This document shows positions 1 to 64,000 of a DNA stretch of 64,000 nt, in pieces. Below the pieces are notes generated by a model that did not search any database, was not told where the DNA came from, and worked only from the letters and a program-made list of their open reading frames with translations. The position numbers were made by a program, and so were the translations under genes. Numbering within the stretch: the first letter of the stretch is position 1; the number at the start of each line of letters is the position of its first letter. Location of the stretch: positions 157,423-221,422 of IMG/VR virus record IMGVR_UViG_3300024054_000362; one strand, given 5' to 3'.

Positions 1-207
1 GTCGGCTAGGCGAGTCCTGCGGACGACGGCGCTGCAGCTGTCCACAGTGTTTCATCGCGGCTCGATGGCGCGGCTGCATCCACACCGCCGAGAACATGCG
101 CAACGACGGTGGTGACGCGGATCGACCGGGACACCCGCTACCGCTCGGACGCGAGAACCCGGGCTATGTCGCGCTTCTCAAAGCACTTGGTCGATGAGGA
201 GGATCTG

Positions 208-690
208 ATGAGCAGCAAGTCGTACGAAGGCAAGATGTTGATCGTCACGCCGGACATGGACAAGGGTTGGATCGTCTTCGCAAACAAGCACGTGATGGAC
301 GATATCGACCAGCTGGGATCGCACGCGATCGACGACATCCTCGGGAAAGAGCAGCCGCCTGAGCCCGGCGTCTGGATCTGGGAGGGCAAGGTCGTTTGGT
401 CGTCACACCAGAGCTTCGAAGGCGACTACGATTGTGACGTCGACTACCGCAACGGCACGTGGCGTCGGCCGACCGACGAAGAGACTGCCATGCTCGTACG
501 TGGCGAGTCGCCATGGCCGATCCCGCCGGAGAAAGAACCTTGGATCGATCCGAACCACAAACCGGAGGCACGGAACATGTGCATCTGCTGCAACTGCAAC
601 GGTCATCAAGTCCCTATCGGTGACCTGAACAACACCTGTCCGTTTTGCGGACAGACGCAAGCAGAGATCAACAAGCTGGAGGGACCATGA
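208..690 (+). CDS. hypothetical protein with C-terminal Zn-ribbon
   Basis: ATG at 208 after GAGGAGG; CxCxxC...CPFCG near C-terminus. Confidence 0.6.
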   Translation: MSSKSYEGKMLIVTPDMDKGWIVFANKHVMDDIDQLGSHAIDDILGKEQPPEPGVWIWEGKVVWSSHQSFEGDYDCDVDYRNGTWRRPTDEETAMLVRGESPWPIPPEKEPWIDPNHKPEARNMCICCNCNGHQVPIGDLNNTCPFCGQTQAEINKLEGP

Positions 691-851
691 TCTCCGGGTT
701 CCATGCGACGGTCGCAGCGTTCGTCGCGTTCGCGATCGCCTTGTCGCTTTACGCCGTCGGAGAGCCGTTGCTGCTTGCGGGCGTGTGTTGGTTCACGCTC
801 AGCTGGTTCATCAACGATCTCCTCGACGATCGACTGAAACAGTCGAAGTGA
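687..851 (+). CDS. small membrane protein
   Basis: ATGA overlap with previous stop; two hydrophobic segments. Confidence 0.5.
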   Translation: MISGFHATVAAFVAFAIALSLYAVGEPLLLAGVCWFTLSWFINDLLDDRLKQSK

Positions 852-1186
852 TGCCTCCGACCCTGGCCTGCTATCTCTTGCGCGAAGACGGTGAGTGGTA
901 CGACCTCGGCAACGTCTACCTATGGCGATCAGCCTTCACGACGTTTCCTGGACCGGTAGACGGTTCTGTAGTGCTTCGCGGGGCCGAGGACACTCGCGTG
1001 CTCGGTCTTCGCCTCGACGGTTACGGTCACGACCAGGTCACATTGAACCGCATTGCGGCTGATATCGTTCGATGGGGTGATGGCAAGCGGATGCTCTTCG
1101 TGACTGAGTTGGACCCTGAAGTAGACCCCGACGTACGACCGTCGCCGATCATGGGCAGCGTGCGCGAAGCGCTCATGTCGTGCTAG
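851..1186 (+). CDS. hypothetical protein
   Basis: TGATG coupling with previous gene. Confidence 0.5.
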   Translation: MPPTLACYLLREDGEWYDLGNVYLWRSAFTTFPGPVDGSVVLRGAEDTRVLGLRLDGYGHDQVTLNRIAADIVRWGDGKRMLFVTELDPEVDPDVRPSPIMGSVREALMSC

Positions 1187-1302
1187 GTTCCGCAGCTTCA
1201 TGCGGGAACTAGTTACTCCAGCGATCGCCACCGAAGCCGACCAGAACGAACTGGAGCTGCTCGTGCTCGAAATCGTCGAAGGTCAGCTCAACCGCGCACG
1301 GC

Positions 1303-1575
1303 TTGTGTATAGTCGAGAACAAGATGATTGCCGCGATCGAGCTACCAGACAAGCTGTGCGTGATCCGTTGGGTAGGTCGTGAACGTCTTCACGTAGCCGT
1401 AGTAACCGTCTGTGGCACCAAAATGAACGTCGACAGAGGCGTAGTGCAAGTACCGGACTTCGTTCTCGATGGTCGGCCCGTCATGAGCTTCTCCGACTTC
1501 GACGGCCAGGGCCGTCGTCCGCTCAAGATCTGCGAAACCTGCAAGAACGCGATCGCGGCTGCGATCAAGGGCTGA
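1303..1575 (+). CDS. hypothetical protein
   Basis: ORF with C-terminal CxxC; start uncertain. Confidence 0.4.
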   Translation: MCIVENKMIAAIELPDKLCVIRWVGRERLHVAVVTVCGTKMNVDRGVVQVPDFVLDGRPVMSFSDFDGQGRRPLKICETCKNAIAAAIKG

Positions 1576-2320
1576 CGCGCGGGTTCAGTAGTCGATCGCG
1601 CAGCGCCAGTTGCTTGGCGGCGCGAAGCGCTAGGGCGCTGATGCCGATGACGGCGACGAGGCCGAGTGTGCCGATGGCCAACTTGGTGTTGGGCGACATG
1701 CCTGCGATCGGTGTCGGGGTTGCGGTCGTCAGGACTGCGTTGGCGAGCTGAGGGCCTGCATTCGCGGCACCGGCCACGGTGAAATGAACGCCGTCGGAGG
1801 TGTGCTCAGCGTCGCGTGTCAGGTTGCGTGCATCGATCGTGTGATCGACACCGAAGACGTTTTGCATCACCTGCAACAGGGTCGGTGCCCCTTGCGTGTA
1901 ATGGTCGTTTGTGTACGACGGTGGCCCGATCGCGAAGACCTCTGCTCCCATCGCGCGATACGCATCGCGGATCTTCGTCATCGCGTTCGTAGTTTGTGCA
2001 AGCGCGGCAGCCGTCAGGCCTTGATCGATATCGTTCGTACCGAGCATGACGATGACCTTGCTCGGACGAAACGTACGGTCGCTTGCGAGAAGGCCCGCGC
2101 TGTCTTCGTTTGAGAAGAAGCTCTGTGCCGAGCGACCGACGCGCGCATCGATGCGGACAGCTTGCGCGCCACCGTTGAGCAACTGCTGACCTACGATCTC
2201 GCCGGGCGCCGACGACGCCGTAACACGTTTGGCGAGATCGACGATCGTCGGGCCGCTATCGCTGCCTGGATGCGACAAGCTGTCGCCGAAGATGATGATG
2301 CGTTCACCGACGACGTTCAC
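1565..2320 (-). CDS. SGNH/GDSL hydrolase with C-terminal TM anchor
   Basis: FGDSL, VMLGTND and DGVHF blocks; GTG at 2320 with GGAGG; C-terminal hydrophobic helix and basic tail. Confidence 0.85.
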   Translation of the reverse strand: MNVVGERIIIFGDSLSHPGSDSGPTIVDLAKRVTASSAPGEIVGQQLLNGGAQAVRIDARVGRSAQSFFSNEDSAGLLASDRTFRPSKVIVMLGTNDIDQGLTAAALAQTTNAMTKIRDAYRAMGAEVFAIGPPSYTNDHYTQGAPTLLQVMQNVFGVDHTIDARNLTRDAEHTSDGVHFTVAGAANAGPQLANAVLTTATPTPIAGMSPNTKLAIGTLGLVAVIGISALALRAAKQLALRDRLLNPRVSP

Positions 2321-3272
2321 GGCGCCTCCCACGCAACACCGCCGTGGTGGCGAACTTTTTTGCGAGACGGATAGCACCGTAACCAAGGCCGACGAAGCCG
2401 CCTACGAGAAGGAGGCCCGCAAGAAACTGTCGACCGCTCGTTTGTGCGGGCTGCCCAGGTACGTTTGTGCAGATCGGCAGACTGGCGGACCAAACTGGAC
2501 GCAGGCTTTGCGCAATGATGCCGTTGGCGTCGTAGACCGGATTGCCGAAGACCTTGCGAGCGCGTTCGATCAGTTGCTGACCTTCGAACGAATTTGCGTC
2601 CAAACCAAGCTTTCGAAACTGCGCCGTCTTCCAGTGATCGACACCGGGAATTGGCCCAACCCAGTAACTGCCGCCCGACTGCGTGCAACCTGTCCGTTTT
2701 TTGCCGAATGCCTCACACAAAACTCGTTCCATCGGAACCGGGAAGAACGCGCGAAACTCAAGGCCGTCCTGATCGTCGGCGCCGAGGTTGATGTTCTCGC
2801 TCTTGCCGCTCATGACGAGATCGGCGAGTAGAGTTGTCAGAACGCTTGGATCGCGACTTGTTGCTGCGAAGCGGTTGCCGATGTTGCCGTGACCGGGAAC
2901 GTTGATCTCGCCGTAGAGTTTGGACGGCTGTGTAAACAGGAGCAGGCCGTTGACGTCCGTCTTGCGGCGCGCGGCCTGGTTGACGGCGACCTCGCCGACG
3001 GCGACACGTTCTTCGACGGTGCCGTCACCGACCTCGCTGTGCATATAGCGCGCGAGCGTATACGTCAACAGTGTGAGCGGCTTGTCAGCAGGCCAGAAGC
3101 CAGATGCTTGGAGCTGTTTCTCCGCGCTCGCACGCATGGCTTCCGGGTCGCAGCGAATCTCTCCTAGCTCGTCGGTACGACAGCCCGAATTCAGGATTCG
3201 AAGATCGGCGGGACCACCGCGCATCGGCGCGAACTTCGGGTGCCACGTCGGGTAGCAATCAAGCACGGCCAT
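2304..3272 (-). CDS. SleB/Hydrolase_2-like cell-wall hydrolase with C-terminal TM anchor
   Basis: TLARYMHSEVGDGTVEERVAVGEVAVN resembles the SleB catalytic Glu helix; ends TM + VLRGRRRERRR. Confidence 0.65.
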   Translation of the reverse strand: MAVLDCYPTWHPKFAPMRGGPADLRILNSGCRTDELGEIRCDPEAMRASAEKQLQASGFWPADKPLTLLTYTLARYMHSEVGDGTVEERVAVGEVAVNQAARRKTDVNGLLLFTQPSKLYGEINVPGHGNIGNRFAATSRDPSVLTTLLADLVMSGKSENINLGADDQDGLEFRAFFPVPMERVLCEAFGKKRTGCTQSGGSYWVGPIPGVDHWKTAQFRKLGLDANSFEGQQLIERARKVFGNPVYDANGIIAQSLRPVWSASLPICTNVPGQPAQTSGRQFLAGLLLVGGFVGLGYGAIRLAKKFATTAVLRGRRRERRR

Positions 3273-3957
3273 AGCGCCTCCGTCGACCAAGCGTCATCGC
3301 GGCGCCTTTGGCGAAGCGCAGTGCGAGCCAGCTGAGTCCAACGAGTGTACCGAGCGCAGCGACGCCGACGAAGAAATCGCGTGTCGCGTGGCTTGTCTCT
3401 TGAACGGTGACCGCCGTCTGAGGACGATCGCGGAACAGCGGAATGCCGAGTGTCTTCGCGTTCGCGACCACCGATGCCGAATAACCGTCGACAGGGAGCC
3501 ACGGCTCGGCGGGGATTCCAACGCCGAAACCGAAATCAGAGAAGAAGCCCGTCGACGGCTTGCCAACGGCCTGTACGACAGCTGCGGTCAACGATTGCGG
3601 CACGAACAGATCGAAGTGGAGATGCGGTCCACCAGAGAGACCCGTCGAGCCTGAAAGGCCAATCTGTTGGCCCTTGGTGACCGCTTGACCTTGAGAGATC
3701 TGTGCTTGCGAAAGGTGCAGGTAGCGCGAGACGACGCCATCGGCGTGTGTGAGCGCGATGAAGATGCCAGCATCACTAGAGTCGGTTGGGACGACGCGCG
3801 TTGCAACGCCGTCAGCTGCAGCAAGGATCGGTGTCCCGACGGCCAACGGAATGTCAAGCGCGGGATGAAGTCCGGTCGCGCGCTGCGACCAACCGTCCAG
3901 CACTGTCAACGTGACGTTGCTGGGGGCGACGCGACCGAGATCGGGATCGAAAGCCAT
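3259..3957 (-). CDS. M23 metallopeptidase with C-terminal TM anchor
   Basis: HPALD (HxxxD), GTPILAAADG, YLHLS, GPHLHF (HxH); ends TM + TLGRRRRYGRA. Confidence 0.9.
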   Translation of the reverse strand: MAFDPDLGRVAPSNVTLTVLDGWSQRATGLHPALDIPLAVGTPILAAADGVATRVVPTDSSDAGIFIALTHADGVVSRYLHLSQAQISQGQAVTKGQQIGLSGSTGLSGGPHLHFDLFVPQSLTAAVVQAVGKPSTGFFSDFGFGVGIPAEPWLPVDGYSASVVANAKTLGIPLFRDRPQTAVTVQETSHATRDFFVGVAALGTLVGLSWLALRFAKGAAMTLGRRRRYGRA

Positions 3958-3958
3958 T

Positions 3959-4597
3959 TCATGCTCGACGACGGAAGTACTTGGGCGTGCGGTGGTTGCG
4001 ACTGAAGCGACGGCGGCCGAATCCTGCCCGATGCTTGGGTTTGCCGAAACCTTGAGCAATCGCAATCGTCGGCGTGATGATGGGGAACAAGGCTCCGAAG
4101 ATACCCCAGACGATCGCCCAGCCCACGCTGTCGTTGCGTTTGTAGCCGTGATAGACGCTCGCCGCGAACGACGCCGTTGCGAGGACGCTCCAGATTATAC
4201 GAACGGGCGTTGGTAGTCGCTTGAAGATCGTCGTGATACCGTTCGCCTTGGCAAGTGCCGCGTTGATCTGATTCGCCTGCGCGCCAAGCTTCACGGCACG
4301 CAGAGCGACATCAGAGCGATCACTGGCGTCGGGGATTGTCTGAAGAACCGCAACGGCTTGATCGAAGTTTTCAGTAGTCCCGAACTGTGTAATCAGGTCC
4401 AAAAGTCGTTTCGCGAGCGTATTCTTGTCGTCTTCGGTAAGCGCTCCTAAACCATTGAAGTGAACATCACCGTCGGGCGGCAGATCCCACGGGACTTTCT
4501 GAATGCTTCCGCCCCCGCCGGTGACGAAGACCGTCTCGTGCGGATGGACGGGGTAGAGGGTCTCGATACCAAGGGGCGTCGACACGGCGGCGAGCAT
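3959..4597 (-). CDS. membrane protein (MLA leader, GLG motif, two TMs, Arg tail)
   Basis: MLAAVSTPLG...NGLGA; two hydrophobic helices; AGFGRRRFSR tail. Confidence 0.7.
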   Translation of the reverse strand: MLAAVSTPLGIETLYPVHPHETVFVTGGGGSIQKVPWDLPPDGDVHFNGLGALTEDDKNTLAKRLLDLITQFGTTENFDQAVAVLQTIPDASDRSDVALRAVKLGAQANQINAALAKANGITTIFKRLPTPVRIIWSVLATASFAASVYHGYKRNDSVGWAIVWGIFGALFPIITPTIAIAQGFGKPKHRAGFGRRRFSRNHRTPKYFRRRA

Positions 4598-4630
4598 GTT
4601 GCCTCAATCCTACACCGGAAACAGCACCTT

Positions 4631-4646
4631 GATCGCGCGAACGATC
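4631..4646. promoter_or_regulatory. GATCGC-N4-RCGATC palindrome
   Basis: GATCGCGCGAACGATC between divergent genes. Confidence 0.6.
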
Positions 4647-4664
4647 GCGCAGTAAGGTCCCGCG

Positions 4665-4919
4665 ATGCCACGAGGTAAGAAGCCGGACACCGACGAAGCG
4701 TGGGGATTCTACGGCGGTCCGCCGCACGAAGAGGGACGTTCGGCGCGAGCGCTCGCCGAGCTGGTTCGCAACACGAAGCTACGCACGCTGCACGACATGT
4801 CCGAACGTGAGATCCGTGCGCTGGAACGCTTCTACGGCTGTCCTGTGATCAGACCGGCTAGACTGCCGAAATCGTCGCGTCAACGCAACCGCGCTGTCCT
4901 CGCGGCTCTCGTAGCTTGA
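4665..4919 (+). CDS. hypothetical protein
   Basis: ORF immediately downstream of the palindrome. Confidence 0.45.
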   Translation: MPRGKKPDTDEAWGFYGGPPHEEGRSARALAELVRNTKLRTLHDMSEREIRALERFYGCPVIRPARLPKSSRQRNRAVLAALVA

Positions 4920-5188
4920 ACTAGACGCGGGCTGTCGCGTCGTAGCTCGCGGGCCATTGCGTGATCACCGCGTCGCTCGGCACCACGCGCGAGTGCTTCG
5001 ATGACTCGTGCGTGGAGTCGATCGGCCGAGGGGCTCGGCAAACGCAGCTGCAAAAAGATCGTCGATCGTGGGGTCGGACGGGACTGTTTGGGAGGCATAC
5101 CTGACGTATCGAGCGTCTCAGGGATGGGTCAGGATCTACTTGATCTAGGCCCCAGAACCGGCTAGATCCTCGAAAATACGCTCAAATT

Positions 5189-5227
5189 CGCCCTAGGAAA
5201 TCGCATACTTACAAGTTACTCTCGACA
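5189..5227 (+). promoter_or_regulatory. conserved ~40-bp upstream element, copy 1
   Basis: CGCCCTAGGAAATCGCATACTTACAAGTTACTCTCGACA; related copy at 62582-62620. Confidence 0.55.
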
Positions 5228-5327
5228 AGTCTGAATAAACTGGTGATCTGAGGCGTCGTTCCTGGCAGAGTTGCCAAGTAGCTCTCGCTATTTTAATCCA
5301 CGGCGATTCGCCGCTTCGGAGGATACC

Positions 5328-5774
5328 ATGTCGGCAGGGCAGATTACGGACGGCGCGCAGGCACGCAAGTTCATCTTGGGCGGTAACGCGCGGGTGACCC
5401 TCGTCTCCCAAAGGACGGGCACACGGTTCACGTTCCGTGTCAAGGCGAAGGACATCCCCAAGGCGGGCGCGCCCGAGGCCCCGTGGTTTGTCTCGCTGCT
5501 GCGCGGCCCGGAGAACACCACGGACTACACGTTTCTGGGGACGATCTTCGAGGACCAGACCACATACCGTCACGGGCGTAAGTCGACCGTCTCGGACGGG
5601 GCGCCGAGCGCCAAGGGCTGGGCGTGGGCCTGGTCCTTCCTGGCGAAGGGCGAACTGCCGCCGGGCTGCGAAGTCTGGCACGAGGGCCGGTGCGGCCGGT
5701 GCGGTCGGGCACTCACGGTGCCCGAGTCGATCGAGGCGGGTCTGGGTCCCGAGTGCGCCACGGCGGGGTTCTAG
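5328..5774 (+). CDS. DUF6011-like Zn-finger protein
   Basis: C-terminal GRCGRCGRALTVPESIEAGLGPEC; GGAGG RBS. Confidence 0.75.
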   Translation: MSAGQITDGAQARKFILGGNARVTLVSQRTGTRFTFRVKAKDIPKAGAPEAPWFVSLLRGPENTTDYTFLGTIFEDQTTYRHGRKSTVSDGAPSAKGWAWAWSFLAKGELPPGCEVWHEGRCGRCGRALTVPESIEAGLGPECATAGF

Positions 5775-5938
5775 TCATGTCCAAGCCCAAGTCCAACAAG
5801 AAGTGCACGTGCGAGGGCAAGCTGCTCCCTGCACGGCTCAGTCTAGCACCGCCCTCGATGATCACTGCCTTCTTCAAGAAGCGCGCGAAGCAGAACAAGC
5901 GTCGCGCCGAGCTTCGTCGTCAGAAGGGACGCTAAGCC

Positions 5939-6304
5939 GTGAAGTACTCAGTCCGCTACGTTCACAAGGTCACGCAGACGTGCAGCTGCAAGCACGTCGA
6001 GGGAAGCCACTACAGCTACGTCGCCGATGCGAAGGCGCCGAACGGTCTGCAATGGACCCGCGGCAAGTGCACCGTGCGTGACTGTCGTTGTGAGGGCTAC
6101 GAGCCCGACGTCGAGCACCACGATCTGCCAGACGGCGTGCCGGGCGATCGCAACGCGGTTACCAAGATCCTGTGCGAGCACCGGCTGCTCAGCGGTGGCC
6201 AGAAGCTGCAGGAAGTCCGTCGCAACAACGCCGGCCAGGTCGTGTGCTTCCTCAAGAACAGCACGTTTCACTCGATCATCCTCACCCGCTCGAAGGGAGC
6301 CTGA
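5939..6304 (+). CDS. hypothetical Cys/His-rich protein
   Basis: CSCKH...C..CRC; in operon. Confidence 0.55.
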   Translation: MKYSVRYVHKVTQTCSCKHVEGSHYSYVADAKAPNGLQWTRGKCTVRDCRCEGYEPDVEHHDLPDGVPGDRNAVTKILCEHRLLSGGQKLQEVRRNNAGQVVCFLKNSTFHSIILTRSKGA

Positions 6305-6306
6305 AC

Positions 6307-7500
6307 ATGAAGATCACGTCTTTCACGCTCGGCGGCGCGTTCGGCATCGACGCGATTCCGGTCTACATCACGTGCACTGTCGACGCCGATCGGCTCGATG
6401 CGTTCAAGATCACCGGTGTATCGCCGGTGCGCGCCAAGGAAATCGAGGTGCGTGTTCGTTCTGCGATCACGTCAGTCGGGCTGTGCGCGTGGCCAGTCGG
6501 TCAGGTGACGGTCGATGTCGATACCCGAGGCGCCAAGTTCCCTTCGGCAGCGCTCGATCTGCCGGTTGCTTGTGCGATCGCGGGCGTGAACGTCGACGGA
6601 CTGCTCGTCGCGGGCGAGCTTGGACTCGACGGGCGCACGCGTCCCGTGCGCGGCATCGTGCAGGCGACGCTCCTCGCCAAGAGCCTCGGGCTGCGCGGCG
6701 TGCTGATTCCTGCCGACAACGAACGTGACGCGAAGGAAACGATCGGCGATGCGATCGACGTCTATGTGCTCTCGCATCTCGTCGACTTGAACGGCGACAT
6801 CGACGTTCTGAAGCTCGAATACACGGTGCGAACGTCGCGCACGAGGGCGACGTGTGACTTCTCCGAAGTCCGTGGACAGTCGGATGCGGTCTTGGCAATT
6901 GCAAACGCAGTCCGCACGCGCAGCAACGTGCTCCTGTCAGGACCGCCGGGCGTCGGAAAGACCATGATCGCGCGCCGGATCCCAACGGTGCTCTCCGCGA
7001 TGACCAAGGACGAACAGATCGACGTGACGGAAGCCTACAGCGCGGTCGGCATGTCCGACGGGCTCGTGACCGAGCGTCCGTTTCGCGCTCCGCACCATAC
7101 GGTCTCGGTTTCTGCCTTGACGGGCGGCGGGATCGCGCCGCGTCCGGGCGAGGTTCAACTCGCAACCCACGGCGTGCTGTTCCTCGACGAAGTCGACCAG
7201 TTCTCGCGCGGCGCGATCGATGGTCTGGTCTCGACGCTGAATGCGATGCCGGTGGCGTCGCGGCCCCTCGTGGTCGCAGCTGCGAACCCCTGCCCGTGCG
7301 GCTGGCACGGTTCGACGGTGCGTCCCTGTGCGTGTTCCCCGGGGTCGATCAAGCGGCACGAGACGCGGGTCAACGAAGTGGCCGGGAAGTTGCGCCTGAC
7401 GGTTCGTGTGGAGCTGCAGCATGTGGATCTCGCCCAGCTTCGTACGGCGCCGGTCGGCGAGTCGAGCGCGACGATTGCCGCCCGAATCGCCGGCTGCTAG
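6307..7500 (+). CDS. YifB/ComM-like AAA+ ATPase, shortened
   Basis: ALDLPVA, GELGLDG, GPPGVGKT, PFRAPHHT, GVLFLDE, AAANPCPCG; C-terminal domain absent. Confidence 0.85.
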   Translation: MKITSFTLGGAFGIDAIPVYITCTVDADRLDAFKITGVSPVRAKEIEVRVRSAITSVGLCAWPVGQVTVDVDTRGAKFPSAALDLPVACAIAGVNVDGLLVAGELGLDGRTRPVRGIVQATLLAKSLGLRGVLIPADNERDAKETIGDAIDVYVLSHLVDLNGDIDVLKLEYTVRTSRTRATCDFSEVRGQSDAVLAIANAVRTRSNVLLSGPPGVGKTMIARRIPTVLSAMTKDEQIDVTEAYSAVGMSDGLVTERPFRAPHHTVSVSALTGGGIAPRPGEVQLATHGVLFLDEVDQFSRGAIDGLVSTLNAMPVASRPLVVAAANPCPCGWHGSTVRPCACSPGSIKRHETRVNEVAGKLRLTVRVELQHVDLAQLRTAPVGESSATIAARIAGC

Positions 7501-7739
7501 ATTTACTCTCGCTTTGTTGAATAAGATGCCTTCCTCAGGCGTCTACTGTCATGAAAGACAGAAGAATGAGCGACGAGAACAACGACAAAGCTCCCTGGGC
7601 AGACGACGTGTGGCGTGCCATCTGGGCCCGAATCACGACGCGGCGTGAATGGCGTCGAAAGCGTAACGAGCGTCGCGTACAGCGTCGCCTTTGCGCGTTT
7701 GCTGAACCCTTCAAAGCTGAAGGGAAAGGATAGAAATCG

Positions 7740-8294
7740 ATGCGCGAGCGAGCAGTCGGTGGGTACGAGCCGGATGACGTCGAACAGCGTGAGCTGGTCG
7801 AGCTGTGGCACCTCTCGCGGGGGATGGCGCCGTTCAGTGTCGAGCTGCTTTCGAAGCACGGCACGCCGCGCGGCGTCCGAATCGCGTGGGTGGTCGATGA
7901 GTACATGAAGCAGCACGAGGGCAAGCCGAACGTCAAGCGCAAGTGGATCTACGTCTGGTGTGAGGCTGCACTCGGTCACTTGGTCGATCGCACGGTCACC
8001 GAGGTCGACTCACGCGGGCGCGGCGGCGTGGTCGCCGCTCAGCAGTGGATGTCGTGCTGCACGCATCACGCGACCGGTGGACCGACAACGGTCGCGTGCT
8101 CCGACGAAGTCTGGCACCGCCGCGCGCGAGTTCGCGTCCACGGTGGTGAAGTCACCGTCGGCGTGACTCGTATCTCGGACGTCGTGCCGCGCGATGATCT
8201 CAAGGTCTGCAAGGAGTGCAAGCTGCCGCGCCTCATGCACGGCACGCCGATGACCAACTGTACTGCGATGACGTCGTCACCGAGGAGCAAGTGA
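7740..8294 (+). CDS. hypothetical protein
   Basis: ORF in plus-strand run. Confidence 0.5.
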   Translation: MRERAVGGYEPDDVEQRELVELWHLSRGMAPFSVELLSKHGTPRGVRIAWVVDEYMKQHEGKPNVKRKWIYVWCEAALGHLVDRTVTEVDSRGRGGVVAAQQWMSCCTHHATGGPTTVACSDEVWHRRARVRVHGGEVTVGVTRISDVVPRDDLKVCKECKLPRLMHGTPMTNCTAMTSSPRSK

Positions 8295-8496
8295 TGCGAG
8301 GCCGACGGAAGCAGTCACCACCGCCTCCCCAGTCACCGCCTTTCCAAAAGGGTATTACGGCGTGGCTTGCAGCGAAGACGCAGATGGATACGGACGGACT
8401 TACCGTTAATCTATTTCGTCAAGTCGCGAAATGTATGTACGCGGAGTTGGCGGAGGAAGTTTCACCTACGCTCGGTGGCCGTCAACGTTGGCGGCA

Positions 8497-9084
8497 TCAC
8501 CCGACGCTTCGAACAGCGGCGCTTCGTGCGAGGCGCAACGCGAGCCAACTGAGTCCGACGACGCTCCCGACTACAACTAGACCGGCGGCGACCTTTGCAC
8601 CCGTCGATGACGTCGGCGGCGCGGCTGGCTTCACGAGCGCGAGTTGATCTTTCAACCACTGGTTTGGATCGATCGTGTTCGGTGGGATGACCCCAAGACG
8701 TTGCTTGCGGACCTCCCAGTGCGTGTGCCCAGTGGCCGCGTCGAATTTCGCGAGGAGCGTGCCCTCAAGCACCGTCTGACCAGGACGCACCGTGATCGAA
8801 TTGAAATCGAGATGCGAGAGCAGGTGGAAGAAGCCACTCTTGCCCTGCATTAGTACAACGCCGGGACCGTAGCCGACAAACGGCGCTGAGTTGCCGTCGG
8901 CAACATCGATGACGGTACCGTCCTCGGGTGCGAACACCTGCGGCGCGGTCGCGAACATGTCGACCCCGAAGTGCTGACACGGGAACGTCCCGATGCCGCA
9001 CGAGCCGTCGGCAGGCGTTTGTCGAACGCACCCGAAGCAACCCGTCCGGTGCGTGTCGAACGGTCCGGTCGGGAAGCGCGCCAC
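8497..9084 (-). CDS. M23 metallopeptidase, second copy, with C-terminal TM anchor
   Basis: HFGVD, FAPEDG, LSHL, HTHWE; TM segment GLSWLALR shared with the 3259-3957 protein. Confidence 0.85.
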   Translation of the reverse strand: MARFPTGPFDTHRTGCFGCVRQTPADGSCGIGTFPCQHFGVDMFATAPQVFAPEDGTVIDVADGNSAPFVGYGPGVVLMQGKSGFFHLLSHLDFNSITVRPGQTVLEGTLLAKFDAATGHTHWEVRKQRLGVIPPNTIDPNQWLKDQLALVKPAAPPTSSTGAKVAAGLVVVGSVVGLSWLALRLARSAAVRSVG

Positions 9085-9085
9085 G

Positions 9086-9700
9086 TTACGCCGCCCTGCG
9101 ACGACGCGCCATCACGACGCCGACGGTGATCGAAGCCGCAACGATCGCGCCTGTGATCACGAGTGCGAAGAAGCGCTTGGGAGGCGATGGCGTCGCATCG
9201 GCGAGCATCATCTTCTTGCGCCGGGGGATTACAACCACGCCGACGCGGTCACGGAACTGCCAGCGCTGATCGAATTCGCGGCGTGAGATCGTGCGACGAT
9301 TGCCGCGAACGTTCGGGTCCATAACGACCACGTTGGTCGGCTTCACCTTGGTGGCGACGACGAAGTGGCCTTGGCCTGGACGTGTGAAGCTGCGGATCGC
9401 TACGATCACTGGAACATCGCTGTTGGTGTACGACCCCAACTCGTCGATGTTGCTGAAGCGCCGTGTCTGTGCGAAGTAGTTGCGTCGACGGGCGGCCATC
9501 GTGACCTGCCATGCCGTGGAGCCCGCCTTGGGATCGATGCCGATTTCGCGGATCAGAGTCGACTCGTCGACGTGATCGCCCCAGTGTCCCATCACCGCCT
9601 TGAGTGCGGCGGCACCGCACGAGTATGGCTGGATCTGTTGGTAGGGCGCTACCTCACCCAACCCAGCATCACCAAGACCTTGGGATTGTAGTGCCAACAT
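9086..9700 (-). CDS. C39-family cysteine peptidase with C-terminal TM anchor
   Basis: QQIQPYSCGAAAL (Q, C), GHFVV (H), VMDP (D); stand-alone, no ABC transporter; starts MLALQSQGLGDAGLG. Confidence 0.85.
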   Translation of the reverse strand: MLALQSQGLGDAGLGEVAPYQQIQPYSCGAAALKAVMGHWGDHVDESTLIREIGIDPKAGSTAWQVTMAARRRNYFAQTRRFSNIDELGSYTNSDVPVIVAIRSFTRPGQGHFVVATKVKPTNVVVMDPNVRGNRRTISRREFDQRWQFRDRVGVVVIPRRKKMMLADATPSPPKRFFALVITGAIVAASITVGVVMARRRRAA

Positions 9701-9732
9701 TGTCCGCGTACTTCGAATGGTATCATGCTGCG

Positions 9733-10308
9733 GTGCCGCGCCACGTGATCACCGCGCCGGACGATCCTCCGACGATGACCTGTCCTTCGGGACCGATGGT
9801 CTATCTCGCAGGCCCGATCCAGGGCTCGGCGAACTGGCAGATGGAGGCGATCCAAATTCTTGATGATCTGGCGCCTGAGCTTCACGTCGCGTCGCCGCGG
9901 GCGAAGGACTTCAAGGGTGGCGCCGAGAGGTTTCTTGCGTGGGAGCAGCAGGCACTTGTTCGTGCGGCGGCGGACGGCGTCGTGTTGTTCTGGTTGGCGA
10001 AGGAGACCAAGCATCACTGCAGTCGACCGTATGCTGCGAACGCACGCTTCGAACTGGGCGAGCTGGCCGTGAAGGCGGCCACAGGTCTTTTGTGCGTCGT
10101 CGTTGGAATCGAACAAGGTTTCCCGGGCGGGAAGTACTTGCAGCGTCGGTTGACACTCTCGTACCCACAGATTCCGATCTGTCGAACACTTCGTCAGACG
10201 TGTGCGGTTGCGGCCGAGCGTGCTTGCGTCGACACGCTCTCAGCGGCGCTTCCACGATCGTTGGCCGAGCTGTTCGTGGTGCCGTCGTTCGGCCGGAACA
10301 ACGGTTAG
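9733..10308 (+). CDS. nucleoside 2-deoxyribosyltransferase-like protein
   Basis: VYLAGPIQG..WQ, WE..AL, VVLFW, RFELGE; start uncertain. Confidence 0.7.
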   Translation: MPRHVITAPDDPPTMTCPSGPMVYLAGPIQGSANWQMEAIQILDDLAPELHVASPRAKDFKGGAERFLAWEQQALVRAAADGVVLFWLAKETKHHCSRPYAANARFELGELAVKAATGLLCVVVGIEQGFPGGKYLQRRLTLSYPQIPICRTLRQTCAVAAERACVDTLSAALPRSLAELFVVPSFGRNNG

Positions 10309-10694
10309 AAGCCAGCGCGCTTGAGTGCTTCGTCGATCTCTTCTTCGACGGCTCTGGCGAGGTTGTGCTTCTGATCGATGGTGAGGCGCTTCCACGCCTG
10401 TACAGTCATCCTTTCGGGCGACTGCCACTCGAACACGCCGACCATCTGCGTGAGCGCCGCGACCTTGCTCCTGCTTCGACTGAATACAACGCGTTCCGCG
10501 AGCCACTTCGGGCCGAAGCCGTAGTTGCCTCCGAGCAACCAGCCAACTCGCTCCCCAACAATTTGGGGCGTATCGCGCATGGCCTCGAAGAAGTCGTCGC
10601 GCGCTGCTTGTCGATCGACGAGCGGAGCTGCGTTGACTTCCTGGGCCTGCCTGCGCGCGATCGCGATCTCGCGCTTCTCGTAGTCACCGGACAT
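10305..10694 (-). CDS. hypothetical protein
   Basis: ORF directly downstream of 10698-10958. Confidence 0.55.
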   Translation of the reverse strand: MSGDYEKREIAIARRQAQEVNAAPLVDRQAARDDFFEAMRDTPQIVGERVGWLLGGNYGFGPKWLAERVVFSRSRSKVAALTQMVGVFEWQSPERMTVQAWKRLTIDQKHNLARAVEEEIDEALKRAGF

Positions 10695-10697
10695 GAG

Positions 10698-10958
10698 TTA
10701 CCGATGGCGACGGCGACGGGCGATCTTCTTGAGGGCCATCATCTTGCCGCCGCTTCCGACGACCTTGTACGACGTCTTGCGCCCGCGCTTCAGCGGACAG
10801 ACGCGGATTTTGCCGACGGGGCAGTAGCGACCTTTGCCCTTGTAGCGGCGGCCACCGATCTTGATGCTGCAGTCGCTGGCCGTGAACGTTCGGCAGTAGG
10901 CCGACTTGCCGTGCCGAGCAGCCGTGAACCGACGACGACGCTTTCTGCGCTTTGCCAT
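10698..10958 (-). CDS. small Arg/Lys-rich protein
   Basis: MAKRRKRRRR...ARRRRHR, four Cys. Confidence 0.6.
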   Translation of the reverse strand: MAKRRKRRRRFTAARHGKSAYCRTFTASDCSIKIGGRRYKGKGRYCPVGKIRVCPLKRGRKTSYKVVGSGGKMMALKKIARRRRHR

Positions 10959-10997
10959 ACCCTATCCATACCATCGATCGCGCACGGGAAGCGAGTT

Positions 10998-11013
10998 GAT
11001 CGCGCGAGCGATC
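10998..11013. promoter_or_regulatory. GATCGC-N4-RCGATC palindrome
   Basis: GATCGCGCGAGCGATC, followed after 5 nt by TACCGT. Confidence 0.7.
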
Positions 11014-11075
11014 GGGGGTACCGTTCAGGCACCTCGCTCGACTTCGTCGAGCCCGGCTACGGCTAGGAGGCGATC

Positions 11076-11426
11076 ATGGCTCTGGTTCTGAAACGCGAAG
11101 GCGCGTCGCCCAATCTTCTGAAGTACAGCGTCGTGGCCGACGCCGAGGGCGGTGAAGTCGTGTTGAGCCGTGATGCCTTGATTCGAGACACCGTACGCGG
11201 ACCCTTGCAGACGTACGTCGAACGCGGTGTTCGCGTCGACGATCCCTGCCGCTACCTCCTGTGCAACCCGTCGATGCGGACTTTCGTGACGCCACGGACG
11301 TTCGCGCGAGTTGCTGTCGACGCGGTCACCGAAGGTCCGTCGTCGGCAGTCGCCTTCAAGATCATGGCAGAGCCCAACGCGACTGCGATCGTTGCGCTCG
11401 AATTTCGACACACACTCGCAGCGTAA
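11076..11426 (+). CDS. hypothetical protein, possibly structural
   Basis: AGGAGG RBS; first gene downstream of the palindrome. Confidence 0.6.
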   Translation: MALVLKREGASPNLLKYSVVADAEGGEVVLSRDALIRDTVRGPLQTYVERGVRVDDPCRYLLCNPSMRTFVTPRTFARVAVDAVTEGPSSAVAFKIMAEPNATAIVALEFRHTLAA

Positions 11427-11435
11427 AGGGACCCC

Positions 11436-11828
11436 ATGAGCAAGAACGCAGGACAACTTCTTTGGAACCGCCAACGGATCAATCTCCCGGCGGGAACGAC
11501 GCAAGTCAACACCGGTCTCACCCAGATCAACCGGTCGTTCGAAAGCGAGTCGATCGGCGAACCACCACTCGGTGTGACTGCGGCGCCTCCAGGGCCGGCG
11601 CCTGGCACGTTGCCGGCATCACGTGTCCAGGTCATCCCGCTCGCTCAGACGGACAAGTGGGCCAACGTCACCCACGGCGAGCCGTACCTCAACCCGGCGA
11701 CGAACACGATTTTCGTCGCGTTTCAGAACGCCTCTGAGATTGGCATCACCGATCTCAACGTCCTGTTCTGGTTGCCGCACTCGATGATCGGTCCGGGCGA
11801 CGCCGATACGTACAACCTCGCGGACTAG
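11436..11828 (+). CDS. hypothetical beta-rich protein, paralogue A
   Basis: MSKNAGQLLWNRQR...GPGDADTYN; highly similar to 15753-16148. Confidence 0.75.
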   Translation: MSKNAGQLLWNRQRINLPAGTTQVNTGLTQINRSFESESIGEPPLGVTAAPPGPAPGTLPASRVQVIPLAQTDKWANVTHGEPYLNPATNTIFVAFQNASEIGITDLNVLFWLPHSMIGPGDADTYNLAD

Positions 11829-11835
11829 TCGGAAC

Positions 11836-12327
11836 ATGCTCCGGCGGTATTGCTGGAACGATCCATCGACGTTCCTCGACGCGCTTCGAGGGGAGGTTCT
11901 TCGTCGCGCATCACTCACGCCGTCGTTCTTCTCGCACAACGTCGGCGGTTGGCGCTCCGAAGACGATTTTTTCGAATGGCCGTTGGAGCAGGCGACACAG
12001 CTCCGTGTGCGCTTCGCCGAGATCGTCGGTGAGTTACCGTCGACCAAGGACCCTCATACGTACCGGTATCGTGCATGGGCGATCGTGAACCGCGCAGGTA
12101 GTTTCCACCGCAGACACGTCCACGGAGGATCTATCTGGTCGGGCGTCTTCTATGTCGACGCGGGCGGTCATCCGAGTGCGCGAACACTTTTCGAAATCGA
12201 AGGACGAGTCTTTCACATCGATCCAGAATCGGGCCTGATGACGGTGTTTCCGTCGTGCACACCTCACAGCGTAGAACCTCACCTCGGCGGCGGCGAACGC
12301 GTTACGATCGCCTTTGACGCATATTAG
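11836..12327 (+). CDS. 2OG-Fe(II) oxygenase (TIGR02466-like)
   Basis: WAIVN..G.FH..HVH, WSGVFYV, FPS..PHSVEPH, ERVTIAF. Confidence 0.85.
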   Translation: MLRRYCWNDPSTFLDALRGEVLRRASLTPSFFSHNVGGWRSEDDFFEWPLEQATQLRVRFAEIVGELPSTKDPHTYRYRAWAIVNRAGSFHRRHVHGGSIWSGVFYVDAGGHPSARTLFEIEGRVFHIDPESGLMTVFPSCTPHSVEPHLGGGERVTIAFDAY

Positions 12328-12336
12328 GAGGCACAC

Positions 12337-12519
12337 ATGTTAGCGATGACGTTTAGTGGTCCGCGTGGCGGACACGGTGGAGGGCACGGTGGTGGCGGAC
12401 ATGGCGGTGGACACGGCGGTGGCGGTTTCCGTCGCGGCGGCGGTTTTCGTCGCGGCGGTGGATGGTGGCCCAACTACTACGGCTACGGTCCTGAGGTTGT
12501 AGTCCTCCCGCCCGTATAG
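12337..12519 (+). CDS. Gly/His-rich small protein with MLA start
   Basis: GGGH and RRGGG repeats; AGGAGG RBS. Confidence 0.55.
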   Translation: MLAMTFSGPRGGHGGGHGGGGHGGGHGGGGFRRGGGFRRGGGWWPNYYGYGPEVVVLPPV

Positions 12520-12616
12520 ACGGACTGTCAGTTCACGATCCGAATGCCGACCGGTGAGCAGATCATCGTGGTTGGTCCGTGTCCGACGGCGCTGACCCAA
12601 CCCGTCAACGCGTTGA

Positions 12617-13306
12617 TCACGCCGCGCTGAGCGTTGTCAGCCGGCGTGCCGCGATCAACCAATCGGTGGCTTCATCCGGGATGGCTGTGTGTTCGGCGTG
12701 CGAGAGCGTGCGCCACGACGGTGGTACGTATCGTCGAGGGCTGGTGTTGTTGACGTGCGTCGATGCGATCAGGAAGGTCCGTGCAGGCATCGCTGGGCGT
12801 TCACGGTGTGCGTTGCACCAGAGGACGTCTTCGCCCGAGTCGACGTCATCGAAGGGATGCTTGTGCCAGAGGTCACGTAGGTATAGGAGCGACGCACCAA
12901 CAGCTCCGGGAAGCTCGGCCGAATATGTGTACTGCCAGTAGTCGCCGGTTCGCAGGTCGAAGAACGGAAGTGTCCGTAGTCCTGAAACTGCGACACCGCC
13001 CGCACGAAGGACGCCAACCTGCTCTTGAAGTCGCCACGGTGCGTACCAATCGTCGTCATCCCAGTGCGCCACGATGGTGCCGCGAGCGTGCGTGAGCCCG
13101 AGGTTGCGTTTGGCGCCGAGTCTGAGGCCGTCTGTTTCGATGAACCGGATGCGTTCGTCGTTTGGCAGCAGTGACGCGATTGGTCGTGGTCCGACGACGA
13201 TCAGCTCACGATTGTCGTAGGTCTGTGCCTGCCAGCAGCGGAGCGTGAGAGGAATCCAGAGGGCGCGCCGAACGGTCGTCGGCATGATCGCACTTACGAG
13301 TGTCAT
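12617..13306 (-). CDS. GT2 glycosyltransferase
   Basis: VSAIMPT, QTY.NRELIVV, GAKRN, HWDDDDWY, GED. Confidence 0.9.
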   Translation of the reverse strand: MTLVSAIMPTTVRRALWIPLTLRCWQAQTYDNRELIVVGPRPIASLLPNDERIRFIETDGLRLGAKRNLGLTHARGTIVAHWDDDDWYAPWRLQEQVGVLRAGGVAVSGLRTLPFFDLRTGDYWQYTYSAELPGAVGASLLYLRDLWHKHPFDDVDSGEDVLWCNAHRERPAMPARTFLIASTHVNNTSPRRYVPPSWRTLSHAEHTAIPDEATDWLIAARRLTTLSAA

Positions 13307-13345
13307 CGTTGAAATCGGCGGTGAGGATCTTCATCATACCGTTCG

Positions 13346-13996
13346 ATGCAGGTGATCGTCAGCATGACGTCGATTCCGGCGCGCAACGGCCGACTCGCGT
13401 CGACGCTCGCCTCGTTGCAATCACAGACACGGCTGCCAGACGAGATTCGGCTCTACCTCGGGCCTGGATGTGCGCTCGTCGCAGACGTGACGTGCGTCGA
13501 TGTTGAAGATCGCGGGCCGATCACCAAGTTGTCAGCGGTCGTGGATCCAGAAATTCCTGACGACGCGTTGATTGTTACCGTCGACGACGACATCCTCTAC
13601 GAACCGACTTGGCTGGAGACGTTGGTGGCTGCCGCTGAAGCGTCGCCGGGAGCGGTAGTTGGACGTTCGGGCTGGTTGGTTGCAGACTTCCTGCGTAGCG
13701 AGCATCACGGCTACTTCATCTGGGCGCAGGAAGACACGTGCGACGTCCTAGAAGGCTGGGCGGGCGTTGCCTATCGCAAGAGCTTCTTCGACGGATCCGT
13801 ACTCGAACCGCCGCCGGAGTTTCGACTTGTCGATGACGTTTGGATCTCTGGTTACCTCTATCGGCGTGGTATCGAACGTCGCATCGTTCGTCCACCGATG
13901 GCCATCCCCGATCCGAAGGGTCTGCCGGGTCTTCACAACAGGTCTGACTTCGTCAAACTCAACCGCAAAGCCGCACGGATCGCCTTCGCACCATGA
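13346..13996 (+). CDS. GT-A glycosyltransferase
   Basis: VSMTSIPAR, DRGPITKL, IVTVDDDILY, VDDVWISG. Confidence 0.85.
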   Translation: MQVIVSMTSIPARNGRLASTLASLQSQTRLPDEIRLYLGPGCALVADVTCVDVEDRGPITKLSAVVDPEIPDDALIVTVDDDILYEPTWLETLVAAAEASPGAVVGRSGWLVADFLRSEHHGYFIWAQEDTCDVLEGWAGVAYRKSFFDGSVLEPPPEFRLVDDVWISGYLYRRGIERRIVRPPMAIPDPKGLPGLHNRSDFVKLNRKAARIAFAP

Positions 13997-15204
13997 ACCC
14001 TATCAAGCTGTCCATCTGCATCAGTTCGCTCAACAGTCGGCACGCAACGTTGCACCGTCTCGTACGGCAGCTCCAGACACAACCACGTAGCGACGAGATC
14101 GAGATCCTGATCGCTGCCGACGAGCGACGACATCCCACCGGTGCCAAGCGCAATCGGTTGGTGGCTTCTGCCGTTGGTGCCTACGTCGTTCACATCGACG
14201 ACGATGACATGGTTGCGGTCGACTACGTCCCCAAGGTACTTGCTGCGATCGATGCGAATCGTGGCGTCGACGTCATCCTGCTTCGCGGTCGCCGTACGCA
14301 TGTGGGTGGAGCTGCAGTCGTGTTCGACTATCGGCTCGGCGGTGAAGAAGGCGAAGTCGACAAGAACGGCGTCCTCTGGCGCAACCCGGCCCATTTGTGT
14401 CCCATCCGTGCGGACATCGCCAAGTCGGTTCCGTTTGAGGAGATCTGGTTCGCTGAAGATGTTCGTTGGCTCGAACAGGTCAAGCCTCTTCTCAAGACCG
14501 CTGCGCGCGCAGGCACACCTAACGAAGTGCTCTACAACTACCTATGGGAACCTAACAAGGACGTCTATATCTCCATGGTCACCGATCCGAAAGCCCCCAA
14601 GCCCGTCATGAAGATCGGCGGCGTCGTCATCGCAAACCCGGCAGCGACCGTCGACGTTTCCGATCACGAGTGCATCTTCGCGCCACAGTACGTCGAGCGA
14701 TCAGGACCCGGCTCGACGGTCGAATTCAGTGCGCCGTACCGCGAGTTTCTGCGCAACTTCATCCGCGATCTGAAGATCCGTTCGATCGTCGATCTCGGCT
14801 GCGGTGACATGACCATCATGTCGAACGTCGACATGAACGACGCGCAATACCTAGGACTCGACGTCATTCCCGAACGCATCAAGCGCAACCGCGTGAAGTG
14901 TCCGCAGCTGGCTTTCGAGCATCGCGACATTCACAAGGGGCCGTTCCCGGCTGCGGACCTCTTCATTTGCAAGGATGTCGTCCAACACTGGTCGAACGAG
15001 GACATCCAAGGCTGGCTCGTCGATCTGCGAAGGGCACACTTTCGCTTCGCGCTCGTTACAAACTGCAACTACGGGCCGACGGTCAACACCAAGATCGCGA
15101 CCGGCGGCTGGCGTGCAATCGACTTGACCAAATCGCCGTTCTCCGTCGGCGAAGTCGTCTTCACCTGGGGCAACAAGGATGTCGTCCTACTGCGAGGCAT
15201 GTGA
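13993..15204 (+). CDS. GT2 glycosyltransferase fused to class I SAM methyltransferase
   Basis: GAKRN, HIDDDD, AED in N-half; SGPGS, VDLGCGD, KDVVQHW in C-half. Confidence 0.85.
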   Translation: MNPIKLSICISSLNSRHATLHRLVRQLQTQPRSDEIEILIAADERRHPTGAKRNRLVASAVGAYVVHIDDDDMVAVDYVPKVLAAIDANRGVDVILLRGRRTHVGGAAVVFDYRLGGEEGEVDKNGVLWRNPAHLCPIRADIAKSVPFEEIWFAEDVRWLEQVKPLLKTAARAGTPNEVLYNYLWEPNKDVYISMVTDPKAPKPVMKIGGVVIANPAATVDVSDHECIFAPQYVERSGPGSTVEFSAPYREFLRNFIRDLKIRSIVDLGCGDMTIMSNVDMNDAQYLGLDVIPERIKRNRVKCPQLAFEHRDIHKGPFPAADLFICKDVVQHWSNEDIQGWLVDLRRAHFRFALVTNCNYGPTVNTKIATGGWRAIDLTKSPFSVGEVVFTWGNKDVVLLRGM

Positions 15205-15752
15205 TGCATCTCCACGAAATTCTCACTGCCGAGTTCAACCGTTTCGGCAACGCACCGCTCAACATCATCGAGACCGGTACGATTCGCGGCGACAGTGAGG
15301 CGTCTCGCCTCGGTGACGGCTGGTCGACGCTCTGGTTCGCAGAGCGTCGTGCGCGATGCGGCGGTGAGCTGCTCTCGATCGACCTGGACGTGTCGACGGC
15401 GGCAACGGTGCTCGCCGAGCACGGCGTCGCGGATGGCGTCGAACTGGAACAAGGCCACAGCATCGATCGTCTGGCGTTCCGTTGCCGTCGAGGTCGACGA
15501 TGGGACGTCATCCTTCTCGACAGCGACAACGACGCACAGCTCATCCTGCACGAGTTTCTGATCGCGCAGCACCTCGTCACCGATGGCGGTCTCGTCATGA
15601 TCGATGACGTCCGTATGCCGAACCAACCGATCGGCGCCCTCAAGGGCGATCAGGTATGGCCCTACATCAAGAAGCGCGGTCTCGCGCATCACATCGTAGA
15701 GCGTGAAGGCTGGAACGGTTATCGCACGGGCGTACTCACCGTCCAGCTGTGA
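15204..15752 (+). CDS. class I SAM methyltransferase (Methyltransf_24-like)
   Basis: IIETGT, SIDLD, ILLDS, GGLVMIDD, KG; TGATG coupling. Confidence 0.8.
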   Translation: MHLHEILTAEFNRFGNAPLNIIETGTIRGDSEASRLGDGWSTLWFAERRARCGGELLSIDLDVSTAATVLAEHGVADGVELEQGHSIDRLAFRCRRGRRWDVILLDSDNDAQLILHEFLIAQHLVTDGGLVMIDDVRMPNQPIGALKGDQVWPYIKKRGLAHHIVEREGWNGYRTGVLTVQL

Positions 15753-16148
15753 CTACTGGCCGGGGTTGTACGTGTCCGCGTCGCCGGGTCCCACGATCGA
15801 GTGTGGATCCCAGAAGAGCACGTTCGGTGTCACTGTCACCGGTGGCGAGCTGGTGTTGGTGAACGTGACCTTTACGGTGTTGGTCGCTGGGTCGACGAAC
15901 GGCTCGCCGTGGGTGATGCCTGTCCAGTCCGATAGCGGCGCCATCGGGATCACCTGGATACGCGACGCCGGAAGGGTACCGTCGGCAGGTCCCGGTGGTG
16001 CCACTGTCACACCGAGAGGCGGTTCGCCGATCGACTCGCTCTCGAACGACCTGTTGACCTGGGTGAGACCGGTGTCGATGGTCGTCACGCCGCCCGCCAG
16101 CGTCATGCGCTGACGATTCCAGAGAAGCTGTCCTGCCTTCTTGCTCAT
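15753..16148 (-). CDS. hypothetical beta-rich protein, paralogue B
   Basis: MSKKAGQLLWNRQR...GPGDADTYN; inverted paralogue of 11436-11828. Confidence 0.75.
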   Translation of the reverse strand: MSKKAGQLLWNRQRMTLAGGVTTIDTGLTQVNRSFESESIGEPPLGVTVAPPGPADGTLPASRIQVIPMAPLSDWTGITHGEPFVDPATNTVKVTFTNTSSPPVTVTPNVLFWDPHSIVGPGDADTYNPGQ

Positions 16149-16212
16149 GGTTTCTCCTGTGCCGTAGCCGGATCCCGCAAAATGCGGGACGAGGTTCCAT
16201 GAAGCTACACCC

Positions 16213-16228
16213 GATCGCGCGAGCGATC
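16213..16228. promoter_or_regulatory. GATCGC-N4-RCGATC palindrome
   Basis: GATCGCGCGAGCGATC; on minus strand followed after 5 nt by TAGCTT. Confidence 0.7.
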
Positions 16229-16910
16229 AACGCCGCCTACGATAACGTCGACCTACGCCCGCGCTGCCGTGCCGCTTGGCGCGCCAACGGGACACGCCAT
16301 ACACGATTCCGGCACCGAGCCCAGCAAGCACAACGGCCGCGCCGGCTCCGACGAGGATCGGATGGTCGAGGGCGAACTGGGCCGCCGGATGCTTGTTGAG
16401 GAAGATCGCTGTGTCGAGGACAGGAATCAGCTTATCGACGCCGGAGCCCGTCGAAGTAGCTGGCGCAGAACCGTCAGCGGGTACGGGTGCCTTGGCAGCT
16501 TCTTGCGCCTTCAAGGTCTGAAGGCGTTCGATCACCTGTGGAAGTGCAGGGTCCTGTGCGATCTGAAGAATCGTGTCGAGGTGCGGTCCGGCTTGCGTGA
16601 GGATCTGTTGGAGCTTCGCAAGCAGCTCGGGAGCCTGCTGCACGATGGCGGCGATGTCGCTGGTGATGTCGCCAAGGCCGTTCGACATGAAAGGCAGCCG
16701 CGCAAGGCGGGACTGCAAATCGAAATCGTCATCGGTCGACCACACCGTCGGCCAGTTCTTGGGCTGACCTGGGATCGCGCCGACGCCGGCAAGGCCGGGG
16801 GGTTGCGGGATGAAATGGAAGACGCGACCAGCGCGTGCGATCGCGTCTTCTTGCGCATCGGTCGAGAGCACTCGCACGGAGCCGCCAAGCTGATGTTGAA
16901 GTGCGAGCAC
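16227..16910 (-). CDS. membrane protein (MLA leader, GLG motif, TM, Arg tail)
   Basis: MLALQHQLGG...NGLGD...TM...AGVGRRYRRRR. Confidence 0.7.
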   Translation of the reverse strand: MLALQHQLGGSVRVLSTDAQEDAIARAGRVFHFIPQPPGLAGVGAIPGQPKNWPTVWSTDDDFDLQSRLARLPFMSNGLGDITSDIAAIVQQAPELLAKLQQILTQAGPHLDTILQIAQDPALPQVIERLQTLKAQEAAKAPVPADGSAPATSTGSGVDKLIPVLDTAIFLNKHPAAQFALDHPILVGAGAAVVLAGLGAGIVYGVSRWRAKRHGSAGVGRRYRRRR

Positions 16911-16927
16911 GGTCCAAGCCTATCATC

Positions 16928-16943
16928 GATCGCGCGAGCGATC
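16928..16943. promoter_or_regulatory. GATCGC-N4-RCGATC palindrome
   Basis: GATCGCGCGAGCGATC; on minus strand followed after 5 nt by TAGGCT. Confidence 0.7.
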
Positions 16944-16996
16944 ACGACTCAGCCTTTGTGCTTCCCCATCGCGGATCCCGTAGTAGGGTCGCCGAC

Positions 16997-17578
16997 ATGA
17001 CGATCGAATCTCTCATCGTTGCGATCCTTGCCATCACGGGCACAGCAGCGCCGCACACGTCCAAGAATGCGCGCGTGCACGCAGAGAGCGCACAGGCAGT
17101 CGCCACCGTCGATTTCCCGGTCGAAGTTCTCCTCGGTACGGCCTACGTCGAATCGCGCTTCTATCAGACGGCGCTGAGTCGGTTGGAGGATTGTACGGAT
17201 CCGAAGGATCCTAAAACCTGCATTCGAAAGACCGGCGTGTGGGCCAGCCATGTACCGCCGCCGACGGCGCGACCGGACTGGTACTGTGGGCCGCTACAGA
17301 CGGGCGGCTGGGTCACGTGGGCCGAGTGTCAGCGGATGCGGACGGACGTGCTGTACGGTTACCAGCAGGGCGTGCGCGAGCTGACGAAGTGGTGGAACGA
17401 TCCGAGCTGTTCGCGACTACCGGATGACGATCGGCTGCGTTGTACGCTTGCCGGACACAACGCCGGGTATGCAGGTGCGGCGAACTACAAGGTCTCGCCG
17501 TACGTTCGTGACGTGTTCAAGGCGCGCGATCGGATCGTGAAGATCACCGAGCACGAAGAGTTGAAGCCGGGTAGCTAG
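16997..17578 (+). CDS. SLT-like lytic transglycosylase with signal peptide
   Basis: AYVESRF, CGPLQ, LAGHNAGY; hydrophobic N-terminus. Confidence 0.65.
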   Translation: MTIESLIVAILAITGTAAPHTSKNARVHAESAQAVATVDFPVEVLLGTAYVESRFYQTALSRLEDCTDPKDPKTCIRKTGVWASHVPPPTARPDWYCGPLQTGGWVTWAECQRMRTDVLYGYQQGVRELTKWWNDPSCSRLPDDDRLRCTLAGHNAGYAGAANYKVSPYVRDVFKARDRIVKITEHEELKPGS

Positions 17579-17904
17579 CGGCGCTTCTTGCGGCGGCTCT
17601 TGCGCTTGCGCGAGCGGCCGAGATTCGTGGGACAGAGACTGCCGTGGTAGAGCAGCGTGCCGGCAGGGTATCCACGGTTTTGCCGAGTCTGATTCCGCTC
17701 GGTGTACCAGTCGACGACCTTACGGTTCGTCGAGGACGAACACGGCACGTAGCATTGGATGTCGCCGCGCTGGCTCGGCTTCCCCGACGCCATCGCGACG
17801 TCGACGCACTCGCGCGTACTGAGGCCGTGGCGCTGCGCGGCGCGGCGCGCGCTTTTCATTGGGCCCTTGACGATCAACGAGACGCTGTTCGCACGTGTCG
17901 CCAC
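17575..17904 (-). CDS. small basic protein, paralogue of the C-terminal domain of 20409-20924
   Basis: VSLIVKGP...DIQC...GTLLY...C..NLGRSRKRKSRRKKRR. Confidence 0.65.
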   Translation of the reverse strand: MATRANSVSLIVKGPMKSARRAAQRHGLSTRECVDVAMASGKPSQRGDIQCYVPCSSSTNRKVVDWYTERNQTRQNRGYPAGTLLYHGSLCPTNLGRSRKRKSRRKKRR

Positions 17905-17906
17905 GG

Positions 17907-18344
17907 TTAGCGTCCTGCGGTGCGGTTCTTGGTGCGGCCCGCGTAGCGGTAGAGCGCGACGCCGAACACTGCGAGCGCACCACCGACGGCGAGCGCGCCA
18001 CCGGCGACGAGCATGTTCGAAACCGTCGGGCTCTGGTTCGCGAGGAACGAGTCGATGCCGCCGAACTGACGTCGGTAGGGGATCACGGTCTGGCCTCCGT
18101 TGATGGACGTGAAGTAGCTGGGGTCGCAGTAGTCGCAGACAGGTCCGCGTGCGGGGTAGCGGCGGCGGTACATCTGCGGCGTGCCGCCGGGGCCGTAGAC
18201 CGGTGTCGCGACGCGGGTCGGTCCGACGATGGCCTGATGTGGCGCGAGCGGCTGACCAGCCGATGGAAAAGACACCGTGGGCTCGTCGCGCAGCCCTGCG
18301 AGCTGCGCGTCACTGAGACCTTCCAAGGTGAATACGTGGGGCAC
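17907..18344 (-). CDS. membrane protein with C-terminal TM and basic tail
   Basis: QFGG followed by hydrophobic helix and RYAGRTKNR. Confidence 0.6.
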   Translation of the reverse strand: MPHVFTLEGLSDAQLAGLRDEPTVSFPSAGQPLAPHQAIVGPTRVATPVYGPGGTPQMYRRRYPARGPVCDYCDPSYFTSINGGQTVIPYRRQFGGIDSFLANQSPTVSNMLVAGGALAVGGALAVFGVALYRYAGRTKNRTAGR

Positions 18345-18375
18345 TGGGTCAGCTCCTTGCTCTACAACCTACCAC

Positions 18376-18391
18376 GATCGCGTGCGCGATC
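18376..18391. promoter_or_regulatory. GATCGC-N4-RCGATC palindrome
   Basis: GATCGCGTGCGCGATC; on minus strand followed after 4 nt by TAGGTT. Confidence 0.65.
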
Positions 18392-18392
18392 G

Positions 18393-18926
18393 TTACTTAC
18401 GTCGCCGCCCCCGTAGTGGCATGTCGGGCGGGAAATCGAACTTGCCGGTCGCGGCCCACGTGCCACAGGCGGCGTTTGCCTTGGCGACCGCATCCATGGG
18501 CGAGTCGACGTCGACGCGCACACCGGGCTGCTTGTCCGTGGTGCAGAAGCGCAAGAACGGTTGGCCCTTGTCGAATGCAAGTTGAACTGGGCAACCCTTG
18601 CGCTTGAGCGCACCTGCGCACGGCTTGGGACAGGGGCGTGGCTTTATCTTGCCCTTGTGCTTGCCCTTCTTGACTTCGTACTGGCCACACGACTTCCCGT
18701 CGACGGAATCGACGCTCTTGCTCGTCGAACGGAAGCTGCGGTTGAGGTCGAACTGCGTGACGGCAACGCGGCTCTCGCCAACGATCGTACACGCATTGGC
18801 GTCGACCTGTCCCGTTCGACCTGACTTGGCGCCGACAACGACACGAAGACAAGGCACGCTTGACGTGTCTGGCTTTGGCTTCTTGATCTTCTTGGGCTTG
18901 GTCGTGGTCGTTTGGGATTTCGCCAT
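18393..18926 (-). CDS. Lys/Cys-rich basic protein
   Basis: KPKKIKKPK start; ends PLRGRRRK. Confidence 0.65.
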   Translation of the reverse strand: MAKSQTTTTKPKKIKKPKPDTSSVPCLRVVVGAKSGRTGQVDANACTIVGESRVAVTQFDLNRSFRSTSKSVDSVDGKSCGQYEVKKGKHKGKIKPRPCPKPCAGALKRKGCPVQLAFDKGQPFLRFCTTDKQPGVRVDVDSPMDAVAKANAACGTWAATGKFDFPPDMPLRGRRRK

Positions 18927-18934
18927 GGCGATCC

Positions 18935-20308
18935 TCAGTGAAGAGAGTAGTTGACGATCTCACCGGGAGCGATCCAACAAGCGCGACAGCCCTTGCCGTC
19001 CGGTCCGCCGAGACCTGGCGGTGCTACGGCTTTGCGACACGTGTGCTTCGCGTCTTCGGTCGCATACGCTTGGCAGTTCCACGTGTAGCGAGGATCGGGA
19101 CCCGTCATCTTCGGCTCGAAGCGTTGGGCATGTTGATAGACGTACTGCTCGCGCTCCGGCGTCATGCCGCGGTTCTGTTCGACTTGCAGTACGACCGTCG
19201 CGCCCGCCCAGCCAGGACCGAGATGCTGTCCGACGGGGTCGTAGCCTTCGATGCGACGATTCCAGCCGGGACCGGGTTCGTTCACTTCGTACGCGCTCGG
19301 TCGGATGATGAAGTTGCGCGGATCGCGGTTGATGTCATTGACCGCGTCGGTACCCCATTCGGTCGCCCAGATGCGCGACGGCGCCCAGAACGTGATGTCA
19401 GGAAGGCGATCTGCGATCATCTTCCACTGCTGCAGGTATTCAGGTTCGAAGAAGTCGCCCGAGTCGTGGATCCGAAAGAAGCGCCGACCGGTCGGTTCAG
19501 ATGGCAGCGCTTGCGTCTTCTCGACGACCTTCTCTTCACCGGTCTCGGTGTTGACGATCTTCACCTCTTCCTTCACCGTGCCGCCGTTCAGCTTGTAGTC
19601 CGCGTTGTTGATCGCGTAGACCATTGTCTCGACGAACGCGGTCGACGGTCCGTACGGGCCTTGAACATTGAACTTGATCGCTTGCCGCGCCCACAGGAAC
19701 CGAAGGATCTGCGCGAACTGCACTTGGCCCGTCGAGTACTGTCCACCCTGCGCGTAACAGAACTGGCAGATGGCCTGCGCCAGGTTGACAGGCGCGTTGT
19801 ACGGTCGACCGAGACCGTAGTTGACGTACTTCGCTGCTTTGCGCAGTGCATCTGCGGGAACGAGGCTTTGTCCAGCGACCGCACCAGGGCACGCGCCACC
19901 GACTTGCGGCGGTCCTGCAGGGATGCTCCACGACGGCGTGTTCATCTTCGACGTCCATGACAGAAGTTGGTACTGCTGGACGTTGGGGTTGGTTGCAGGA
20001 TTCCACGCCGGGCCAGGCCCGATCGGCTGATCGAGCACGACGTAGACGTTGCTCGGATCCTTGCCGTGCACGTTGCCGGGACGGACGACAAACTGCTTGG
20101 TCTCCAGACTACGGATGACGGCGTCACGTACGAACATCATGCCGAGCAGCCCAGCATGCGCATCCGCGAGAACAGCACTGGGCGCAGGACAGGCCGGATG
20201 ATCCTCACCGAGGTACGCGCCGTTCATCGACCCGACGCACATATCGTACGCACGTTCGATGGCGGTGACGTCTTCGGTGACTTCGAGGTGCGGAATGATG
20301 GCTGCCAT
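18935..20308 (-). CDS. Gp88-like protein (radical-SAM-related Fe-S protein)
   Basis: SKM..PSWSIPAG, ACPGA, ICQFCYA, FRIHDSGDF, FWAPSR. Confidence 0.7.
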   Translation of the reverse strand: MAAIIPHLEVTEDVTAIERAYDMCVGSMNGAYLGEDHPACPAPSAVLADAHAGLLGMMFVRDAVIRSLETKQFVVRPGNVHGKDPSNVYVVLDQPIGPGPAWNPATNPNVQQYQLLSWTSKMNTPSWSIPAGPPQVGGACPGAVAGQSLVPADALRKAAKYVNYGLGRPYNAPVNLAQAICQFCYAQGGQYSTGQVQFAQILRFLWARQAIKFNVQGPYGPSTAFVETMVYAINNADYKLNGGTVKEEVKIVNTETGEEKVVEKTQALPSEPTGRRFFRIHDSGDFFEPEYLQQWKMIADRLPDITFWAPSRIWATEWGTDAVNDINRDPRNFIIRPSAYEVNEPGPGWNRRIEGYDPVGQHLGPGWAGATVVLQVEQNRGMTPEREQYVYQHAQRFEPKMTGPDPRYTWNCQAYATEDAKHTCRKAVAPPGLGGPDGKGCRACWIAPGEIVNYSLH

Positions 20309-20408
20309 GGTGTTTACTCGGTGATGCGGTAGCGGTCGCGACCCCGACGATCGAACAAGTTCCCCGAGTTGGGGCGTACGCCTTCGCGAAGATTTGGTGC
20401 ACGCATCT

Positions 20409-20924
20409 TCAGCGCCTCCGCTTGCGACGACGACGTGTGCCGTCGAGCGCGCTCAGGCACGAACCTCCGACGTACAGCAGCGAGCCGGGCGAACTCCAGG
20501 TCCGCTGCGTCGAACGGTTGGGACGGCTCGCCCTGAACCACTTGTCGAGGCGATCACGCGTCGATGGTGTGCAGGCGGTGAAGCACTGCACGTCCTTGCC
20601 GTGGGTCACGCACGACGACATCGGGATGCCGTAGCGCGCCGCCTCACGCTGGACGCTCTTCTTGGGGCCCTTCGCGATCAGCGAGACGTGCTCGCGGCGC
20701 TTCGCGGTGCCGAGGCCGCGCGAGCCGCGCCCACCCTTGACTTTGACGGACACGACGTTGCGATCGTCGGCAATGCCGGGCGTACCGTGCTTGCCACCCA
20801 TGTTGAGCACCCAGCCACCATGCGATGAACGCATGACGGCGGTGCCCGTGCGCTGTTGGCCTTGTGGCGTGACGATCGTAACGCGATCACCGGGCTTGAT
20901 GACCTTGATCAGTGGATTCGCCAT
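20409..20924 (-). CDS. two-domain basic protein with GLG linker and Arg tail
   Basis: N-domain, RGLG linker, domain paralogous to 17575-17904, LDGTRRRRKRRR. Confidence 0.65.
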   Translation of the reverse strand: MANPLIKVIKPGDRVTIVTPQGQQRTGTAVMRSSHGGWVLNMGGKHGTPGIADDRNVVSVKVKGGRGSRGLGTAKRREHVSLIAKGPKKSVQREAARYGIPMSSCVTHGKDVQCFTACTPSTRDRLDKWFRASRPNRSTQRTWSSPGSLLYVGGSCLSALDGTRRRRKRRR

Positions 20925-20926
20925 GG

Positions 20927-21331
20927 CTAGCGCCTCGCTTTCCGACGGCGTCGACGGCCGAGACCGTTGTTGCGATTGACGAGACAGTTCTCCGCGAACT
21001 CGCCCGCCGCTTTGCGGATCAGGCCTGCGTGCGACGGCGCGCTCGCACGACCGCCCGCGCTCTGGTGTGCGAGGTACTGACCGTAGTGCGTCATCATCTC
21101 GGCGTAGTCAGCCCACGCCGCACCGCACTTGCCGTTGCGCGACTTGTTGGTGACCATCGCGATCGAGTATCCGATGTCGTCGGACGCCTCGGTCATCTTC
21201 TTGGTGTGGATCGCCTCGGAGCTGCCAAGCCCGCGACGTGAACGCTTACGGCGTTGTGCATGGCCCTTCATACGACGCTCGTGCGCTTTGCGTTTGTGGA
21301 ACGCGCGAGAACGCGTCTTCTTGTTCGCCAT
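20927..21331 (-). CDS. Arg-rich protein
   Basis: Arg-rich leader, RRGLG, core, NGLGRRRRRKARR. Confidence 0.65.
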   Translation of the reverse strand: MANKKTRSRAFHKRKAHERRMKGHAQRRKRSRRGLGSSEAIHTKKMTEASDDIGYSIAMVTNKSRNGKCGAAWADYAEMMTHYGQYLAHQSAGGRASAPSHAGLIRKAAGEFAENCLVNRNNGLGRRRRRKARR

Positions 21332-21333
21332 GA

Positions 21334-21612
21334 CTAGCGCTTCGCCTTCCGGCGACGACGGCGACGACCGACGCCGCCGCCGACGTTGTAGCACTCGTTG
21401 CGGTTGCACTCGGCGATCGTCCGTTGCATGCCAGGCAGCCCTTCCTCGACGCGACAGACCGCGTTCGGGAACTGGCGCGAGCACGCGTGGCCGGCATCCA
21501 TCGCTGCGCTGTATGACTTGTGGAGGCTGCGTCGATAGCCCGAAGGGCCGCTGACGACAAATCGTCCCGACGACGAGCCGAGTGACTTCCTACGACGACG
21601 TTTCTTCGCCAT
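21334..21612 (-). CDS. Arg-rich protein
   Basis: MAKKRRRRKSLG, four-Cys core, GVGRRRRRRKAKR. Confidence 0.65.
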   Translation of the reverse strand: MAKKRRRRKSLGSSSGRFVVSGPSGYRRSLHKSYSAAMDAGHACSRQFPNAVCRVEEGLPGMQRTIAECNRNECYNVGGGVGRRRRRRKAKR

Positions 21613-21614
21613 GG

Positions 21615-21854
21615 CTAGCGGCTCCTCTTCTTCTTCTTGCTCTTGCCCTTCTTGCGACGACGGCGCCCGAAGTTGACGGGGCACGCGCGCTCGTGGATGC
21701 GTGTGTCGACGTCGCCGACGTTGAGTCGGCGACGGCCGCCCGGGAGGATGACCGTGTGACGAGCGTCGACCTTGCGACGCGTCGCCGTGATCGTCTCGGC
21801 GTCGAACGCGAAGCAGGCGCCGATCGGAAGCTGTCGGAACGTACGCGCTGGCAT
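21615..21854 (-). CDS. Arg/Lys-tailed small protein
   Basis: Ends CPVNFGRRRRKKGKSKKKKRSR. Confidence 0.6.
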   Translation of the reverse strand: MPARTFRQLPIGACFAFDAETITATRRKVDARHTVILPGGRRRLNVGDVDTRIHERACPVNFGRRRRKKGKSKKKKRSR

Positions 21855-22117
21855 CAACGTCTCCTCTTTCGCGTGCGTCGACTGCGTCCGGCGATTTGGA
21901 GTAAACACACCGGACGAAGGCCGAAGGTCCGCTGGTACTTCTGCCGTAACTTGTCCTCCATCTTGATGCGTGCGTCGGTGCAGTCGGTCGCGGCCACGTC
22001 GACATAGACGTGTTCGGTCCCGACCGTCTTGACCTTGAGGCCTGCGCGACGAATCTTGCGACTCATCTCGACCACGGTGACGGGACCCGTGTGGACCTTC
22101 ATTCGGAAGATCGGCAT
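21854..22117 (-). CDS. Arg-tailed small protein
   Basis: Ends IAGRSRRTRKRRR; TGATG coupling at both ends. Confidence 0.6.
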   Translation of the reverse strand: MPIFRMKVHTGPVTVVEMSRKIRRAGLKVKTVGTEHVYVDVAATDCTDARIKMEDKLRQKYQRTFGLRPVCLLQIAGRSRRTRKRRR

Positions 22118-22176
22118 CAGCGACGCCTCCTGCGCGCACGCTTGCGTTTGCCGAGTCTGTAGGTAACGCCTACGGA

Positions 22177-22374
22177 CTAGCGACGGCGGCGCTTGCGCCA
22201 ACGCGTGCCGCAGACCTTCGTGCCCCGCGCGGTGCGGATGCAGATCTTGCGACCCTTGCGGCGACCCTTGCGACCGCGGCGACGGCGACCGACGAGGGTG
22301 GGGAGAGCGCCCATGTGGCGACGACGACGGCGGCGACGCTTGCCGAGACCGTCGCCCTGATTCGAGGTGTCCAT
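22177..22374 (-). CDS. protamine-like Arg-rich protein
   Basis: MDTSNQGDGLG-KRRRRRRRHMG-ALPTLVG-RRRRGRKGRRK...; start inferred from AAGGA RBS. Confidence 0.6.
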   Translation of the reverse strand: MDTSNQGDGLGKRRRRRRRHMGALPTLVGRRRRGRKGRRKGRKICIRTARGTKVCGTRWRKRRRR

Positions 22375-22443
22375 CTTCTTGGTCCTTGTTGAAGTTGCCC
22401 CACAAGTCGGCGACGCCGTCTCGATGGGTGTTTCTTTCAAGAA

Positions 22444-22489
22444 GATCCCACGAGCGATCGAGGTCGTCAAGATGATCGCTGCTGCGATC
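22444..22489. promoter_or_regulatory. two GATCGC-N4-RCGATC-like sites
   Basis: GATCCCACGAGCGATC (22444) and GATCGCTGCTGCGATC (22474) between the Arg-rich operon and the divergent HTH gene. Confidence 0.55.
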
Positions 22490-22550
22490 GGTGTCATGGA
22501 AGCAGACGCCCAACGGTCACGATTGAAGGTACAGTTACGGCTCCAAACCG

Positions 22551-23258
22551 ATGAAACCGTTCAAACCTGGTAGCGATCCGCGTAAAGTCTTCAAAGGAGA
22601 ACACCGCGAACGAAAGCCAACTCGACTGTTCACGTTTGATGACCTTGCTACAGCGGCTGTCGAGGCGCCAGCAACGACACGCAAGAAGCTGCGAACGACG
22701 ACGAACGCGAGGACCGTAGCGCTCTACATCGTTGACGCACTGGCCCGTGGCTCTGTCCGACTTTCGGACGAAGAAGCTGTGCAAGCGCTCGCAGGAGCCG
22801 CGACGTTGAAGGAATGGCGAGGTCGTTGGCCACGCTTCGATCTATATCGATGCGGCTACCCCGACTGCGTGAACACGCTCCTCGATGCTGGCCTGTGTGT
22901 TAGCCATGGTGGGTCGGCTCGGCCGACCGTGAAGATTGAGGGTGACCACTTCGTGATGTGGACGGGCCGAGCGTACACACCGATCTGTCGGGTGATTTTT
23001 GGCGTGATCGATTCGGGTGCGGTCGAGCACATTGATCAGAACAGCTGGAACAACCACCCCGACAACCTCATCGCGCCCGCCGACGTTCACGTCCGTTCGA
23101 CGAGACGCAACCGTTGGTCGTATGGCTACGCCGAGCTGGGTGACCTGTTCGGCTTATCGGTCGACGGCACACGACAAGCTGCGTCGCGTGGACTCTTCGA
23201 TCCGGCGTCGCTCGACAGCGTGACGAGCTTCTGGTTCCTTCGACAGACCCCGCGTTAG
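22551..23258 (+). CDS. putative DNA-binding protein (HTH-like ends, HNH-like centre)
   Basis: EHIDQNSWNNHPDNL HNH-like motif; YAELGDLFGLSVDGTRQ HTH-like segment; CxxxxC...C..H. Confidence 0.55.
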   Translation: MKPFKPGSDPRKVFKGEHRERKPTRLFTFDDLATAAVEAPATTRKKLRTTTNARTVALYIVDALARGSVRLSDEEAVQALAGAATLKEWRGRWPRFDLYRCGYPDCVNTLLDAGLCVSHGGSARPTVKIEGDHFVMWTGRAYTPICRVIFGVIDSGAVEHIDQNSWNNHPDNLIAPADVHVRSTRRNRWSYGYAELGDLFGLSVDGTRQAASRGLFDPASLDSVTSFWFLRQTPR

Positions 23259-23524
23259 CGCAGGGTCGTATCGTTGCCCTTGCACTTGCGGCAAATTCGA
23301 ATCGAAAGACCGCGGTACGCGAAGTAGGTAATCTCCTGCTCGTTCAGGTTGGTCTTGGCGCACTTCAGGCAGAGCTTCTTCTGCATACCGTGGCGCTCTG
23401 CCATCTCGTACGCGGTATGCCACATGCCGATCTTGGTGGCAGCGACAACCGCGTCTCGAACGTTCCTGAGGGTCATCCCATCGGGGAAGACGTGATCGTC
23501 GGGCAGGGACGGTCGTTGCGCCAT
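23255..23524 (-). CDS. Zn-finger small protein
   Basis: CLKC...CRKC; GGAG RBS. Confidence 0.55.
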   Translation of the reverse strand: MAQRPSLPDDHVFPDGMTLRNVRDAVVAATKIGMWHTAYEMAERHGMQKKLCLKCAKTNLNEQEITYFAYRGLSIRICRKCKGNDTTLR

Positions 23525-23525
23525 G

Positions 23526-24416
23526 TCACTCTCCTCCCAAGAACGTATCATCGGAAACGATCAGGACCGCCGGTCGAAGTCCTCGACGTTCAGCGGTAGC
23601 ACCGACAGCGTGACGTTCGTGGACAGGCGCGATGGTCGCCCAGCTGTAGAGGTCGCGAACGTACTCATGGTCGCTGTTGGACGCGACGATTGTGGCACCG
23701 CGATCGTGTGCGGCACGAAGGGCCGTGGCGAGCGTGACGTGATCGTCGTCGGAGAAGCCTCCCGCCGTGTACTTGTCGAACGTCTCGTAGTAAGGCGAGT
23801 CGGCGTAGACGACGTCACCTGCTTGCGCGGCAGCGATCGTATCTCGGAAATCGGCGTGGCGAACGTCGGCGCCGCGAAGGGCGTGCGCGACGATCGCCAG
23901 GCTTTCGGCGGTGGGAACGCTCGCGCGACTGCGATCACCGCCGTGCGGGACGTTGAACTTGCCCTTGCTGTTTTCACGGTAGAGACCGTTGAAGCCGAAC
24001 CGGTTCAGGTACAGGAACCGAGCCGCCGCGAGGACCGGGCTACGCGACTCCTCGGCGCGGATGCGGATGTAGCTCTCTTTGTCGGTGCCACGATCCACGA
24101 GCGTCTTCAGCGCCCACGCGACCGATGCGGAGGTCTTCCGGATCGTCTGATACATCGAGATCAGCGGCTTGCAGTTGTCGCCGAGCACCATGTCAGGAAG
24201 CCCGAGATCGAGCGCGACCGCACCGCCACCGAGGAACGGTTCGACGTAACGTCCTCGGGTGACGGCGAGTCGTGCATGAATCGCGGGCGCCAAGAGCGGG
24301 ACCAGCCATCGTTTGCTTCCGACCCACTTGAGTGGCGGGGTGCAGCCGACGCGCGGTGGAAACACGTTCGCTGTGGGAACGGTCGATAGCGGGTTGGGCG
24401 TTGCGGTCGTCATCAT
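23526..24416 (-). CDS. dam: Dam-family DNA adenine methyltransferase
   Basis: PLKWVGSK, YVEPFLGGGAV, FNGLYRENSKGKFNVP; motif IV reads DSPY. Confidence 0.85.
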   Translation of the reverse strand: MMTTATPNPLSTVPTANVFPPRVGCTPPLKWVGSKRWLVPLLAPAIHARLAVTRGRYVEPFLGGGAVALDLGLPDMVLGDNCKPLISMYQTIRKTSASVAWALKTLVDRGTDKESYIRIRAEESRSPVLAAARFLYLNRFGFNGLYRENSKGKFNVPHGGDRSRASVPTAESLAIVAHALRGADVRHADFRDTIAAAQAGDVVYADSPYYETFDKYTAGGFSDDDHVTLATALRAAHDRGATIVASNSDHEYVRDLYSWATIAPVHERHAVGATAERRGLRPAVLIVSDDTFLGGE

Positions 24417-24582
24417 AGAGCCCCCTAGAGCTGTGCGAACAGGTACAGCGCGAGCACGATCAAGGTCAGCGTGACAGCGTAGCGTAGAAGCTGTTCGAGT
24501 AGACCTGGACTTTGTAGATACGGATCGCTGCTGCGAACGAGCAAGTCGCGCCACAGGTGGTTACGGGTCTCGCGGCTGAGTT

Positions 24583-24885
24583 TCACGTTGCCGAGCCTTC
24601 GTAGTCCATGCCGAGCTTTAGCTGGTCACGAAGATCCAGGTAGAAGCTGACCGCGGCACGAACGTCGTCGAAAAATTCTTCGTCGACAGCCACGCCGTCG
24701 GCCCTGTATTGACGCGAGACGCGGAAACGACCGTCTTCGACGCGGTCGATCCAAAAATCTGCGAACAGCTCGATGCCGAAGCCTGCTGGATGCGTCAAGA
24801 CAACCGCGAACGCGGCCATGAGCTGCTCGGCTTGGGCACGTTCGCGTTCTGGATCGATGTCAGCCATAGGGCGCCGAAGGTTCAC
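24583..24885 (-). CDS. hypothetical protein
   Basis: ORF coupled to tmk. Confidence 0.5.
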   Translation of the reverse strand: MNLRRPMADIDPERERAQAEQLMAAFAVVLTHPAGFGIELFADFWIDRVEDGRFRVSRQYRADGVAVDEEFFDDVRAAVSFYLDLRDQLKLGMDYEGSAT

Positions 24886-25562
24886 CCTCGGAGGACGTCC
24901 GTCAACACCTGATCGAGGAGCTTGTCGGTCGGCAAGGTTCCGTCGAGCAGCACCGTGTTGTCGAAGTGCTGGTAGGCGTACGCCAGGTAGCGAGCGCGCA
25001 GTCGCTGTTGGTAGGCGCGGTCTTTCTTCTCATACAGCTCGTTGCGCGTTTCGGCGCGTTTGGCGAAACGTTCCTCCATGACTTCGGGCGGGATGTCGAT
25101 GATGTACACGCGATCCGGACGAAGGAACTGGACGCGCTGCTGGAAGGCGTAGATCGCTTCGACGGGGTACTCCTCGGCCTGATACACGAGGCCGCTGACC
25201 TCGACGAGACGATCGGCGATGATGTAGCAGCCGCGATCGTAGGCGGCTTGGAGGTCCGGATCGCGTTCGACGCGATCGGCGACTAGTAGATACGCCATCC
25301 CGCGCGCGGACACGTGTTCGTGCTTGCTGAACACGCGACGGATCATCTGGCCCGGCGCTGACATCGAACTGGGGAAGTTGCAGGTGTAGATCCTGTCGGT
25401 CGTGACACCTTGCTTGTGCAGCGTCTCGGCGACAGCGCGCGAGAGGGTACTCTTGCCGCTACCGTCAGGGCCCTCGAAGGCGAGGAAGCGTGCACCGCCA
25501 GGGCGTGCCGCGAGGCGCTGTTGATCTTCGTAGTCCATGTGTGCGGTCTTGGTCTCGGTCAT
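24882..25562 (-). CDS. tmk: thymidylate kinase
   Basis: FLAFEGPDGSGKST, ADR, IIADR, SGLVYQ, RPD. Confidence 0.9.
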   Translation of the reverse strand: MTETKTAHMDYEDQQRLAARPGGARFLAFEGPDGSGKSTLSRAVAETLHKQGVTTDRIYTCNFPSSMSAPGQMIRRVFSKHEHVSARGMAYLLVADRVERDPDLQAAYDRGCYIIADRLVEVSGLVYQAEEYPVEAIYAFQQRVQFLRPDRVYIIDIPPEVMEERFAKRAETRNELYEKKDRAYQQRLRARYLAYAYQHFDNTVLLDGTLPTDKLLDQVLTDVLRG

Positions 25563-25576
25563 GTTCTTCTCCGAAT

Positions 25577-27643
25577 CTATCGTGAGGCTGATGCGAGGAA
25601 CTTGCCTGCGTCGGCGAGGACTTTCGAAAAGCCGACGAACGGAAGCGAACGGCGCATCATGCCGCCGTACGACTTTGCGAGGATGCGCGTGTCGAGAAGC
25701 ACGAACACACCGCGATCCGTCGTACTGCGAATCAGTCGACCGGCACCTTGCGCCAACTCGATGGCGGCGCGCGGGAAGTAGAAGTCGTCCCAGAAGGTGT
25801 CTGGGTGCTTCTGTTTCATCATGTCGACGAGCGGATCGTTGAACGATTCGAGGGGCAGCTTGTCGATCACGAGGCACGATAGTGCTTCGCCTTGAATGTC
25901 CAGCCCGACCCAAAAGCTCTTAGTCGCGAGGAGGACCGAGTCGGTCTGTTCGCGGAACATGTGCGCGAGGGTCTTGTTGGGCGCGTCGCCCTGAACCAGC
26001 AACGGGTAGTCGATGTTGCCTTGCAACTGCTCCGCGACGTACTTCAGGCGCCGCCACGACGTGAACAGGACGAGCGTGCGCCCTTTGCAATCACGGATGA
26101 GCGTCTTGATCGCTTCAGCGGCCTTCTGGTTGTAGATCGCGTCGTTTTCTGGAATCGGCCACGGGATGCCGAGCGGTACGATGAACTTGGCTTGTGTCGC
26201 GAAGTTGAAGGGGCTCGGTACACGCACACCGATGACGTTGGCGCCGGGGACGTTGGTGCCGCGTTGGGCGAACTGCCAGCTGTGCAGCCGGACGTCTTCG
26301 TTGCCGGCGTTGACTTTGTCGGTGCCGGGTAAAACCGCTTGGCGGACGAGGCCCAGCTCGTCGCGGATGAAGTCGAACGTTCCGCCGCTCGTCATCGTCG
26401 CAGACACGCAGATCACCGACGGGTACCGTTCGAAGACGCGCTCGGAAAGATGCTGTCCGACGCGGTATGGGACGGCGCGAAGCCGGACGGTAGCAGCCGT
26501 GACGCGCTGATCGTCGTTTGGCTTGTCGATCCAGTACGCCGTCGTGTCGTTGAGCTGCCCTGCAAATTCCTTGATTTGGACGACGAACGTCTCAGCACGG
26601 TCGCGACAGGACTTTCGCATCGCACACGTTCCACAGAGCGCGGGCGTGTCACATCCACAGCCGCCCTGCGCAGCCCGCATCGCATCGTCAAGCACGTCGA
26701 CGATTTCGATCGTCGCCACGCAATCGACTTCAGCGACGCGGGGTGATTCCATGTTGAGCGCGTAGCGCGCGACGTCTTCGAAGAAGGGGCTCGCGGTGTC
26801 GCGCAACGCCTTGGCGAGTCCGCGATCGCCGAGATACTTCGAGATGTCGGATGCGAGCTGGTTGATGTGGGTCAGGCCCAGTTCGCGACCGAAACATCGC
26901 CGCGCGATGTTGGCAGCCTCGTGAGCCTCATCGAAGATGACGGTCTGGAAGTTCGTCCACGTCGGATCAGTTGTGTGGAGCAACTTGGAGAAGAACAGGT
27001 CGTAGTTGGCGACCACCACGGTGGCGTTCTCTGCGTTGTCGGCGGCGCGTTCGGCGAAGCACGACTCGTAGTAGGCACACGCGCGACGCCCGCAGCGTTC
27101 ACCAGACACCGAGAAGACGTTCCACGTCCGTTGTGAGACAGCCGGTGGCGCCTCGGACTGATCGCCGGTAGGGGTGGCTGTTCCCCATGCGCTGAGCGCT
27201 TGCGCTTCGATGTTTCCGTCGAGATCGAGTCCCGGAATCGGTGCACCACTGTCGAACATCGCCATCTCGCGCTGGCAGAGGTAGTTCGCACGGCCCTTGA
27301 GGAGCGCGAAACTGAAGTCAATCTCTTCGTCGGCGGCGGCGAAGGCTTTCTCGACGACCGGAAGATCCTTGTCGATCAGCTGCTCCTGCAGCGCCTTGTT
27401 CGCCGTGACGACGAGGACGCGTCGACCCTTGTGGACGGCGTGCCGGATGGCCGGAATCAAGTACGCCATCGTTTTGCCGGTTCCAGTCGGTGCTTCTCCA
27501 AGGAGAACGAGGCGACCTTCGATCGCCTCGTCGACGGCCTGTGCAAGCTGCACTTGACCTTCACGCTTGGAGTACCCCGGGATCACGGTCGCAAGCGCAC
27601 CCGTGAAGTCGTCGAACATGTTGTCGATGTAGTTCGTGCTCAT
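25577..27643 (-). CDS. DinG/YoaA-family helicase
   Basis: EAPTGTGKT, KGRANYLC, FDEAH, SATM, LVLFTS, FWVGLD, QGAGRLIR. Confidence 0.92.
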   Translation of the reverse strand: MSTNYIDNMFDDFTGALATVIPGYSKREGQVQLAQAVDEAIEGRLVLLGEAPTGTGKTMAYLIPAIRHAVHKGRRVLVVTANKALQEQLIDKDLPVVEKAFAAADEEIDFSFALLKGRANYLCQREMAMFDSGAPIPGLDLDGNIEAQALSAWGTATPTGDQSEAPPAVSQRTWNVFSVSGERCGRRACAYYESCFAERAADNAENATVVVANYDLFFSKLLHTTDPTWTNFQTVIFDEAHEAANIARRCFGRELGLTHINQLASDISKYLGDRGLAKALRDTASPFFEDVARYALNMESPRVAEVDCVATIEIVDVLDDAMRAAQGGCGCDTPALCGTCAMRKSCRDRAETFVVQIKEFAGQLNDTTAYWIDKPNDDQRVTAATVRLRAVPYRVGQHLSERVFERYPSVICVSATMTSGGTFDFIRDELGLVRQAVLPGTDKVNAGNEDVRLHSWQFAQRGTNVPGANVIGVRVPSPFNFATQAKFIVPLGIPWPIPENDAIYNQKAAEAIKTLIRDCKGRTLVLFTSWRRLKYVAEQLQGNIDYPLLVQGDAPNKTLAHMFREQTDSVLLATKSFWVGLDIQGEALSCLVIDKLPLESFNDPLVDMMKQKHPDTFWDDFYFPRAAIELAQGAGRLIRSTTDRGVFVLLDTRILAKSYGGMMRRSLPFVGFSKVLADAGKFLASASR

Positions 27644-27657
27644 GCTGCTCCCCTAGT

Positions 27658-30600
27658 TCAGTTGACTTCCGCCCAAGTTTTTCCGGCCTTGGCGTCGACG
27701 GGAAAATTCATCTTGTTGCCGTTGTACTCGACCTCGCGCGTGAAGCACTTCACGACGAGGGCCTTGAGCAGATCCTGATCGTCTTCGTCGCACTCGAAGA
27801 CTACGGCATCGTGGATCTGAAGGATCGGCCACGCGCCCTCGGGCAGGAGCGGCATGATATCCGCGAGCCCCAGGTTGATAAGGTCAGCGCCCGACGCCTG
27901 AATCGGGAAGTTGACGACTTCGGTCAGGTCGAACTGCTTGATCGGAAAACATCGACGACGTCCGAGGATCATGCTTCGGATCTCGCCTTGCTGATCCGCC
28001 ATCCGTTGCATGTCCTGGTGCCACTTGGTGACGCCCGGCATGCGGGTCTTCATCACCTGCACCATCTTGCCGATCATGCCGATGGTGACCTGCGGGTAGT
28101 CGCGGACGACGGCCTTCCACAACGTCTCGATCGAGCCGGCGTAGAACGCGCCGTACTCCGGGCGCTTGATCAGGTCGCGGCGGACCTTGCGTTCGTCGAC
28201 AGGAACCGTGTCGAAGTCCGGCCAGACGATGCGCGCGAACTCGCTATGGATGTCCTTGTCCTTGTGGAAGATGTCGAGGAGGAACGGGTCACCTGACATG
28301 AGCGCGATCAGGCGTGCTTCGAGTTGCTTCGCATCGAAAGCGACGAACGCACGCCCGTACGGTGCGACCACCTGGCTACGGAGGTTGGGGCGTCCCTTCT
28401 TTTTGTCGGCCTTGGGCCAGTTCTGTGCTTGTGGTCCTTCGGAGCGCCATCGTCCAGTGATGGCGTGGACGCTCCATCGTGGGTGAACACGCAGCCACGG
28501 ATCGGCGAAGCCGTAACGGATCTTGCCGGGGATCGGTCGGCCTTCCTTGTCGAGGACCGGGCGATCGAGCATGCGTTCACAGAACGTCGACAGGAGCTTT
28601 GCGTTCTCGCGGTAGTTGAGGAGCGCTTGGATTTCCGGGTACTGCGAGAACGCTTCGAGGACGTCTTTCTTTGTCGAGATTCGACCACTGGCCGTCTGAA
28701 GACTGAGCGGCACACCGCAGGCCTTGAGGAAGGCCACGATGTGATCGCCCGAGTCGATCATGAAGTTGAACTTGCTAGCCTCGATCTCGCCGAGGCGTTT
28801 CGAAATACGTTCGTCAAGATCGATCGGATCGTGCTTTCGCGTACGCCGCGCCTGTTCGAAGGCGAGCCGTTCCTTGAAGCGCGCCAGGATCGTCGGATCC
28901 TGAATTTTGTCGTCCAGCTCTTTTTTGGCCGCATCGATGTTGGCGCGGAAGCCTTTGCGGAGTTGCCCGTTGATTTCTGGATCGATCGGGACGCCCTTCA
29001 TGTGCATCACGCTGGCGGCGTGCGCCATCGCGAGATCCACCTTGTAGGTCTTCTCGGCGTTCGACTCCTTGATGATGAGCGCGATCGGACCTTCGATACG
29101 TGCCGTCGCAAGCGTGTCGCGTGCGTTGTAGGGCAGCAGCTCGTCGAGCGTTCCTTGACCATGGCGGTATTCGGCCTTCCACGGCGGAGCGGCGTAGAAC
29201 TGCGTCAGGACACGCTGAAGGTTGTGTGCGAGGCCTGGGAACGCACTGTGATGCATGAGCATCGTGCAGTGGATTTCGCCGTTGATCTGAAAACCGTGAC
29301 GTTCCAAGACAGGTACGTCGTAGATCCGGTTGTGGAAGATCTTGACGACGGACTCGTCGGCGAACAGTTTGTCGAGCGGTTCGAGAACCTCCGGGATGCA
29401 CAGCTCCCACGCGATGCTGATCGCGCGCTCGAACGTGGCGAGCCCGAGCGCCGACATGTTGGCGTTGTAAGGTGAGAGCGCGGTGTGTTGCTTCGTGTTT
29501 TCGACGAAGGTCTCGGTGTCACACGCGAACCGACCTGAACGGTATGCGTCGACGACGAAGTCGGCGACGAGCTTCTTCGCCCGCTGCCAATCTTCTAGTT
29601 CGACCTGAATGTCGTCGGTGAACTTGATGTCGGCGCCCTGCGAGATCAGGTTCACCTTGGCCGTGTCGTAGAGCAGGTTCCAGAAGGCGAGGTCGACCGT
29701 GTGTGACCCACCACCGCCACTCGCACCGCCGCCACGAAGGATCGCAGCGGGGTGAATGCTCGGGATCACCGCACGCGTCCGTCCGCTGTTGTCGCAGTCG
29801 ACCTCGTGGTACGAGCCCGCCATCTGCGTGATCGAGAACTTCTCGTTGCCAGTGAGTTGTTGGGCGGCGTGAGCCCCGAGGGCGAGGACGGGCACGCCGG
29901 GGAACTGTGCGATCTCTTGTTTGAGTCGGTCGCCACAAGCTTGACGTGCTTGCTTCTTGATGGCGTCGGAGGCGCCGTGCGGCGGTTGGCAGTTGTGAAC
30001 GACGGCTCCGGGCGTGAGGAAGTTGTGCGTGCCTTCCACTTCGAGGCAGTACACGGTCGCGCCTTCGCCTTTTCGTCGGGGGCTCGTACAGACGCTCTCG
30101 GCCTGATCGTAAAAGGCCGCTGCTGGAATGGGCTCGTATGTTTGCGGGTCGTACTTGCCGCGATCTTCAGGTCGAAGTTTGTACGCCATCACAGGTGGAA
30201 CGTAAGTCGCGATCGCAGCACTGAATCGCGCAGTCCCTTCGACCGTGAATCGGATACGGCCGCGCCGAACGCGGTTTTCGAAACCGCGTGCACGTAGTAC
30301 TGCAGAGGCGTGAAGAAGATCTGGTTCGGGAAAGGCGACGCCACAAATCTCGGCGAGCGGACGGTGCCCGTTGCGGATCTGCATGTACCCATCGTCTAGG
30401 TACCAGACGGCAAACAACAGCTCGTCCGCCGAAGCGAGAACAGTCGATGGGATTCGTTTCTTGCCTTCGGGGTAGAAGAGGTCGCGTGTTGCATGTCCCC
30501 ATGCACCGGCAGCTGTACGGAACCCGTACTTAGCTTGCTCATTTTGTCGGGGTGGCTGTTGGAACAGTGACACGCCGAATTTTTTCAACACGCGCGCCTT

Positions 30601-31347
30601 CAGCATCGCGTACTGTTTTTGATCTTCGGCGTGGGTAACTACGAGTGAGCCCTTTGCGAGGGTTCCGTCACCGAGCAACGTTCCATAGGCAACCTGCAGT
30701 GCACGACCCGCAGGTGCCACGTCGCCGGTGGCGATCCACCCACCGTTGATATCGGCGGCGGGTCGCCAACCTTCCGGTGTCAGGACGGGATGATCTTCGG
30801 TAAGTACGGCATGCGTTCGTCCTCGGGCTCCTGCACGTTGCGCCCATCGGAACGATACGTCACGCATCTCGCGCGTTCCTCGTGGATTTCGATACCAGTT
30901 CGTAACGCGCGCTGCGATCACACTCCCTGTTGCGTCGATGGACTGTACGAGTCCGTCATAACGGTTGGCAACGAGGTGATCGATCCGTTTCAGGGATCCG
31001 TCTGCGAGTCGAACTTGGGTGGTCCCTTCGACGCACAGCATGCTGTTCGACACCCACAACGACTCACGTGCGATGCCGAGCCTGGAGAGCGTTTCGTTGA
31101 CGAGACGACCGGAGCTGCCGACGAACGGGCGCTGCTGGATGACTTCGTTCTGGCCAGGTCCTTCGCCGACGACGATGAAGTTTGGCCGTTCCCAGCCCTC
31201 ACCGAAGACAGGTTGGTTCGGTTTGCCGAACTTGCCGAATGGACAGTTTGCGCAGTCGGCGCCGTGCGCGTTGCCGCGGATTGTCTTCGGCGCGTCGTCG
31301 TCGACGAAGCGATCCTCGGACGGCATATCGGCAACGGTGAAGCTCAT
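27658..31347 (-). CDS. family A DNA polymerase with N-terminal family-4 uracil-DNA glycosylase domain and an intein
   Basis: UDG: CANC, VGEGPG, PFVGSSG, HPAAILR; exonuclease: CDTET, HNRIYD, YNARD; polymerase: DAKQLEAR, KRPEYG, QIHD; start at ATGA overlap. Confidence 0.92.
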   Translation of the reverse strand: MSFTVADMPSEDRFVDDDAPKTIRGNAHGADCANCPFGKFGKPNQPVFGEGWERPNFIVVGEGPGQNEVIQQRPFVGSSGRLVNETLSRLGIARESLWVSNSMLCVEGTTQVRLADGSLKRIDHLVANRYDGLVQSIDATGSVIAARVTNWYRNPRGTREMRDVSFRWAQRAGARGRTHAVLTEDHPVLTPEGWRPAADINGGWIATGDVAPAGRALQVAYGTLLGDGTLAKGSLVVTHAEDQKQYAMLKARVLKKFGVSLFQQPPRQNEQAKYGFRTAAGAWGHATRDLFYPEGKKRIPSTVLASADELLFAVWYLDDGYMQIRNGHRPLAEICGVAFPEPDLLHASAVLRARGFENRVRRGRIRFTVEGTARFSAAIATYVPPVMAYKLRPEDRGKYDPQTYEPIPAAAFYDQAESVCTSPRRKGEGATVYCLEVEGTHNFLTPGAVVHNCQPPHGASDAIKKQARQACGDRLKQEIAQFPGVPVLALGAHAAQQLTGNEKFSITQMAGSYHEVDCDNSGRTRAVIPSIHPAAILRGGGASGGGGSHTVDLAFWNLLYDTAKVNLISQGADIKFTDDIQVELEDWQRAKKLVADFVVDAYRSGRFACDTETFVENTKQHTALSPYNANMSALGLATFERAISIAWELCIPEVLEPLDKLFADESVVKIFHNRIYDVPVLERHGFQINGEIHCTMLMHHSAFPGLAHNLQRVLTQFYAAPPWKAEYRHGQGTLDELLPYNARDTLATARIEGPIALIIKESNAEKTYKVDLAMAHAASVMHMKGVPIDPEINGQLRKGFRANIDAAKKELDDKIQDPTILARFKERLAFEQARRTRKHDPIDLDERISKRLGEIEASKFNFMIDSGDHIVAFLKACGVPLSLQTASGRISTKKDVLEAFSQYPEIQALLNYRENAKLLSTFCERMLDRPVLDKEGRPIPGKIRYGFADPWLRVHPRWSVHAITGRWRSEGPQAQNWPKADKKKGRPNLRSQVVAPYGRAFVAFDAKQLEARLIALMSGDPFLLDIFHKDKDIHSEFARIVWPDFDTVPVDERKVRRDLIKRPEYGAFYAGSIETLWKAVVRDYPQVTIGMIGKMVQVMKTRMPGVTKWHQDMQRMADQQGEIRSMILGRRRCFPIKQFDLTEVVNFPIQASGADLINLGLADIMPLLPEGAWPILQIHDAVVFECDEDDQDLLKALVVKCFTREVEYNGNKMNFPVDAKAGKTWAEVN
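29992..31035 (-). mobile_element. LAGLIDADG intein (348 aa) in the UDG domain of the polymerase
   Basis: NSML|CVEGTT...HNFL..GAVVHN|CQPP; LLGDG and WYLDDG motifs. Confidence 0.9.
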
Positions 31348-32459
31348 GCGCGCAGTGCCTCCATGAACCACGTGAGCCACGAAGGAAGATCGACGATGGG
31401 CGCCGGAATCCAAAACGCCGGTTCACCAGAAACTTGCGTTGAAGGGGCGACTGCGATGAGGCCTCCTTCACAGAGAATTTCTAGGCCGGCCGCGAATCGT
31501 TGGCTGCGCGGGAGCCAGAGGCCGTGCGGAACGTTGTAGAAGTGCGCGCGCACGTCACCTGTCTGATGTGTCAACGTGATTGGTAGAGGCCCGTCGACAG
31601 TACTGACGGCGCGTGTGACTACGACCAAGAGTCGCGATGCTCCTCCAGTTCGAATGCCGATGCGCGTGCTTGGTGCGTGCCTCCACATATTGGCGACGCG
31701 TTCAGGGCGACATCCAGGAAATGTGTGTGAGACGAGATGCAGTCCAAGTTGTCTACAGGTTGTTCCTTCTGAACACGTACAACCGGCCTTGCCTTGTGCT
31801 TCAGGGGTCCTGAGCGGATTCGTGAATTGTAGATCTCGCAACGGGTCAACCCAGAAGTGGTGCTGCACATACCGTTGCGCAGCTTCGGTCAAGGACACCG
31901 TGTGATTCGGAAGCCAGGACCAGTCTCGGGTCTCGTGAGGCGTTGGTGGTGGTGGTGGCACTGCTGCGAGCAATTGTTCGGCGTCAGCCTCGCGCAGAAA
32001 TTTTTCCGGGATCAGATAACACGGTCGTGCAATGTCTTCGCGCCACCAGTTCGCGTAGCGCGCCAGACGTGGCAATGTCCAACCTACGATCTCGATCGAC
32101 GGACAACGGTGGGTGTTGACCAGGACGTGGGGGACATCTTCGGGATCTTGATCATGGAGTGGTAGACACCCGTTGGGATAGTTCGTCGAGCGAACACGGA
32201 TCCCCCCTACAAGACCAGCTTCTGTCCGCGCCGCTTCCCAGTCGCGCAGATTGAGTGCACCTGCCCATCCACAGTTCAGGAACTGTGCGAATGCGTACTC
32301 AGCGAGTGCACCTTGAATGTCGATCGTCTCACCGTCGGCTGTCGGCGTGACGCGCCCATCGTTGCGACCGCCTTGACGCTGTACGCGATAGCGTGTGCGA
32401 CCAACCTTGACGGCGTGCGCGACCTCGACATCAGACAGTTGAATCTGGATTCGCGTCAC
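31344..32459 (-). CDS. fusion of a nuclease-like domain and a degenerate primase-polymerase domain
   Basis: N-half GALAEYAF..VRST; C-half aligns by eye to 51726-52931 but lacks the DxD motif. Confidence 0.55.
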   Translation of the reverse strand: MTRIQIQLSDVEVAHAVKVGRTRYRVQRQGGRNDGRVTPTADGETIDIQGALAEYAFAQFLNCGWAGALNLRDWEAARTEAGLVGGIRVRSTNYPNGCLPLHDQDPEDVPHVLVNTHRCPSIEIVGWTLPRLARYANWWREDIARPCYLIPEKFLREADAEQLLAAVPPPPPTPHETRDWSWLPNHTVSLTEAAQRYVQHHFWVDPLRDLQFTNPLRTPEAQGKAGCTCSEGTTCRQLGLHLVSHTFPGCRPERVANMWRHAPSTRIGIRTGGASRLLVVVTRAVSTVDGPLPITLTHQTGDVRAHFYNVPHGLWLPRSQRFAAGLEILCEGGLIAVAPSTQVSGEPAFWIPAPIVDLPSWLTWFMEALRA

Positions 32460-34177
32460 GACGCGTCCTCGAAGAGTGCGTCGGCTGCTTTCACAGCGGC
32501 GCTGCCGACCTCGTTGGTCAGCTCCTTCGCACCGAGGCGAAGTAGGTACGCGTCGCGCGTCGATCGTTTGAAGCCGGTCAGCTCGTCGATCTCGGCTTTA
32601 TGGACGGGGTTCGGCCATGCGTTGGCGAGGATCTCCAACACCTGACGTTCGCCCTTGGGGAGCTTGGCGAACCAGTAGTCGCGTAACGCTTCGCCGGTAG
32701 GTAGCGGTTCGACGTCGGGCATCGCGGCGATGCCTTCCTCGGTTGCAAAGATCGTATCGCCGTCTTCCGAGAGGAGACCCTTCTTCCGAAGCCGCAGGAT
32801 GTAAGCATCCCGCGTCGAACGTTTGTAGCCGGTGAGCGTGGTGACTCGCTTCTTGATCAGCCCGTCAACGAACTGAATCGCCGCACGTAGCACGGCGGCC
32901 TCACCTTCGGGGAGTGGCTTGTCGTCGTAGGTGCCGTGCGACTTGGACGTAGAACGTACAGGCGCAGGTGCGGGCGTTAACGTGAAGCCCTTCGGTGCCT
33001 TCGTCGGCTGCTTCACGGGCAGCACGACAGGCGCCTTGAGCGTTCGGCCCGAATTCAAAACGAACGTTTGCAGCGTCGTCACCTGCGCGCGCAGGCTTGC
33101 CGTGCCGGCCGTCAGCGTCTCCAGGCCCGGCGCGAGCCTCTCACTGATCGCCAGCATCTTGACGGCGATCGCCTCGATACGCTTCAGGTCGCGATCTTTG
33201 AACGCAGGCTTCTCGACGATCTTGGTCTCGATCTTCGTCTCGGCCTTCGGCTGCGCGGCCTTGGTCTTGGTCAGCTCGGACTTCAGCTGTTTGATTTGCG
33301 CGCGCAGATCGCCGACGGTCTTGGCCTCTTCTTCGGCTTCGTGGGGCAGGTCCGCGAGCTGTGCGAGGACTTTCTTCACGCGCTCGCGTGGCGGCGTCGG
33401 AGGCGTCGCACGCTGACCTGCGCGCAGGTGCGTCGTCTGAACGCCGCCGACTTGGATCTGTTTGACTTCGTCGGCGAACGCGGGACCGAAGACGTAGAAC
33501 TGCCCTGGCTTGAGCGTGCGAAGCGACATCGTGTCTTCGCGCGTCGTGAAACCCAGCTCCGCGGCGGCGCGTTTCATGTCGACGTCGAGGGCCGACCTGC
33601 CAATCAACTTGTTGTTGCACTCGGCAGCGGCGTCCTTCGAGAGCTTGGCGATCCGCTGCGTCGCGAGTACGCCAGCGAAGCCGCGCTTGCGGCCGAGCGC
33701 CATGAGGTTCTTGACGGCGCCCGTTGAGACGGCGCTACCGACTTCGGGGCAGTAGAGGTGCGCTTCGTCGAGGATGACGAGCGCGGAGTGCCACAGGTCG
33801 CGTGGTGCGTTCACGAGCGATTCGAGGAACCGCTTCACGAATTCGGCACGCTGGGTACCAAGCTCGTAGATGTCGACGATCACGGAAACGTTCAGCTCCA
33901 GAAGTCGACGAGCGAGCAGCGTCGCGCTTTTCAAATCGGCGGGGCAGTCGCCTTTCTGACCCGCGAGCACGAAGTCGAACTTCTCGCGCAGCGTGTGGTA
34001 CTCGCCGTCGTGATCGATGACGATCTGTTGGGCCTTGCCGTACGTCTGTTCGATGAGACGGCGGATCGCCCAGCTCTTTCCGGCACCGCTGTTGGCTTGA
34101 ACCAGGAGGCGCGATTCGACGAGCTTGTCGACGTCGATCGCACAGTCCGCTCCTAGTAATGGTTCACGCTTTGTCAT
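32456..34177 (-). CDS. HerA/DUF87-like ATPase with coiled coil and tandem winged-helix repeats
   Basis: QANSGAGKS, IDHDGEY, LDEAH, GRKRG..LATQR; repeated TG[YF]KRSTRDAY. Confidence 0.8.
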   Translation of the reverse strand: MTKREPLLGADCAIDVDKLVESRLLVQANSGAGKSWAIRRLIEQTYGKAQQIVIDHDGEYHTLREKFDFVLAGQKGDCPADLKSATLLARRLLELNVSVIVDIYELGTQRAEFVKRFLESLVNAPRDLWHSALVILDEAHLYCPEVGSAVSTGAVKNLMALGRKRGFAGVLATQRIAKLSKDAAAECNNKLIGRSALDVDMKRAAAELGFTTREDTMSLRTLKPGQFYVFGPAFADEVKQIQVGGVQTTHLRAGQRATPPTPPRERVKKVLAQLADLPHEAEEEAKTVGDLRAQIKQLKSELTKTKAAQPKAETKIETKIVEKPAFKDRDLKRIEAIAVKMLAISERLAPGLETLTAGTASLRAQVTTLQTFVLNSGRTLKAPVVLPVKQPTKAPKGFTLTPAPAPVRSTSKSHGTYDDKPLPEGEAAVLRAAIQFVDGLIKKRVTTLTGYKRSTRDAYILRLRKKGLLSEDGDTIFATEEGIAAMPDVEPLPTGEALRDYWFAKLPKGERQVLEILANAWPNPVHKAEIDELTGFKRSTRDAYLLRLGAKELTNEVGSAAVKAADALFEDAS

Positions 34178-34242
34178 GCTCGTCTCCCTAGTGACGAGAT
34201 TGTGGTCGCTCCTGCTCGTAGACGCTCGGTGTTGTCCGGGGC

Positions 34243-34773
34243 TCAGCCGGGCAACGGCGCTTCCGCTTCGAACTTCTTCTCGACGGGACCGCCGAGCACG
34301 ATCTCGGGGACGTGTTCGTACGTGAGTAGATCACCATCGAACGTCGCCTCGACACGGATCTGATCGATGCGCTTGCGCTTGCCGTCGATGGCGACGTCGA
34401 ACGACTCACGCGCACGAGCATCGAGCATGATGCAATCGCCGTGTCGCAGAAGCAGTGGCTGCTTCGGCGTCCATCGGAAAGTGCTATGGCCGTCGACGAC
34501 CTGGAGTGGCAACGACTCGCCGATGTTGCGATTCCTCGCGGCATCGTGTGCGCTGATCTTGATCAACCGATCGAGGATGGGAGGCTGCACGTCACAGACA
34601 GCCCCCTCGGCGAGTGCAGTGAACTTGAACAGGATCGAAGACACTTCGAAGTCTTGGTACATCGAGTGAAGTCCGGTCTTGTCTGGGAACACGATCTTCT
34701 CACCTGCCTTCACGGTGACTTCGCCGCTGCGGGTGAAGGGGTCGCGATCGACGACGGGCTTTCCGTTCTGCAC
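34243..34773 (-). CDS. hypothetical beta-rich protein
   Basis: GTG with AAGGAG RBS; the upstream part of the listed long ORF overlaps nrdB. Confidence 0.6.
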   Translation of the reverse strand: MQNGKPVVDRDPFTRSGEVTVKAGEKIVFPDKTGLHSMYQDFEVSSILFKFTALAEGAVCDVQPPILDRLIKISAHDAARNRNIGESLPLQVVDGHSTFRWTPKQPLLLRHGDCIMLDARARESFDVAIDGKRKRIDQIRVEATFDGDLLTYEHVPEIVLGGPVEKKFEAEAPLPG

Positions 34774-34793
34774 GAGATCTCCTTGGTGAATCG

Positions 34794-36776
34794 TTAGAAG
34801 TCGGCGTTCAGGTCGACTTCGCCTTCGACGCCCTGTTGGTACGCCGACGCACGGCGTTCGAAGAAGTTGGTCATCTCTTGGACGTCCTGCAGGTCCATGA
34901 ACCCGAACGGATTCTTGACGTTGAACGTCTTGCTGTAGCCGAGCGCCGCAAGACGCTGATCGGCGACGAACTGGAGGTACGTCACGACGTCGTTGACCGA
35001 GAGGCCGGCGACGCCACCTGCCAGGAGGTCTTCCGCGAAGGCGGCTTCGCAGTCGATAGCTTCGTCGATCATCTGTCGGACGTCGCGTTCCAGTTCGGCG
35101 TCGAACAATTCGGGTTCTTCGCGGCGGACGGTGGCGACGACCGCGAACGCGAACGTCATGTGACAGTTGCCAGTGATCGAGACTTTGTTGTTGTAGCGCA
35201 TCACAAAAGCGCCGGTTGGGACGGTTACACAGTGAACGTTCCCGTCGTATGCGACGATGTCGTCGAGGATCGACCCGCACGACACGATATCGACGTCGTG
35301 GATCCACGTACGGTACATCGTCGAGTACGTATCCGATCTGTGATCTTCTTCGATGCCGAACGTGGCGTGTCGACCGCCTAGCGTTGCCACAGCTTGAACG
35401 ACGTCGACGTTGTCGCGGAACTTGGACGAGTAGTAGATGTAGTAGCCGTCCATTGGATCGGCTGGCGTATGTCCGTCCCAGTGCCGAAGTTCTTCGACGA
35501 AGTCAGTAGCCCACTTGGTGTCGATCTTCGTCAAGTCGACCCACGTGTTCAGGTGCTTGCTGAGAGGTGTAGAAGCGGGGACGTTGATGAAGAACTCGTT
35601 CCAGCCGTTCTCGTCGCAGTCAACTTTGTACTTCCAACCGAGACGCGTGACGAGATCTGTCAATCTCGCGATTTTGCGATCACGCCGCAGAGAGAACTTC
35701 GCCGGGACCGTCCCGCAACGCTCGCCGGTATACCGCTCGCTGAGGTGCCCGTCGGCTTGGAACGCGATCAAGAAACGTTGCTCGTCGGTAAGCTCCGGTG
35801 CGACCTGTAGCGCGTGTCCTGCCACTGGAAGCTTCTTCTTGCCGTTGATCTTGAATTCAGACGCCGGCTGCTTGGACCACTGCTTCTGATAGTCCCAGCG
35901 CTGCACGATGTCGTGATCCATTGTCATCATCTGATCGACACCACCCTTGCGGTGTCGCAGATGTCGAACAGATCCTCGGTGCGGCTTGTGAAGCACCCTG
36001 AGCGGCTTCACGAATGAAATTTCATGAGTCTGAAGATCGAACTGGGCGACCTGTGTGTCTTCCGTCAGCTCACGGAAGTCGACCCAACCCTTGGGGGTTA
36101 GCACTTCGGTGCCGTCAACCATACAACTCTCATCTCTAAACACCCAGTTGGTGCCGTCGGCGAGGCCGGGCAGGAGGCCCTTCGAGCGCAGGAAGTAGAC
36201 GTAGGCGAACGCGCCGAAGAAGAACAGACCTTCGATGCACGCGGCGAAGCAGATCAGATTCGAGAGAAACTGTCGACGCTGGCGGGGCGTGCTGATCCGA
36301 TCGAGCGATTGGATCGAGTCGATCCAGCGAAGACAGAAGTCAGCTTTCTGTTTGATCGACGGGATCGTCTCGACGGCGGCGAACGCTTTCTGTCGCTCGC
36401 TGTGTTCGGGGACGTAGGTGTCGAGCAGGGTCAGATAGAACTGGACGTGGAGCGCTTCCTCGAAGAGCTGTCGCGACAAGTACATCCGCGCCTCGGGGGC
36501 GTTGACGTGCTTGTAGAGGTTCAGCACGAGGTTGTTCGCGACGATCGAGTCGCCCGTCGCGAAGAACGCGACGAGCCGTTGGATCAGGTGACGTTCAGCC
36601 GACGTCATCTTGGTGAGGTCGGCGACGTCCGTCGAGAAGTTGATCTCCTCGACGGTCCACGTGTTCTTGATCGCCGCGCGGTACATCTCGAAGAACTGTG
36701 GATAGATCATCGGCCGCAGCGTCAGACACATCCCAGGATCGAGGAGACGCGCTGGTCGCTGCATGTCGATGTTCAC
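34794..36776 (-). CDS. nrdB: ribonucleotide reductase class I beta subunit with intein
   Basis: WTVEE, FFATGD, EALH..FY, IEGLFF, RDES|intein|CH, NFFE. Confidence 0.93.
   Translation of the reverse strand: MNIDMQRPARLLDPGMCLTLRPMIYPQFFEMYRAAIKNTWTVEEINFSTDVADLTKMTSAERHLIQRLVAFFATGDSIVANNLVLNLYKHVNAPEARMYLSRQLFEEALHVQFYLTLLDTYVPEHSERQKAFAAVETIPSIKQKADFCLRWIDSIQSLDRISTPRQRRQFLSNLICFAACIEGLFFFGAFAYVYFLRSKGLLPGLADGTNWVFRDESCMVDGTEVLTPKGWVDFRELTEDTQVAQFDLQTHEISFVKPLRVLHKPHRGSVRHLRHRKGGVDQMMTMDHDIVQRWDYQKQWSKQPASEFKINGKKKLPVAGHALQVAPELTDEQRFLIAFQADGHLSERYTGERCGTVPAKFSLRRDRKIARLTDLVTRLGWKYKVDCDENGWNEFFINVPASTPLSKHLNTWVDLTKIDTKWATDFVEELRHWDGHTPADPMDGYYIYYSSKFRDNVDVVQAVATLGGRHATFGIEEDHRSDTYSTMYRTWIHDVDIVSCGSILDDIVAYDGNVHCVTVPTGAFVMRYNNKVSITGNCHMTFAFAVVATVRREEPELFDAELERDVRQMIDEAIDCEAAFAEDLLAGGVAGLSVNDVVTYLQFVADQRLAALGYSKTFNVKNPFGFMDLQDVQEMTNFFERRASAYQQGVEGEVDLNADF
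35166..36125 (-). mobile_element. intein (320 aa) in nrdB
   Basis: RDES|CMVDGTEV...ITGN|CH; FQADGH and HWDGH LAGLIDADG-like motifs. Confidence 0.88.
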
Positions 36777-39154
36777 TGGCAGGCCTCACAGCTCTCGGGA
36801 TTCTCCAACGAACATGCGATCGCGGCCTCGTCAGGCATCACGGATGCCACGTTCGTCTTCGCGATCCTGGTTGCCGGGCGCGAGCGTAGGTAGTACGTCG
36901 TCTTCAGGCCGGCCTTCCAGGCGTAGAAGTACATCGACGAGAGCGCTCCGATGTTCGGGTTCTCGACGAACAGGTTCAGCGACTGGCTCTGATCGATGAA
37001 GGCGCCACGCTCGGCGGCCATATCGATCAGCGCACGCATCGGCAGCTCCCATGCGGTGCGGAACACCTTGCGGACGTCTTCGGGGACTTCCGCGAGCGTG
37101 TGAACCGAGCCCTCGGCGTTCTTGATCCGCGTCCGTGTGTGCTCCGTCCAGAGGCCGAGACGCTTGAGCGCGTCGACGAGGTAACGGTTGACCTGCAGGA
37201 AGTCACCGGACATCGTCTCGCGCTTGAAGAGGTTCGAGACCTGTGGCTCGATGCACTCGTAGCAGCCTGCGATCGACGCGATGGTCGCGGTCGGCGCGAT
37301 CGCGATCGTCAACGAGTTGCGAAGGCCCGTCTTCTTGATCCGCTCGCGTAACACGTTCCAGCGAACCGGATCGCGAGGGACGACGTTCCACGCGTCGAAC
37401 TGCAACTCGCCGTGTGCGGCGCGCGTATCATCGAACGTCTCGTGCTTGCCCTTCTCGACGGCGAGGTCGGCGGACGTCGTCAGCGCGTGGAAGTAGATCT
37501 CCTCCGAGATCCGTTTCGAGAGGTCTCGGGCTTCCGACGAGTCGAACGCCCAGCCGAGTTGGAAGAAGACGTCCTGCAGTCCCATGATCCCGAGGCCCAC
37601 GGGACGCCATCGCATGTTCGAGCGCTTGGTGCTCGGGATCGTGTAGAAGTTGACATCGATGACGAAGTCGAGCTGACGGATCGCGGTACGCACCGTACGC
37701 GCCAGCTTGGTGAAGTCGAACTTGCCGTCGATGACGTGGCGACCGAGGTTGATCGAGCCGAGGTTGCAGACCGCGGTCTCGTCTTGCGACGTGACTTCGA
37801 GGACCTCCGTGCAGAGATTGGACAGATGCACGACGCGATCGGGCGACCACGTCTGGTTGCACGCGCGGTTACACGCGTCCTTCCAGGTCATCCAACCGTT
37901 GCCGGTCTGCGCGAGCGTACGCATCATCTTGGCGTACAGGTCGCGTGCCTTGACGGTCTTCGCGGCGAGGCCGGCAGCTTCGGCCTTGATGTACTGCCTT
38001 TCGAATTCCGCACCCCAGACGTCACAGAGCGTCGGGACCATCTTCGGATCGAAGAGGCTCCACGGTTCGTCCGCTTCGACGCGGCGCATGAACAGATCCG
38101 GAACCCAGTTCGCGAGATGAAGGTTGTGGGTTCGGCTGCCCTCATCGCCCGTGTTGTTGCGCAGCTCCAGAAACTCCTCGATGTCGGCGTGCCACGTCTC
38201 CAGGTACACGCACGCTGCGCCCTTGCGCTTGCCGCCCTGGTTGACTGCTGCGACGCTTGCGTCGAGCGTCTTCAGCCACGGCACGATGCCGTTCGAGTGG
38301 CCGTTCGTGCTGGAGATCAGTGAGCCGCGTGACCGCACGCGGTGGTACGCCAGGCCGATGCCGCCGGAGAACTTCGACAACAACGCGACGTCGGAGTACC
38401 GCCCGTAGATGTTCTCCAGGTGATCTTTTGGCGAGTCGAGCAGGAAACAGCTCGACAGTTGCTCATGCGCTGTACCGGCGTTGAACAGCGTCGGCGAGCC
38501 CGGGAGATACTCCAGTGCGGAGAGGAGCGCGTACAGCTCCAACGCTTCGGAACATGTCGAGGTGAGCGCGCACGCGATGCGCAAGAAGAACTGCTGCGGC
38601 GTCTCGATCACCTGTCGCGACGTCGGATGACGAAGCAGGTAGCGATCGTAGAGTGTGCGCAGGCCGAAGTACTCGAAGTTGTCGTCGGCGAGCGGGTTGA
38701 CCGCATCGTTGAGCTTGCGCGTGTGGTGTCCGACGAACGTTGCCAACCGTTCGTTGATGAAGCCGAGCTGCACGCCTGCGTCGATCGACTGGCTGAAGGC
38801 GTGGATCTTTTGGCTTTGTACTTCCTTGGCAATGTAGTTCGCCAGAATGCGTGCCGCAAGACGGCTGTACTGCGGCTCTTCGGCGGTGAGACCGGCCGCG
38901 GTCTGGATCGACAAGAGATCCAGCTCTCGTGTAGTGGCGCCGTCGTAGAGGCCGCTGATGGTTCGTGTGGCGACCTGGAGCGCGTCGACGTCCTTGAGAC
39001 CTCCGCAGCACCGACTGATCGCACGCACGATCTTATTGATGTCGGCGATCTCCGATGAGCCGTCACGCTTGGTGACCCTCATCGTGGTGTGCGTCTTTAG
39101 ATCGGGGTTGGTGAGAGTTGTTGCCCGTTGGCTGTACGACCGCGTAACAGACAT
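36773..39154 (-). CDS. nrdA: ribonucleotide reductase class I alpha subunit with ATP cone
   Basis: VTKRDG, PTLFNAG, LSSCF, SNLCTE, VCNLGS, APTAT, TYYLR, C-terminal CEAC. Confidence 0.95.
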   Translation of the reverse strand: MSVTRSYSQRATTLTNPDLKTHTTMRVTKRDGSSEIADINKIVRAISRCCGGLKDVDALQVATRTISGLYDGATTRELDLLSIQTAAGLTAEEPQYSRLAARILANYIAKEVQSQKIHAFSQSIDAGVQLGFINERLATFVGHHTRKLNDAVNPLADDNFEYFGLRTLYDRYLLRHPTSRQVIETPQQFFLRIACALTSTCSEALELYALLSALEYLPGSPTLFNAGTAHEQLSSCFLLDSPKDHLENIYGRYSDVALLSKFSGGIGLAYHRVRSRGSLISSTNGHSNGIVPWLKTLDASVAAVNQGGKRKGAACVYLETWHADIEEFLELRNNTGDEGSRTHNLHLANWVPDLFMRRVEADEPWSLFDPKMVPTLCDVWGAEFERQYIKAEAAGLAAKTVKARDLYAKMMRTLAQTGNGWMTWKDACNRACNQTWSPDRVVHLSNLCTEVLEVTSQDETAVCNLGSINLGRHVIDGKFDFTKLARTVRTAIRQLDFVIDVNFYTIPSTKRSNMRWRPVGLGIMGLQDVFFQLGWAFDSSEARDLSKRISEEIYFHALTTSADLAVEKGKHETFDDTRAAHGELQFDAWNVVPRDPVRWNVLRERIKKTGLRNSLTIAIAPTATIASIAGCYECIEPQVSNLFKRETMSGDFLQVNRYLVDALKRLGLWTEHTRTRIKNAEGSVHTLAEVPEDVRKVFRTAWELPMRALIDMAAERGAFIDQSQSLNLFVENPNIGALSSMYFYAWKAGLKTTYYLRSRPATRIAKTNVASVMPDEAAIACSLENPESCEACQ

Positions 39155-39270
39155 GAATTCTCCCTGAGACGAAGAGGACTGCTAACAGCTCACTGTGGAC
39201 GGCTCTCTTGAACGAAATGGTCCGCGGCGTGGGTCCGATCCCACGTTACGCTGGTGATAGCCCGCGGGTC

Positions 39271-39286
39271 GATCGCGCGCACGATC
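39271..39286. promoter_or_regulatory. GATCGC-N4-RCGATC palindrome upstream of nrdA
   Basis: GATCGCGCGCACGATC in the intergenic gap. Confidence 0.55.
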
Positions 39287-39324
39287 ATCGGATGATCAAC
39301 GTTGAGCGATCAACGATCAGTCGG

Positions 39325-39900
39325 TTAACGACCCGCGCGGGCGCCGTTCCCGCTGGGCGGGGACTGCGGACGACGCGGTGCGTTCGACGTCGGCTTGGTG
39401 GGCTGCGCCGGGGGCGGCTGCGCCGGGGGCGGAGCTGCCGCTTGCGCCTGGCCGACATCGGCGCCGACCGGACGCTCACGCACCCACGACGTGAAGTCGC
39501 GCTCGACCTCGTTGCCCATCTTGTCGATGGTCTTGCCGGCGCGCTTCTCGACGTCCGCCGTGAAGCTCAGGCCGACGAGCTGGTCGGTGTCGAACCCACC
39601 GTTGTCGTCGATCACCGCGTTGGAAGCGGTCAGGAACGACAGCATACGACCGCGCGCGAAGTCGCTGTCGTTGACGAGGTACGAGTTGACCATCGTACGC
39701 CCCATCATCGGGTTGCCCTCGGGACCGACGACCTGACCGGTGACCTTGAGGGTGTTGTTGCCCGCGTTCGACGTTCCGGTCGCAACCTTCGTGATCTCGA
39801 AGTCGTACGTGCCGGGATCGACGGACTGGAACCCGCCGTCGTTCGGACGGAGGTTCGGGTCCTTCAGGTTCATGCTGCTGATGATCTTGACGTGATCCAT
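39325..39900 (-). CDS. DUF669-like single-stranded DNA-binding protein
   Basis: FQSVDPGTYDFEI, SNAGN..L; Pro/Ala-rich tail; adjacent to the AAA and exonuclease genes. Confidence 0.7.
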   Translation of the reverse strand: MDHVKIISSMNLKDPNLRPNDGGFQSVDPGTYDFEITKVATGTSNAGNNTLKVTGQVVGPEGNPMMGRTMVNSYLVNDSDFARGRMLSFLTASNAVIDDNGGFDTDQLVGLSFTADVEKRAGKTIDKMGNEVERDFTSWVRERPVGADVGQAQAAAPPPAQPPPAQPTKPTSNAPRRPQSPPSGNGARAGR

Positions 39901-39933
39901 GTGACTCTCTCCCTGGTTTGCTTGGTTGTCTCG

Positions 39934-40902
39934 CTACCTGGACGACGGTCGTCCAGACTGTGCCGCTGTCTGAGGACGCACCGGCGCCTTGCCTCTGTTG
40001 TTGGGCGTTGGCGTCGGATCTGGTGTAGCAGTCGCCGGAGCGACTACTGAAGGCTCTGGGGTCGCTGCAGCGACTGGTTGTGCAGTCTCGCTTGGAAGCG
40101 ACACTGGAGTCTCCGGTGGAAGATCGAAAAGATCTTCGACGCGTTCGAGCGGATCGAGGATCCCGAGCGCTTCTGCGAGAGTGCGGTAGGTGCACTCGGG
40201 GATGAAGACGTCCTTGTTGTCGGCGCCCTCGGTGATGTAACCGAGCGGATCGGGAAGACGACCTTCGTCGCGACCGCCTGCTGCGTAGCTGCCGAACTTG
40301 CGCGTTCGGACTTCCCACTGTAACGGCCCGTTGCCGCTCTGAAAGTGACGGTGGTAGAGCAGGTAGTCGCAACCTGCCGAGAACTTCTGCGCGTTCTGTC
40401 CTGACAGCATCGGACCGCCGACGGGCTGTTCTTCGCCAGGATCCTTGGCGAGGCAGAGCCAGACGACGTTGCATCCGAGAAGGTGAATCTCTTCGCGCAA
40501 CGTCTTCAGGTGCGCGGCGAGCTTCTGGTAGAGACGGCGCGGGTCGCGTTCGCCGCCAGCAGACTCGAAGAAGTTGAAGACGAGATCCGAGTAGAACGTC
40601 AGCGAGTCGATGACGATCGTGCGCACTTCACCGCGTTTGATCAGCGGCTCGGCGTCCTTCACCGCCTTGGTCATGTCGATCATCTTCTCGATCGCCCAGA
40701 CCTTCGGATCGCGCCCTTCTTCGAAGAGGATGCTCTTGTCCATGTTCTGCAGCGTCGTCCAGCCGGACTCGGTGGCGTCCGAGAGGAACAGCGGTCTCGG
40801 CCAGCTGCCGGCGAAGCGTGTCTTGCCGCTTCGCGACGCGCCGTAGGAGAGCGCGGTGATGCGCTGATGCTTTCCCGGTTTCGATACGTCGATTACACGC
40901 AT
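39934..40902 (-). CDS. AAA_24/Sak4-like ATPase
   Basis: YGASRSGKT, TIVIDSLT. Confidence 0.8.
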   Translation of the reverse strand: MRVIDVSKPGKHQRITALSYGASRSGKTRFAGSWPRPLFLSDATESGWTTLQNMDKSILFEEGRDPKVWAIEKMIDMTKAVKDAEPLIKRGEVRTIVIDSLTFYSDLVFNFFESAGGERDPRRLYQKLAAHLKTLREEIHLLGCNVVWLCLAKDPGEEQPVGGPMLSGQNAQKFSAGCDYLLYHRHFQSGNGPLQWEVRTRKFGSYAAGGRDEGRLPDPLGYITEGADNKDVFIPECTYRTLAEALGILDPLERVEDLFDLPPETPVSLPSETAQPVAAATPEPSVVAPATATPDPTPTPNNRGKAPVRPQTAAQSGRPSSR

Positions 40903-40968
40903 GGCTCTCCCTTAGCTCTCTGTGGTTGCGTTGTCAGACGAAGGTTGCAGGTGTCGGTCTGCACACCG

Positions 40969-43245
40969 TTACTCGTTGGTTGAGGTCTCCGCCGAAGAAA
41001 CGCCGTTTGCCGTATCGCTCGACGGCGTCGTGAGATCAAGTCCCATCTGCGACTCAGTCGCTTCCGCGATCGGTGCATCGGCAGCCTTCGCCGCCTTGGC
41101 TGCGCGCACCGCCTTCTCAAGTCTGCGAAGCGGCGTGAGCTTTTCGTTCGTCGAGCAGTGTTGAAACAACGAACACATGCCGTAACGATGGACGCAGTTG
41201 TTGCGAGCCTTCGGCCAGGTGTTCGTTGCGCGACACATCTCTTGGTACGCCGCCCACACGCGTAGATCGTCGTCGTGGCCGCTGACGTGCCACGCTTGGG
41301 CCGGCACGATGATGCGTTGAAACTGGGGGATCTTCTGTTTGCCGACGATATTGACGATGGTGCCGCGCAGCTTGCCGTACTTCTTGTCGAGCTTGGCCTG
41401 TTTCCAGACCATGATCTGTCCCAAGATTTCGCCGTCGTTGTGCCAGCCTTCGAGAAGGTCTGCGGTGAATCGGGAGGCCGTGTTGTGGGTGATGATTCCG
41501 TTCGCGACGAAGTTGTGAACGCGCGGAACGGTGATGTCATACATCATCGCGCGACCGCTGACGACGACGTGGCTAACACGATCCCAGGTCAATTCGGCGT
41601 AGATGACGTTGTCGAATTCCTTGGATGGGCGATCGACGGCGTACTTCTTCAGCGTCTCGCGTTCGACGGCGCGATTCTTGAGCTGCTGTCGAAGGGCGCC
41701 AGGTTGATTCTCGACGGGTACGTGCAGTTTGACGTATGTCGACGGAACGTAGGCGTCGTCGCCCTGCTTGAGGCAACGAAGGACAGGGCGTACGTCGTAC
41801 TTTACGAACCACACGTGCTTGTCATCGATGGCGCACAGGAAACGACGTTTGCCTTCGCGCGTGATGACTTTGGTGGTCCACACGTCGCGACGTTCGCCGT
41901 CGTACTCGACGGAAGACTCGGTGACCGAAGACGGAATGCCGCGTCGATGAAGAAGTGCTTGTACGCCCATGCACAGCTTCTCGCTACGTGAGACGTACGC
42001 GATTCGAACCTTGTCTTGTGACGGCTTGCCGTCGTTACGGTCCTCGCGGAAGAGGTCGACACATCCGTCGGTGTTCCACAGCGCGCCGAGAAGAATGTCG
42101 ACTTGACGATCAGGACAACCGAACAGCTGGTCGGGGATGAACTTGGTGGCTGCCAAGCATTCAGAAAGGCCAAGTTCGTCGAGGAGTACCTGTGCCGGGT
42201 TGTCGGTCGCACGGGAGACAGATACCGTCGGAGCGCGTTCTTCGCTTCGAAAGAGCGTCGGCTTGGCGCCGATCGTGGCAGCGACGTCCTGGAAACGTTC
42301 AAGGATCGCCTCGTTGGTGTTTGTGAACTTGCCGTTCGTCATGCAGCCGTCGCCGAGCATGAGACCGACGAATTCAACTTGCGCGTCGGTGAACGGACTC
42401 GGGCCGTCGTAACCGCCGGTTGACGGCGCGATCGCAACCCAGTCTTCGTGCGTTAGCGCTGCAGCAGGAACCCAACCGCGTGCGGTCAGAAACGGGTGAT
42501 TGTCAGAAGTGCGCAGCCGGCGACCGGATTCCAAAACGACTTCATAGACGTCTCGGACCGACGTTGGCTCGGGAACACCTGCGCGAGTCTTGACCATCCG
42601 TCGCGTGTTCTCGTCGTAGGCCAGGACGATCGGCTCTTGCTTGCGTGCTGCTAGCTCTGCAATGGACAGCAGCTCGCCGGTGCCGTAATCGAACAGCTTC
42701 TCGTCAGCGTGGAGGCACTTGTGTTCGATGATCCACGTGCCTTCACGGATGCCCGGCTGATCTTCGACGACGCGCGCGATCAAGTCGTACCGGCACGTAT
42801 TGCCGCGATCACCCATTGCCCAGTCCTCGATCGCGATCGGGTCGAGGTAGTCGTTCGGGTAGTGATCGCGGTACGACTCGTAACACTTCCACCCGGCGAG
42901 GACGGCTTCCATGCGTGCGCCGCCTTCGATGAGCAGCTCACGACACATGTCAGGCGTGAGCTTGAGGTTCTCGTCCATCATCCACAAGTAGTGGAGCGCC
43001 ATGAACGTGTGAAACGCTGAGCCGGTCTCCAGCGCCATCGCTGCTGGACCGCGCTCGCCGTCGATGTAGTTGACCTTGTAGAGATACGGACAGCGTTGGA
43101 ACGTTGCGTACGACGACCAGCCGCGCCCGGATGCTCCGCCGAGGCGTTCCATCCCGAACTTCTTGAAAATCTCTTCGAGGACGTCGTCGAGACGACGAAT
43201 GTCGTCGCGCGGCATGAGGCTGATGACGGTACCGTCGACGTTCAT
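40969..43245 (-). CDS. PD-(D/E)XK (Cas4/RecB-like) exonuclease with intein
   Basis: SSYATFQRCP, GSAFH, RYDLI, EHK|intein|T, C-terminal C..YGMC..F..C. Confidence 0.85.
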   Translation of the reverse strand: MNVDGTVISLMPRDDIRRLDDVLEEIFKKFGMERLGGASGRGWSSYATFQRCPYLYKVNYIDGERGPAAMALETGSAFHTFMALHYLWMMDENLKLTPDMCRELLIEGGARMEAVLAGWKCYESYRDHYPNDYLDPIAIEDWAMGDRGNTCRYDLIARVVEDQPGIREGTWIIEHKCLHADEKLFDYGTGELLSIAELAARKQEPIVLAYDENTRRMVKTRAGVPEPTSVRDVYEVVLESGRRLRTSDNHPFLTARGWVPAAALTHEDWVAIAPSTGGYDGPSPFTDAQVEFVGLMLGDGCMTNGKFTNTNEAILERFQDVAATIGAKPTLFRSEERAPTVSVSRATDNPAQVLLDELGLSECLAATKFIPDQLFGCPDRQVDILLGALWNTDGCVDLFREDRNDGKPSQDKVRIAYVSRSEKLCMGVQALLHRRGIPSSVTESSVEYDGERRDVWTTKVITREGKRRFLCAIDDKHVWFVKYDVRPVLRCLKQGDDAYVPSTYVKLHVPVENQPGALRQQLKNRAVERETLKKYAVDRPSKEFDNVIYAELTWDRVSHVVVSGRAMMYDITVPRVHNFVANGIITHNTASRFTADLLEGWHNDGEILGQIMVWKQAKLDKKYGKLRGTIVNIVGKQKIPQFQRIIVPAQAWHVSGHDDDLRVWAAYQEMCRATNTWPKARNNCVHRYGMCSLFQHCSTNEKLTPLRRLEKAVRAAKAAKAADAPIAEATESQMGLDLTTPSSDTANGVSSAETSTNE
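41482..42717 (-). mobile_element. LAGLIDADG intein (412 aa) in the exonuclease
   Basis: EHK|CLHADE...HNFVANGIITHN|T; SDNHPFLT, LMLGDG, LWNTDG. Confidence 0.92.
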
Positions 43246-43457
43246 TTCGAAATCCTTGCTCGGGGGTACTTCGGCTCACCGTCGACCGCAACGACTTCGC
43301 TCGGAGCAATCCAACCACAACCATCGCACTCGAACTCTTCGTGCATGCGAAGCACGCCGTCGCCGTCGAGGTCTTTCTCGCGAAGGATCGTCTCGACGTC
43401 GTTGCCGCAAGCGCGATGGATTTCTTTCATTCGCCCTTCTCCCAGTCGTAGTCCCAA
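43242..43457 (-). CDS. small Zn-ribbon protein
   Basis: HRACG...CDGCG. Confidence 0.45.
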   Translation of the reverse strand: MGLRLGEGRMKEIHRACGNDVETILREKDLDGDGVLRMHEEFECDGCGWIAPSEVVAVDGEPKYPRARISK

Positions 43458-45223
43458 AGGGACCCGTGGTAGTCGCTGTCGCCGTCGTCGAGATCGGGAT
43501 GGTCCATCATCAACGCCTTCGCGAGCGCGTCGAAGTCGTCGGGACCGTCAGTGATACGCGCGAAGGCCGCAGCGAGGACACCGATCGTCGACTCGGCCGC
43601 GGGCACACCCATGCGATACGCGACATCGCACTTGTCCTGCAGCGCTGCAAGGATCTTGCGGTCGATTTCGTGATCGATGATCACGTACGTGGCCGCCATC
43701 GGGCGTAGCGGTGAGAACGTACGCATCTCAGCCTGTGCCACCACCGACGGCGTGAAGTCCAACTCGGCGAACACACAGTGGCGGGCCGCGCTGAGATCGA
43801 TGCCGACTTGACCGACGGACAACGTGATACAGAGAGGCGCAGGCTTCTCGTAGGTACGCCAACGATCGAAGATGTCCTCACGGATCGACATTGGCGTCTC
43901 GCCGCCGCCGGAGACGACGACGCCCGGGAAGCCGGCTTCCGAGAGCCTGTGCTCGATCTGAAGGGCGACGTCGCGGTGCCAGCTCCAGATCACGACCTTC
44001 TCACCGCTTTGCAGGATTCGCTTGGCGACGTCGACGGCTACGGGGATCTTGTGCTTGGCGAGGAGCCGTCGGAACCGCGCCATCGCACCGATGGCAGTGG
44101 TTCGCTTGTTGTGGTCGCGAACGCGTTCAGCGTCCTTCTCGATTTCGAATTGCTGCGTTTCCGAAACGACCACTGCCTCGACCGCGCGTTCGATCGCCGG
44201 CAGCTCGCCCGAGACGTCCTGCCACGTGCGGCGGATCATGATCTCGGAGAGGCGTTCTCGAAACTCGTCCTCATTGGAGGCGCCGTCGTACTCGTAGCCG
44301 TGCGTTCCGGGATGCGCGTCGCAGTAGCGTACGGCGTAGTCGAAGAACTTGCCGAACGCAGCAGGCGCCACGCACGACAGCGTCGTGAAGAGCCCCGACG
44401 GTCTATTCCAAATCGGCGTTCCCGTTGCTGCGATCACGCGTTCGGCAAGGTTAGACACGAACGTCACTGCTTCGGCGCGGCGCGAGACGCGTTGGGAGAT
44501 GAGATGGATCTCATCGAGCACGAGCGTTCCGATACGGCGACCGTTCAGCTCCATCCAAGTTTCGAGAATGTCGTAGTTGCAGAAGATCAGCTTGGCGTCG
44601 GCGAGCTGCTTCGGATCGAACCGCTTGCCTTCGATCAGGTCGAAGCCGCGATCGCGTCTGGGTGCGACGGGCTTCTTGGGATTGGTCCGCTCGATCATTC
44701 GGCCGCTGAGGACGACGGGACGTACGTCAGGCCAGCGTCGACGCATCCAAGCAAGCCAAACTTCACGTGTCGCGAGCGGTGCGACGACGAGCATCGGTCC
44801 CAGTTCAGGATCGTGTGATGACGTCGCCGTCAGGGTCTTACCGACGCGCATCGCGTCGCCAAGGAGCGTACCGCGACGTGCACGGATGAAGTCGCGGCCG
44901 TCGTGTTGATAGGAGCGAAGGGTCCAGCCGTTCGGACTGGTGGTCGCGTCGAAGGCCGCTCGATCGCGGCAGCGATCACTTTCCGATCGCTGCCGCGATC
45001 GGAGGTCGGCCAAAAAAACAGCGGCCTCCGGGTGCGTCTTGGCGAGAAGCGGCAGATGGGAACGGTGCGCTAGCGGGCCGATGCGCGCGTCGTAGCCGAC
45101 GGACGGAGCGATCGCGATCTCCGGGGTCCATGCCGCCGGGATCGCGTACCAGTCCTGTCGTTTTGGGTGCGGTCGGATGACGACGGGGCTCGCCGTCGCC
45201 GCGACCGCGGCCGATGCTCTCAT
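43427..45223 (-). CDS. SNF2-family helicase
   Basis: LRSYQ, DAMRVGKT, LDEIH, ATGTPIWN, VGIDLSAA, QAEMR. Confidence 0.88.
   Translation of the reverse strand: MRASAAVAATASPVVIRPHPKRQDWYAIPAAWTPEIAIAPSVGYDARIGPLAHRSHLPLLAKTHPEAAVFLADLRSRQRSESDRCRDRAAFDATTSPNGWTLRSYQHDGRDFIRARRGTLLGDAMRVGKTLTATSSHDPELGPMLVVAPLATREVWLAWMRRRWPDVRPVVLSGRMIERTNPKKPVAPRRDRGFDLIEGKRFDPKQLADAKLIFCNYDILETWMELNGRRIGTLVLDEIHLISQRVSRRAEAVTFVSNLAERVIAATGTPIWNRPSGLFTTLSCVAPAAFGKFFDYAVRYCDAHPGTHGYEYDGASNEDEFRERLSEIMIRRTWQDVSGELPAIERAVEAVVVSETQQFEIEKDAERVRDHNKRTTAIGAMARFRRLLAKHKIPVAVDVAKRILQSGEKVVIWSWHRDVALQIEHRLSEAGFPGVVVSGGGETPMSIREDIFDRWRTYEKPAPLCITLSVGQVGIDLSAARHCVFAELDFTPSVVAQAEMRTFSPLRPMAATYVIIDHEIDRKILAALQDKCDVAYRMGVPAAESTIGVLAAAFARITDGPDDFDALAKALMMDHPDLDDGDSDYHGSLWDYDWEKGE
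44961..45001. repeat. 17-bp inverted repeat made of two palindrome motifs
   Basis: CGATCGCGGCAGCGATC-ACTTTCC-GATCGCTGCCGCGATCG. Confidence 0.7.
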
Positions 45224-45517
45224 TTTTCAGACCCCTAGCTCTGCGAACAAGCTCTGACCTTGGCACGCTATGTGTGGATGGCCGGTCTGTCAAGTCGGTT
45301 GCGCGTGAACGCACAGCGAATGTCGCATCGCCTACGTTGGCGGGATCTGCTTCCCTCGATCCACAGCTTGTGGATAGACTGTGAAGTTGGATCGCGATCG
45401 TCGCGATCTGACGAGATTCTCGACGAGAGATCTCGATGACGCTCGTACGAAAACTTGACGGGCACCGTCGCGGCATGTAGTGATGCGCGAACACGCTTGC
45501 GCGTGCGTGGTGGACAC
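45224..45517. promoter_or_regulatory. divergent non-coding region, candidate origin/control region
   Basis: Coding-strand switch; ATCCACA-GCT-TGTGGAT at 45359-45375; GATC-rich palindromes. Confidence 0.45.
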
Positions 45518-45730
45518 ATGAGACACGTGAGTCGCACGAAGAACATCGACAACCTCATGACCGCCGAGCAGGTCGCCGCGTTCTTGGGCGTGTCGGTTGC
45601 CACGGTGTGGCGCTTGACAAGTTCAAAGAAGCTCACGGGGACCCGCGTGCTCGGTCGAACCGTTTTTGATCGCGCCAAGGTTGAAGCGGTTCACAGACAG
45701 CGTCAACGAACGGCGACGGCGGCGGGTTGA
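45518..45730 (+). CDS. HTH_17/excisionase-like DNA-binding protein
   Basis: LMTAEQVAAFLGVSVATVWRL...GRTVF. Confidence 0.8.
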   Translation: MRHVSRTKNIDNLMTAEQVAAFLGVSVATVWRLTSSKKLTGTRVLGRTVFDRAKVEAVHRQRQRTATAAG

Positions 45731-45795
45731 GGATGCAACCAGGGGCGGTGTACATCATTCTTCTGGGCGAAGTCGTACGCCCATAGACGAGGCGC

Positions 45796-47481
45796 ATGTC
45801 GAACAACGTCATCCCCTTCCCCGGAACGACTGTGCCCGCGGCACCGCAGGCGCCTAGCAGTCCCATCAGCGATCCGGATCCGGAAGCGTGGGTTGAGCAA
45901 CGGATCTGGACCATCCGTTACGACAAGACGTTCAACCTCGATCAGAAGGCGCGCATTATCTACAACTTCATCTGGAGCTACGAAAGCTCCAGGACACGCG
46001 CAGGGTGCGCCTGGCTTTCCGTCGACGGTCGCCCGTATCTCTGGGTCTACGATCCACGCCGTCCGCGGCTCCTGGAGATCGACAACAAGAATCTCGAATT
46101 CACGAGCTACTTCTTCTTGCGCTACGGGCTTACGCACTCCGAGCCGCTCACGCGCCACCTGATCGACATGCTCCGCAACGGCGCTGCCGGTAGCGGCCAT
46201 CCGCGCACCGAACGACGGTTCTCATACTGGGATCGGTGGACCAAGACCCTCTACATCTCGTCGTACGACGGCTACTGTTGGGAGATCACGGGCGCACCGA
46301 TCGATCCAAAAAACCCCGGCGATCAACGCGGCGTGACGTCGCAGCCCAACGGCGCCGGTCGAACGCTATTTATCGACGACGATCGTGGCATGACACCCGC
46401 GGATCCGCTCCTCGGCAGCGACAACCGTGCACTGTTTCGACACCTGATCGAGGACTTGCAGTACGCACCGACGCGCGAGCAGTCGGGCATGTCACCGGAG
46501 ATCCAGAAGACGTGCCTCGGGATCTGGATCTTCGCGATCGCGTTCCCAGACCTGCTTCCGACCAAGCCGATCCTCCTCATCGAGGGCGATCCAGGATCCG
46601 GCAAGACGATGGCCATGCAGCGCATTGCGCTCGCACTCCACGGCGAGAACATGCCGATCCAGGTTCCCAAGCAGGAGGACAAGGACTTCGGCGTGAAGAT
46701 TCTACGTCGACCGATCGCCATCCTCGACGACATCAACGAACCGGTGACGTGGCTGCGCGACATGCTCTGCACCTACGCGACCGGCGGCGGCTGGAGCAAG
46801 CGCAAGCACTACACCAACGACGCCGAGCACGTGATCAAGCCGGAGAGCTTCCTCGCGATCACGACGAACAACCCATCGACGTTCCGCCAGGCGCAGTTGG
46901 CTGACCGTTGTCTCATCCTTCGCCTCGAACGTCGCGAGGACAAGAACGGTTACCTCGGCGCCGAAGCACTGTTCGAGCAGATCCGCGCCGATCGTGACGA
47001 GATCTTCGGCGACTGGCTCACGTGGCTCAACGAGATCGTCGCTGAGCTGCGCAAGAACCGGAAACCGCGTCCGACGAAGTCGCGCATGGCTGACTTCGCG
47101 CACCTTGCACACGTGATCGGTCGCGTGCTCTCTCGTCCAGGCGGACCGAAAGGCAACTGGTCGCCTGAAGCGATCGACACGATGCTTACGTGCATGCAGT
47201 CCGAGCGCAACGCGCTCGTGATCGAGGGTGATCCGCTGACCGAGATCATCGACCGTTGGCTCGAAGTCGCTTCGAACCAGGGTCGTGAGGTTCGCGTTTC
47301 AGATTTGCATCGCGAGCTGGCGAATATCGCGCGCGCATCTGGTAGTACGACGTTCTTCAAGTCACCCAAGGCGCTCGCTACACGCCTCAAGGAGGCGGAC
47401 GCCGCGCTCAAGGAACACTTCGAGATCTCGCGACGTGTCGCCCACGGCGGCGTCACGATGTACACGTTCCGACGTACGTAA
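45796..47481 (+). CDS. P-loop ATPase, probable primase-associated replicative helicase
   Basis: LIEGDPGSGKT, ILDDI, R..YTN, LADR, SRMADFA; C-terminal wHTH-like segment. Confidence 0.75.
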   Translation: MSNNVIPFPGTTVPAAPQAPSSPISDPDPEAWVEQRIWTIRYDKTFNLDQKARIIYNFIWSYESSRTRAGCAWLSVDGRPYLWVYDPRRPRLLEIDNKNLEFTSYFFLRYGLTHSEPLTRHLIDMLRNGAAGSGHPRTERRFSYWDRWTKTLYISSYDGYCWEITGAPIDPKNPGDQRGVTSQPNGAGRTLFIDDDRGMTPADPLLGSDNRALFRHLIEDLQYAPTREQSGMSPEIQKTCLGIWIFAIAFPDLLPTKPILLIEGDPGSGKTMAMQRIALALHGENMPIQVPKQEDKDFGVKILRRPIAILDDINEPVTWLRDMLCTYATGGGWSKRKHYTNDAEHVIKPESFLAITTNNPSTFRQAQLADRCLILRLERREDKNGYLGAEALFEQIRADRDEIFGDWLTWLNEIVAELRKNRKPRPTKSRMADFAHLAHVIGRVLSRPGGPKGNWSPEAIDTMLTCMQSERNALVIEGDPLTEIIDRWLEVASNQGREVRVSDLHRELANIARASGSTTFFKSPKALATRLKEADAALKEHFEISRRVAHGGVTMYTFRRT

Positions 47482-47509
47482 GACACTCTCAAGCTAGGGG
47501 ATCACGTCC

Positions 47510-47767
47510 ATGAGTCAATTGACAGCGTGCCAGCCGGGTTGGTTGGCGATTTTCGAAAACGCCCACGGAGACGGCTTCTCGACGGAGCCCATCGCGTGTT
47601 GGTTGTTGTCCAACGACGACGAGGACGTGCGACCGATCTGTGCGCTCGGTGGTGACATGACCGACGCCTCGCAGGCCAAGAACTTCATCGGTGTTGCCGG
47701 TCCGGGAACAGCGGCCAAAGCGGTGTATGAGGCAATGCGCGCGCTGCCGGTCAAGAAGGCAACGTAG
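47510..47767 (+). CDS. hypothetical protein
   Basis: ORF in operon. Confidence 0.5.
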   Translation: MSQLTACQPGWLAIFENAHGDGFSTEPIACWLLSNDDEDVRPICALGGDMTDASQAKNFIGVAGPGTAAKAVYEAMRALPVKKAT

Positions 47768-47958
47768 TCATGCAACGAAACTTGGTAGAAGGTGACGAAA
47801 TCAAGACCGCCGCGGGGACCGGGAAAATCCGTCGCATCGGTCCGATTCAACGTAGCGACAGCAGCAAGTACGCGTGGGCGATGCTCACGTTGGATCTTGC
47901 CGGGCAGACCGCCTACTGCGTTGCGCGCGAGGACGAGCTGCTGCGCAGCGACTGATCC

Positions 47959-48243
47959 ATGGCGCTGGTCGAAACTACAGTCGTCAACGTCTACACGACG
48001 CCGTTCGATGTGAAGATCGATCGGACGACGCCGTTCGGCAACCCATTCATCTTGGGCAAGGACGGCGATCGCACGACGGTGCTCGCGAAGTTCAAGACGT
48101 ACTTCCTAAAGCGCGTCGAAGAAGAGCCGTTTTTTCGTCGACAGGTGTTGGCGCTTCGTGGAAAAAAGTTAGGGTGTGTCTGTGCTCCAAAAATCTGTCA
48201 CGGGATGGTGATCGCCGAGTGGTTGGAGGCGAACGCAGCATGA
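47959..48243 (+). CDS. DUF4326 protein
   Basis: IDR.TPFGNPF, LRGKKLGCVCAPKICHG. Confidence 0.8.
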   Translation: MALVETTVVNVYTTPFDVKIDRTTPFGNPFILGKDGDRTTVLAKFKTYFLKRVEEEPFFRRQVLALRGKKLGCVCAPKICHGMVIAEWLEANAA

Positions 48244-48806
48244 ACGCACAACAGAAAGCGCTCGTCAGCCGCGAGCTGGCGAAGGCGTCGACGGCGCTAC
48301 ACAACGCCCACATGTTGGCCGTGCACGGCGGTGATATGGATCTGGCCGCCGCACTCATGAAGGACAAGATCTCGGTCGCGACGCAGATCACCGCGCTGAG
48401 CGGCGGTCCTGTGCGCGTCACCGGAGCTGAGCTACTGAAGCACCCGCCGAAGTAACGCAATAGTCGCCCACTAGGGAACGCGCAAGCGTGTGGGCAAGGG
48501 AGAGCTGATGAGCCGTAGGAAGCCAGAAGGACCGACGCACTTGCTTTGCGTCGTTGCTACAGCGAGCGCCGACGATGTCGGACCGGCGATCGCACACCAA
48601 CGCGCACAGCTACAGGGCAAGACAGCTGCATGGGTCCCTGATGTTCCGACGCTGTGGAATCCCAACACGGTGGAGACAGTTCGCGACGGTAGTGGTCGCC
48701 CGGTGATGATCATCCCGATCGAGAAGCTCGATCCGCGCGTGAAGTTCGTCGCCGTCTACATCGACGACTACGACGCGAGCATGAGCACGACACTTGGGGA
48801 GCTGCA

Positions 48807-49148
48807 GTGACCGCCGCGACGCAGAAGACCGGCCGCGTCACCAAGCTGACGCACGTCAAAGGCGCGATGGAGTACCGCTTCGTGCCCAAGGGCTGGACCA
48901 CGCCTCCCGGATTCGAAAATCTGTGTTGGTTCGAATTCGATCCTGTCGAGCACGCCGACGAGTACGCGAAGTGGAAGGCGGACATCGGTCACGCCCGTGG
49001 TGCGCGCCTCAAGAAGTTCACCGGCTCCAACGTCGAGTGGGACTTCACAGCGAGCTGGTACCACGACGGCAAGATCGTCTACCGAGTCCGCGTTGACCAT
49101 GATCCTGTCGAGCGTCCTGTGCTCGTCGTTATCGGAGGCTTCTCGTGA
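48807..49148 (+). CDS. hypothetical protein
   Basis: GTGA-coupled ORF. Confidence 0.5.
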   Translation: MTAATQKTGRVTKLTHVKGAMEYRFVPKGWTTPPGFENLCWFEFDPVEHADEYAKWKADIGHARGARLKKFTGSNVEWDFTASWYHDGKIVYRVRVDHDPVERPVLVVIGGFS

Positions 49149-49468
49149 ACAAGCACACCACGTTTCGGAAGCTCTTGAAGGAACGACTCGCCATTGGGCA
49201 GGCGCTACAGACGGAGCTGGACAAGCTCGTGCCACCAACTCCAACGGGCTACCTCCGCGCCAATGAACACTGGAAGGTCGTCTACGTCGCGCCGGGTGAG
49301 GGTCCCGTGGAGTTGGAGATCGCCATCGAGCCCCCTGACGGCGCTTACGAGTGGCGTTCGCCGCGAGCGCAGCAACTCAACACACTTCAAGCGCTACTCG
49401 GCTGCGACGACATCTACGTCAAGGCGATCGGCGGACCTCACTACATCGCGTACTACAACAAGACCTAA
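49145..49468 (+). CDS. hypothetical protein
   Basis: GTGA-coupled ORF. Confidence 0.5.
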   Translation: MNKHTTFRKLLKERLAIGQALQTELDKLVPPTPTGYLRANEHWKVVYVAPGEGPVELEIAIEPPDGAYEWRSPRAQQLNTLQALLGCDDIYVKAIGGPHYIAYYNKT

Positions 49469-49483
49469 CTGAAGGACCACGCC

Positions 49484-50881
49484 ATGAAAGAGCCGTTTCT
49501 CAAGATCGTCGACCACCTGAACCCCGAAGACGTCGCCATGTTGCAAGCGCTCTACTCGCGTTCGGCAGACAGCGTCGAAGAGCATCTGAAGCGCGTCAAG
49601 GAGGTCGGCTCCGGCAAGTTCATGAAGCAGTACTACGTCGGCTTCAACCACAAGTCGATTGCCGACTGCGGCTCGACGACGATGTTCACCGAAGGCGTAA
49701 GCCTTCTCGCGGCGAAGGCGATCCAGGATTGGCCGCTGTACTCGGGCCAAGAGACGAGCACGCGCTACATCAACATGAGCCAGCAGCCGATCATCGACCC
49801 GATCGGGTCAGCCGAGTCGCTAGCGATCCTCGAAGCGTGGATGGCCTTCTACGTGAAGCATCAGGATCGTGTCGCCGAGATCATCGCCCTTCGATATCCG
49901 AAGGGCGAAGCTGAGAAGCAAGAGACTTACGATCGTGCGGTGAAGGCGCGCGTGTTCGATGTTCTCCGTGGCTTCCTGCCAGCTGGAATCACAACGCAGC
50001 TGTCGTGGCACTCAAACTTGCGACAAGCCGACGACCACCTATCATGGATGCTGCATCATCCGATGCCAGAGGTTGTGCGGGTCGCGCTGCAGCTGCGCAG
50101 ATTGCTCCACGAGCGCTATCCGTCGAGCGGGTTCAACCATTTTGGTGGGGCTGGCGTCAGCGGCGTCGCCAACAAGGACGAAGGACTCCGCGATGTACGT
50201 CAGGAGTGGATGTGGCGTGTAGCCACGGAGTGGACGTATTCGGCGCGGTGGGCACCGACGCACGCGGAGAGTGTCGACGTGTTATCGACGGGCTTTCGTG
50301 GTCTCGACTACGACGCGGACGCGCGGATGGAGCCCTACAAGGAGATGCTCGCGACGAGGCCGGAAGGCTGCGTGCTGCCGCACTTCCTGACGTCACTCGG
50401 GCAGTTCAACCTACGACACTTGATCGATTTCGGTTCGTTCCGCGACGCACAACGACACCGAAACGGCGTCGTTCAGATGCCGCTCCTCGACACGAGCTTC
50501 GGCTTCGAGCGGTGGTACCTGGAGCAGCTTGGTGACCCAAACAACGGGGATGTCGGCGGCCTTCGCGACGAAGCCGTCGAGCTGATCCACAAGCAACAGG
50601 AACGAATCCGTACACTGTCGACGGATCCTGTGAAGCGCCAGTACTATGTCGCGCTCGGCTTCCGTGTGCCGTGCCAGATGACGATGGCGCTTCCCGCGCT
50701 GCTCTACTACCTGGAGCTGCGCTCGAAGAAGACCGTCCATCCGACGCTGCGGCATCAGGTTCATAACGTGGTCAGGAAGTTCCAGCAGGTCTACCCGCCG
50801 GAGCAGATCGCGTTGCATGTGGACATGGACCCGAGCGACTGGGATGTCCGTCGCGGCAACCAGACGATCACGAAGCGTTGA
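49484..50881 (+). CDS. thyX: flavin-dependent thymidylate synthase, long two-domain form
   Basis: YYVGFNHKSIAD, QETSTRY, FDVLRGFLP, DFGSFRDAQRHR, YYLELRS. Confidence 0.85.
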   Translation: MKEPFLKIVDHLNPEDVAMLQALYSRSADSVEEHLKRVKEVGSGKFMKQYYVGFNHKSIADCGSTTMFTEGVSLLAAKAIQDWPLYSGQETSTRYINMSQQPIIDPIGSAESLAILEAWMAFYVKHQDRVAEIIALRYPKGEAEKQETYDRAVKARVFDVLRGFLPAGITTQLSWHSNLRQADDHLSWMLHHPMPEVVRVALQLRRLLHERYPSSGFNHFGGAGVSGVANKDEGLRDVRQEWMWRVATEWTYSARWAPTHAESVDVLSTGFRGLDYDADARMEPYKEMLATRPEGCVLPHFLTSLGQFNLRHLIDFGSFRDAQRHRNGVVQMPLLDTSFGFERWYLEQLGDPNNGDVGGLRDEAVELIHKQQERIRTLSTDPVKRQYYVALGFRVPCQMTMALPALLYYLELRSKKTVHPTLRHQVHNVVRKFQQVYPPEQIALHVDMDPSDWDVRRGNQTITKR

Positions 50882-50884
50882 GCT

Positions 50885-51736
50885 GTGGCAAACGAACTTG
50901 TCAACGCCGCCATCGAATACGCCAACCTGATCTATGGACTGATCGACCCACGAACGCAGATGGTCTTTTACATCGGAAAAACTGAACGCGGGCTTTCGCG
51001 CACAAAGCAGCATCGTCATGAGAAAAAGAATAAGGCGCTACGCGCCGTAATCGCTGCCTTGCAGAAAGCCGGGCTGACTTACGAGGTTATCGTACTTGAT
51101 CGAACCGACGAGCCTCGAACGCCGCGCGTCGTGTGTTGGTGGAACCGAGATCGCGCCCCAACGCACCTCGCCGATCTGGAGAGGTGGTGGATTGCAATGG
51201 GTCGCGCAATGGAATGGCCGTTGACGAATCAAACTGACGGCGGTGAAGGCGCGCCAAACCGATTCGACGTAGGACAACGTTCGATCATCGCCAAGAAGGC
51301 CAAAGCGGCGATGTCACCGAAACAACGGAGTGCGGCTGTGGTCAAAGCCAACGCAACACGCGGTCCTGAACAGCGAAAAGCGATTGCACAAAGAGCAGCG
51401 GCGACACGTGTTGCATCGGGCGTCCAAGCAATGCTGAACGCGGCCACGTCACAACGCAACAGGACACGAACGTCAGAACAGAATTCAGAGAACTCGCGAC
51501 GTTCATGGTCAGAAGAACGCCGCGCACATCGTAGCGCGCAAATGACGGCTTACATGGCGAAGTTCACACCCGAAGAACGTCGCGAGCGCGCCCGCCGCAG
51601 CAACGCCTTACGAACGCATGAAGAACGTAGCGCTGCTGTACGGAGGGTGCATGCGGCACGTACGCCTGAACAGCGGAGCGAGATCGTGCGAAAAGGGCAT
51701 TTAGCTCGTCGGAGGTCTTCCACCAATGTCGAATGA
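50885..51736 (+). CDS. free-standing GIY-YIG homing endonuclease
   Basis: IYGLIDPR...FYIGK, ERWWI, LTNQTDGGEG; C-terminal TPE[QE]R helical repeats. Confidence 0.8.
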   Translation: MANELVNAAIEYANLIYGLIDPRTQMVFYIGKTERGLSRTKQHRHEKKNKALRAVIAALQKAGLTYEVIVLDRTDEPRTPRVVCWWNRDRAPTHLADLERWWIAMGRAMEWPLTNQTDGGEGAPNRFDVGQRSIIAKKAKAAMSPKQRSAAVVKANATRGPEQRKAIAQRAAATRVASGVQAMLNAATSQRNRTRTSEQNSENSRRSWSEERRAHRSAQMTAYMAKFTPEERRERARRSNALRTHEERSAAVRRVHAARTPEQRSEIVRKGHLARRRSSTNVE

Positions 51737-52931
51737 CCTCTTGGAAGCAGCACTTACGTATGCCAGTAGGGGATGGCGCGTGATCGCGTTGCATTTTTTA
51801 AATCAGTACAACGGAGTGACGGGCTGTTCATGTCGTAAGAAGACTGAGTGTACGGCAATAGGCAAACATCCGATCTTCCCAAAGTGGCGCGAGATCGCGA
51901 CGACGGATACAGATAGATTGCATGTCTGGTGGCGACATAAACCGAGAGGGAATGTTGGCCTCTTGATGGGTGGCGCAGCGAGTCTCGTGTGCGTCGACAT
52001 CGACGGCGACGAGGGCCGTGCGTCGTTGAAGAAGCTCGAAGCTGAGAACAGCAAGCTCCCGAAGACGCGCTCGCAGACGACGGGACGCGCGGGCGGCGGC
52101 GAGCACTTTCTCTTCCACGTCGATCCGTTCTACGTCGACTGGATTCGGAACCGCGCGAAGGTAGCGCCCGGCCTCGATTTCAGATCCGAGGGCGGCCTCA
52201 TCGTCGCGGCGCCGTCGCTGCACCTATCCGGCAACCGCTACCAGTGGCGTGATCCGAACTATCCCATCGCCGAGTTGCCGGAGTGGATGTTCAAGCTGGC
52301 GCTCTCGAAGCGCGAGGTCTCGCACGAGGTCTTGTCGAGCGGTGAGCGCCCCAAAGAGGAAGATCTCGCGCGAGTCGGTTGGCCGCTCGAACGGCGCATG
52401 GCCGCTGCGCGCGTCGAGCTGGCGAAGGCTGAACCGGCGATCCAAGGTCAGAACGGATCGGCCGCGTGCTATCGCGCAGCGATTCTCGTGACGCGTGGAT
52501 TCTGTATCCCCGTCGAGGGTCACAACCACGTCCACGACCTCATGTGGGAGGTCTACAACCCGCTGTGCGTACCGTCCTGGCCTGAGGACGAGCTGACGCA
52601 CAAGATCCACGACGCCGAGAAGGTCTCCTACGCGCCGTGGGGCTTCCGTCTGAACTTCGCGATCATGACGGAGCAGTATTCGAAGCCGCACAAGACCAAG
52701 CTGGTCGCGCCGATCGGTACAACGTCGCCGACAGGAGCCAGTGATGTACACGCGCGGCTGGCCGCGCACGCGTCGTTGGTGCGTCCACAGCCGAGTGCGC
52801 GGCCGGTGAGGCCGCCGACGCGGGCCGAATTGCTTGCGCGGCCTGATCGTCGAGATCCGGAGATCGCCTCACAACCAGTTCCGAAACCGTCTGTCGACGA
52901 AGACGACGAAGGAGTCGCCGAATGCGTTTGA
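51726..52931 (+). CDS. bifunctional DNA primase/polymerase (Prim-Pol)
   Basis: AALTYASRGWRV, CSC..C...GKHP, NVGL, VDID, GGEH, GLDFRSEGGLIVAAPSLH. Confidence 0.88.
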   Translation: MSNDLLEAALTYASRGWRVIALHFLNQYNGVTGCSCRKKTECTAIGKHPIFPKWREIATTDTDRLHVWWRHKPRGNVGLLMGGAASLVCVDIDGDEGRASLKKLEAENSKLPKTRSQTTGRAGGGEHFLFHVDPFYVDWIRNRAKVAPGLDFRSEGGLIVAAPSLHLSGNRYQWRDPNYPIAELPEWMFKLALSKREVSHEVLSSGERPKEEDLARVGWPLERRMAAARVELAKAEPAIQGQNGSAACYRAAILVTRGFCIPVEGHNHVHDLMWEVYNPLCVPSWPEDELTHKIHDAEKVSYAPWGFRLNFAIMTEQYSKPHKTKLVAPIGTTSPTGASDVHARLAAHASLVRPQPSARPVRPPTRAELLARPDRRDPEIASQPVPKPSVDEDDEGVAECV

Positions 52932-53332
52932 TCTACTTGGCACATCCTCTCGGCGCACCGACCCCCGAAGGTGTCGAAGCCAACAAGGCACGCGCCCGTC
53001 GCTGGATCCGATGGATCTACGATCACCTCAATGTCGGACGTGTTCGAGTTGCCGTCGTCGCTGATTGGCTGATCACGTGCGACGTCCTCGACGACTTCAA
53101 CCCTGATCATCGTTCGCAGGGTATGACGATGAACAAGGCGATCATCCCCGTGTGTCACGAGTTTTGGATGGTGGGTGGTCGCGTCTCGTCGGGCATGGAA
53201 GAGGAGTGGAAGCTCGTCCGCAACCTCATCGCGAGTCGAATGAGTCCGATGAAGCGCTACTTCGACCTGACGTGGCTCGGCGACGAGCCGCCAGCTGTCA
53301 TGCCTGATGAGGTCAAGGCACTCGTCGCATGA
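52922..53332 (+). CDS. DUF4406/NDT-fold protein
   Basis: IYLAHPL, N..RAR, C.EFWMVG..SSGM..E. Confidence 0.65.
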   Translation: MRLIYLAHPLGAPTPEGVEANKARARRWIRWIYDHLNVGRVRVAVVADWLITCDVLDDFNPDHRSQGMTMNKAIIPVCHEFWMVGGRVSSGMEEEWKLVRNLIASRMSPMKRYFDLTWLGDEPPAVMPDEVKALVA

Positions 53333-53997
53333 CGCTCGATCCCAACATCCGGCGTGAGGCGTGGGGCGTCTTGAAGATGTACTCGACGCCGCAGCAAGAG
53401 CTGATCAAGAAGAACCTGTACGGCCCCCGCGAAGCGCGTCTGGCAGGTGCCATCGTTGCCAACAGCATGGTTGCAGTGGTCCATCAGCAACCGACGGAAA
53501 CAGATGCGTTACGCGAGCTACAGGAAAGCGCCTGGGAGACCGTCTCGGCGCTGGTGGAGCTGTTGAAGCAGGCTGCGCAGATCATCGAGGACAACGTCGC
53601 CGGTGATCACGTGGCGTTGCTGAATGAGATCGATCGTGAAGTGTCGTCGGCCGAGGAGAACTTCGACTACGCGGAAGCTGACGCTGCGACGGAGGAAGGC
53701 ACGTCGTCGTTCAAGGTCATCGTGTTCCCGCCATTGATCGACGCGCCGGATCAAGCGATCACGGCGTTCGTGGAGAAGATACGGGTGCGGGCGATCCCAG
53801 TGTGGGTGGCCGACGAAAATGACCAGACCAAGCGCCTGAAGGCGATGACCATCCGCGAGATCTACAACATCGGCCGTGTTGCGGCCGTCGTCATCACGAA
53901 TGTTGATGGCATGGTGCTCGATGGCTGGTACAACGGTCTGCCCTGGGTAGAAGAAGTCACGAGCAAGTTGGCAGCGCTACAGGAGCGGTTTCGATGA
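53329..53997 (+). CDS. hypothetical protein
   Basis: ATGA-coupled ORF. Confidence 0.55.
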   Translation: MTLDPNIRREAWGVLKMYSTPQQELIKKNLYGPREARLAGAIVANSMVAVVHQQPTETDALRELQESAWETVSALVELLKQAAQIIEDNVAGDHVALLNEIDREVSSAEENFDYAEADAATEEGTSSFKVIVFPPLIDAPDQAITAFVEKIRVRAIPVWVADENDQTKRLKAMTIREIYNIGRVAAVVITNVDGMVLDGWYNGLPWVEEVTSKLAALQERFR

Positions 53998-54314
53998 AGC
54001 AGAAGACCAAGAAGCGCGTGCGTGACCCACTCGCGAAAGCCAAGAAGGCCGTGCCGCCCATATCGCTGGCGAGGGCCAAGGCAACAGTGCGTCGTCGACC
54101 GCCGCCGAAGAAGGTCACGTCGAGCGTATTCCACGTTCTCGACACCAAGGGCGAGGTCTTTGGTGAGTACGCGACGCGCGAAGATGCCTGGCACGACGCC
54201 GTCGGCCCGCGGTTCTGCAAGGGCTTCTATATCGTCGAGTACGCGAAGCGCGGTGTGCGTCGGTACGACTATAACGCGGCGTCGCTGAAGGAGATGCGCG
54301 ATGTCGGTAGATGA
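53994..54314 (+). CDS. hypothetical basic protein
   Basis: ATGA-coupled ORF. Confidence 0.5.
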   Translation: MKQKTKKRVRDPLAKAKKAVPPISLARAKATVRRRPPPKKVTSSVFHVLDTKGEVFGEYATREDAWHDAVGPRFCKGFYIVEYAKRGVRRYDYNAASLKEMRDVGR

Positions 54315-55086
54315 AAAGAAGAGAGATGGCGGCTTCCTGGACGTTCAGCTCGTCGAGAAACTGTTGTCTTCGTCGGTCGAGATGCCGGCTGATGACAAGG
54401 TCAAGATCCTGCGCGGGCTCGTGACGACAGGCCCGTACGCGTCGGTCAAGGAGATGGAGGCGTTGCCGCAAGGCGTGGCGACGTTCCTACGTGCGCTGCG
54501 CGATCTGTTGCCTGACGTCCTCGACGAGATCGATCGAGCTGTCGGACAAGAGAAGCAGACGGCGTCGGCGTTGGATGGTTTTGTCGGCGATCTCGAACGC
54601 ATGCGCGACGCGAAGGTCCCTACGGAGATCTGCTGCCCACAGTGCAAGATGCTCCATGTTGACCAGGACGAGTGGGCGACGACGCGGCTGCACCGCAAGC
54701 ATCTGTGTGTGAAGTGCGGACATGTCTGGGCGCCGTACGCGGTCACGACGGTCGGCGTTGACTTTCACATCGAATGTCGCGTTGAAATGGAGCAGCTACG
54801 TACTGATGCTATCTGGCTCCGGTCAGCGTGGGAAACAGAAATCGAGGCGAACAAGAAGCTAATCGCACGTCGTGATGAGCTACTCACGATGATCGCCAAC
54901 CTTTCGCAAGCGGTTCCCCTCGACAGCGAAGTCGCGGGCGCGATCGATGCACAGCGCTCGCTCATCGCCGAGGTCGGTACGCTCAAAGCCCGCGTCGCCG
55001 AGCTGGAACGTGAGAAAGCCGAACGCGACAAGCCTCGCGAGTACGTCAACATGGCGACCGAGTACGACGGGACCGACTATGGCTAG
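54301..55086 (+). CDS. Zn-ribbon/coiled-coil protein
   Basis: CPQC..HVD..W...HRKHLC..CGHVW. Confidence 0.55.
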   Translation: MSVDEKKRDGGFLDVQLVEKLLSSSVEMPADDKVKILRGLVTTGPYASVKEMEALPQGVATFLRALRDLLPDVLDEIDRAVGQEKQTASALDGFVGDLERMRDAKVPTEICCPQCKMLHVDQDEWATTRLHRKHLCVKCGHVWAPYAVTTVGVDFHIECRVEMEQLRTDAIWLRSAWETEIEANKKLIARRDELLTMIANLSQAVPLDSEVAGAIDAQRSLIAEVGTLKARVAELEREKAERDKPREYVNMATEYDGTDYG

Positions 55087-55443
55087 AAAGACCACAACGA
55101 GAACAGCGGTGGCTACGCGTGTGCCGCATCGAGGCCACCCGAAGTGTCGTCCGGGCAAAACGGCGCACGGCACCAAAGCGCTCCAGCTGCGACCGAACGG
55201 TCGTTGGGGAAAGGATGATGGCGGTCCCGGGCTCGCGTTCATCGGTACGGCTGCTAGCGAGATCGATCCGCAGACGGCGACGGTGTGGGTCGCGAACTGC
55301 AGCTGCAAGATCTACTTGCAGTGCCCGCTTGCGAAAGCGCTCGCCTACGCAGGTGATCGTTACGAAGCCACAACAGTCGAACGTCGTCGACGGGCGCAGG
55401 GTCGAAAGATCCGTCGACCGCGAGCGGGACGGACGCTGTTGTA

Positions 55444-55821
55444 GTGCCAGCGTTCCTTCGGGGGTTCATCGTCTGCGACGGCTGTGGCACGACCGCAACC
55501 GTGACGGCGAAGGTGTCTGCACGTGACCACACGGACCTGTGGTGGGATCTGCCGACGGGCTGGCAGCTGTTCGGGCGCGGACACAACGGGGTCATCGTGT
55601 ACTGCTCGCGCGCATGCAACACGAACGGCGCGTCGATGGGGTATCCAGATCAGCAAGGTCGCGGCAATCTCGATCCGGCGACGTTCGACGTACGCACGCT
55701 CGACAAGCTCTACGAGCTGATCGAGATCGGCGCGAAGAAATCGACGGGTGCCGACAACGTCCTCGCTGCGATCGAGGCCGTCTTGATCGCGTGGCGACAA
55801 CGCCCAAAGGGGGCATCATGA
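55444..55821 (+). CDS. hypothetical Zn-finger protein
   Basis: CDGCG...YCSRAC. Confidence 0.5.
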   Translation: MPAFLRGFIVCDGCGTTATVTAKVSARDHTDLWWDLPTGWQLFGRGHNGVIVYCSRACNTNGASMGYPDQQGRGNLDPATFDVRTLDKLYELIEIGAKKSTGADNVLAAIEAVLIAWRQRPKGAS

Positions 55822-56200
55822 GCAACAAAGGTCTCCTCAGATTTTGCTGGCAGGAACAGAACGGTGAAATCACCAACTGGTGGTCGGACGACCTGGCGAA
55901 GCAGAAGCATCGGTTCGTGCACACCGAGTGGGGAAAGTTCGCGGTCGCCGTCGACGTCAAGCTCGGCGAGGTGCAGCTTCAGATCGCCAACCCACCATCG
56001 CGGCGTATCGTACGTGTTGTCGACCTCCCTCGCGTCGACGGGAACGACTTTCAAATGGCGTTCGAAGCTGTCGCCATGACGGGTACGCACGCGGCGTTCG
56101 CGGTCGAGTTGTTCTTGCGAGCCATCGATCGCGACGATCTTGCAAGTTGCCTCACGCCGGACGGGCGACCTGAAGGCTATGACCCTGGAGGACGACTGCC

Positions 56201-56692
56201 GTGATTCTCGGCGTTACGGGACATCGACCCGATAAGATCGGCGGCTACGACGACGACGCCAACCCGCTACGCAGCTGGGTTCGTGGACAGATTCGTCGAC
56301 ACCTACAAACGTTTCGGCCGCTGTACGGCATCAGCGGGATGGCGCTCGGAACGGATCAAGATTTCGCCGCTGCCTGCGTCGAGCTGGGCATTCCGTTCAT
56401 CGCCGCCGTGCCGTTCAAAGGTCAGGAGCTGGCGTGGCGATCGCATCCGACGTCGCGCAAGAGGTATCGCGAGCTGATTGCGAAGGCTTACGAGGTCGTG
56501 ATCGTGAGTGAAGGTGGTTACGAGAATTTCAAAATGCAGGTGAGGAACGAGTGGGTCGTGGATCATTGCAACGCGATGTTGTGCGTGTTCGACGGTTCAC
56601 CCGGCGGAACGGCAAACACCGTCAACTACGCTGACCGCGTTCGCCGTGACAAGATCCGTATCAACCCTCGGGACTTTCAGGCGGCCGTGTGA
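56201..56692 (+). CDS. YspA/DUF1273 SLOG-family protein
   Basis: VTGHRP, SGMALGTD, RNEWVVD, DGSPGGT. Confidence 0.85.
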   Translation: MILGVTGHRPDKIGGYDDDANPLRSWVRGQIRRHLQTFRPLYGISGMALGTDQDFAAACVELGIPFIAAVPFKGQELAWRSHPTSRKRYRELIAKAYEVVIVSEGGYENFKMQVRNEWVVDHCNAMLCVFDGSPGGTANTVNYADRVRRDKIRINPRDFQAAV

Positions 56693-56912
56693 GGGTCGCG
56701 CGATCGAACCAAACGCAGACGTACGAACCAACGTCAGTGACCTTGGCATTCGAAGGCTGGAGCTACGACACATGACGACGTTCTTAATCGGCCTTGCTGC
56801 GTTCTCGTCGGTGTTCTTGGGCACTTTTTACGATGTTGCGATCAACTTTGATCGTGACGTGGATAGAAATCAGACCATCAACGTCACACATGGACGACAT
56901 GCAGGTGTATAA

Positions 56913-57446
56913 ATGAGTCGCGAAGACGACGACAAAGGCGAAATCGAAATCGGTGCCGTGTTCCCGGGCGGGACGCTCGAAGAAGCGCAAGCCTTCGTGC
57001 AGCTCCACCTGGCGAACGGCGCCAAGTGTCCTGCCTGTGGACAATTCGCCAAGCTCTATCGCAGAAAATTGAATGCCACGATGGCCTACGCGCTCGTGCT
57101 GATCCACCAGTTCTTCAAGAAGAACCCGCAACACGCCTGGATCCACGTCGCGTCGTTCTTGGTCAACACGCGTCGCGATAGCTCGGTGGCAGGTGGTGAT
57201 GTTGTCAAGCTCCGACACTGGGGCTTGATCGAGCGCGTCGACGGCGAGCGCGGCGATGGCAGTGACCGTGTCGGTCGGTACACGATCACGGAGCTGGGAC
57301 GACGGTTCGTCGAGGGGGCGATCGCCGTTCCGCGCTACGCATATCTGTTCAATCAGATGCTCATGCGGTTGAGTGAAGAGAAGACGACGATCCAGGAGGC
57401 GTTAGGCGATCGATTCTCGTACGAAGAGCTACTGCAAGGAGCCTGA
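56913..57446 (+). CDS. Zn-ribbon/winged-helix protein
   Basis: CPACGQ; LRHWGLIE...YTITELG. Confidence 0.6.
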   Translation: MSREDDDKGEIEIGAVFPGGTLEEAQAFVQLHLANGAKCPACGQFAKLYRRKLNATMAYALVLIHQFFKKNPQHAWIHVASFLVNTRRDSSVAGGDVVKLRHWGLIERVDGERGDGSDRVGRYTITELGRRFVEGAIAVPRYAYLFNQMLMRLSEEKTTIQEALGDRFSYEELLQGA

Positions 57447-58314
57447 AGATGAACTGCACCTGCGATCAGCGCGGCGACTTCTGCCCCGAGCATCCCACCT
57501 GCGCGTGCGGTTGCGAGCGGCACGCGCACCGCGGCAACGCCGAGTGCATCGCCGGCTCGATGAACTGCCACGGTTGTAACGCCTACCGCCCGGCGCGGCT
57601 CAAACGCTTCCACGAGCTGTACGACCACGACCTTGAAGACATCACGTTGGATGCCCTCAAGCTCGCCTACAGAGACCTGCGCGCGCACCACATCGAAGAA
57701 ACCACGGCGTTGTGGCATAGGATCACCAATCCGAAGTGAAGACCTACGAGACCAAGCCGTCTGAGCCGCCGACAACATGTCCCGTCCCGCGATGTGGCTA
57801 CAAGCGCGTCTGGAAGTATTTCAAGTACGACCGCGTACGCGGTGGTCGTAAGCCGCCGCGTGACGGTTGGCGGGCGCACTGTGCAGCCTGTGCGGTGCTC
57901 ACCGAGCTACGCCATCATAAACGCCGCGCCGAAGTACTCCAAGAACGCTGGTCGGCGATGGTAGAACCGCCGAAGCCTGTGCCGCGTCGATAGTTCTCGT
58001 TCTGACGAAAAGCCTCGACGACGGTGAAGACCGACGACGGTGAGGACTTGCGGAATTAGTCTTGCTTTGGTGCTTGCTTTAGTGAGTGCCTTTGTGCTGT
58101 GCTATAGCTCTCGACTTCTAGGGGAACCATGGGCACCAAAATCACGGCACTTGCCAAGGCGAAAAAGATCGGCATGTACGAAGACGCCAAGAGGGCGATC
58201 TTCGTCAACGTCACCGAAATCGACATCGAGCGCGCGACATGCTTCGCGCCCGACCAGTGCGCAATGGCCAAGGCTGCTTGCCGCGCAATTCCGAATGCGT
58301 TGAGGGCCTTCTTC

Positions 58315-59505
58315 CATGCTTATCCGGTTAACACCCCAAACATGATTTAGACACATGAGTACCGTACTGACACATCAAGTCACGATCTGGATGGCAGGCG
58401 ACAAGTTGTGCTGAACCTCGCGAACTGGCGTAAGTACCAGCACCTGTTTGTCCCTCCGTCCGATCGCCCGTGCATCGCTGGAGTCAGCGGTGGTTCGACG
58501 AGTGGTGTGATGGCCGCGCTGCTCTCGGCTGCCGTGCTCATGTCGTTCCAGAACACGGGCAAAGAGCACGCGCTGACTTACGAATTCCTGGAGGCGCTCG
58601 CAGATGCTATCGGTCGCGAGATTGTCTGGTTGGAGTACCGCCCGCCCGCCTCGCGCGGGGCCCCGCCTGCGGCGGCACGTTTTGCAGTCGTAACACCGCG
58701 AACCGCTGATCGTAGCGGCGGACCGTTCGAGATGATGATGATGGACGCGATCAACGCATATCGCGCAGCCATCGGTAAGGGGCCGATCGCGCCGTGGTGG
58801 CGCTCGCGCATCTGCACGACGTACATGAAGACGCGACTCGCGCGCCGCTACGTGGAGTCGCTTGGGTGGAACGGCCACGATGAACTAGTGGGGCTTCGTG
58901 CCGACGAGCCCGATCGTGTGGCCAAACTCCGCGTGGGCGTCCCCAAGCGAATCGGTCGCCATGCGCCGCTTAGCGTCGCTGGTTTCACGGCCAACGATGT
59001 AGCTGCGTTCTGGGGTGAGCAGTCGTTCAGGCTCAACCTGCCGCCTCACCTCGGCAACTGCACTGGATGCTTTCTAAAGGACCAGGCCGACCAAAGCCGC
59101 GCGCTCGACCAGAATGGCGACGTCGATTACTGGGCGGGTATGCAGGAGCGGCATCCGGGATTCGGCGGCAAGAATCACCCCGGCTATCGTCGGCTCGCAG
59201 CCGAGGCGCCATCGCGTTACGCGATTGAGGCGGCACTGTTGGCCGGGCGAACGCCCGATAACGAGAACGGTATGGAGTCTCGTCGGTTCAAGCTTGTTGT
59301 CATCCAGGAGCGCAAGCGGCTAGCCGGACAGGTGGCGCCGTTCTCGTGTGCGTGCGAGGGCTCCGACGCACTAGCGCAGATGGACGACGACGAAGAGAAC
59401 GCATACATCGCATCACTACCAAGTGAGGACGCGGCATGAAGAGTGCCAATTCACAATCTAACAAGGACGGTCAGACCTGTTATGGGTGCCAACCGGATAA
59501 GCATG
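58315..59505. mobile_element. non-autonomous TIR transposon/mobile insertion cassette with passenger gene
   Basis: TIR CATGCTTATCCGGTT (58315-58329) and its complement (59491-59505); TSD CCTTCTTC at 58307-58314 and 59506-59513; no transposase. Confidence 0.9.
58408..59439 (+). CDS. PAPS-reductase/PP-loop family protein
   Basis: SGGSTS, NTGKEH..TY, RICT..MK, GLRADE..R, GNCTGCFLK. Confidence 0.8.
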   Translation: MLNLANWRKYQHLFVPPSDRPCIAGVSGGSTSGVMAALLSAAVLMSFQNTGKEHALTYEFLEALADAIGREIVWLEYRPPASRGAPPAAARFAVVTPRTADRSGGPFEMMMMDAINAYRAAIGKGPIAPWWRSRICTTYMKTRLARRYVESLGWNGHDELVGLRADEPDRVAKLRVGVPKRIGRHAPLSVAGFTANDVAAFWGEQSFRLNLPPHLGNCTGCFLKDQADQSRALDQNGDVDYWAGMQERHPGFGGKNHPGYRRLAAEAPSRYAIEAALLAGRTPDNENGMESRRFKLVVIQERKRLAGQVAPFSCACEGSDALAQMDDDEENAYIASLPSEDAA

Positions 59506-59815
59506 CCTTCTTCTACGAGAATGCTGTGTACATCGCATACTACGACACGAAGACAAAGAAGAAGAGGACCTTGCGCTTCATTCCTTCACCGGAAGCGCGG
59601 AAGAACATTCATACCTTCGACACGACCGGGAAGTTCTCTCCAGGACGCTACCGGCTGGACGCACCCAAGGGTTCGGACACGCTGGCCAGCATTCGTGAGC
59701 GGAGTCGACGTCGTCCTGGTCGACATCCTCCGAGCAACAAGCCGGTGATCAAGCGCGCTGTCAAGGCTACCGTCAAAGGGCGTCTGCAGTACGCCTACGC
59801 CTACTAGCCGAGACC

Positions 59816-60277
59816 GTGAAGACCGACGACGAGATCAGTCACGCGATCGCGCGAGCACACAGCGACGAAGCCGTGTTCGCTGACTACCTGCGCGGCTTTG
59901 GTCTCGTCGTCGATACACTCTCCCGCGGTTTTCGAAAGTCGCTCGACGACATCGCGCAGTACGCCCACGACGTCGACCTGCAAGTCGCCGGCTACGCTTG
60001 CCAGTACAAGCATCGCGGCAACGCGCGGCTCGCGTACATCGTCAGGAACTACTGGGGGCCGTTCCTCGACGAGAAGCAGAAGGCCGATCGCACGCCGGTC
60101 GACTTCTACATCCTCGACTTCACCGACGCGACAGTGATCGCACCGTATGCACCGGATCTGTGGAAAGTCCAGACCAACGACGATCGATCGGACCGAGCAC
60201 GCGCGAAACAGTTCTACATCGTGAACATCCGCGACTGCGTCCAGCTGCAAGCCTGGATCGACTGGCTCAGAAGCTGA
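59816..60277 (+). CDS. hypothetical protein, possibly nuclease fold
   Basis: DVDLQV...QYK. Confidence 0.5.
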   Translation: MKTDDEISHAIARAHSDEAVFADYLRGFGLVVDTLSRGFRKSLDDIAQYAHDVDLQVAGYACQYKHRGNARLAYIVRNYWGPFLDEKQKADRTPVDFYILDFTDATVIAPYAPDLWKVQTNDDRSDRARAKQFYIVNIRDCVQLQAWIDWLRS

Positions 60278-60430
60278 CGTCGAGTGATCTCGCCGCGGTT
60301 CGTTCGCATCATAGGCTTGACTTGTCAGGTACATCTGCGAAACGTTCAGTTCCAGTAGAGAACGGCTTGACTCGTCGAAGTCGTGCGTGAGAGGTTCAGT
60401 TCGAGTAGAGCGCGACAATTTAGGGAGCAC

Positions 60431-62536
60431 ATGAAGAGCACGAGGCTAGGGCCTCGGTCACTCACTGCCCGTAGGGTTCGGGACGTTGAGCGACCACTGG
60501 TCGAGGACATTCTTGCGACCGCAGATCGTGGAGCCGCTCTCGCCGTAGCGTTCGGTGCGCAGGAAACTCGCGCTGTCTGTCTTTGGTCGGATATCGGCAA
60601 GGCATCCGAGTCCTGGCAGATCCAGCAACGCGGGTCGAAGTACGGCCTACGTATTAACCATGTTGGATTAGGCGTTTGGCACACCTTACGCGTTCCCGGC
60701 ATCCCGTCCATGCAACGATTGGCAATCGCTGTCGCGATCGCCGGTCACCATGGTGGTCTCCCAGACGCAAGTTACCTACCTGCACTGGCAGATGAGAGCG
60801 CACCGCTTCGAGAGGCGCTGATCGATCTTCCCGACGAGATCACTGCCCTTCCCGTAATGCGACAACGTCGGTTCGCAAACGCGACGCATTTGTTCATGTT
60901 CACGCAGATGATCGCGTCGGCACACATCGACGCCGACTGGCAAAACGCGGCGGAATGGGAGCGAGAAGTCTGTGGTGCGCCCATCACACGACCTTCGTAT
61001 CCGAGCATCGAACAGCTCTACCGACAGTTGGAGAGCGTGTGCAGTGACACACGGCTCGATCGGAGCGATCTCCGTACTGCGTTCCGTTTGCACTATCTAA
61101 GTGCCGCTGAACGTGTTCCGGGGTTCTATTCGTTCTCAGCCCCTCTCGGTGCGTTCAACGTCGAAGCCTTGGCGCTGTACGGGCTGGCACACGCGCGACG
61201 CAACGCACGAGAAAGGGTCATCCTTGTCTGTTCGACGCAGATGATGTTCGAAGAGTGCACAGACAAGCTTCGTGCCTCTCTCGGAGACGCATTCGCAGAG
61301 CCCGCCGCGTTCGACGTCCAAAGTTGTGGGTTCAGTCCTCGTGTCGAGACCTGGGACGCTCCTGTCGTCGTTACCGCGCTTCGAGATTTCTTAGGGCTCC
61401 TCTTTGACAATCGTCCAGCGTCTCTGCGACGTTTCCATCACCTCGCACGCGCAGTGGTCGTTGTCGTCGACGCACAACAGATCCCGTTGCCCGTGCGCAC
61501 GTTGACCCGCGAAGCGTTACAAGTACTCGTTGATCATTTCCACGCTTCGGTGTCGCTCGTGTCGGCGGTCCCCTACGGAGTCGCGGAGGACGATCGACCA
61601 GAGTTGTTGGGGCCAAAGGACGCCTTCAACACGGTCTACGGAGAGATTCAGACCACATGGCCCGATCATCACGAACCGTTACCCTCCGCCGTACAGATCG
61701 CACACGAGATCGCCGAGCACGCTGAGTGTTTGACGGTTCTCCAAGATGCATCCAGATTGCGTGAGGTAGCACAAGCGATGAGGGCGTACGTCCCCGACGT
61801 CCAGGTCACTGCCGTGTCGTCTCGGATGTGTGCTGAACATCGTCGTGCGGTGATACGTAACCTTCGTGGAGGGTGTATCATCGCCGACGAAATCGGGAGT
61901 GCTCTCGCGAGGACGTTCAATACGGTCCTGTGTGAGATGACCGAACTGCCGACCATGGCCGCTGCTGCCTGTCGTGCGTTTGGTGACGGTCAGCGGCGTG
62001 CAAACTTCAAAGTTCTTCTCTCGACGAGACGTACGGCTGGAGCTGTCGTCACGCACCTCATGTGGCGAGGTCGTTCAACACTGGCGTTTCAGGATCCCGC
62101 AACCTGGCGCGAGTACTTTCTGGACTTGCGCTCCGGGGTTCTACCAAACGATCGGCAGTGGGCCGACGCTCGTCAGGCGGACGTCGAGTGTCTTCGGTTC
62201 CGAACACTGGCCGCGGAAATGTTGCGTGTCGGCAAACGCTGCGCGGCACCTGTGAGCCTTGGGTTGGGAGAAGCCAGCCTAGTCCCGGTCGTCGTTCCTA
62301 TGCCACTGCCGAGGGGTGGCTCCAGACCGGCGACCAAAGCCTTGATCGACAGGCTTCGTGCAGACGGTTCAAGTCAAGAAATTCTACGTCGACTCATGAG
62401 CTACGTCGTGTGGATCTCCGTCGACGAGCGCACACAACTTCTTCGCGACGGTCATGCTGTCTGGGTCAGCGAGGCCGTGGTCTATGTGATCAACGAGCTT
62501 CTGTACGATGAATTTGGGCTGAAGCCACTAGCCTAG
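60431..62536 (+). CDS. cas3: type I-C Cas3 homologue, catalytically degenerate
   Basis: IAGHHGGLPD, IDADW, ETWDAPVVVT, SRMCAEHR and YD..FG match I-C Cas3; HD reads SD, Walker A reads APLGAFNV, Walker B reads VDAQ. Confidence 0.85.
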   Translation: MKSTRLGPRSLTARRVRDVERPLVEDILATADRGAALAVAFGAQETRAVCLWSDIGKASESWQIQQRGSKYGLRINHVGLGVWHTLRVPGIPSMQRLAIAVAIAGHHGGLPDASYLPALADESAPLREALIDLPDEITALPVMRQRRFANATHLFMFTQMIASAHIDADWQNAAEWEREVCGAPITRPSYPSIEQLYRQLESVCSDTRLDRSDLRTAFRLHYLSAAERVPGFYSFSAPLGAFNVEALALYGLAHARRNARERVILVCSTQMMFEECTDKLRASLGDAFAEPAAFDVQSCGFSPRVETWDAPVVVTALRDFLGLLFDNRPASLRRFHHLARAVVVVVDAQQIPLPVRTLTREALQVLVDHFHASVSLVSAVPYGVAEDDRPELLGPKDAFNTVYGEIQTTWPDHHEPLPSAVQIAHEIAEHAECLTVLQDASRLREVAQAMRAYVPDVQVTAVSSRMCAEHRRAVIRNLRGGCIIADEIGSALARTFNTVLCEMTELPTMAAAACRAFGDGQRRANFKVLLSTRRTAGAVVTHLMWRGRSTLAFQDPATWREYFLDLRSGVLPNDRQWADARQADVECLRFRTLAAEMLRVGKRCAAPVSLGLGEASLVPVVVPMPLPRGGSRPATKALIDRLRADGSSQEILRRLMSYVVWISVDERTQLLRDGHAVWVSEAVVYVINELLYDEFGLKPLA

Positions 62537-62581
62537 GTGGCTGGTCTTCCGAGCAGGTTCGCAGGGAAAGTAGGCTAGGTA

Positions 62582-62620
62582 CGCCTTAAAAATCAAGGAC
62601 TTACGAGTTTACTCTCGACA
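62582..62620 (+). promoter_or_regulatory. conserved ~40-bp upstream element, copy 2
   Basis: CGCCTTAAAAATCAAGGACTTACGAGTTTACTCTCGACA upstream of cas5. Confidence 0.55.
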
Positions 62621-62663
62621 GAACGGACGCCTCGCGCGTCGTAGACAACAACAGGGAGAGCAC

Positions 62664-63299
62664 ATGAAACGGAGCAGTGTACTTGCACTACGCGCAATGG
62701 GGCGGCGCGCGTGTTGGACGAACCATCTTTGTCGTGTCGAACGACAGACATACGACATTCCTACGCCGTCTGGCGCTGTAGGGGTGTTCGAAGCTGTCAA
62801 TTGGCATCCCGGAATGCATTGGGAGCTGCACAAAATCTGGGTACTCAAGCCCATTCAGCACTTTTCACTGCGCACGAACGAGGTGAAGTGTTTCGCAGGC
62901 CGCCAGCCAATCAACATCGACAGCAATCGGACGCAGCGCAATACCGTCGGGCTCTACGACGTCGACTACATCTTCGAGGCCAGCTTCGTACTGGACGCGC
63001 GTGCGTCTCACGACGTCGCGACCAACGAAGACATCTTTCGTCGGCGCGTCAAGAACGGTGCCTGCTATCACACGCCGTATCTGGGGATGCACCCCTTTAT
63101 CTGTGACGTGATGGCGCCGCCTGCCCAGTATACGCCGATTCGCCTGAGTCGGAGTTTTGGGCGAATGTTGTACGGGTTCGACTACACGAATAAGAAGCCG
63201 ACGCCGCTCTACTTCGAAGCCTCGATGGAGAACGGTGTCGTGCAGATCCCTTCGCGTGAATACGTTCTTCAGAACCAAGGGATCAACCATGTTCCGTGA
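62664..63299 (+). CDS. cas5: type I-C Cas5 (Cas5d/Cas5c)
   Basis: ACWT...VERQTYDIPTPS, W.P, VLKPI, RTNEV, RTQR..L.DVDY, PYLG, GRMLY. Confidence 0.92.
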   Translation: MKRSSVLALRAMGRRACWTNHLCRVERQTYDIPTPSGAVGVFEAVNWHPGMHWELHKIWVLKPIQHFSLRTNEVKCFAGRQPINIDSNRTQRNTVGLYDVDYIFEASFVLDARASHDVATNEDIFRRRVKNGACYHTPYLGMHPFICDVMAPPAQYTPIRLSRSFGRMLYGFDYTNKKPTPLYFEASMENGVVQIPSREYVLQNQGINHVP

Positions 63300-64000
63300 G
63301 TTGTACGAATTCGCCCAGCGCAACCGATTAGCAGACCCCGGCTTTCAGAATCGATTCGTCCATTACGAGATCGTCCTCGACGAGAACGGTCGATTGATCT
63401 CAGGACATCGGATCGACGCAGAAATGCGCGCCCCCATGATGCCGAACAGGGCTGGTACCATCGTCCGTCCACAAGCTTGCATCGAATCGGTGCAGTACAT
63501 CCTTGGGCACGTCCTCGCAAAGCCGGGGGAGGACCCGCACAAGAAGCAAGAGCGTGCAGTGATTCTCTTCCGGGGACACTACGCGCACGTACACCGTATG
63601 GCGGAGGAAACCGGCGATCCCTACGCTCGGGCGTTGGCCAACTTCGTACGAGACGTCGACAATGGTGTCTATGGTCCGCCTCAACAGGCCGCCGAACGCT
63701 GTTTGGGATGGACATCTGTCGACGAACCGCTTACCGGCAGTGAGTGGTGTGTCTTCGCCGTCAAGGAACCGGATCAGCCGAAGTACTACATCCACGATCG
63801 GCCGGCGGTCTCACAGTGGCTTCGCGCGAACCGGCCCACTGCCGACAGCGACGTTGTTATCACATGCGCTGTGACAGGTCGCCAAGACAAACTCTGTATG
63901 ACGTGGAACAAGGTCAAAGGCATTCCTGGTACGCAAGGGTCAACTCTCGTTTCGTACAACCATGCCCCGTGGACTTCCTACGGCTTCGACCAAGGGGAAA
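63289..64000 (+). CDS. cas8c: type I-C Cas8c (Csd1), truncated by window end
   Basis: MFRELYEF..PGF...IVLDENG; YILG; CAVTG...KVKGIPG..LVSYN...SYGFDQGE; not in the ORF track because no stop codon occurs in the window. Confidence 0.85.
   Translation, partial: MFRELYEFAQRNRLADPGFQNRFVHYEIVLDENGRLISGHRIDAEMRAPMMPNRAGTIVRPQACIESVQYILGHVLAKPGEDPHKKQERAVILFRGHYAHVHRMAEETGDPYARALANFVRDVDNGVYGPPQQAAERCLGWTSVDEPLTGSEWCVFAVKEPDQPKYYIHDRPAVSQWLRANRPTADSDVVITCAVTGRQDKLCMTWNKVKGIPGTQGSTLVSYNHAPWTSYGFDQGE

What the first reader, a model, noticed from the sequence alone, without database searches (positions are those of the whole stretch)
58307..59513. Transposase-less 1191-bp cargo transposon carrying a PAPS-reductase-family gene
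Seen: perfect 15-bp TIRs (CATGCTTATCCGGTT, with further partial CACCC..AACA matches), an 8-bp TSD (CCTTCTTC) and a single passenger ORF. Removing the element restores a 159-aa ORF. The 5'-CAT ends recall IS4-family IS231 and its mobile insertion cassettes, although IS231 TSDs are usually longer. PAPS-reductase-like phage proteins are linked to DNA/nucleotide modification, so this may be a mobile modification or anti-restriction cassette. The perfect ends imply a recent insertion.
Basis: partly seen in the sequence, partly recalled or inferred. Interest (0 to 1): 0.8.

Follow-up and report, generated by a model that had tools for sequence, protein, structure and literature searches.

The report
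Transposase-less IS1595 gene cassette in phage
A 1,191-bp mobile cassette that has lost its own transposase sits inside a gene of a giant lake-water phage and carries a NinC/PAPS-reductase-like enzyme; it belongs to a large IS1595-family lineage whose identifiable cargo in phage and bacterial DNA is mostly DNA-modification genes.

Summary
Window 58315-59505 is a 1,191-bp element with 28-nt inverted ends (first 15 perfect) and an 8-bp duplication, CCTTCTTC. Removing it restores a 159-aa ORF. A 70%-identical uninterrupted homologue (P0122/L247) has one CCTTCTTC at exactly that position.

The ends are not IS4/IS231. The same ends (consensus CATGCTTATCCGGTTnnCACCCA) bound 92 elements, or 81 distinct insertions of 101-2,563 bp, and 84 of the 92 have perfect 8-bp duplications. 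Four 1,167-1,170-bp copies carry only a 346-aa IS1595-family transposase. Thirteen carry transposase plus a passenger gene, 39 carry cargo only, and 25 are MITE-like.

The window copy is therefore a non-autonomous IS1595 cassette (a MIC). A sister copy, L003, is 88% identical, sits at a different site and has its own duplication. L003 keeps a second gene (phrog_4848) that survives in the window only as a 19-codon stub. A relative, L248, has the same cargo next to the transposase.

The cargo is a PP-loop ATPase with invariant cysteines, not a transposase. Identifiable sister cargo is mostly DNA methyltransferases.

The insertion is present in every lake sample checked from 2018 to 2025, so "recent" is not shown. 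This is a new member of known kinds (MIC, transporter IS). The size of the lineage in phage contigs is the interesting part.

The parts
58307..58314 (.). Left copy of the 8-bp target-site duplication, CCTTCTTC
   Evidence: The empty-site homologue L247 has a single copy. It fits the lineage's target pattern S-W-W-N-S-W-W-S at 7 of the 7 specified positions except position 2.
58315..58342 (+). Left terminal inverted repeat. The conserved core is the first 23 nt, CATGCTTATCCGGTTaaCACCCc.
   Evidence: pair I1. Lineage consensus from 104 ends. Position 58342 is A in the window and G in L002, L044 and all four lake runs laid.
58355..58414 (+). 19-codon stub (MSTVLTHQVTIWMAGDKLC). It is the start of a 110-aa phrog_4848 gene, most of which was lost in a ~271-bp deletion. 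Its stop overlaps the GTG start of the cargo gene.
   Evidence: The intact gene is at L003 2376-2708. The alignment of L003 with the window breaks at window 58403/58395. PHROG hit 5.9e-31. Translation.
58408..59439 (+). Cargo gene: a 343-aa NinC/PAPS-reductase-like PP-loop ATPase with invariant cysteines C136, C218, C221, C314 and C316
   Evidence: phrog_424 7e-31. Pfam PF01507 at 18.4 bits, below the 22.5 cutoff. tblastn hits to phage NinC / PAPS-reductase genes at about 30% identity. Invariant columns. AlphaFold2 pLDDT 94.9. Best PDB folds are LarE, GMP synthase and CysH. Weak SspD hit, 3e-8.
59436..59807 (+). Outward-reading ORF of 123 aa. Its ATG overlaps the cargo stop (ATGA). It reads 23 codons through the right end and continues in frame into the 3' half of the interrupted gene.
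   Evidence: L003 has the same arrangement (3727-4005). Whether it is expressed was not tested.
59478..59505 (-). Right terminal inverted repeat
   Evidence: The ~45 nt just inside it are also shared with two cassettes that carry other cargo, L054 and L216.
59506..59513 (.). Right copy of the 8-bp target-site duplication, CCTTCTTC
58129..58350 (+). 5' half of the interrupted phage gene (62 codons), running 11 codons into the left end before a stop
   Evidence: Its N-terminus aligns with P0122.
59514..59807 (+). 3' half of the interrupted phage gene (97 codons); function unknown
   Evidence: No Pfam or PHROG family.

Best explanation
The element is a non-autonomous derivative of an IS1595-family insertion sequence. 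It is a mobile insertion cassette (MIC): two IS ends around passenger DNA, with no transposase.

Shown: it carries the lineage's conserved 23-nt ends, an 8-bp target duplication at a site that fits the lineage's target pattern, and no transposase gene.

Inferred: an IS1595-type DDE transposase made elsewhere (by the host chromosome, or by a co-resident element that keeps its transposase plus cargo) bound the two ends and inserted the cassette into a staggered 8-bp cut in a small phage gene.

The passenger was a two-gene phage module: a phrog_4848 protein plus a NinC-like PP-loop ATPase. Its nearest non-mobile relatives sit among phage replication genes such as DNA polymerase, primase and helicase. 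A relative still has the NinC-like gene next to the transposase inside the same kind of left end. The window copy later lost most of the first gene by a ~271-bp deletion.

The NinC-like protein most likely adenylates a substrate and uses an iron-sulfur cluster held by the conserved cysteines. My best guess is that the substrate is a nucleotide or nucleic acid and that the benefit to the phage is DNA modification or counter-defence. That guess is inference only.

The interrupted gene may still be made as two pieces, because an ORF that starts at the cargo stop reads out through the right end into the 3' half.
For: Ends, duplication and empty site.

Lineage:
- The end pattern occurs in at least 120 metagenome contigs (the scan stopped at its limit), 46 genome contigs and 69 IMG/VR viral contigs.
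- 92 elements have paired ends and a duplication matching at 7 or 8 of 8 positions. 84 of them are perfect, and they represent 81 distinct insertions.

Cognate transposase: 1,167-1,170-bp copies (L120, L139, L141, L164) encode a 346-aa protein with DDE_Tnp_IS1595 and Zn_ribbon_IS1595 domains and an NF033547 match.

Mobility of this cassette: L003 2335-3796 is 88% identical from end to end, has unrelated flanks, and has its own duplication GGTGTTAC.

Origin:
- L248 has the left end, then the NinC-like gene (83% aa identity), then the IS1595 transposase.
- L249/L250 have the NinC-like gene plus a truncated Zn-ribbon stub.
- L251, L252 and L261-L263 have it as an ordinary phage gene without paired ends around it.

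No transposase in the window: tblastn.

The cargo is not a transposase: it has a PP-loop fold and motif.

Cargo of sister elements: four kinds of DNA methyltransferase, a second unrelated PAPS-reductase-like protein, and DHH/DHHA1 and HAD hydrolases. Dam-PAPS_reduct fusion proteins exist in the Atlas.
Against: - No transposition was observed. No empty-site allele was found in the lake contigs, but those are contigs, which drop rare variants.
- Only 64 kb of the 221-kb contig was searched for a transposase. The viral-contig scan finds close relatives only.
- The transposition chemistry of IS1595 elements is assumed from the DDE domain, not shown.
- Cargo function rests on fold, motifs and the company it keeps. 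The Pfam score is below threshold, the SspD hit is weak and mostly N-terminal, and the PDB TM-scores are low (0.3-0.44).
- Expression of the two gene halves is untested.
Confidence: 0.85

Rival explanations
1. The cassette arrived by transposition but is now a fixed, immobile part of this phage genome. In effect it is a domesticated gene insertion, and the phage never meets a matching transposase.
For: The identical insertion is present in three other contigs from other samples (L002, L044) and in lake runs from 2018 to 2025, with a single SNP and no empty-site contig. The window has no transposase.
Against: Both ends match the lineage consensus, and the duplication is intact. Another element with the same ends is present in one of the same lake runs (X12 record 9). 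Contigs cannot show rare excision or empty alleles.
Confidence: 0.35
2. The element is autonomous, and the NinC-like PP-loop protein is itself a new kind of transposase.
For: One ORF fills most of the element, as in an ordinary IS. Several relatives lie on contigs of about 1.1-1.2 kb.
Against: The protein has a confident PP-loop ATPase fold with no RNase-H-like domain. The same ends enclose a bona fide IS1595 transposase in other copies, and L248 has both genes side by side. Most homologues are ordinary phage genes without these ends.
Confidence: 0.02
3. It is an IS4-family (IS231-like) mobile insertion cassette.
For: The ends begin with CAT, and the overall design resembles MIC231.
Against: The duplication is 8 bp in 84 of 92 copies. 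Every transposase found between these ends is IS1595 family. No IS4-type transposase was found between them.
Confidence: 0.02
4. The cargo is a true sulfate-assimilation enzyme (PAPS/APS reductase), that is, an auxiliary metabolic gene, not a nucleic-acid or nucleotide-modifying enzyme.
For: Database names such as PAPS reductase and phrog_424 ('moron, auxiliary metabolic gene'). CysH is among the fold matches.
Against: It scores below Pfam's threshold for PF01507 and has no NCBIfam match. The profile found no solved structure by sequence. It is 343 aa, with an extra C-terminal helical region and a cysteine pattern unlike that of CysH. Resident homologues lie among phage DNA polymerase, primase and helicase genes. 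Identifiable sister cargo is mostly DNA methyltransferases.
Confidence: 0.1
5. It is a chance inverted repeat or an assembly artefact.
For: None.
Against: The same structure is found in independent assemblies and samples. A homologous element lies at another site. An empty-site homologue exists. There are 81 distinct insertions with duplications.
Confidence: 0.005

Closest known systems
Mobile insertion cassettes (MICs), e.g. MIC231 derived from IS231 in the Bacillus cereus group (De Palmenaer et al. 2004, cited in PMC3129680)
   Same: IS-type inverted ends flank passenger gene(s). There is no transposase, there is a target duplication, and movement is presumed to depend on a cognate transposase supplied in trans.
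   Different: The IS family differs (IS1595, not IS4). The duplication is 8 bp. The cassette sits in a jumbo-phage genome, and it belongs to a lineage in which cargo-bearing copies far outnumber plain IS copies in this sample (39 cargo-only and 13 transposase-plus-cargo against 4 plain).
IS1595-family 'transporter IS' with passenger genes (Siguier, Gagnevin & Chandler 2009, cited in PMC3129680 and PMC8101967)
   Same: Same transposase family, 8-bp duplication and passenger genes between the ends. L248, L087, L184, L226 and others in this lineage are exactly this type.
   Different: The window element has lost the transposase. I did not assign a subgroup. From memory, the ends resemble the ISSod11-group consensus nnnGcnTATC, but that was not tested.
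Lambda NinC and the 'PAPS reductase' genes of Chi-like and other phages
   Same: The cargo shares the PP-loop family (tblastn about 30% identity, E down to 4e-19; phrog_424).
   Different: The similarity is distant. Those genes are ordinary resident genes, and none has a known biochemical function as far as I know.
DndC / SspD, the PAPS-reductase-like ATP pyrophosphatases of DNA phosphorothioation systems
   Same: PP-loop motif and conserved cysteines. There is a weak PADLOC SspD hit, 3e-8.
   Different: The best stretch covers only residues 23-76. No Dnd or Ssp partner genes lie in or next to the cassette.
MPME1/MPME2 mobile elements of mycobacteriophages (from memory)
   Same: Small mobile elements with inverted repeats, found inside phage genomes at variable sites.
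   Different: They are about 440 bp with short repeats and their own small ORF. They are unrelated in sequence and not linked to IS1595. No comparison was run here.

Membership tests
IS1595 family (as a non-autonomous derivative) | 8-bp target-site duplication | tested here: met
   CCTTCTTC on both sides. 84 of 92 lineage copies have perfect 8-bp duplications. The family norm is given in PMC8101967.
IS1595 family (as a non-autonomous derivative) | Ends identical to those of elements encoding a DDE_Tnp_IS1595 plus Zn-ribbon transposase | tested here: met
   L139, L141, L120 and L164 have the same 15-nt tip (0-1 mismatch) and the CACCCA box. Their 346-aa ORF hits PF12762 at 5e-33, PF12760 at 2e-10 and NF033547 at 4e-52.
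IS1595 family (as a non-autonomous derivative) | Own transposase gene (needed to call it an autonomous IS) | tested here: not met
   tblastn with the cognate transposase finds nothing in the element or anywhere in the 64-kb window.
Mobile insertion cassette (MIC) | IS ends around passenger gene(s) with no transposase, present at more than one genomic site | tested here: met
   The window and L003 copies are 88% identical end to end, with unrelated flanks and different duplications.
Mobile insertion cassette (MIC) | Mobilisation in trans by the cognate transposase | not testable with these tools
   This needs a transposition assay.
IS4 family / IS231-MIC231 | Cognate IS4-type transposase and a longer (10-12 bp) duplication | tested here: not met
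The duplication is 8 bp, and every transposase found between these ends is IS1595 family.
PAPS reductase / NinC family (PF01507, PP-loop ATPases) | Significant match to the family model | tested here: inconclusive
   Pfam 18.4 bits against a cutoff of 22.5. PHROG 424 is clear at 7e-31, and the Atlas neighbours are PAPS_reduct clusters.
PAPS reductase / NinC family (PF01507, PP-loop ATPases) | PP-loop motif (SGGxxS) and the alpha/beta ATP-pyrophosphatase fold | tested here: met
   G28, G29 and S32 are invariant or nearly invariant across 78 homologues. The model has pLDDT 94.9. The top PDB folds are LarE, GMP synthase and CysH, all with probability about 1.0 but TM-scores of only 0.3-0.44.
DndC / SspD DNA phosphorothioation enzymes | Full-length match and presence of partner genes (DndA/B/D/E or SspA/B/C) | tested here: not met
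   The SspD hit's best stretch covers only residues 23-76. The neighbours are unrelated small ORFs and Cas genes.

The most novel reading that the evidence does not exclude
This IS1595 lineage is less an ordinary bacterial IS than a gene shuttle that moves DNA-modification and possibly counter-defence genes between phage genomes and their hosts across many bacterial groups. The genes in question are methyltransferases, PP-loop enzymes and DHH phosphoesterases. Cargo-bearing copies outnumber plain copies roughly 13 to 1. The near-invariant ends stay open in two of the three outward reading frames and finish in ATG, which may let the 3' part of a hit gene be re-expressed, so that insertions inside phage genes are tolerated. 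On this reading the NinC-like cargo would be a new phage DNA- or nucleotide-modifying counter-defence enzyme.
Probability: 0.3. Interest if true: 0.75.

Novelty: new member of a known kind. Interest (0 to 1): 0.55.

Why it matters
Phage genomes are usually thought to be poor in transposable elements. Here one conserved pair of IS1595 ends marks at least 69 predicted viral contigs and more than 160 other contigs, and most copies carry cargo rather than a transposase. If these cassettes move between phages, they offer a simple route by which accessory genes spread. They would also give a practical handle: any ORF found between these ends is a candidate phage accessory or counter-defence gene. 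Many of those ORFs have no known family. For this window, the result explains a split gene in a jumbo phage that also carries Cas3c and Cas5c genes of the type I-C kind, and it links the poorly understood NinC-like proteins to DNA-modification cargo.

Tried and rejected
- Megablast of the region against GenBank phages, and blastn of the element against plasmids, found nothing.
- A profile of the cargo family against PDB sequences gave no hit. NCBIfam gave no hit for the cargo.
- The promoter and terminator scan of 57900-59900 found nothing above the shuffled background.
- The element's G+C (0.613) does not differ from the phage's (0.611), so composition gives no sign of foreign origin.
- Contigs of four lake runs laid on the region showed no empty-site joint and only the 58342 A>G difference. 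This does not show absence, because contigs drop rare variants.
- A scan of viral contigs for close relatives of the transposase returned 8 loci, none on the window's contig. That is a weak negative.
- L243 has an element of exactly 1,191 bp, but its cargo is unrelated.
- L074 interrupts a 158-aa ORF after codon 62, like the window, but the two proteins are unrelated.
- I tested whether insertions inside ORFs favour the frame in which the terminal ATG is in frame with the downstream fragment. The count was 15 of 30 (11 of 20 for longer ORFs), a weak excess. ORF calls in this high-GC DNA are noisy, and L003 was assigned a different frame than by inspection, so I draw no conclusion.
- I looked for the third catalytic residue in the transposase alignment to assign an IS1595 subgroup and did not settle it.
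- Literature searches found no description of IS1595 cassettes in phages. The library lacks most subscription journals, so this is not proof of novelty.
Full report
**1. The observation**

- The inverted-repeat arms are 58315-58342 and 59478-59505. They are 28 nt long and 86% complementary, and the first 15 nt (CATGCTTATCCGGTT) match perfectly.
- CCTTCTTC lies directly outside both ends, at 58307-58314 and 59506-59513. The element is 1,191 bp.
- The 15-mer occurs only at these two places in the window, and no shuffle reached the observed number of matches.
- Removing the element and one repeat copy joins 58129-58314 to 59514-59807 as an in-frame 159-aa ORF.

**2. The empty site**

The 3' piece of that ORF finds one relative besides itself: P0122, 139 aa, from a JGI metagenome.
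- Its sequence covers both halves of the rejoined ORF, with 95 of 135 aligned residues identical.
- Its DNA (L247) reads ...AAAGCCTTCTTCTACGAA..., with a single CCTTCTTC where the window has the element.

This is what a target-site duplication predicts.

**3. Context**

The window is part of a 221-kb IMG/VR contig (L001). It encodes:
- a DNA polymerase with a LAGLIDADG insert
- a ribonucleotide reductase
- helicases
- a terminase-like protein
- immediately downstream of the element, a Cas3c and a Cas5c.

It is therefore a jumbo phage that carries type I-C-like cas genes. The runs that hold it are lake-water metagenomes from 2018 and 2025. The same insertion, with a single base difference (58342 A/G), is in L002 and L044 and in all four runs laid. 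No contig shows the empty site.

**4. The family**

The end pattern CATGCTTATCCGGTTNNCACCC is found in:
- 46 contigs of MAGs and genomes, mostly soil Alphaproteobacteria but labelled with many phyla
- 69 IMG/VR viral contigs.

Pairing ends (at most 3 mismatches in 15) and requiring at least 7 of 8 matching flanking bases gives 92 elements of 101-2,563 bp. 84 of them have perfect 8-bp duplications, and they represent 81 distinct insertions.

The ends have the consensus CATGCTTATCCGGTTnnCACCCA. Positions 1-15 and 18-23 are almost invariant in 104 ends. The duplicated targets follow S-W-W-N-S-W-W-S.

Four copies of 1,167-1,170 bp contain only a 346-aa ORF. That ORF has the IS1595 DDE domain and the IS1595 zinc ribbon, and it matches NCBI's IS1595 transposase model. 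The rest divide as follows:

| Class | Distinct insertions |
|---|---|
| Transposase only (1,167-1,170 bp) | 4 |
| Transposase plus a passenger gene | 13 |
| 450 bp or more, no transposase | 39 |
| Shorter, MITE-like | 25 |

The 8-bp duplication and the zinc-ribbon-plus-DDE transposase are the family's published hallmarks (PMC8101967). MITEs, MICs and IS with passenger genes are established categories, the last described for this very family (PMC3129680, citing Siguier et al. 2009 and De Palmenaer et al. 2004). The IS4/IS231 suggestion is therefore wrong.

**5. This cassette moves, or moved**

L003, from an unrelated Logan assembly, contains an element at 2335-3796.
- It is 88% identical to the window's element from the first base to the last.
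- Its flanks are unrelated and it has its own duplication, GGTGTTAC.
- It is 271 bp longer, because it keeps a 110-aa gene (phrog_4848, function unknown) ahead of the NinC-like gene.

The window keeps only the first 19 codons of that gene (58355-58414), and the stub's stop overlaps the GTG start of the cargo gene. The window copy is thus a deletion derivative of a two-gene cassette.

In both copies an ATG that overlaps the cargo stop opens an ORF. That ORF runs out through the right end, in frame, into the 3' part of the interrupted gene. This could allow the downstream half to be translated, but it is untested.

**6. Where the cargo came from**

The NinC-like protein has about 140 relatives in the protein collection. 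Contexts fetched for the closer ones show a series (aa identity to the window protein):
- L252 (71%): the phrog_4848-like gene and the NinC-like gene sit as ordinary neighbours in a phage primase region, with no ends.
- L251, L261, L262 and L263 (73-79%): likewise resident genes, in L262 and L263 next to DNA polymerase genes.
- L249/L250 (79%): the gene is followed by an 89-aa stub of the IS1595 zinc ribbon, with no ends.
- L248 (83%): a perfect left end, then the NinC-like gene, then an IS1595 transposase (64% identical to L141's) that runs off the contig.
- Window and L003 (94% to each other): the ends remain but the transposase is gone.
- P0003 (85%): the gene spacing matches the window's, but no DNA could be fetched.

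The simplest reading is that a phage gene was captured by a transposase-bearing element, which then lost its transposase.

About 45 nt inside the right end are also shared with cassettes L054 (an N6/N4 methyltransferase) and L216. Their alignment scores are 16-17, against a 95th percentile of 6. This suggests that cargo is exchanged on a common backbone.

**7. What the cargo is**

- The protein hits phage 'PAPS reductase' PHROG 424 at 7e-31. Its Pfam PF01507 score is just under threshold.
- Seventy-eight homologues share an invariant PP-loop (G29, S32) and five invariant cysteines (C136, C218, C221, C314, C316).
- The AlphaFold2 model is confident, with pLDDT 94.9.
- Its nearest solved folds are [4Fe-4S] LarE, GMP synthase and CysH. 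These are all PP-loop ATP pyrophosphatases, and the TM-scores are modest.
- PADLOC gives a weak hit to SspD, the phosphorothioation enzyme.
- The Atlas contains Dam-PAPS_reduct fusion proteins.

The cargo is not a transposase.

Among sister elements, the cargo that can be named is:
- D12, N6/N4, C5 and other DNA methyltransferases (L020, L031, L054, L087, L123, L184, L226)
- a second, unrelated PAPS-reductase-like protein (L195)
- DHH/DHHA1 phosphoesterases (L129, L214)
- a HAD hydrolase (L137).

Many sister cargo ORFs have no family. By association, a role in DNA or nucleotide modification is the best guess. I rate it well below the structural conclusion.

**8. Age and activity**

The perfect 15-nt tips are a property of the whole lineage, so they do not date the insertion. 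The insertion is fixed in every sample seen over seven years. The window has no transposase, and a scan for close relatives in viral contigs did not return its contig. Another element with the same ends is present in one of the same lake runs. Whether the cassette can still move is open.

**9. Verdict**

This is a real transposon insertion, correctly spotted and correctly read as a transposase-less cargo cassette, but assigned to the wrong IS family and not shown to be recent. It is a new member of known kinds (MIC, IS1595 transporter IS).

The part worth following is the lineage. It has nearly invariant ends, cargo copies that far outnumber plain IS copies, frequent presence in predicted phage contigs, and identifiable cargo that is mostly DNA-modification genes.

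Noticed in passing
window 60383-63299 (L002 extends 2.3 kb beyond the window end): The jumbo phage carries CRISPR-Cas genes right after the cassette. A 717-aa Cas3 (PADLOC Cas3c 2.5e-60; Pfam Cas3_HD) lies at 60383-62536, and a Cas5c/Cas5d (2.8e-42) at 62664-63299. This points to a type I-C-like system. I did not look for the rest of the operon or for any array.
   Followed up: partly
window 27658-31413 (- strand): The 1,251-aa DNA polymerase has a LAGLIDADG homing-endonuclease-like segment at residues 239-415 (phrog_11023, 1.8e-15). This suggests an intein or an inserted endonuclease, which would be a second kind of mobile element in the same phage.
   Followed up: no
window 58342: The window has A here, at the innermost base of the left inverted repeat. 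L002, L044 and all four lake runs laid have G.
   Followed up: yes
L034 4053-4358, 8626-8888, 9527-9812 (contig Ga0214473_10000121, 111 kb): Three separate MITE-like copies (263-306 bp) of the same lineage lie within 6 kb of one contig, each with its own perfect 8-bp duplication. L115 and L219 each hold two copies, and L242 shows a nested or tandem arrangement.
   Followed up: no
L249 4036-4305 and L250 2538-2807: An 89-aa ORF keeps only the IS1595 zinc-ribbon part of the transposase. It sits directly after a NinC-like gene, with no inverted ends nearby. It is either a decayed element or a retained DNA-binding fragment.
   Followed up: partly
L004-L013 (protein P0033, 58% identical to the cargo): The identical 339-aa NinC-like protein lies in two different gene contexts across 13 contigs of one study. 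Many of those contigs break 64 nt upstream of the gene. No ends of this lineage were found there, so the reason for the two contexts is unexplained.
   Followed up: partly
window 56201-56692: A YpsA/SLOG-family protein (Pfam 2e-8) lies 1.4 kb upstream of the interrupted gene. The contig holding P0003, which has a cargo relative, also has a cpYpsA gene plus PTPS (QueD-like) and PP-binding genes. This hints at a nucleotide-modification neighbourhood.
   Followed up: no
81 insertions in loci L014-L246: The outward-facing last three bases of every end are ATG, and two of the three outward frames through the end are open. Among 30 insertions inside ORFs of at least 150 codons, 15 have that ATG in frame with the downstream fragment. 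This is a weak excess on noisy ORF calls.
   Followed up: partly

Follow-up and report, generated by a model that had tools for sequence, protein, structure and literature searches.

A roughly 221-kb element from lake water, listed as viral in IMG/VR (IMGVR_UViG_3300024054_000362), carries a type I-C CRISPR operon whose Cas3 has lost its ATPase motifs and two nuclease ligands, yet related copies of this protein are kept by purifying selection, which suggests an RNA-guided complex that binds DNA without shredding it. We analysed a 64,000-nucleotide stretch of this record (hereafter, 'the window'), the end of which is also the end of the contig, together with a locus of the same genome that continues beyond it (L001). 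The features are collected in the table below.

Features of the type I-C locus and one further ORF, in window positions unless prefixed with L001
Location	Strand	Feature	Supporting evidence
32456-34177		ORF with a 'terminase-like' PHROG hit, which proved to be a HerA/DUF87 ATPase
60431-62536	+	cas3 of type I-C lineage (701 aa plus stop); HD, RecA1, RecA2 and C-terminal domain all present; every SF2 ATPase motif replaced and two HD ligands substituted ('dCas3')	Intact ORF; PADLOC Cas3c E 3.7e-60 (residues 12-697); AF2 model pLDDT 88, pTM 0.91; best Foldseek match I-C Cas3 8zns, TM 0.78
62537-62663	+	127-nt cas3-cas5 spacer region with the cas5 ribosome-binding site (GGGAGAG before the ATG)	Sequence
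62664-63299	+	cas5c (211 aa), the Cas5d-family pre-crRNA endonuclease and Cascade subunit	TIGR01876 E 3.1e-32 (62664-63296); PF09704 E 9e-17; PADLOC Cas5c E 2.8e-42; phmmer to solved I-C Cas5 chains 8g9t_N, 3kg4 and 7kha, E about 1e-29
63289-64000	+	First 237 codons of cas8c/csd1, overlapping the cas5c stop by 11 nt; cut by the window and contig end	PF09709 E 2.3e-24
L001:10626-12638		Full cas8c (670 aa)	PF09709 E 9.5e-59; PADLOC Cas8c E 1.1e-54
L001:12723-13901		cas7c/csd2, circularly permuted	PF05107 E 2.5e-53; two-segment BLAST pattern against five canonical Cas7c proteins
L001:14084-17557		CRISPR array, 46 handle-bearing units	Repeat analysis and hairpin folds

The first-pass annotation had described a full-length, collinear but catalytically altered Cas3 followed by cas5c and cas8c, and this observation is confirmed. 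As that annotation had suggested, the protein was compared with Cas3 profiles: the PADLOC Cas3c profile matches it end to end, whereas Pfam finds only Cas3_HD and no DEAD or Helicase_C domain (an active phage Cas3, from the locus L024, does hit DEAD, Helicase_C and Cas3-like_C_2). Every motif previously quoted, changed or kept, was verified by a residue-level alignment to the Neisseria lactamica I-C Cas3 structures 8zns and 8g9u and by a MAFFT alignment with forty active I-C Cas3 proteins. Walker A PTGGGKT becomes PLGAFNV, motif II DE becomes VD, motif III TAT becomes SAV, motif V EAGVD.DFP becomes GSALA.TFN, motif VI QAAGRCNR becomes AAACRAFG, and the LEHHS block is deleted. In the HD domain, the motif I H becomes D26 and the motif II HD becomes S53-D54, whereas H77, H106-H107 and D167/D169 are kept. 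Of 183 columns that are at least 80 per cent conserved in active homologues, the query keeps 77, and the losses fall in the catalytic motifs. The I-C Cas3 fold is nonetheless retained in the predicted model, the top Foldseek hits being 8zns and 8g9u_P.

This Cas3 belongs to a small clade and is not an accident. A word-indexed homologue search returned only the protein itself and then active Cas3 at 27 per cent identity or less, and searches of IMG/VR and JGI metagenomes with the protein and with a clade alignment returned only the same phage plus active-type Cas3 genes (loci L022, L024 and L025). An exhaustive HMMER search of 1.84 billion representatives, in contrast, found three closer relatives (P0050, P0051 and P0052), and genomic contexts recovered through the permuted Cas7 added three more (loci L148, L150 and L151). 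These six further proteins, from other metagenomes, are intact, are 31-38 per cent identical to the query, and share dead motifs I, Ia, III, V and VI and the deleted LEHHS block.

A dead nuclease is less certain than a dead helicase, and in this respect the first-pass annotation, which inferred loss of both activities, requires correction. The ATPase is certainly lost by sequence, whereas D26 and S53-D54 are identical in the query, the related locus L014, L148, L150 and L151, although these proteins are only about 37 per cent identical and the dead Walker A site has drifted freely (LGAFNV, SSIVDA, ASVDRN). In addition, the basal members P0051 and P0052 keep a complete H...HD...H...HH...D site with a dead helicase, and the HD domain has the lowest dN/dS of the Cas3 domains, 0.15. 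A remodelled but working metal site (D...SD...H...HH...D) is therefore not excluded, and Cas3 would then be a nickase without a motor, nicking or locally cutting the displaced strand without ATP-driven translocation. We consider this reading unlikely: two of the invariant histidines are lost in the query and three in L014, L148, L150 and L151 (in which HH becomes TH), these positions are 100 per cent conserved in the forty active homologues, and serine is a poor metal ligand. With no biochemistry at hand, these observations do not settle whether the effector as a whole lacks a working nuclease or motor.

The ratio of non-synonymous to synonymous change among homologues, and the presence or absence of stop codons in them, had been named in advance as tests of selection against simple decay. 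Among four of the relatives, NG86 dN/dS for the dead cas3 is 0.15-0.22, in the same range as cas5 (0.10-0.23), cas8 (0.13-0.31) and cas7 (0.11-0.41), and all four Cas3 domains are constrained (0.15-0.23 each). The dS values were 0.49-0.96, which is not saturated. These measurements come from a sister subclade. The query lineage itself shows no variation at all: all eleven loci that contain the cas3 gene are nucleotide-identical over it, contigs of four further lake runs show no differences (their lower word shares reflect fragmentation only), and the sequence is identical in lake samples from 2018 to 2025, such that a population dN/dS could not be calculated. Between the query phage and L014, Cas3 is 37.7 per cent identical, compared with 49 per cent for Cas5, 43.7 per cent for Cas8 and 45 per cent for Cas7. 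A dying operon with a pseudogene that has not yet acquired stop codons could be argued from the degenerate repeats and irregular spacing of three arrays, the loss of cas3 in one relative and the absence of identified targets, but seven intact ORFs of 660-705 aa exist at 31-86 per cent pairwise identity with no stops, the dN/dS equals that of the Cascade genes, and the sequence is unchanged across the 2018 to 2025 lake samples. Simple decay is thus contradicted and very unlikely.

Reading downstream for the remaining cas genes and an array, also named beforehand as a test, showed that the same genome continues with full cas8c, cas7c and an array of about forty-six units. The order cas3-cas5-cas8-cas7 followed by an array recurs in L148, L150 and L151, and L014 has the four genes, but its contig ends 212 nt after cas7. 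All seven clade members are directly followed by cas5; wherever the contig reaches further, cas8 and cas7 follow, and an array of 35-46 units follows where sequence continues beyond cas7. No Cas6 appears among the called genes of L001. The catalytic residues of Cas5c were not assessed, as the published triad could not be mapped reliably from the alignments to solved chains. A consensus scan found no sigma-70-like promoter or terminator in the operon, including the cas3-cas5 spacer region, and no RNA run was listed, so expression is unproven. One relative, L146, has no cas3 and no remnant of it but keeps the Cascade genes and the largest and cleanest array (about seventy units). Dead Cas3 is thus an accessory rather than the core of the system, which is a second correction to the first-pass annotation. 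No tnsA/B/C/tniQ or Mu transposase Pfam families, the genes expected next to the effector of a CRISPR-associated transposon, appear among the called genes within 10 kb on either side in L001 and a further locus, L007, or in L146-L151. The helicase ORF has equally good relatives in phages and in plasmids, and viral origin therefore rests on the IMG/VR listing and phage-type replication genes, not on capsid genes seen here.

This context bears on the two functions proposed in the first-pass annotation, neither of which was tested directly: a dominant-negative anti-CRISPR or a non-cutting, RNA-guided repression complex. In the former, dead Cas3 would dock on R-loops formed on phage DNA by the host's own type I-C Cascade and block recruitment of the host's active Cas3. 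Precedents for it are real: AcrIB3 and AcrIB4 assemble into defective Cascade and AcrVIA2 is a Cas3 homologue (bioRxiv 10.1101/2023.06.24.545427); moreover, the whole fold, including the C-terminal domain, is conserved, and the repeat handle is of an ordinary bacterial I-C kind, so hosts with I-C systems are plausible. However, those precedents are orphan viral cas genes without an operon or array, whereas this gene is never an orphan; no acr or aca neighbours were recognized; L146 dropped cas3 but kept Cascade and the array; and no host with a matching repeat was found. Inhibition of a host CRISPR-Cas system was not assayed, and we regard this reading as unlikely. The context instead favours the non-cutting RNA-guided complex, and the earlier interpretation is therefore supported in part, its proposal of selection rather than decay having held.

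Repeats consist of a 24-nt hairpin plus a 12-nt tail ending GGATAGAAAC, and that tail is common in ordinary bacterial I-C arrays, making the handle alone too common to be diagnostic. The exact repeat is absent from 185,579 bacterial species-representative genomes. Stem positions 5 and 20 of the repeat show no covariation, and Rfam gave no hit on the array. In the query, L148 and L150, many repeats are degenerate and spacing is irregular, which could mean an eroding array. Mapping of spacer targets, likewise called for by the first-pass annotation, yielded no protospacer for any spacer, whether by local BLAST against the window and all related loci, by comparison of whole arrays with 50,697 phage records, or by a search of IMG/VR with five spacers in which every sixth base was left free; the lake metagenomes themselves were not searched with all spacers, and whether the spacers match competing mobile elements or regulatory targets, and whether the system is active at all, is left undecided by these results.

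No cas4, cas1 or cas2 was found in the sequence examined: in tblastn searches of the window, L001, a further locus (L018) and the relatives, ORFs flanking fifty-seven bacterial I-C arrays, including Cas4, Cas1 and Cas2 verified in one of them (L097), hit only cas3, cas5, cas8 and cas7. About 147 kb of the genome was not read, so cas1/2/4 or a second cas3 could lie there. A further possibility is that the phage Cascade borrows the host's active Cas3, and perhaps its Cas1-Cas2-Cas4, in trans for cutting and spacer uptake, with the phage cas3 being a regulator or leftover. Indeed, huge phages that lack interference and adaptation genes have been proposed to use host Cas proteins (PMC7162821), L148 and L150 share only one of about thirty spacers although their Cas proteins are 86-89 per cent identical, so spacers do turn over, and the roughly seventy nearly identical repeats of L146, with no cas1 nearby, are as expected of recent acquisition. 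Against this, a dead Cas3 able to bind Cascade would compete with a borrowed active one, purifying selection on cas3 argues against a leftover, and no bacterial genome among the species representatives carries the phage's repeat. We consider such borrowing improbable.

Our preferred explanation, held with moderate confidence, is a derived type I-C system without an adaptation module, carried by mobile elements. In this view, Cas5c cuts the long array transcript at the base of each repeat hairpin, and Cas5c, Cas8c and the permuted Cas7c assemble on the crRNAs as Cascade and form R-loops on matching DNA. Cas3 can no longer bind or hydrolyse ATP and very probably cannot cut, so the target would not be shredded, and interference would work by occupancy, blocking transcription or replication of a competitor element or of host genes. 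Dead Cas3 would be kept as a non-enzymatic subunit, probably docking on Cas8c and the displaced strand, stabilizing or capping the R-loop and perhaps keeping a host Cas3 away. Of these elements, gene content and order, loss of motifs, retention of the predicted fold, purifying selection in relatives, type I-C repeat architecture and the lack of adaptation genes in the sequence examined rest on the analysis itself, whereas crRNA processing, DNA binding without cleavage and the docking role of dead Cas3 are inferred only. A more far-reaching possibility, which we offer only tentatively and consider less likely than not, is that dead Cas3 is a naturally evolved, ATP-independent R-loop clamp that is recruited by Cas8c, holds the displaced strand with its inert RecA domains and remodelled HD pocket, and turns a phage Cascade into a long-lived roadblock while denying the site to any active host Cas3; together with the permuted Cas7 backbone and arrays of 35-70 spacers, this would define a new phage-borne type I-C variant specialized for silencing rather than cutting.

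Type I systems that gave up cutting (the transposon-associated I-F3 and I-B2) did so mostly by deleting cas3. A lineage that keeps a full-length Cas3 with every ATPase motif destroyed, under the same constraint as Cascade, implies that Cas3 has a structural role separable from its enzymology, an implication directly testable with a four-gene operon. The same loci carry a circularly permuted Cas7, of which we found no mention in two CRISPR surveys (only one of which was searched for it directly), and arrays of 35-70 units without any adaptation genes in the sequence examined, in contrast with the reported median of six repeats in huge-phage arrays (PMC7162821). If the complex is a natural silencer, it offers a compact type I repression scaffold and would also show how large phages use CRISPR against competitors or hosts.

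Canonical type I-C systems (those of Desulfovibrio vulgaris and N. lactamica; structures 8zns, 8g9u, 7kha and 8dex) share with this locus the gene order cas3-cas5c-cas8c-cas7c followed by an array, the presence of Cas5c instead of Cas6, repeats built as a hairpin plus a GAAAC-ended handle, and a Cas3 on which our model superposes (8zns). The present system differs in that all helicase motifs are dead and two HD ligands are substituted, Cas7c is permuted, no cas4-cas1-cas2 was found, the repeats are 36 nt rather than 32 nt and heterogeneous, and it is carried by a phage-like element. The type I-C variant of huge phages (Al-Shayeb et al. 2020, PMC7162821) shares the huge-phage setting, a Cas5d-like Cas5, the lack (here, in the sequence examined) of Cas1 or Cas2 and a proposal of repression without cleavage. 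That variant is described as having 'a helicase protein instead of Cas3'; the protein studied here is a true I-C Cas3 homologue along its whole length, with its helicase inactivated, and the two sets of loci were not compared by sequence.

Nuclease-free interference by mobile-element systems is documented for type IV-A (CasDinG) and type V-M (Cas12m) (PMC11656645; PMC12669027), and these, like the I-F3/I-B2 transposon-associated systems, are carried by mobile elements, usually without an adaptation module, and act by RNA-guided DNA binding without target destruction. Type IV-A, however, keeps an active helicase, and type I transposon-associated systems mostly deleted cas3 rather than keeping a dead copy. 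A Cas3-less incomplete type I-C with a Cas8-Cas5 fusion (Altae-Tran et al. 2023, PMC10910872) is predicted to act as a DNA binder and resembles L146, but here Cas8 and Cas5 are separate genes, and in six of the seven related loci with readable flanks a dead Cas3 is retained under selection. Finally, the Cas-derived anti-CRISPRs AcrIB3, AcrIB4, AcrVIA2 and AcrVIA2.1 (bioRxiv 10.1101/2023.06.24.545427) are likewise virus-encoded homologues of Cas proteins, including Cas3, that no longer do the canonical job, but they are orphan genes in anti-defence clusters, whereas the gene described here is the first of a full effector operon with a large array.

The cas3 open reading frame near the end of the window encodes an uninterrupted protein, residues 12–697 of which are covered by a PADLOC Cas3c profile (E 3.7e-60). 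NCBIfam and Pfam searches detect only the Cas3 HD domain in this protein and no DEAD, ResIII, or Helicase_C domain, whereas an active phage Cas3 of similar length (from locus L024) hits all of those helicase domains. The gene is followed by cas5c (TIGR01876, E 3e-32) and by the 5′ part of cas8c. The window is the last 64 kb of IMGVR_UViG_3300024054_000362 (221,422 bp), and the same genome was assembled independently as a 221,568-bp ENA contig. The window also holds phage-type replication and nucleotide-metabolism genes (DNA polymerase, two helicases, ribonucleotide reductase, ThyX, and Prim-Pol). No capsid or terminase gene was seen, and viral origin therefore rests on the IMG/VR listing; one ORF gave a PHROG ‘terminase large subunit’ hit but is a HerA/DUF87 ATPase by Pfam, so that no packaging gene was identified in the window. 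The DNA polymerase ORF contains a LAGLIDADG homing-endonuclease stretch (aa 239–415) and the ribonucleotide reductase small-subunit ORF carries an insert of about 330 aa, both of which are probably inteins. Two genes upstream of cas3, a 343-aa ORF gives weak PAPS-reductase and SspD-like hits (Pfam E 0.002; PADLOC E 1e-6), which recalls the CysH-like partner of type IV-B systems, but the match is too weak to build on. A YpsA/SLOG-family gene also lies upstream of the operon, and a circularly permuted YpsA gene lies upstream in the related locus L151, which hints at a shared neighbourhood.

Coordinates of the features described (loci designated L are contigs carrying the same genome or related systems)
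Sequence	Coordinates	Strand	Feature
Window	27658-31413 and 34794-36776	-	DNA polymerase ORF and ribonucleotide reductase small-subunit ORF, probably with inteins
Window	32456-34177	-	HerA/DUF87 ATPase ORF
Window	56201-56692	+	YpsA/SLOG-family gene
Window	58408-59439	+	ORF with weak PAPS-reductase and SspD-like hits
Window	60431-62536	+	cas3, 701 aa
Window	62664-63299		cas5c
Window	63289-64000		cas8c, first 237 codons
Window	60431-64000		Stretch without nucleotide differences across assemblies and lake-water runs
L001	12513-12584 and 12803-12846		In-frame short tandem repeats inside cas genes
L001	12723-13901		Circularly permuted Cas7c, 393 aa
L001	14084-17557		CRISPR array
L014	6670-6846		Small ORF between cas3 and cas5
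L016	2512-2748		Small ORF between cas3 and cas5
L014	9681-10763		Circularly permuted Cas7c
L146, L148, L150, and L151	10001-11113 or nearby		Circularly permuted Cas7c
L146	7238-17001		cas5-cas8-cas7 and array, without cas3
L146	11235-17001		CRISPR array
L146	19485-20453		Tyrosine integrase gene
L148	11318-15277		CRISPR array
L150	11109-15993		CRISPR array
L151	1-52		Circularly permuted YpsA gene

The first-pass annotation had described a full-length Cas3 with altered catalytic motifs, and this observation holds. The motifs were examined in a residue-level alignment to the solved Neisseria lactamica I-C Cas3 (8zns, 8g9u) and in a MAFFT alignment with forty active homologues. Outside the changes tabulated below, H77, H106-H107, D167, and D169 remain. 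With the MAFFT alignment as input, AlphaFold2 gives a model with pLDDT 88 and pTM 0.91, the best structural matches of which are the two I-C Cas3 entries (TM 0.78 and 0.69). Because the alignment is dominated by active homologues, the model shows compatibility with the fold but does not prove it.

Motifs of active type I-C Cas3 and their counterparts in the protein studied here
Motif	Active I-C Cas3	This protein
Walker A	PTGGGKT	PLGAFNV
Ia	P.TSIIEQ	S.QMMFEE
LEHHS block	present	deleted
II	DE	VD
III	TAT	SAV
V	EAGVD.DFP	GSALA.TFN
VI	QAAGRCNR	AAACRAFG
HD motif I	H	D26
HD motif II	HD	S53-D54

The rest of the operon lies beyond the window end and was examined in L001, in which the same genome continues. 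There, cas8c is 670 aa long and is followed by a Cas7c (PF05107, E 2.5e-53) and, from 180 nt downstream, by a CRISPR array. The array has forty-six units that end in GGATAGAAAC or a near variant, twenty-seven of which have the canonical 5′ arm GTCG(C/T)GATCG; the loop positions vary, and many units are degenerate or irregularly spaced. The main repeat variants all fold as a 24-nt hairpin plus a 12-nt tail, which is the type I-C architecture, and the same tail is widespread in ordinary bacterial I-C arrays with 32-nt repeats. The repeat is absent from 185,579 species genomes, and no host was identified by this route. No cas4, cas1, or cas2 homologue was found in the window, in L001 or the further locus L018, or in any relative’s contig when these were searched with ORFs flanking fifty-seven bacterial I-C arrays, which include verified Cas4, Cas1, and Cas2; about 147 kb of the genome was not read. 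In-frame short tandem repeats occur inside two of the cas genes of L001, (Ala-Ala-Gln)n near the C-terminal part of cas8c and (Asn-Gly)n at the start of cas7.

The Cas7c of this system is circularly permuted: residues 57–255 match canonical Cas7c positions 95–293, and residues 286–376 match positions 5–104, with an Asn-Gly repeat and a basic tail at the N-terminus. The related loci L014, L146, L148, L150, and L151 also encode a permuted Cas7c. Eight further database proteins (P0199–P0206) match at 42–47% identity over 77–84% of the query, far above canonical Cas7c; the layout itself was checked in P0199 and P0205 (single near-full-length match).

An exhaustive profile-free search of 1.84 billion representatives with the Cas3 protein found three proteins much closer than any active Cas3, namely P0050 (39% identity, E 2e-120), P0051 (36% identity), and P0052 (31% identity). 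Searching with the unusual Cas7 gave the eight relatives P0199–P0206, the contigs of which added the loci L148, L150, L151, and L146. Alignment of the seven Cas3 proteins shows a graded series. P0052 keeps the Walker A lysine, DE, and an intact HD site but has lost motifs III, V, and VI, whereas P0051 has lost the helicase motifs, with only motif VI partly retained, and keeps the HD site. The query and the proteins of L014, L148, L150, and L151 also carry D for H and SD for HD, and those of L014, L148, L150, and L151 additionally have TH for HH. The order of events inferred from this series is that the helicase was lost first (P0052, P0051) and the HD site changed later. The dead Walker A site has drifted freely among members, but the substituted HD residues are identical across the subclade; because these new residues are conserved, a nickase without a motor is not excluded. 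All seven genes lie directly upstream of cas5. Small ORFs between cas3 and cas5 in L014 and L016 are partial, diverged duplicates of the 5′ end of cas5.

Selection was assessed with Nei-Gojobori estimates among L014, L148, L150, and L151 (dS 0.49–0.96). The dN/dS of cas3 is 0.15–0.22, compared with 0.10–0.23 for cas5, 0.13–0.31 for cas8, and 0.11–0.41 for cas7. By Cas3 domain, mean dN/dS is 0.15 for HD, 0.20 for RecA1, 0.17 for RecA2, and 0.23 for the linker plus C-terminal domain, and the whole protein is therefore constrained. The query lineage itself offers no variation for such an estimate, as all eleven loci that contain the gene are nucleotide-identical over cas3 and contigs of four further lake-water runs show no difference from the window over 3.6 kb. 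The runs that hold this sequence date from 2018 and 2025, and the population appears clonal and persistent. The first-pass annotation had specified in advance that close homologues riddled with stop codons would count against its reading, and the close homologues examined are not riddled with stops.

The operon encodes everything needed for a crRNA-loaded Cascade, and the arrays are very large for phage-borne systems, with handle-bearing units numbering ∼35 in L148, ∼45 in L150, forty-six in the query phage, and ∼70 in L146, and with no adaptation genes nearby. Three arrays have heterogeneous, partly degenerate repeats and irregular spacing, whereas those of L146 and L151 have nearly uniform repeats. 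The five arrays together hold roughly 160 spacers. L148 and L150 share only one spacer, although their Cas proteins are 86–89% identical, and spacer content therefore turns over. L146 has cas5-cas8-cas7 and the largest, most uniform array but no cas3 and no remnant of it. The core of the system is therefore Cascade plus array, and dead Cas3 is a selected accessory. We conclude that the most likely mode is RNA-guided DNA binding without shredding, with dead Cas3 as a non-enzymatic partner on the R-loop. Gene content, motif loss, and constraint in the relatives were observed directly, but the steps from crRNA processing onward are inferred. No spacer targets were found in the searches made, and no RNA run was listed from which expression could be judged. 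The interpretation offered in the first-pass annotation is partly supported: Cas3 is selected rather than decaying, but the two functional ideas, that the protein could act as a dominant-negative anti-CRISPR or in a non-cutting, RNA-guided repression complex, were not tested directly. The anti-CRISPR reading has real precedents, but those genes are orphans and this one never is.

Term searches of the 2025 classification (PMC12669027) and of a 2023 survey (PMC10910872) returned no passage describing a I-C variant with an inactivated but retained Cas3, and permutation is not mentioned in the 2025 classification (the word stem ‘permut’ does not occur there). A search for the phrase ‘inactivated Cas3’ found one unrelated paper, although prior description in the 2022 Cell survey of virus-encoded CRISPR systems, which these searches did not cover, is not ruled out. 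Huge phages were reported to carry a type I-C variant without Cas1 or Cas2 and with ‘a helicase protein instead of Cas3’ (PMC7162821). A Cas3-less I-C system with a Cas8-Cas5 fusion was listed as a probable DNA binder (PMC10910872), and a 2024 review notes that type I transposon-associated systems mostly lost Cas3 outright (PMC11656645).

What the first reader, a model, noticed from the sequence alone, without database searches (positions are those of the whole stretch)
62664..63299. Cas5c appears to lack its pre-crRNA processing triad
Established: Cas5d uses a Tyr/Lys/His triad (Y46, K116, H117 in B. halodurans). By eye, the YW position reads NW here (EAVNWHP) and the KH position reads TN (VATNEDIFRRR). 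If correct, this Cascade cannot mature its own crRNA and may borrow or sequester host crRNAs, or use pre-made guides. This is independent support for a disarmed or decoy system.
Basis: partly seen in the sequence, partly recalled or inferred. Interest (0 to 1): 0.7.

Follow-up and report, generated by a model that had tools for sequence, protein, structure and literature searches.

The report
Phage Cas5c without its RNase triad
A 221-kb lake-water phage carries a type I-C CRISPR system whose Cas5c is well folded but has lost all three residues that normally cut guide RNAs, and its Cas3 has lost its enzyme motifs too, so the system probably binds DNA without cutting it; how its guides are matured is unknown.

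Summary
ORF 62664-63299 (+) is a true Cas5c (TIGR01876 112 bits against a cut-off of 85; AF2 pLDDT 97; TM 0.83 to D. vulgaris Cas5c). The Tyr/Lys/His positions read N46, T120 and N121. None of these residues occurs at its position in the 150 nearest family representatives. The sequence is identical in four independent lake metagenome assemblies from 2018 and 2025.

- Tyr and His are naturally variable. L/K/F, as in the working N. lactamica system, is common.
- The "invariant" Lys is missing in 11 of 150 relatives. One of these sits in a complete cas3-cas5-cas8-cas7-cas4-cas1-cas2 locus with a regular array.
- The phage has its own array of 44 units just after cas7, with an I-C hairpin and 5' handle. 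It does not need borrowed guides.
- The "disarmed" context holds. Cas3 has lost every ATPase motif and two HD histidines. Cas1, Cas2, Cas4 and Cas6 are absent.

Best reading: Cas5c is kept as the handle-binding Cascade subunit of a nuclease-free DNA binder. Its canonical RNase centre is gone, and residual non-canonical cleavage is not excluded. Al-Shayeb et al. 2020 already noted altered Cas5 active sites in a huge-phage I-C variant, so this is a new variant of a known kind.

The parts
62664..63299 (+). cas5c, 211 aa. The fold is intact and the canonical Tyr/Lys/His positions read N46/T120/N121.
   Evidence: TIGR01876 112.4 bits and PF09704. PDB alignments. AF2 pLDDT 97.2. Foldseek TM 0.83 to 8dej_A and 0.77 to 4f3m_A.
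62799..62801 (+). Codon AAT = N46, at the place of B. halodurans Y46, S. mutans Y50 and the D. vulgaris His. It is followed by the conserved W47, then by H48 where 100 of 150 relatives have Lys.
   Evidence: PMC3973291 and PMC8524198.
63021..63026 (+). Codons ACC AAC = T120 N121, at the place of the Lys-His pair (B. halodurans K116/H117, S. mutans K120/H121), at the start of helix 118-131.
60383..62536 (+). cas3-like gene, 717 aa. It is a Cas3 homologue with degenerate catalytic motifs: HD 'LWHDxGK' reads 'LWSDIGK', the N-terminal HD His is lost, Walker A 'PTGGGKT' reads 'PLGAFNV', motif II 'DEvQ' reads 'VDAQ', motif III 'TATQP' reads 'SAVPY', and motif VI 'QAAGRCNREG' reads 'AAACRAFGDG'.
   Evidence: Only the Cas3_HD family matches, weakly. 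Alignments to N. lactamica Cas3, to a canonical I-C Cas3 and to 33 homologues.
63289..64000 (+). The 5' part of cas8c (Csd1). It overlaps the cas5c stop and is cut by the contig end. It continues at G000:C1:~1-1296, and is intact as a 670-aa ORF in a sister contig (L008:10626-12638).
   Evidence: PF09709. The contig ends join with a 5-bp gap. TIGR01863 158.6 bits on the full-length protein.

Best explanation
**What it is.** This is the Cas5c subunit of a phage-borne type I-C CRISPR-Cas variant that has lost its enzymatic residues. The locus runs cas3-like, cas5c, cas8c, cas7, then an array of 44 units, and has no adaptation genes.

**Shown.**
- The protein is a full-length, confidently folded Cas5c.
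- It keeps the handle-intercalating Trp (W47) and most conserved core and basic residues (R27, R89, Q91, R92, R127, R128).
- All three canonical catalytic positions are replaced (N46, T120, N121).
- Several neighbouring conserved charged residues are replaced as well (R39V, K48H, R/K98Y, R143H, E144P).
- Its closest relative, at about 50% identity, also lacks the Lys. The loss is therefore old and the protein has been maintained since.

**Inferred.**
- Cas5c is retained for its structural job: binding the 11-nt 5' handle and nucleating Cascade on the phage's own crRNAs.
- The canonical general acid-base RNase centre is lost or badly crippled.
- Together with the motif-dead Cas3, the complex would act as an RNA-guided DNA binder that silences or blocks targets, not as a DNA shredder.
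- crRNA maturation would then come from a non-canonical route. One option is slow, positioning-driven self-cleavage using other residues, for which the clade-specific H48, H52 and H116 are candidates. The other is trimming by a host or unrecognised phage RNase.
For: - Family membership and fold.
- Replacement of the triad, unique among 150 representatives.
- Lys described as the only invariant triad residue, and K120A, H121A and Y50A inactive in S. mutans Cas5c: PMC8524198. K116A and H117A inactive in B. halodurans Cas5d: PMC3973291.
- Shared derived losses in the query and P0003.
- The phage's own array, with the hairpin 92% paired against 10-43% in slid controls, a G before the expected cut and a conserved I-C handle.
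- Cas3 motif losses.
- No Cas1, Cas2, Cas4, Cas6, CasE or Csy4.
- Long intact ORFs despite only 27-50% identity to their nearest relatives, which argues for selection rather than decay.
- Identical sequence in samples from 2018 and 2025.
Against: - No biochemical or transcript evidence was available. No RNA run was listed, so loss of activity is an inference from residues.
- Cas5c and Cas6 active sites are plastic. L/K/F Cas5c works (10.1101/2023.08.05.552134).
- Lys-less Cas5c sits in complete I-C loci with regular arrays and no Cas6 nearby.
- The phage encodes no other recognisable crRNA endonuclease.
- Its repeats keep exactly the features a Cas5c-type enzyme needs.
- Cas5c normally stays on the handle it has just made, so cleavage in trans by another Cas5c is mechanistically awkward.
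- No spacer target was found, so no activity of the system is demonstrated.
Confidence: 0.5

Rival explanations
1. Cas5c is still the pre-crRNA endonuclease and uses a remodelled active site. Candidate residues are the histidines around the old site: H48, H52 and H116, which are shared with its closest relative, and H143. Catalysis would be single-turnover and driven by substrate positioning.
For: - The phage has no Cas6, CasE or Csy4.
- The repeats keep the hairpin, the G and the 11-nt handle.
- The family shows co-varying triad solutions: YKH 41, FKY 25, LKY 16, LKF 15.
- Lys-less Cas5c occurs in complete loci.
- H52 and H116 are rare in the family (6% and 5%) but are shared by the query and P0003.
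- Al-Shayeb et al. made the same argument for a huge-phage I-C variant (PMC7162821, Extended Data Fig. 9).
Against: - No Lys, Tyr or His remains at any canonical position.
- Four further conserved basic residues near the groove are lost.
- The relocation statistic is weak: K at 116 in 2 of 11 Lys-less against 4 of 139, p = 0.06.
Confidence: 0.3
2. Maturation happens in trans. Either a host type I-C Cas5c or a housekeeping RNase cuts the phage pre-crRNA, and the phage Cascade, or the host's, then takes up the products.
For: - The handle GGATAGAAAC with a preceding G is common in bacterial I-C arrays of many lineages.
- Al-Shayeb et al. proposed that phage CRISPR loci use host Cas proteins (PMC7162821).
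- S. mutans Cas5c mainly reads the cut site and the downstream handle (PMC8524198).
Against: - No bacterial array with the phage's GATC-rich stem was found among the listed hits.
- The host is unknown.
- A host Cas5c would stay on the handle and seed host Cascade, which would make the phage Cas5c redundant.
- The phage system would work only in hosts that carry type I-C.
Confidence: 0.12
3. The locus is a decaying or non-functional remnant, or serves as a dominant-negative decoy against a host I-C system. In the decoy case, dead subunits would poison host Cascade or Cas3 or tie up host pre-crRNA.
For: - Catalytic residues are lost in both enzymes.
- There is no adaptation module.
- The array is irregular, with spacer lengths of 12-132 nt and some repeat units that have lost the handle.
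- No spacer targets were found.
Against: - All four cas ORFs are intact despite deep divergence.
- Non-catalytic core residues are conserved, and the model has pLDDT 97.
- The Lys-less state is shared with a relative at about 50% identity.
- Most repeat units keep the hairpin and the handle.
- No test of a decoy function was possible.
Confidence: 0.08

Closest known systems
Canonical Cas5c/Cas5d pre-crRNA endoribonucleases (B. halodurans 4F3M, S. mutans 4R0J, X. oryzae 3VZI, D. vulgaris 7KHA/8DEX, N. lactamica 8G9T)
   Same: - Same family by HMM.
- Same fold, an RRM plus a C-terminal sheet (TM 0.71-0.83).
- Same operon position between cas3 and cas8c.
- Conserved W47 and the FxRR motif.
- An adjacent array with an I-C type hairpin and 11-nt handle.
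   Different: - The Tyr/His, Lys and His/Tyr positions read N, T and N, a combination seen in none of the 150 nearest representatives.
- It also lacks the conserved R39, K48, R/K98, R143 and E144.
- It is encoded by a phage.
Type I-C variant of huge phages (Al-Shayeb et al. 2020, Nature; PMC7162821, Extended Data Fig. 9)
   Same: - Encoded by a huge phage.
- No Cas1 or Cas2 and no Cas6.
- A Cas5d-like Cas5 whose proposed active-site residues differ from the canonical ones.
- The authors already note that processing might persist.
   Different: - That system is described as having 'a helicase protein instead of Cas3' and a co-resident CasPhi locus.
- Here the partner is a recognisable Cas3 homologue with dead ATPase and HD motifs, and only one array was found.
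- The sequence relationship to those phages was not tested.
Non-catalytic Cas5 subunits of other type I subtypes (for example Cas5e of E. coli Cascade, 4QYZ/4TVX)
   Same: It would work the same way if the RNase is dead: Cas5 binds the 5' handle and nucleates Cascade without cutting RNA. PMC8524198 notes that these proteins lack the triad.
   Different: - Those systems have a dedicated Cas6 endonuclease. None is found here.
- Structural similarity is much lower (TM about 0.5).
- This protein is a Cas5c by descent.
Nuclease-free, binding-only class 1 effectors (type IV-A with DinG, CRISPR-associated transposon Cascades, engineered I-C CRISPRi without Cas3)
   Same: A Cascade without a working nuclease or an adaptation module, carried on a mobile element. 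Silencing rather than cleavage is plausible.
   Different: - Those systems keep an active crRNA endonuclease (Cas6 or Csf5).
- They have either lost Cas3 or replaced it.
- Here a full-length pseudo-enzyme Cas3 is retained.

Membership tests
Cas5c/Cas5d (TIGR01876, PF09704) | Profile HMM score above the curated cut-off | tested here: met
   TIGR01876 112.4 bits against a cut-off of 85. PF09704 62.2 bits against 23. The TIGR02593 N-terminal domain scores 33.6 bits.
Cas5c/Cas5d (TIGR01876, PF09704) | Modified RRM plus C-terminal twisted beta-sheet fold | tested here: met
   AF2 with a 141-sequence alignment gives pLDDT 97.2. Foldseek gives TM 0.83 to 8dej_A, 0.81 to 8g9s_N and 0.77 to 4f3m_A.
Cas5c/Cas5d (TIGR01876, PF09704) | Catalytic triad: Tyr (or His) at the end of helix 1, and Lys-His (or Lys-Tyr) at the start of helix 3 | tested here: not met
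   The positions read N46, T120 and N121. Among 150 representatives, Lys is present in 139 and none has N, T or N at these positions.
Cas5c/Cas5d (TIGR01876, PF09704) | Residues that bind the 5' handle (the intercalating Trp and conserved basic residues) | tested here: inconclusive
   W47, R27, R89, Q91, R92, R127 and R128 are kept. R39, K48, R/K98 and R143 are replaced. The attempt to model RNA binding was not folded.
Cas5c/Cas5d (TIGR01876, PF09704) | Metal-independent cleavage of the repeat at the 3' base of the hairpin | not testable with these tools
   No RNA run was listed for the array. A biochemical assay is required.
[quoted passage not shown] | Gene set cas3, cas5c, cas8c and cas7 in one operon, with no cas6 | tested here: met
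   No Cas6, CasE or Csy4. Cas7 is circularly permuted.
[quoted passage not shown] | Cas3 with an HD nuclease and SF2 helicase motifs | tested here: not met
   HD reads SD and the motif I His is lost. Walker A, motif II, motif III and motif VI are all degenerate against 33 homologues. No helicase Pfam domain is detected.
[quoted passage not shown] | Adaptation module cas4-cas1-cas2 | tested here: not met
   PF01867, PF09827 and PF01930 have no match in the 221-kb genome.
[quoted passage not shown] | CRISPR array with a hairpin repeat ending in an 11-nt handle of the xGGAUxGAAAC type | tested here: met
   There are 44 units at G000:C1:2742-6215, with a 9-bp stem and then G + YGGRUAGAAAC. Repeats are 36 nt and heterogeneous, and the spacing is irregular.
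Huge-phage type I-C variant (Al-Shayeb 2020) | Phage-borne; lacks Cas1, Cas2 and Cas6; Cas5d-like Cas5 with altered active-site residues | tested here: met
   A virus record of 221 kb.. PMC7162821 was read.
Huge-phage type I-C variant (Al-Shayeb 2020) | A distinct helicase in place of Cas3, a co-resident CasPhi system, and sequence relatedness to those phages | not tested
   Here the partner is a degenerate Cas3 homologue. Only one array was found in the genome. The published sequences were not at hand for comparison.

The most novel reading that the evidence does not exclude
A huge phage maintains a completely 'de-enzymatised' type I-C system: an RNase-site-less Cas5c, an ATPase- and nuclease-dead Cas3 kept as a structural partner, a circularly permuted Cas7, and a 44-unit array. 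It would act as a natural dCascade that silences host or rival-phage genes. Its guides would be matured without the canonical Cas5c chemistry, either through a new active-site solution in Cas5c or through an unrecognised RNase. A still bolder variant, which the evidence does not exclude, is that the dead subunits act as dominant-negative inhibitors of a host I-C system.
Probability: 0.3. Interest if true: 0.75.

Novelty: new variant of a known kind. Interest (0 to 1): 0.5.

Why it matters
In type I-C, Cas5c is the only crRNA-processing enzyme. A maintained Cas5c with none of the three catalytic residues, next to its own large array, gives one of two outcomes. Either it reveals a new way to make I-C guides, through a new active site or an outside RNase, or it shows a phage running a guide-dependent system that relies on its host.

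Together with the motif-dead Cas3, it would be a natural example of a Cascade turned into a pure DNA binder. That bears on how phages use CRISPR against hosts and rivals, and on compact CRISPRi tools.

The survey also shows that the Lys called 'invariant' in Cas5c is absent from about 7% of the nearest family representatives, including one in a complete locus. This qualifies a textbook statement.

Tried and rejected
- **Single-sequence AF2 model.** pLDDT 40, unusable. It was replaced by the alignment-based model.
- **Complex prediction of Cas5c with a repeat RNA.** The job was counted but not folded. It is no evidence either way.
- **RNA sequencing runs for the array.** None was listed, so crRNA ends could not be read.
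- **Spacer targets.**
  - No match of the whole array in 50,697 phage records.
  - No self-targets in the phage genome beyond chance 13-19-mers.
  - Two spacers scanned in IMG/VR hit only the sister contig.
- **Another crRNA nuclease or an adaptation gene in the genome.** Cas6 (two families), Csy4, CasE, Cas1, Cas2 and Cas4 all gave no match. The neighbouring ORFs show no RNase domain.
- **More members of the query + P0003 clade.**
  - P0003 lies only on contigs of about 1.1 kb.
  - The metagenome scan returned only the same phage and canonical relatives.
- **Relocated Lys at position 116.** Enrichment among Lys-less sequences is weak (p = 0.06; with K/R/H, p = 0.018) and depends on gap placement. 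I keep it only as a lead.
- **Compensatory changes in the repeat stem.** My first impression did not hold. The stem is 92% paired, but covariation does not exceed the shuffles. The variation lies mostly in the loop and at wobble positions, and the commonest repeat has a C-A mismatch.
- **Host identification from the repeat.** The handle is widespread in bacterial I-C arrays, but no listed array shares the phage stem.
- **Per-unit promoters in the array.** No sigma-70-like site was found.
- **Searching the genome behind L164 for Cas6.** The record is not held.
- **Residue-by-residue alignment to B. halodurans 4F3M.** It could not be displayed, because it ranks below the five alignments shown. 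The mapping rests on W47, on the ungapped N-terminal match and on the other solved homologues.

Full report
**What is at the coordinates.** The ORF at window 62664-63299 (+) encodes a 211-aa protein preceded by a GGGAGAG ribosome-binding site. It is a Cas5c. TIGR01876 ('type I-C CRISPR-associated protein Cas5c') scores 112.4 bits against a curated cut-off of 85, PF09704 scores 62 bits, and the Cas5 N-terminal domain model scores 33.6 bits. Its best matches among solved structures are the Cas5c chains of the N. lactamica, M. succiniciproducens, D. vulgaris and X. oryzae systems, at E about 1e-29. A single-sequence AF2 model was useless (pLDDT 40). With a 141-sequence alignment (A2) the model has pLDDT 97.2. 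It superposes on D. vulgaris Cas5c at TM 0.83, on N. lactamica Cas5 at 0.81 and on B. halodurans Cas5d at 0.77. The public gene call for this protein starts at M51 (P0001, 161 aa). The homology, the model confidence and the ribosome-binding site all support the longer form.

**The observation.** 'EAVNWHP' is residues 43-49 and 'VATNEDIFRRR' is residues 118-128. In the phmmer alignments, N46 sits on the residue before the conserved Trp. That residue is His in D. vulgaris and M. succiniciproducens and Leu in N. lactamica. T120-N121 sit on K-H in D. vulgaris and M. succiniciproducens and on K-F in N. lactamica.

The anchors are solid:
- W47 is present in 143 of 150 relatives, and the literature places it next to Y46 in B. 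halodurans (PMC3973291).
- V118-R128 aligns without gaps to the 'VAKYRDQFRRR' type.
- In the model, N46 closes helix 35-45 and T120/N121 open helix 118-131. These are the places given for Tyr50 and Lys120/His121 of S. mutans Cas5c (PMC8524198).

The sequence is identical in contigs of four independent runs from 2018 and 2025 and in two other assembled contigs.

**How unusual it is.** An exhaustive HMMER search found 1,763 relatives, and the best 150 representatives were aligned.

| Position | Residues in the 150 representatives |
|---|---|
| 46 | Y66, F36, L32, H9 |
| 120 | K139, A6, V2, Q1, E1, D1 |
| 121 | Y50, H46, F25, V12, A6 |

N, T and N are each unique to the query at these positions. 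The commonest combinations are YKH (41), FKY (25), LKY (16), LKF (15) and YKV (12).

- Tyr and His are dispensable as such. The literature says so (PMC8524198). N. lactamica Cas5 is L/K/F, yet its system interferes and represses from a CRISPR array in E. coli and human cells with only cas5, cas7, cas8, cas11 and, for interference, cas3.
- The Lys that PMC8524198 calls the only invariant triad residue is missing in 11 of 150 representatives.
  - One is P0093 ('AEAYRDQF', confirmed against 3VZI). It lies in a complete cas3-cas5-cas8-cas7-cas4-cas1-cas2 locus of an NCBI genome, followed by 11 identical repeats.
  - Another is P0033, which lies beside cas8c, cas7, a Cas3 with helicase domains and 13 identical repeats.
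  - Other phage-borne Cas5c mostly keep the Lys (13 of 15).

The query is still the extreme case. It has no Lys, Tyr or His at any of the three positions. It also departs from the family at other conserved charged positions: R39V, K48H (the equivalent K52A is strongly impaired in S. mutans), R/K98Y, R143H and E144P. Its only close relative, P0003 (about 50% identity, known only on contigs of about 1.1 kb), shares V39, H48, H52, Y98, H116, P144 and the loss of K120 and R143. The loss therefore predates their divergence, and the protein has been conserved since. That argues against a pseudogene.

**Surroundings.** The window is the last 64 kb of a 221,422-bp virus record, found in lake-water metagenomes. 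A sister contig shows that the record's two ends join with only 5 bases missing. cas8c, which starts at window 63289 and overlaps the cas5c stop, continues at the start of the record and is an intact 670-aa ORF. The locus order is cas3-like (60383-62536), cas5c, cas8c, cas7 (G000:C1:1381-2562), then a CRISPR array (G000:C1:2742-6215).

The array has 44 units that end in GGRTAGAAAC. Most fold into a 9-bp hairpin followed by G and the 11 nt YGGRUAGAAAC. This is the layout of canonical I-C repeats, and the handle differs by one base from UGGAUUGAAAC. The handle GGATAGAAAC is also common in bacterial I-C arrays. The stem is 92% paired against 10-43% in slid controls, but covariation does not exceed shuffles. 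The variation is mostly in the loop. Spacing is irregular (spacers of 12-132 nt, mode 36-38), and a few units have lost the handle. That pattern fits an array that is no longer renewed. The genome has no Cas1, Cas2 or Cas4, no Cas6, CasE or Csy4, and no second Cas5 or second array.

**The partner enzyme is also stripped.** The 717-aa protein upstream is a Cas3 homologue, at 27% identity to canonical I-C Cas3 over most of its length. Only the HD family matches, and weakly. Compared with N. lactamica Cas3 and 33 homologues:

| Motif | Consensus | This protein |
|---|---|---|
| Walker A | PTGGGKT | PLGAFNV |
| Motif II | DEvQ | VDAQ |
| Motif III | TATQP | SAVPY |
| Motif VI | QAAGRCNREG | AAACRAFGDG |
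| HD | LWHDxGK | LWSDIGK |

The N-terminal HD histidine is also gone, while GHHGGLPD and DAD are kept. A 717-codon frame with no stop at this divergence implies selection for something other than catalysis. This supports the 'disarmed' picture independently of Cas5c.

**How it most likely works.**
- Shown: a well-folded Cas5c lacking the canonical catalytic residues, in an operon whose Cas3 lacks its catalytic motifs, next to its own I-C-type array.
- Inferred: Cas5c is retained as the 5'-handle-binding subunit that nucleates Cascade on phage crRNAs. The complex binds targets without degrading them, and maturation follows a non-canonical route.

I give about 0.5 to 'the canonical RNase is lost or crippled and the system is a binder'. 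The main rival, at about 0.3, is that Cas5c still cleaves with a remodelled site. The evidence for that rival is as follows:
- The phage encodes no other candidate nuclease.
- The repeats keep everything a Cas5c needs.
- The family shows several alternative triad solutions.
- Lys-less members occur in complete loci.
- H52 and H116, rare in the family, are shared by the query and P0003.
- Al-Shayeb et al. argued the same for a huge-phage I-C variant (PMC7162821).

Processing in trans by a host I-C Cas5c or a housekeeping RNase gets about 0.12. It is possible, but Cas5c normally stays on the handle it produces, which makes it awkward. A decaying remnant or a dominant-negative decoy gets about 0.08 and is not excluded.

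**Comparison with what is known.** By descent and fold this is a Cas5c. It fails the family's catalytic-triad criterion, so I file it as a divergent, probably non-canonical member rather than as a 'pre-crRNA endonuclease'. Functionally it may resemble the non-catalytic Cas5 of other type I subtypes, but those have Cas6. The closest published precedent is the huge-phage type I-C variant of Al-Shayeb et al. 2020. That system has no Cas1, Cas2 or Cas6, its Cas5 active-site residues are 'to some extent different', and it has a helicase instead of Cas3. Whether this phage belongs to that group was not tested. The combination seen here appears to go beyond that description:
- complete replacement of all three positions, including the Lys;
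- a retained but motif-dead Cas3;
- a circularly permuted Cas7;
- a large heterogeneous array.

I therefore rate it 'new variant of a known kind'.

**Limits.**
- No RNA data were available.
- The RNA-protein complex prediction was not folded.
- No spacer target was found.
- The host is unknown.
- Only the top 150 of 1,763 family hits could be tabulated.

Noticed in passing
window 60383-62536 (+): The Cas3 homologue (717 aa) has lost Walker A (PLGAFNV), motif II (VDAQ), motif III, motif VI and two HD-site histidines (LWSDIGK, and the N-terminal His). It remains one long open frame and looks like a pseudo-enzyme kept for a structural role.
   Followed up: yes
G000:C1:1381-2562 (= L003:1381-2562), just beyond the window across the contig junction: Cas7 (393 aa) is circularly permuted relative to canonical I-C Cas7. 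Residues 62-252 align to canonical 109-293, and residues 285-336 align to canonical 15-64. The N-terminal 60 residues or so are low-complexity, with a CAACGG x7 repeat.
   Followed up: partly
G000:C1:2742-6215 (L003): The CRISPR array has 44 handle-bearing units with heterogeneous 36-nt repeats. Blocks of identical variants occur and the loop is highly variable. Spacer lengths are irregular (12-132 nt), and several units have lost the handle. No targets were found.
   Followed up: partly
window 63289-64000 and G000:C1:1-1296: cas8c is split by the ends of the record. A sister contig (IMGVR_UViG_3300044996_000468) shows that the ends join with only 5 bases (ACTCC) missing. The genome is therefore circular or circularly permuted, although it is labelled 'linear'. 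A GCTCAGGCC x6 repeat (Ala/Gln-rich) lies near the 3' end of cas8c.
   Followed up: yes
L164:10001-10687 (P0093) and L011:10001-10714 (P0033): Cas5c proteins that lack the 'invariant' Lys (F/A/Y type) occur in bacterial type I-C loci with regular arrays. One locus is complete, with cas4-cas1-cas2. In all, 11 of the 150 nearest representatives lack the Lys.
   Followed up: partly
window 62814-63299: The public gene call for cas5c (P0001, 161 aa) starts at M51. It omits the conserved N-terminal 50 residues, which include N46. The longer ORF from 62664 is supported by homology, by the ribosome-binding site and by the model.
   Followed up: yes
window 56201-56692 (+): A 163-aa ORF matches the YpsA SLOG family (PF06908, 34.9 bits), with a weaker match to DprA (PF02481, 23.2 bits, below its cut-off of 29.6). 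It lies a few kb upstream of the cas locus. The other small ORFs between 54.3 and 60.3 kb have no Pfam family above the curated cut-off.
   Followed up: no
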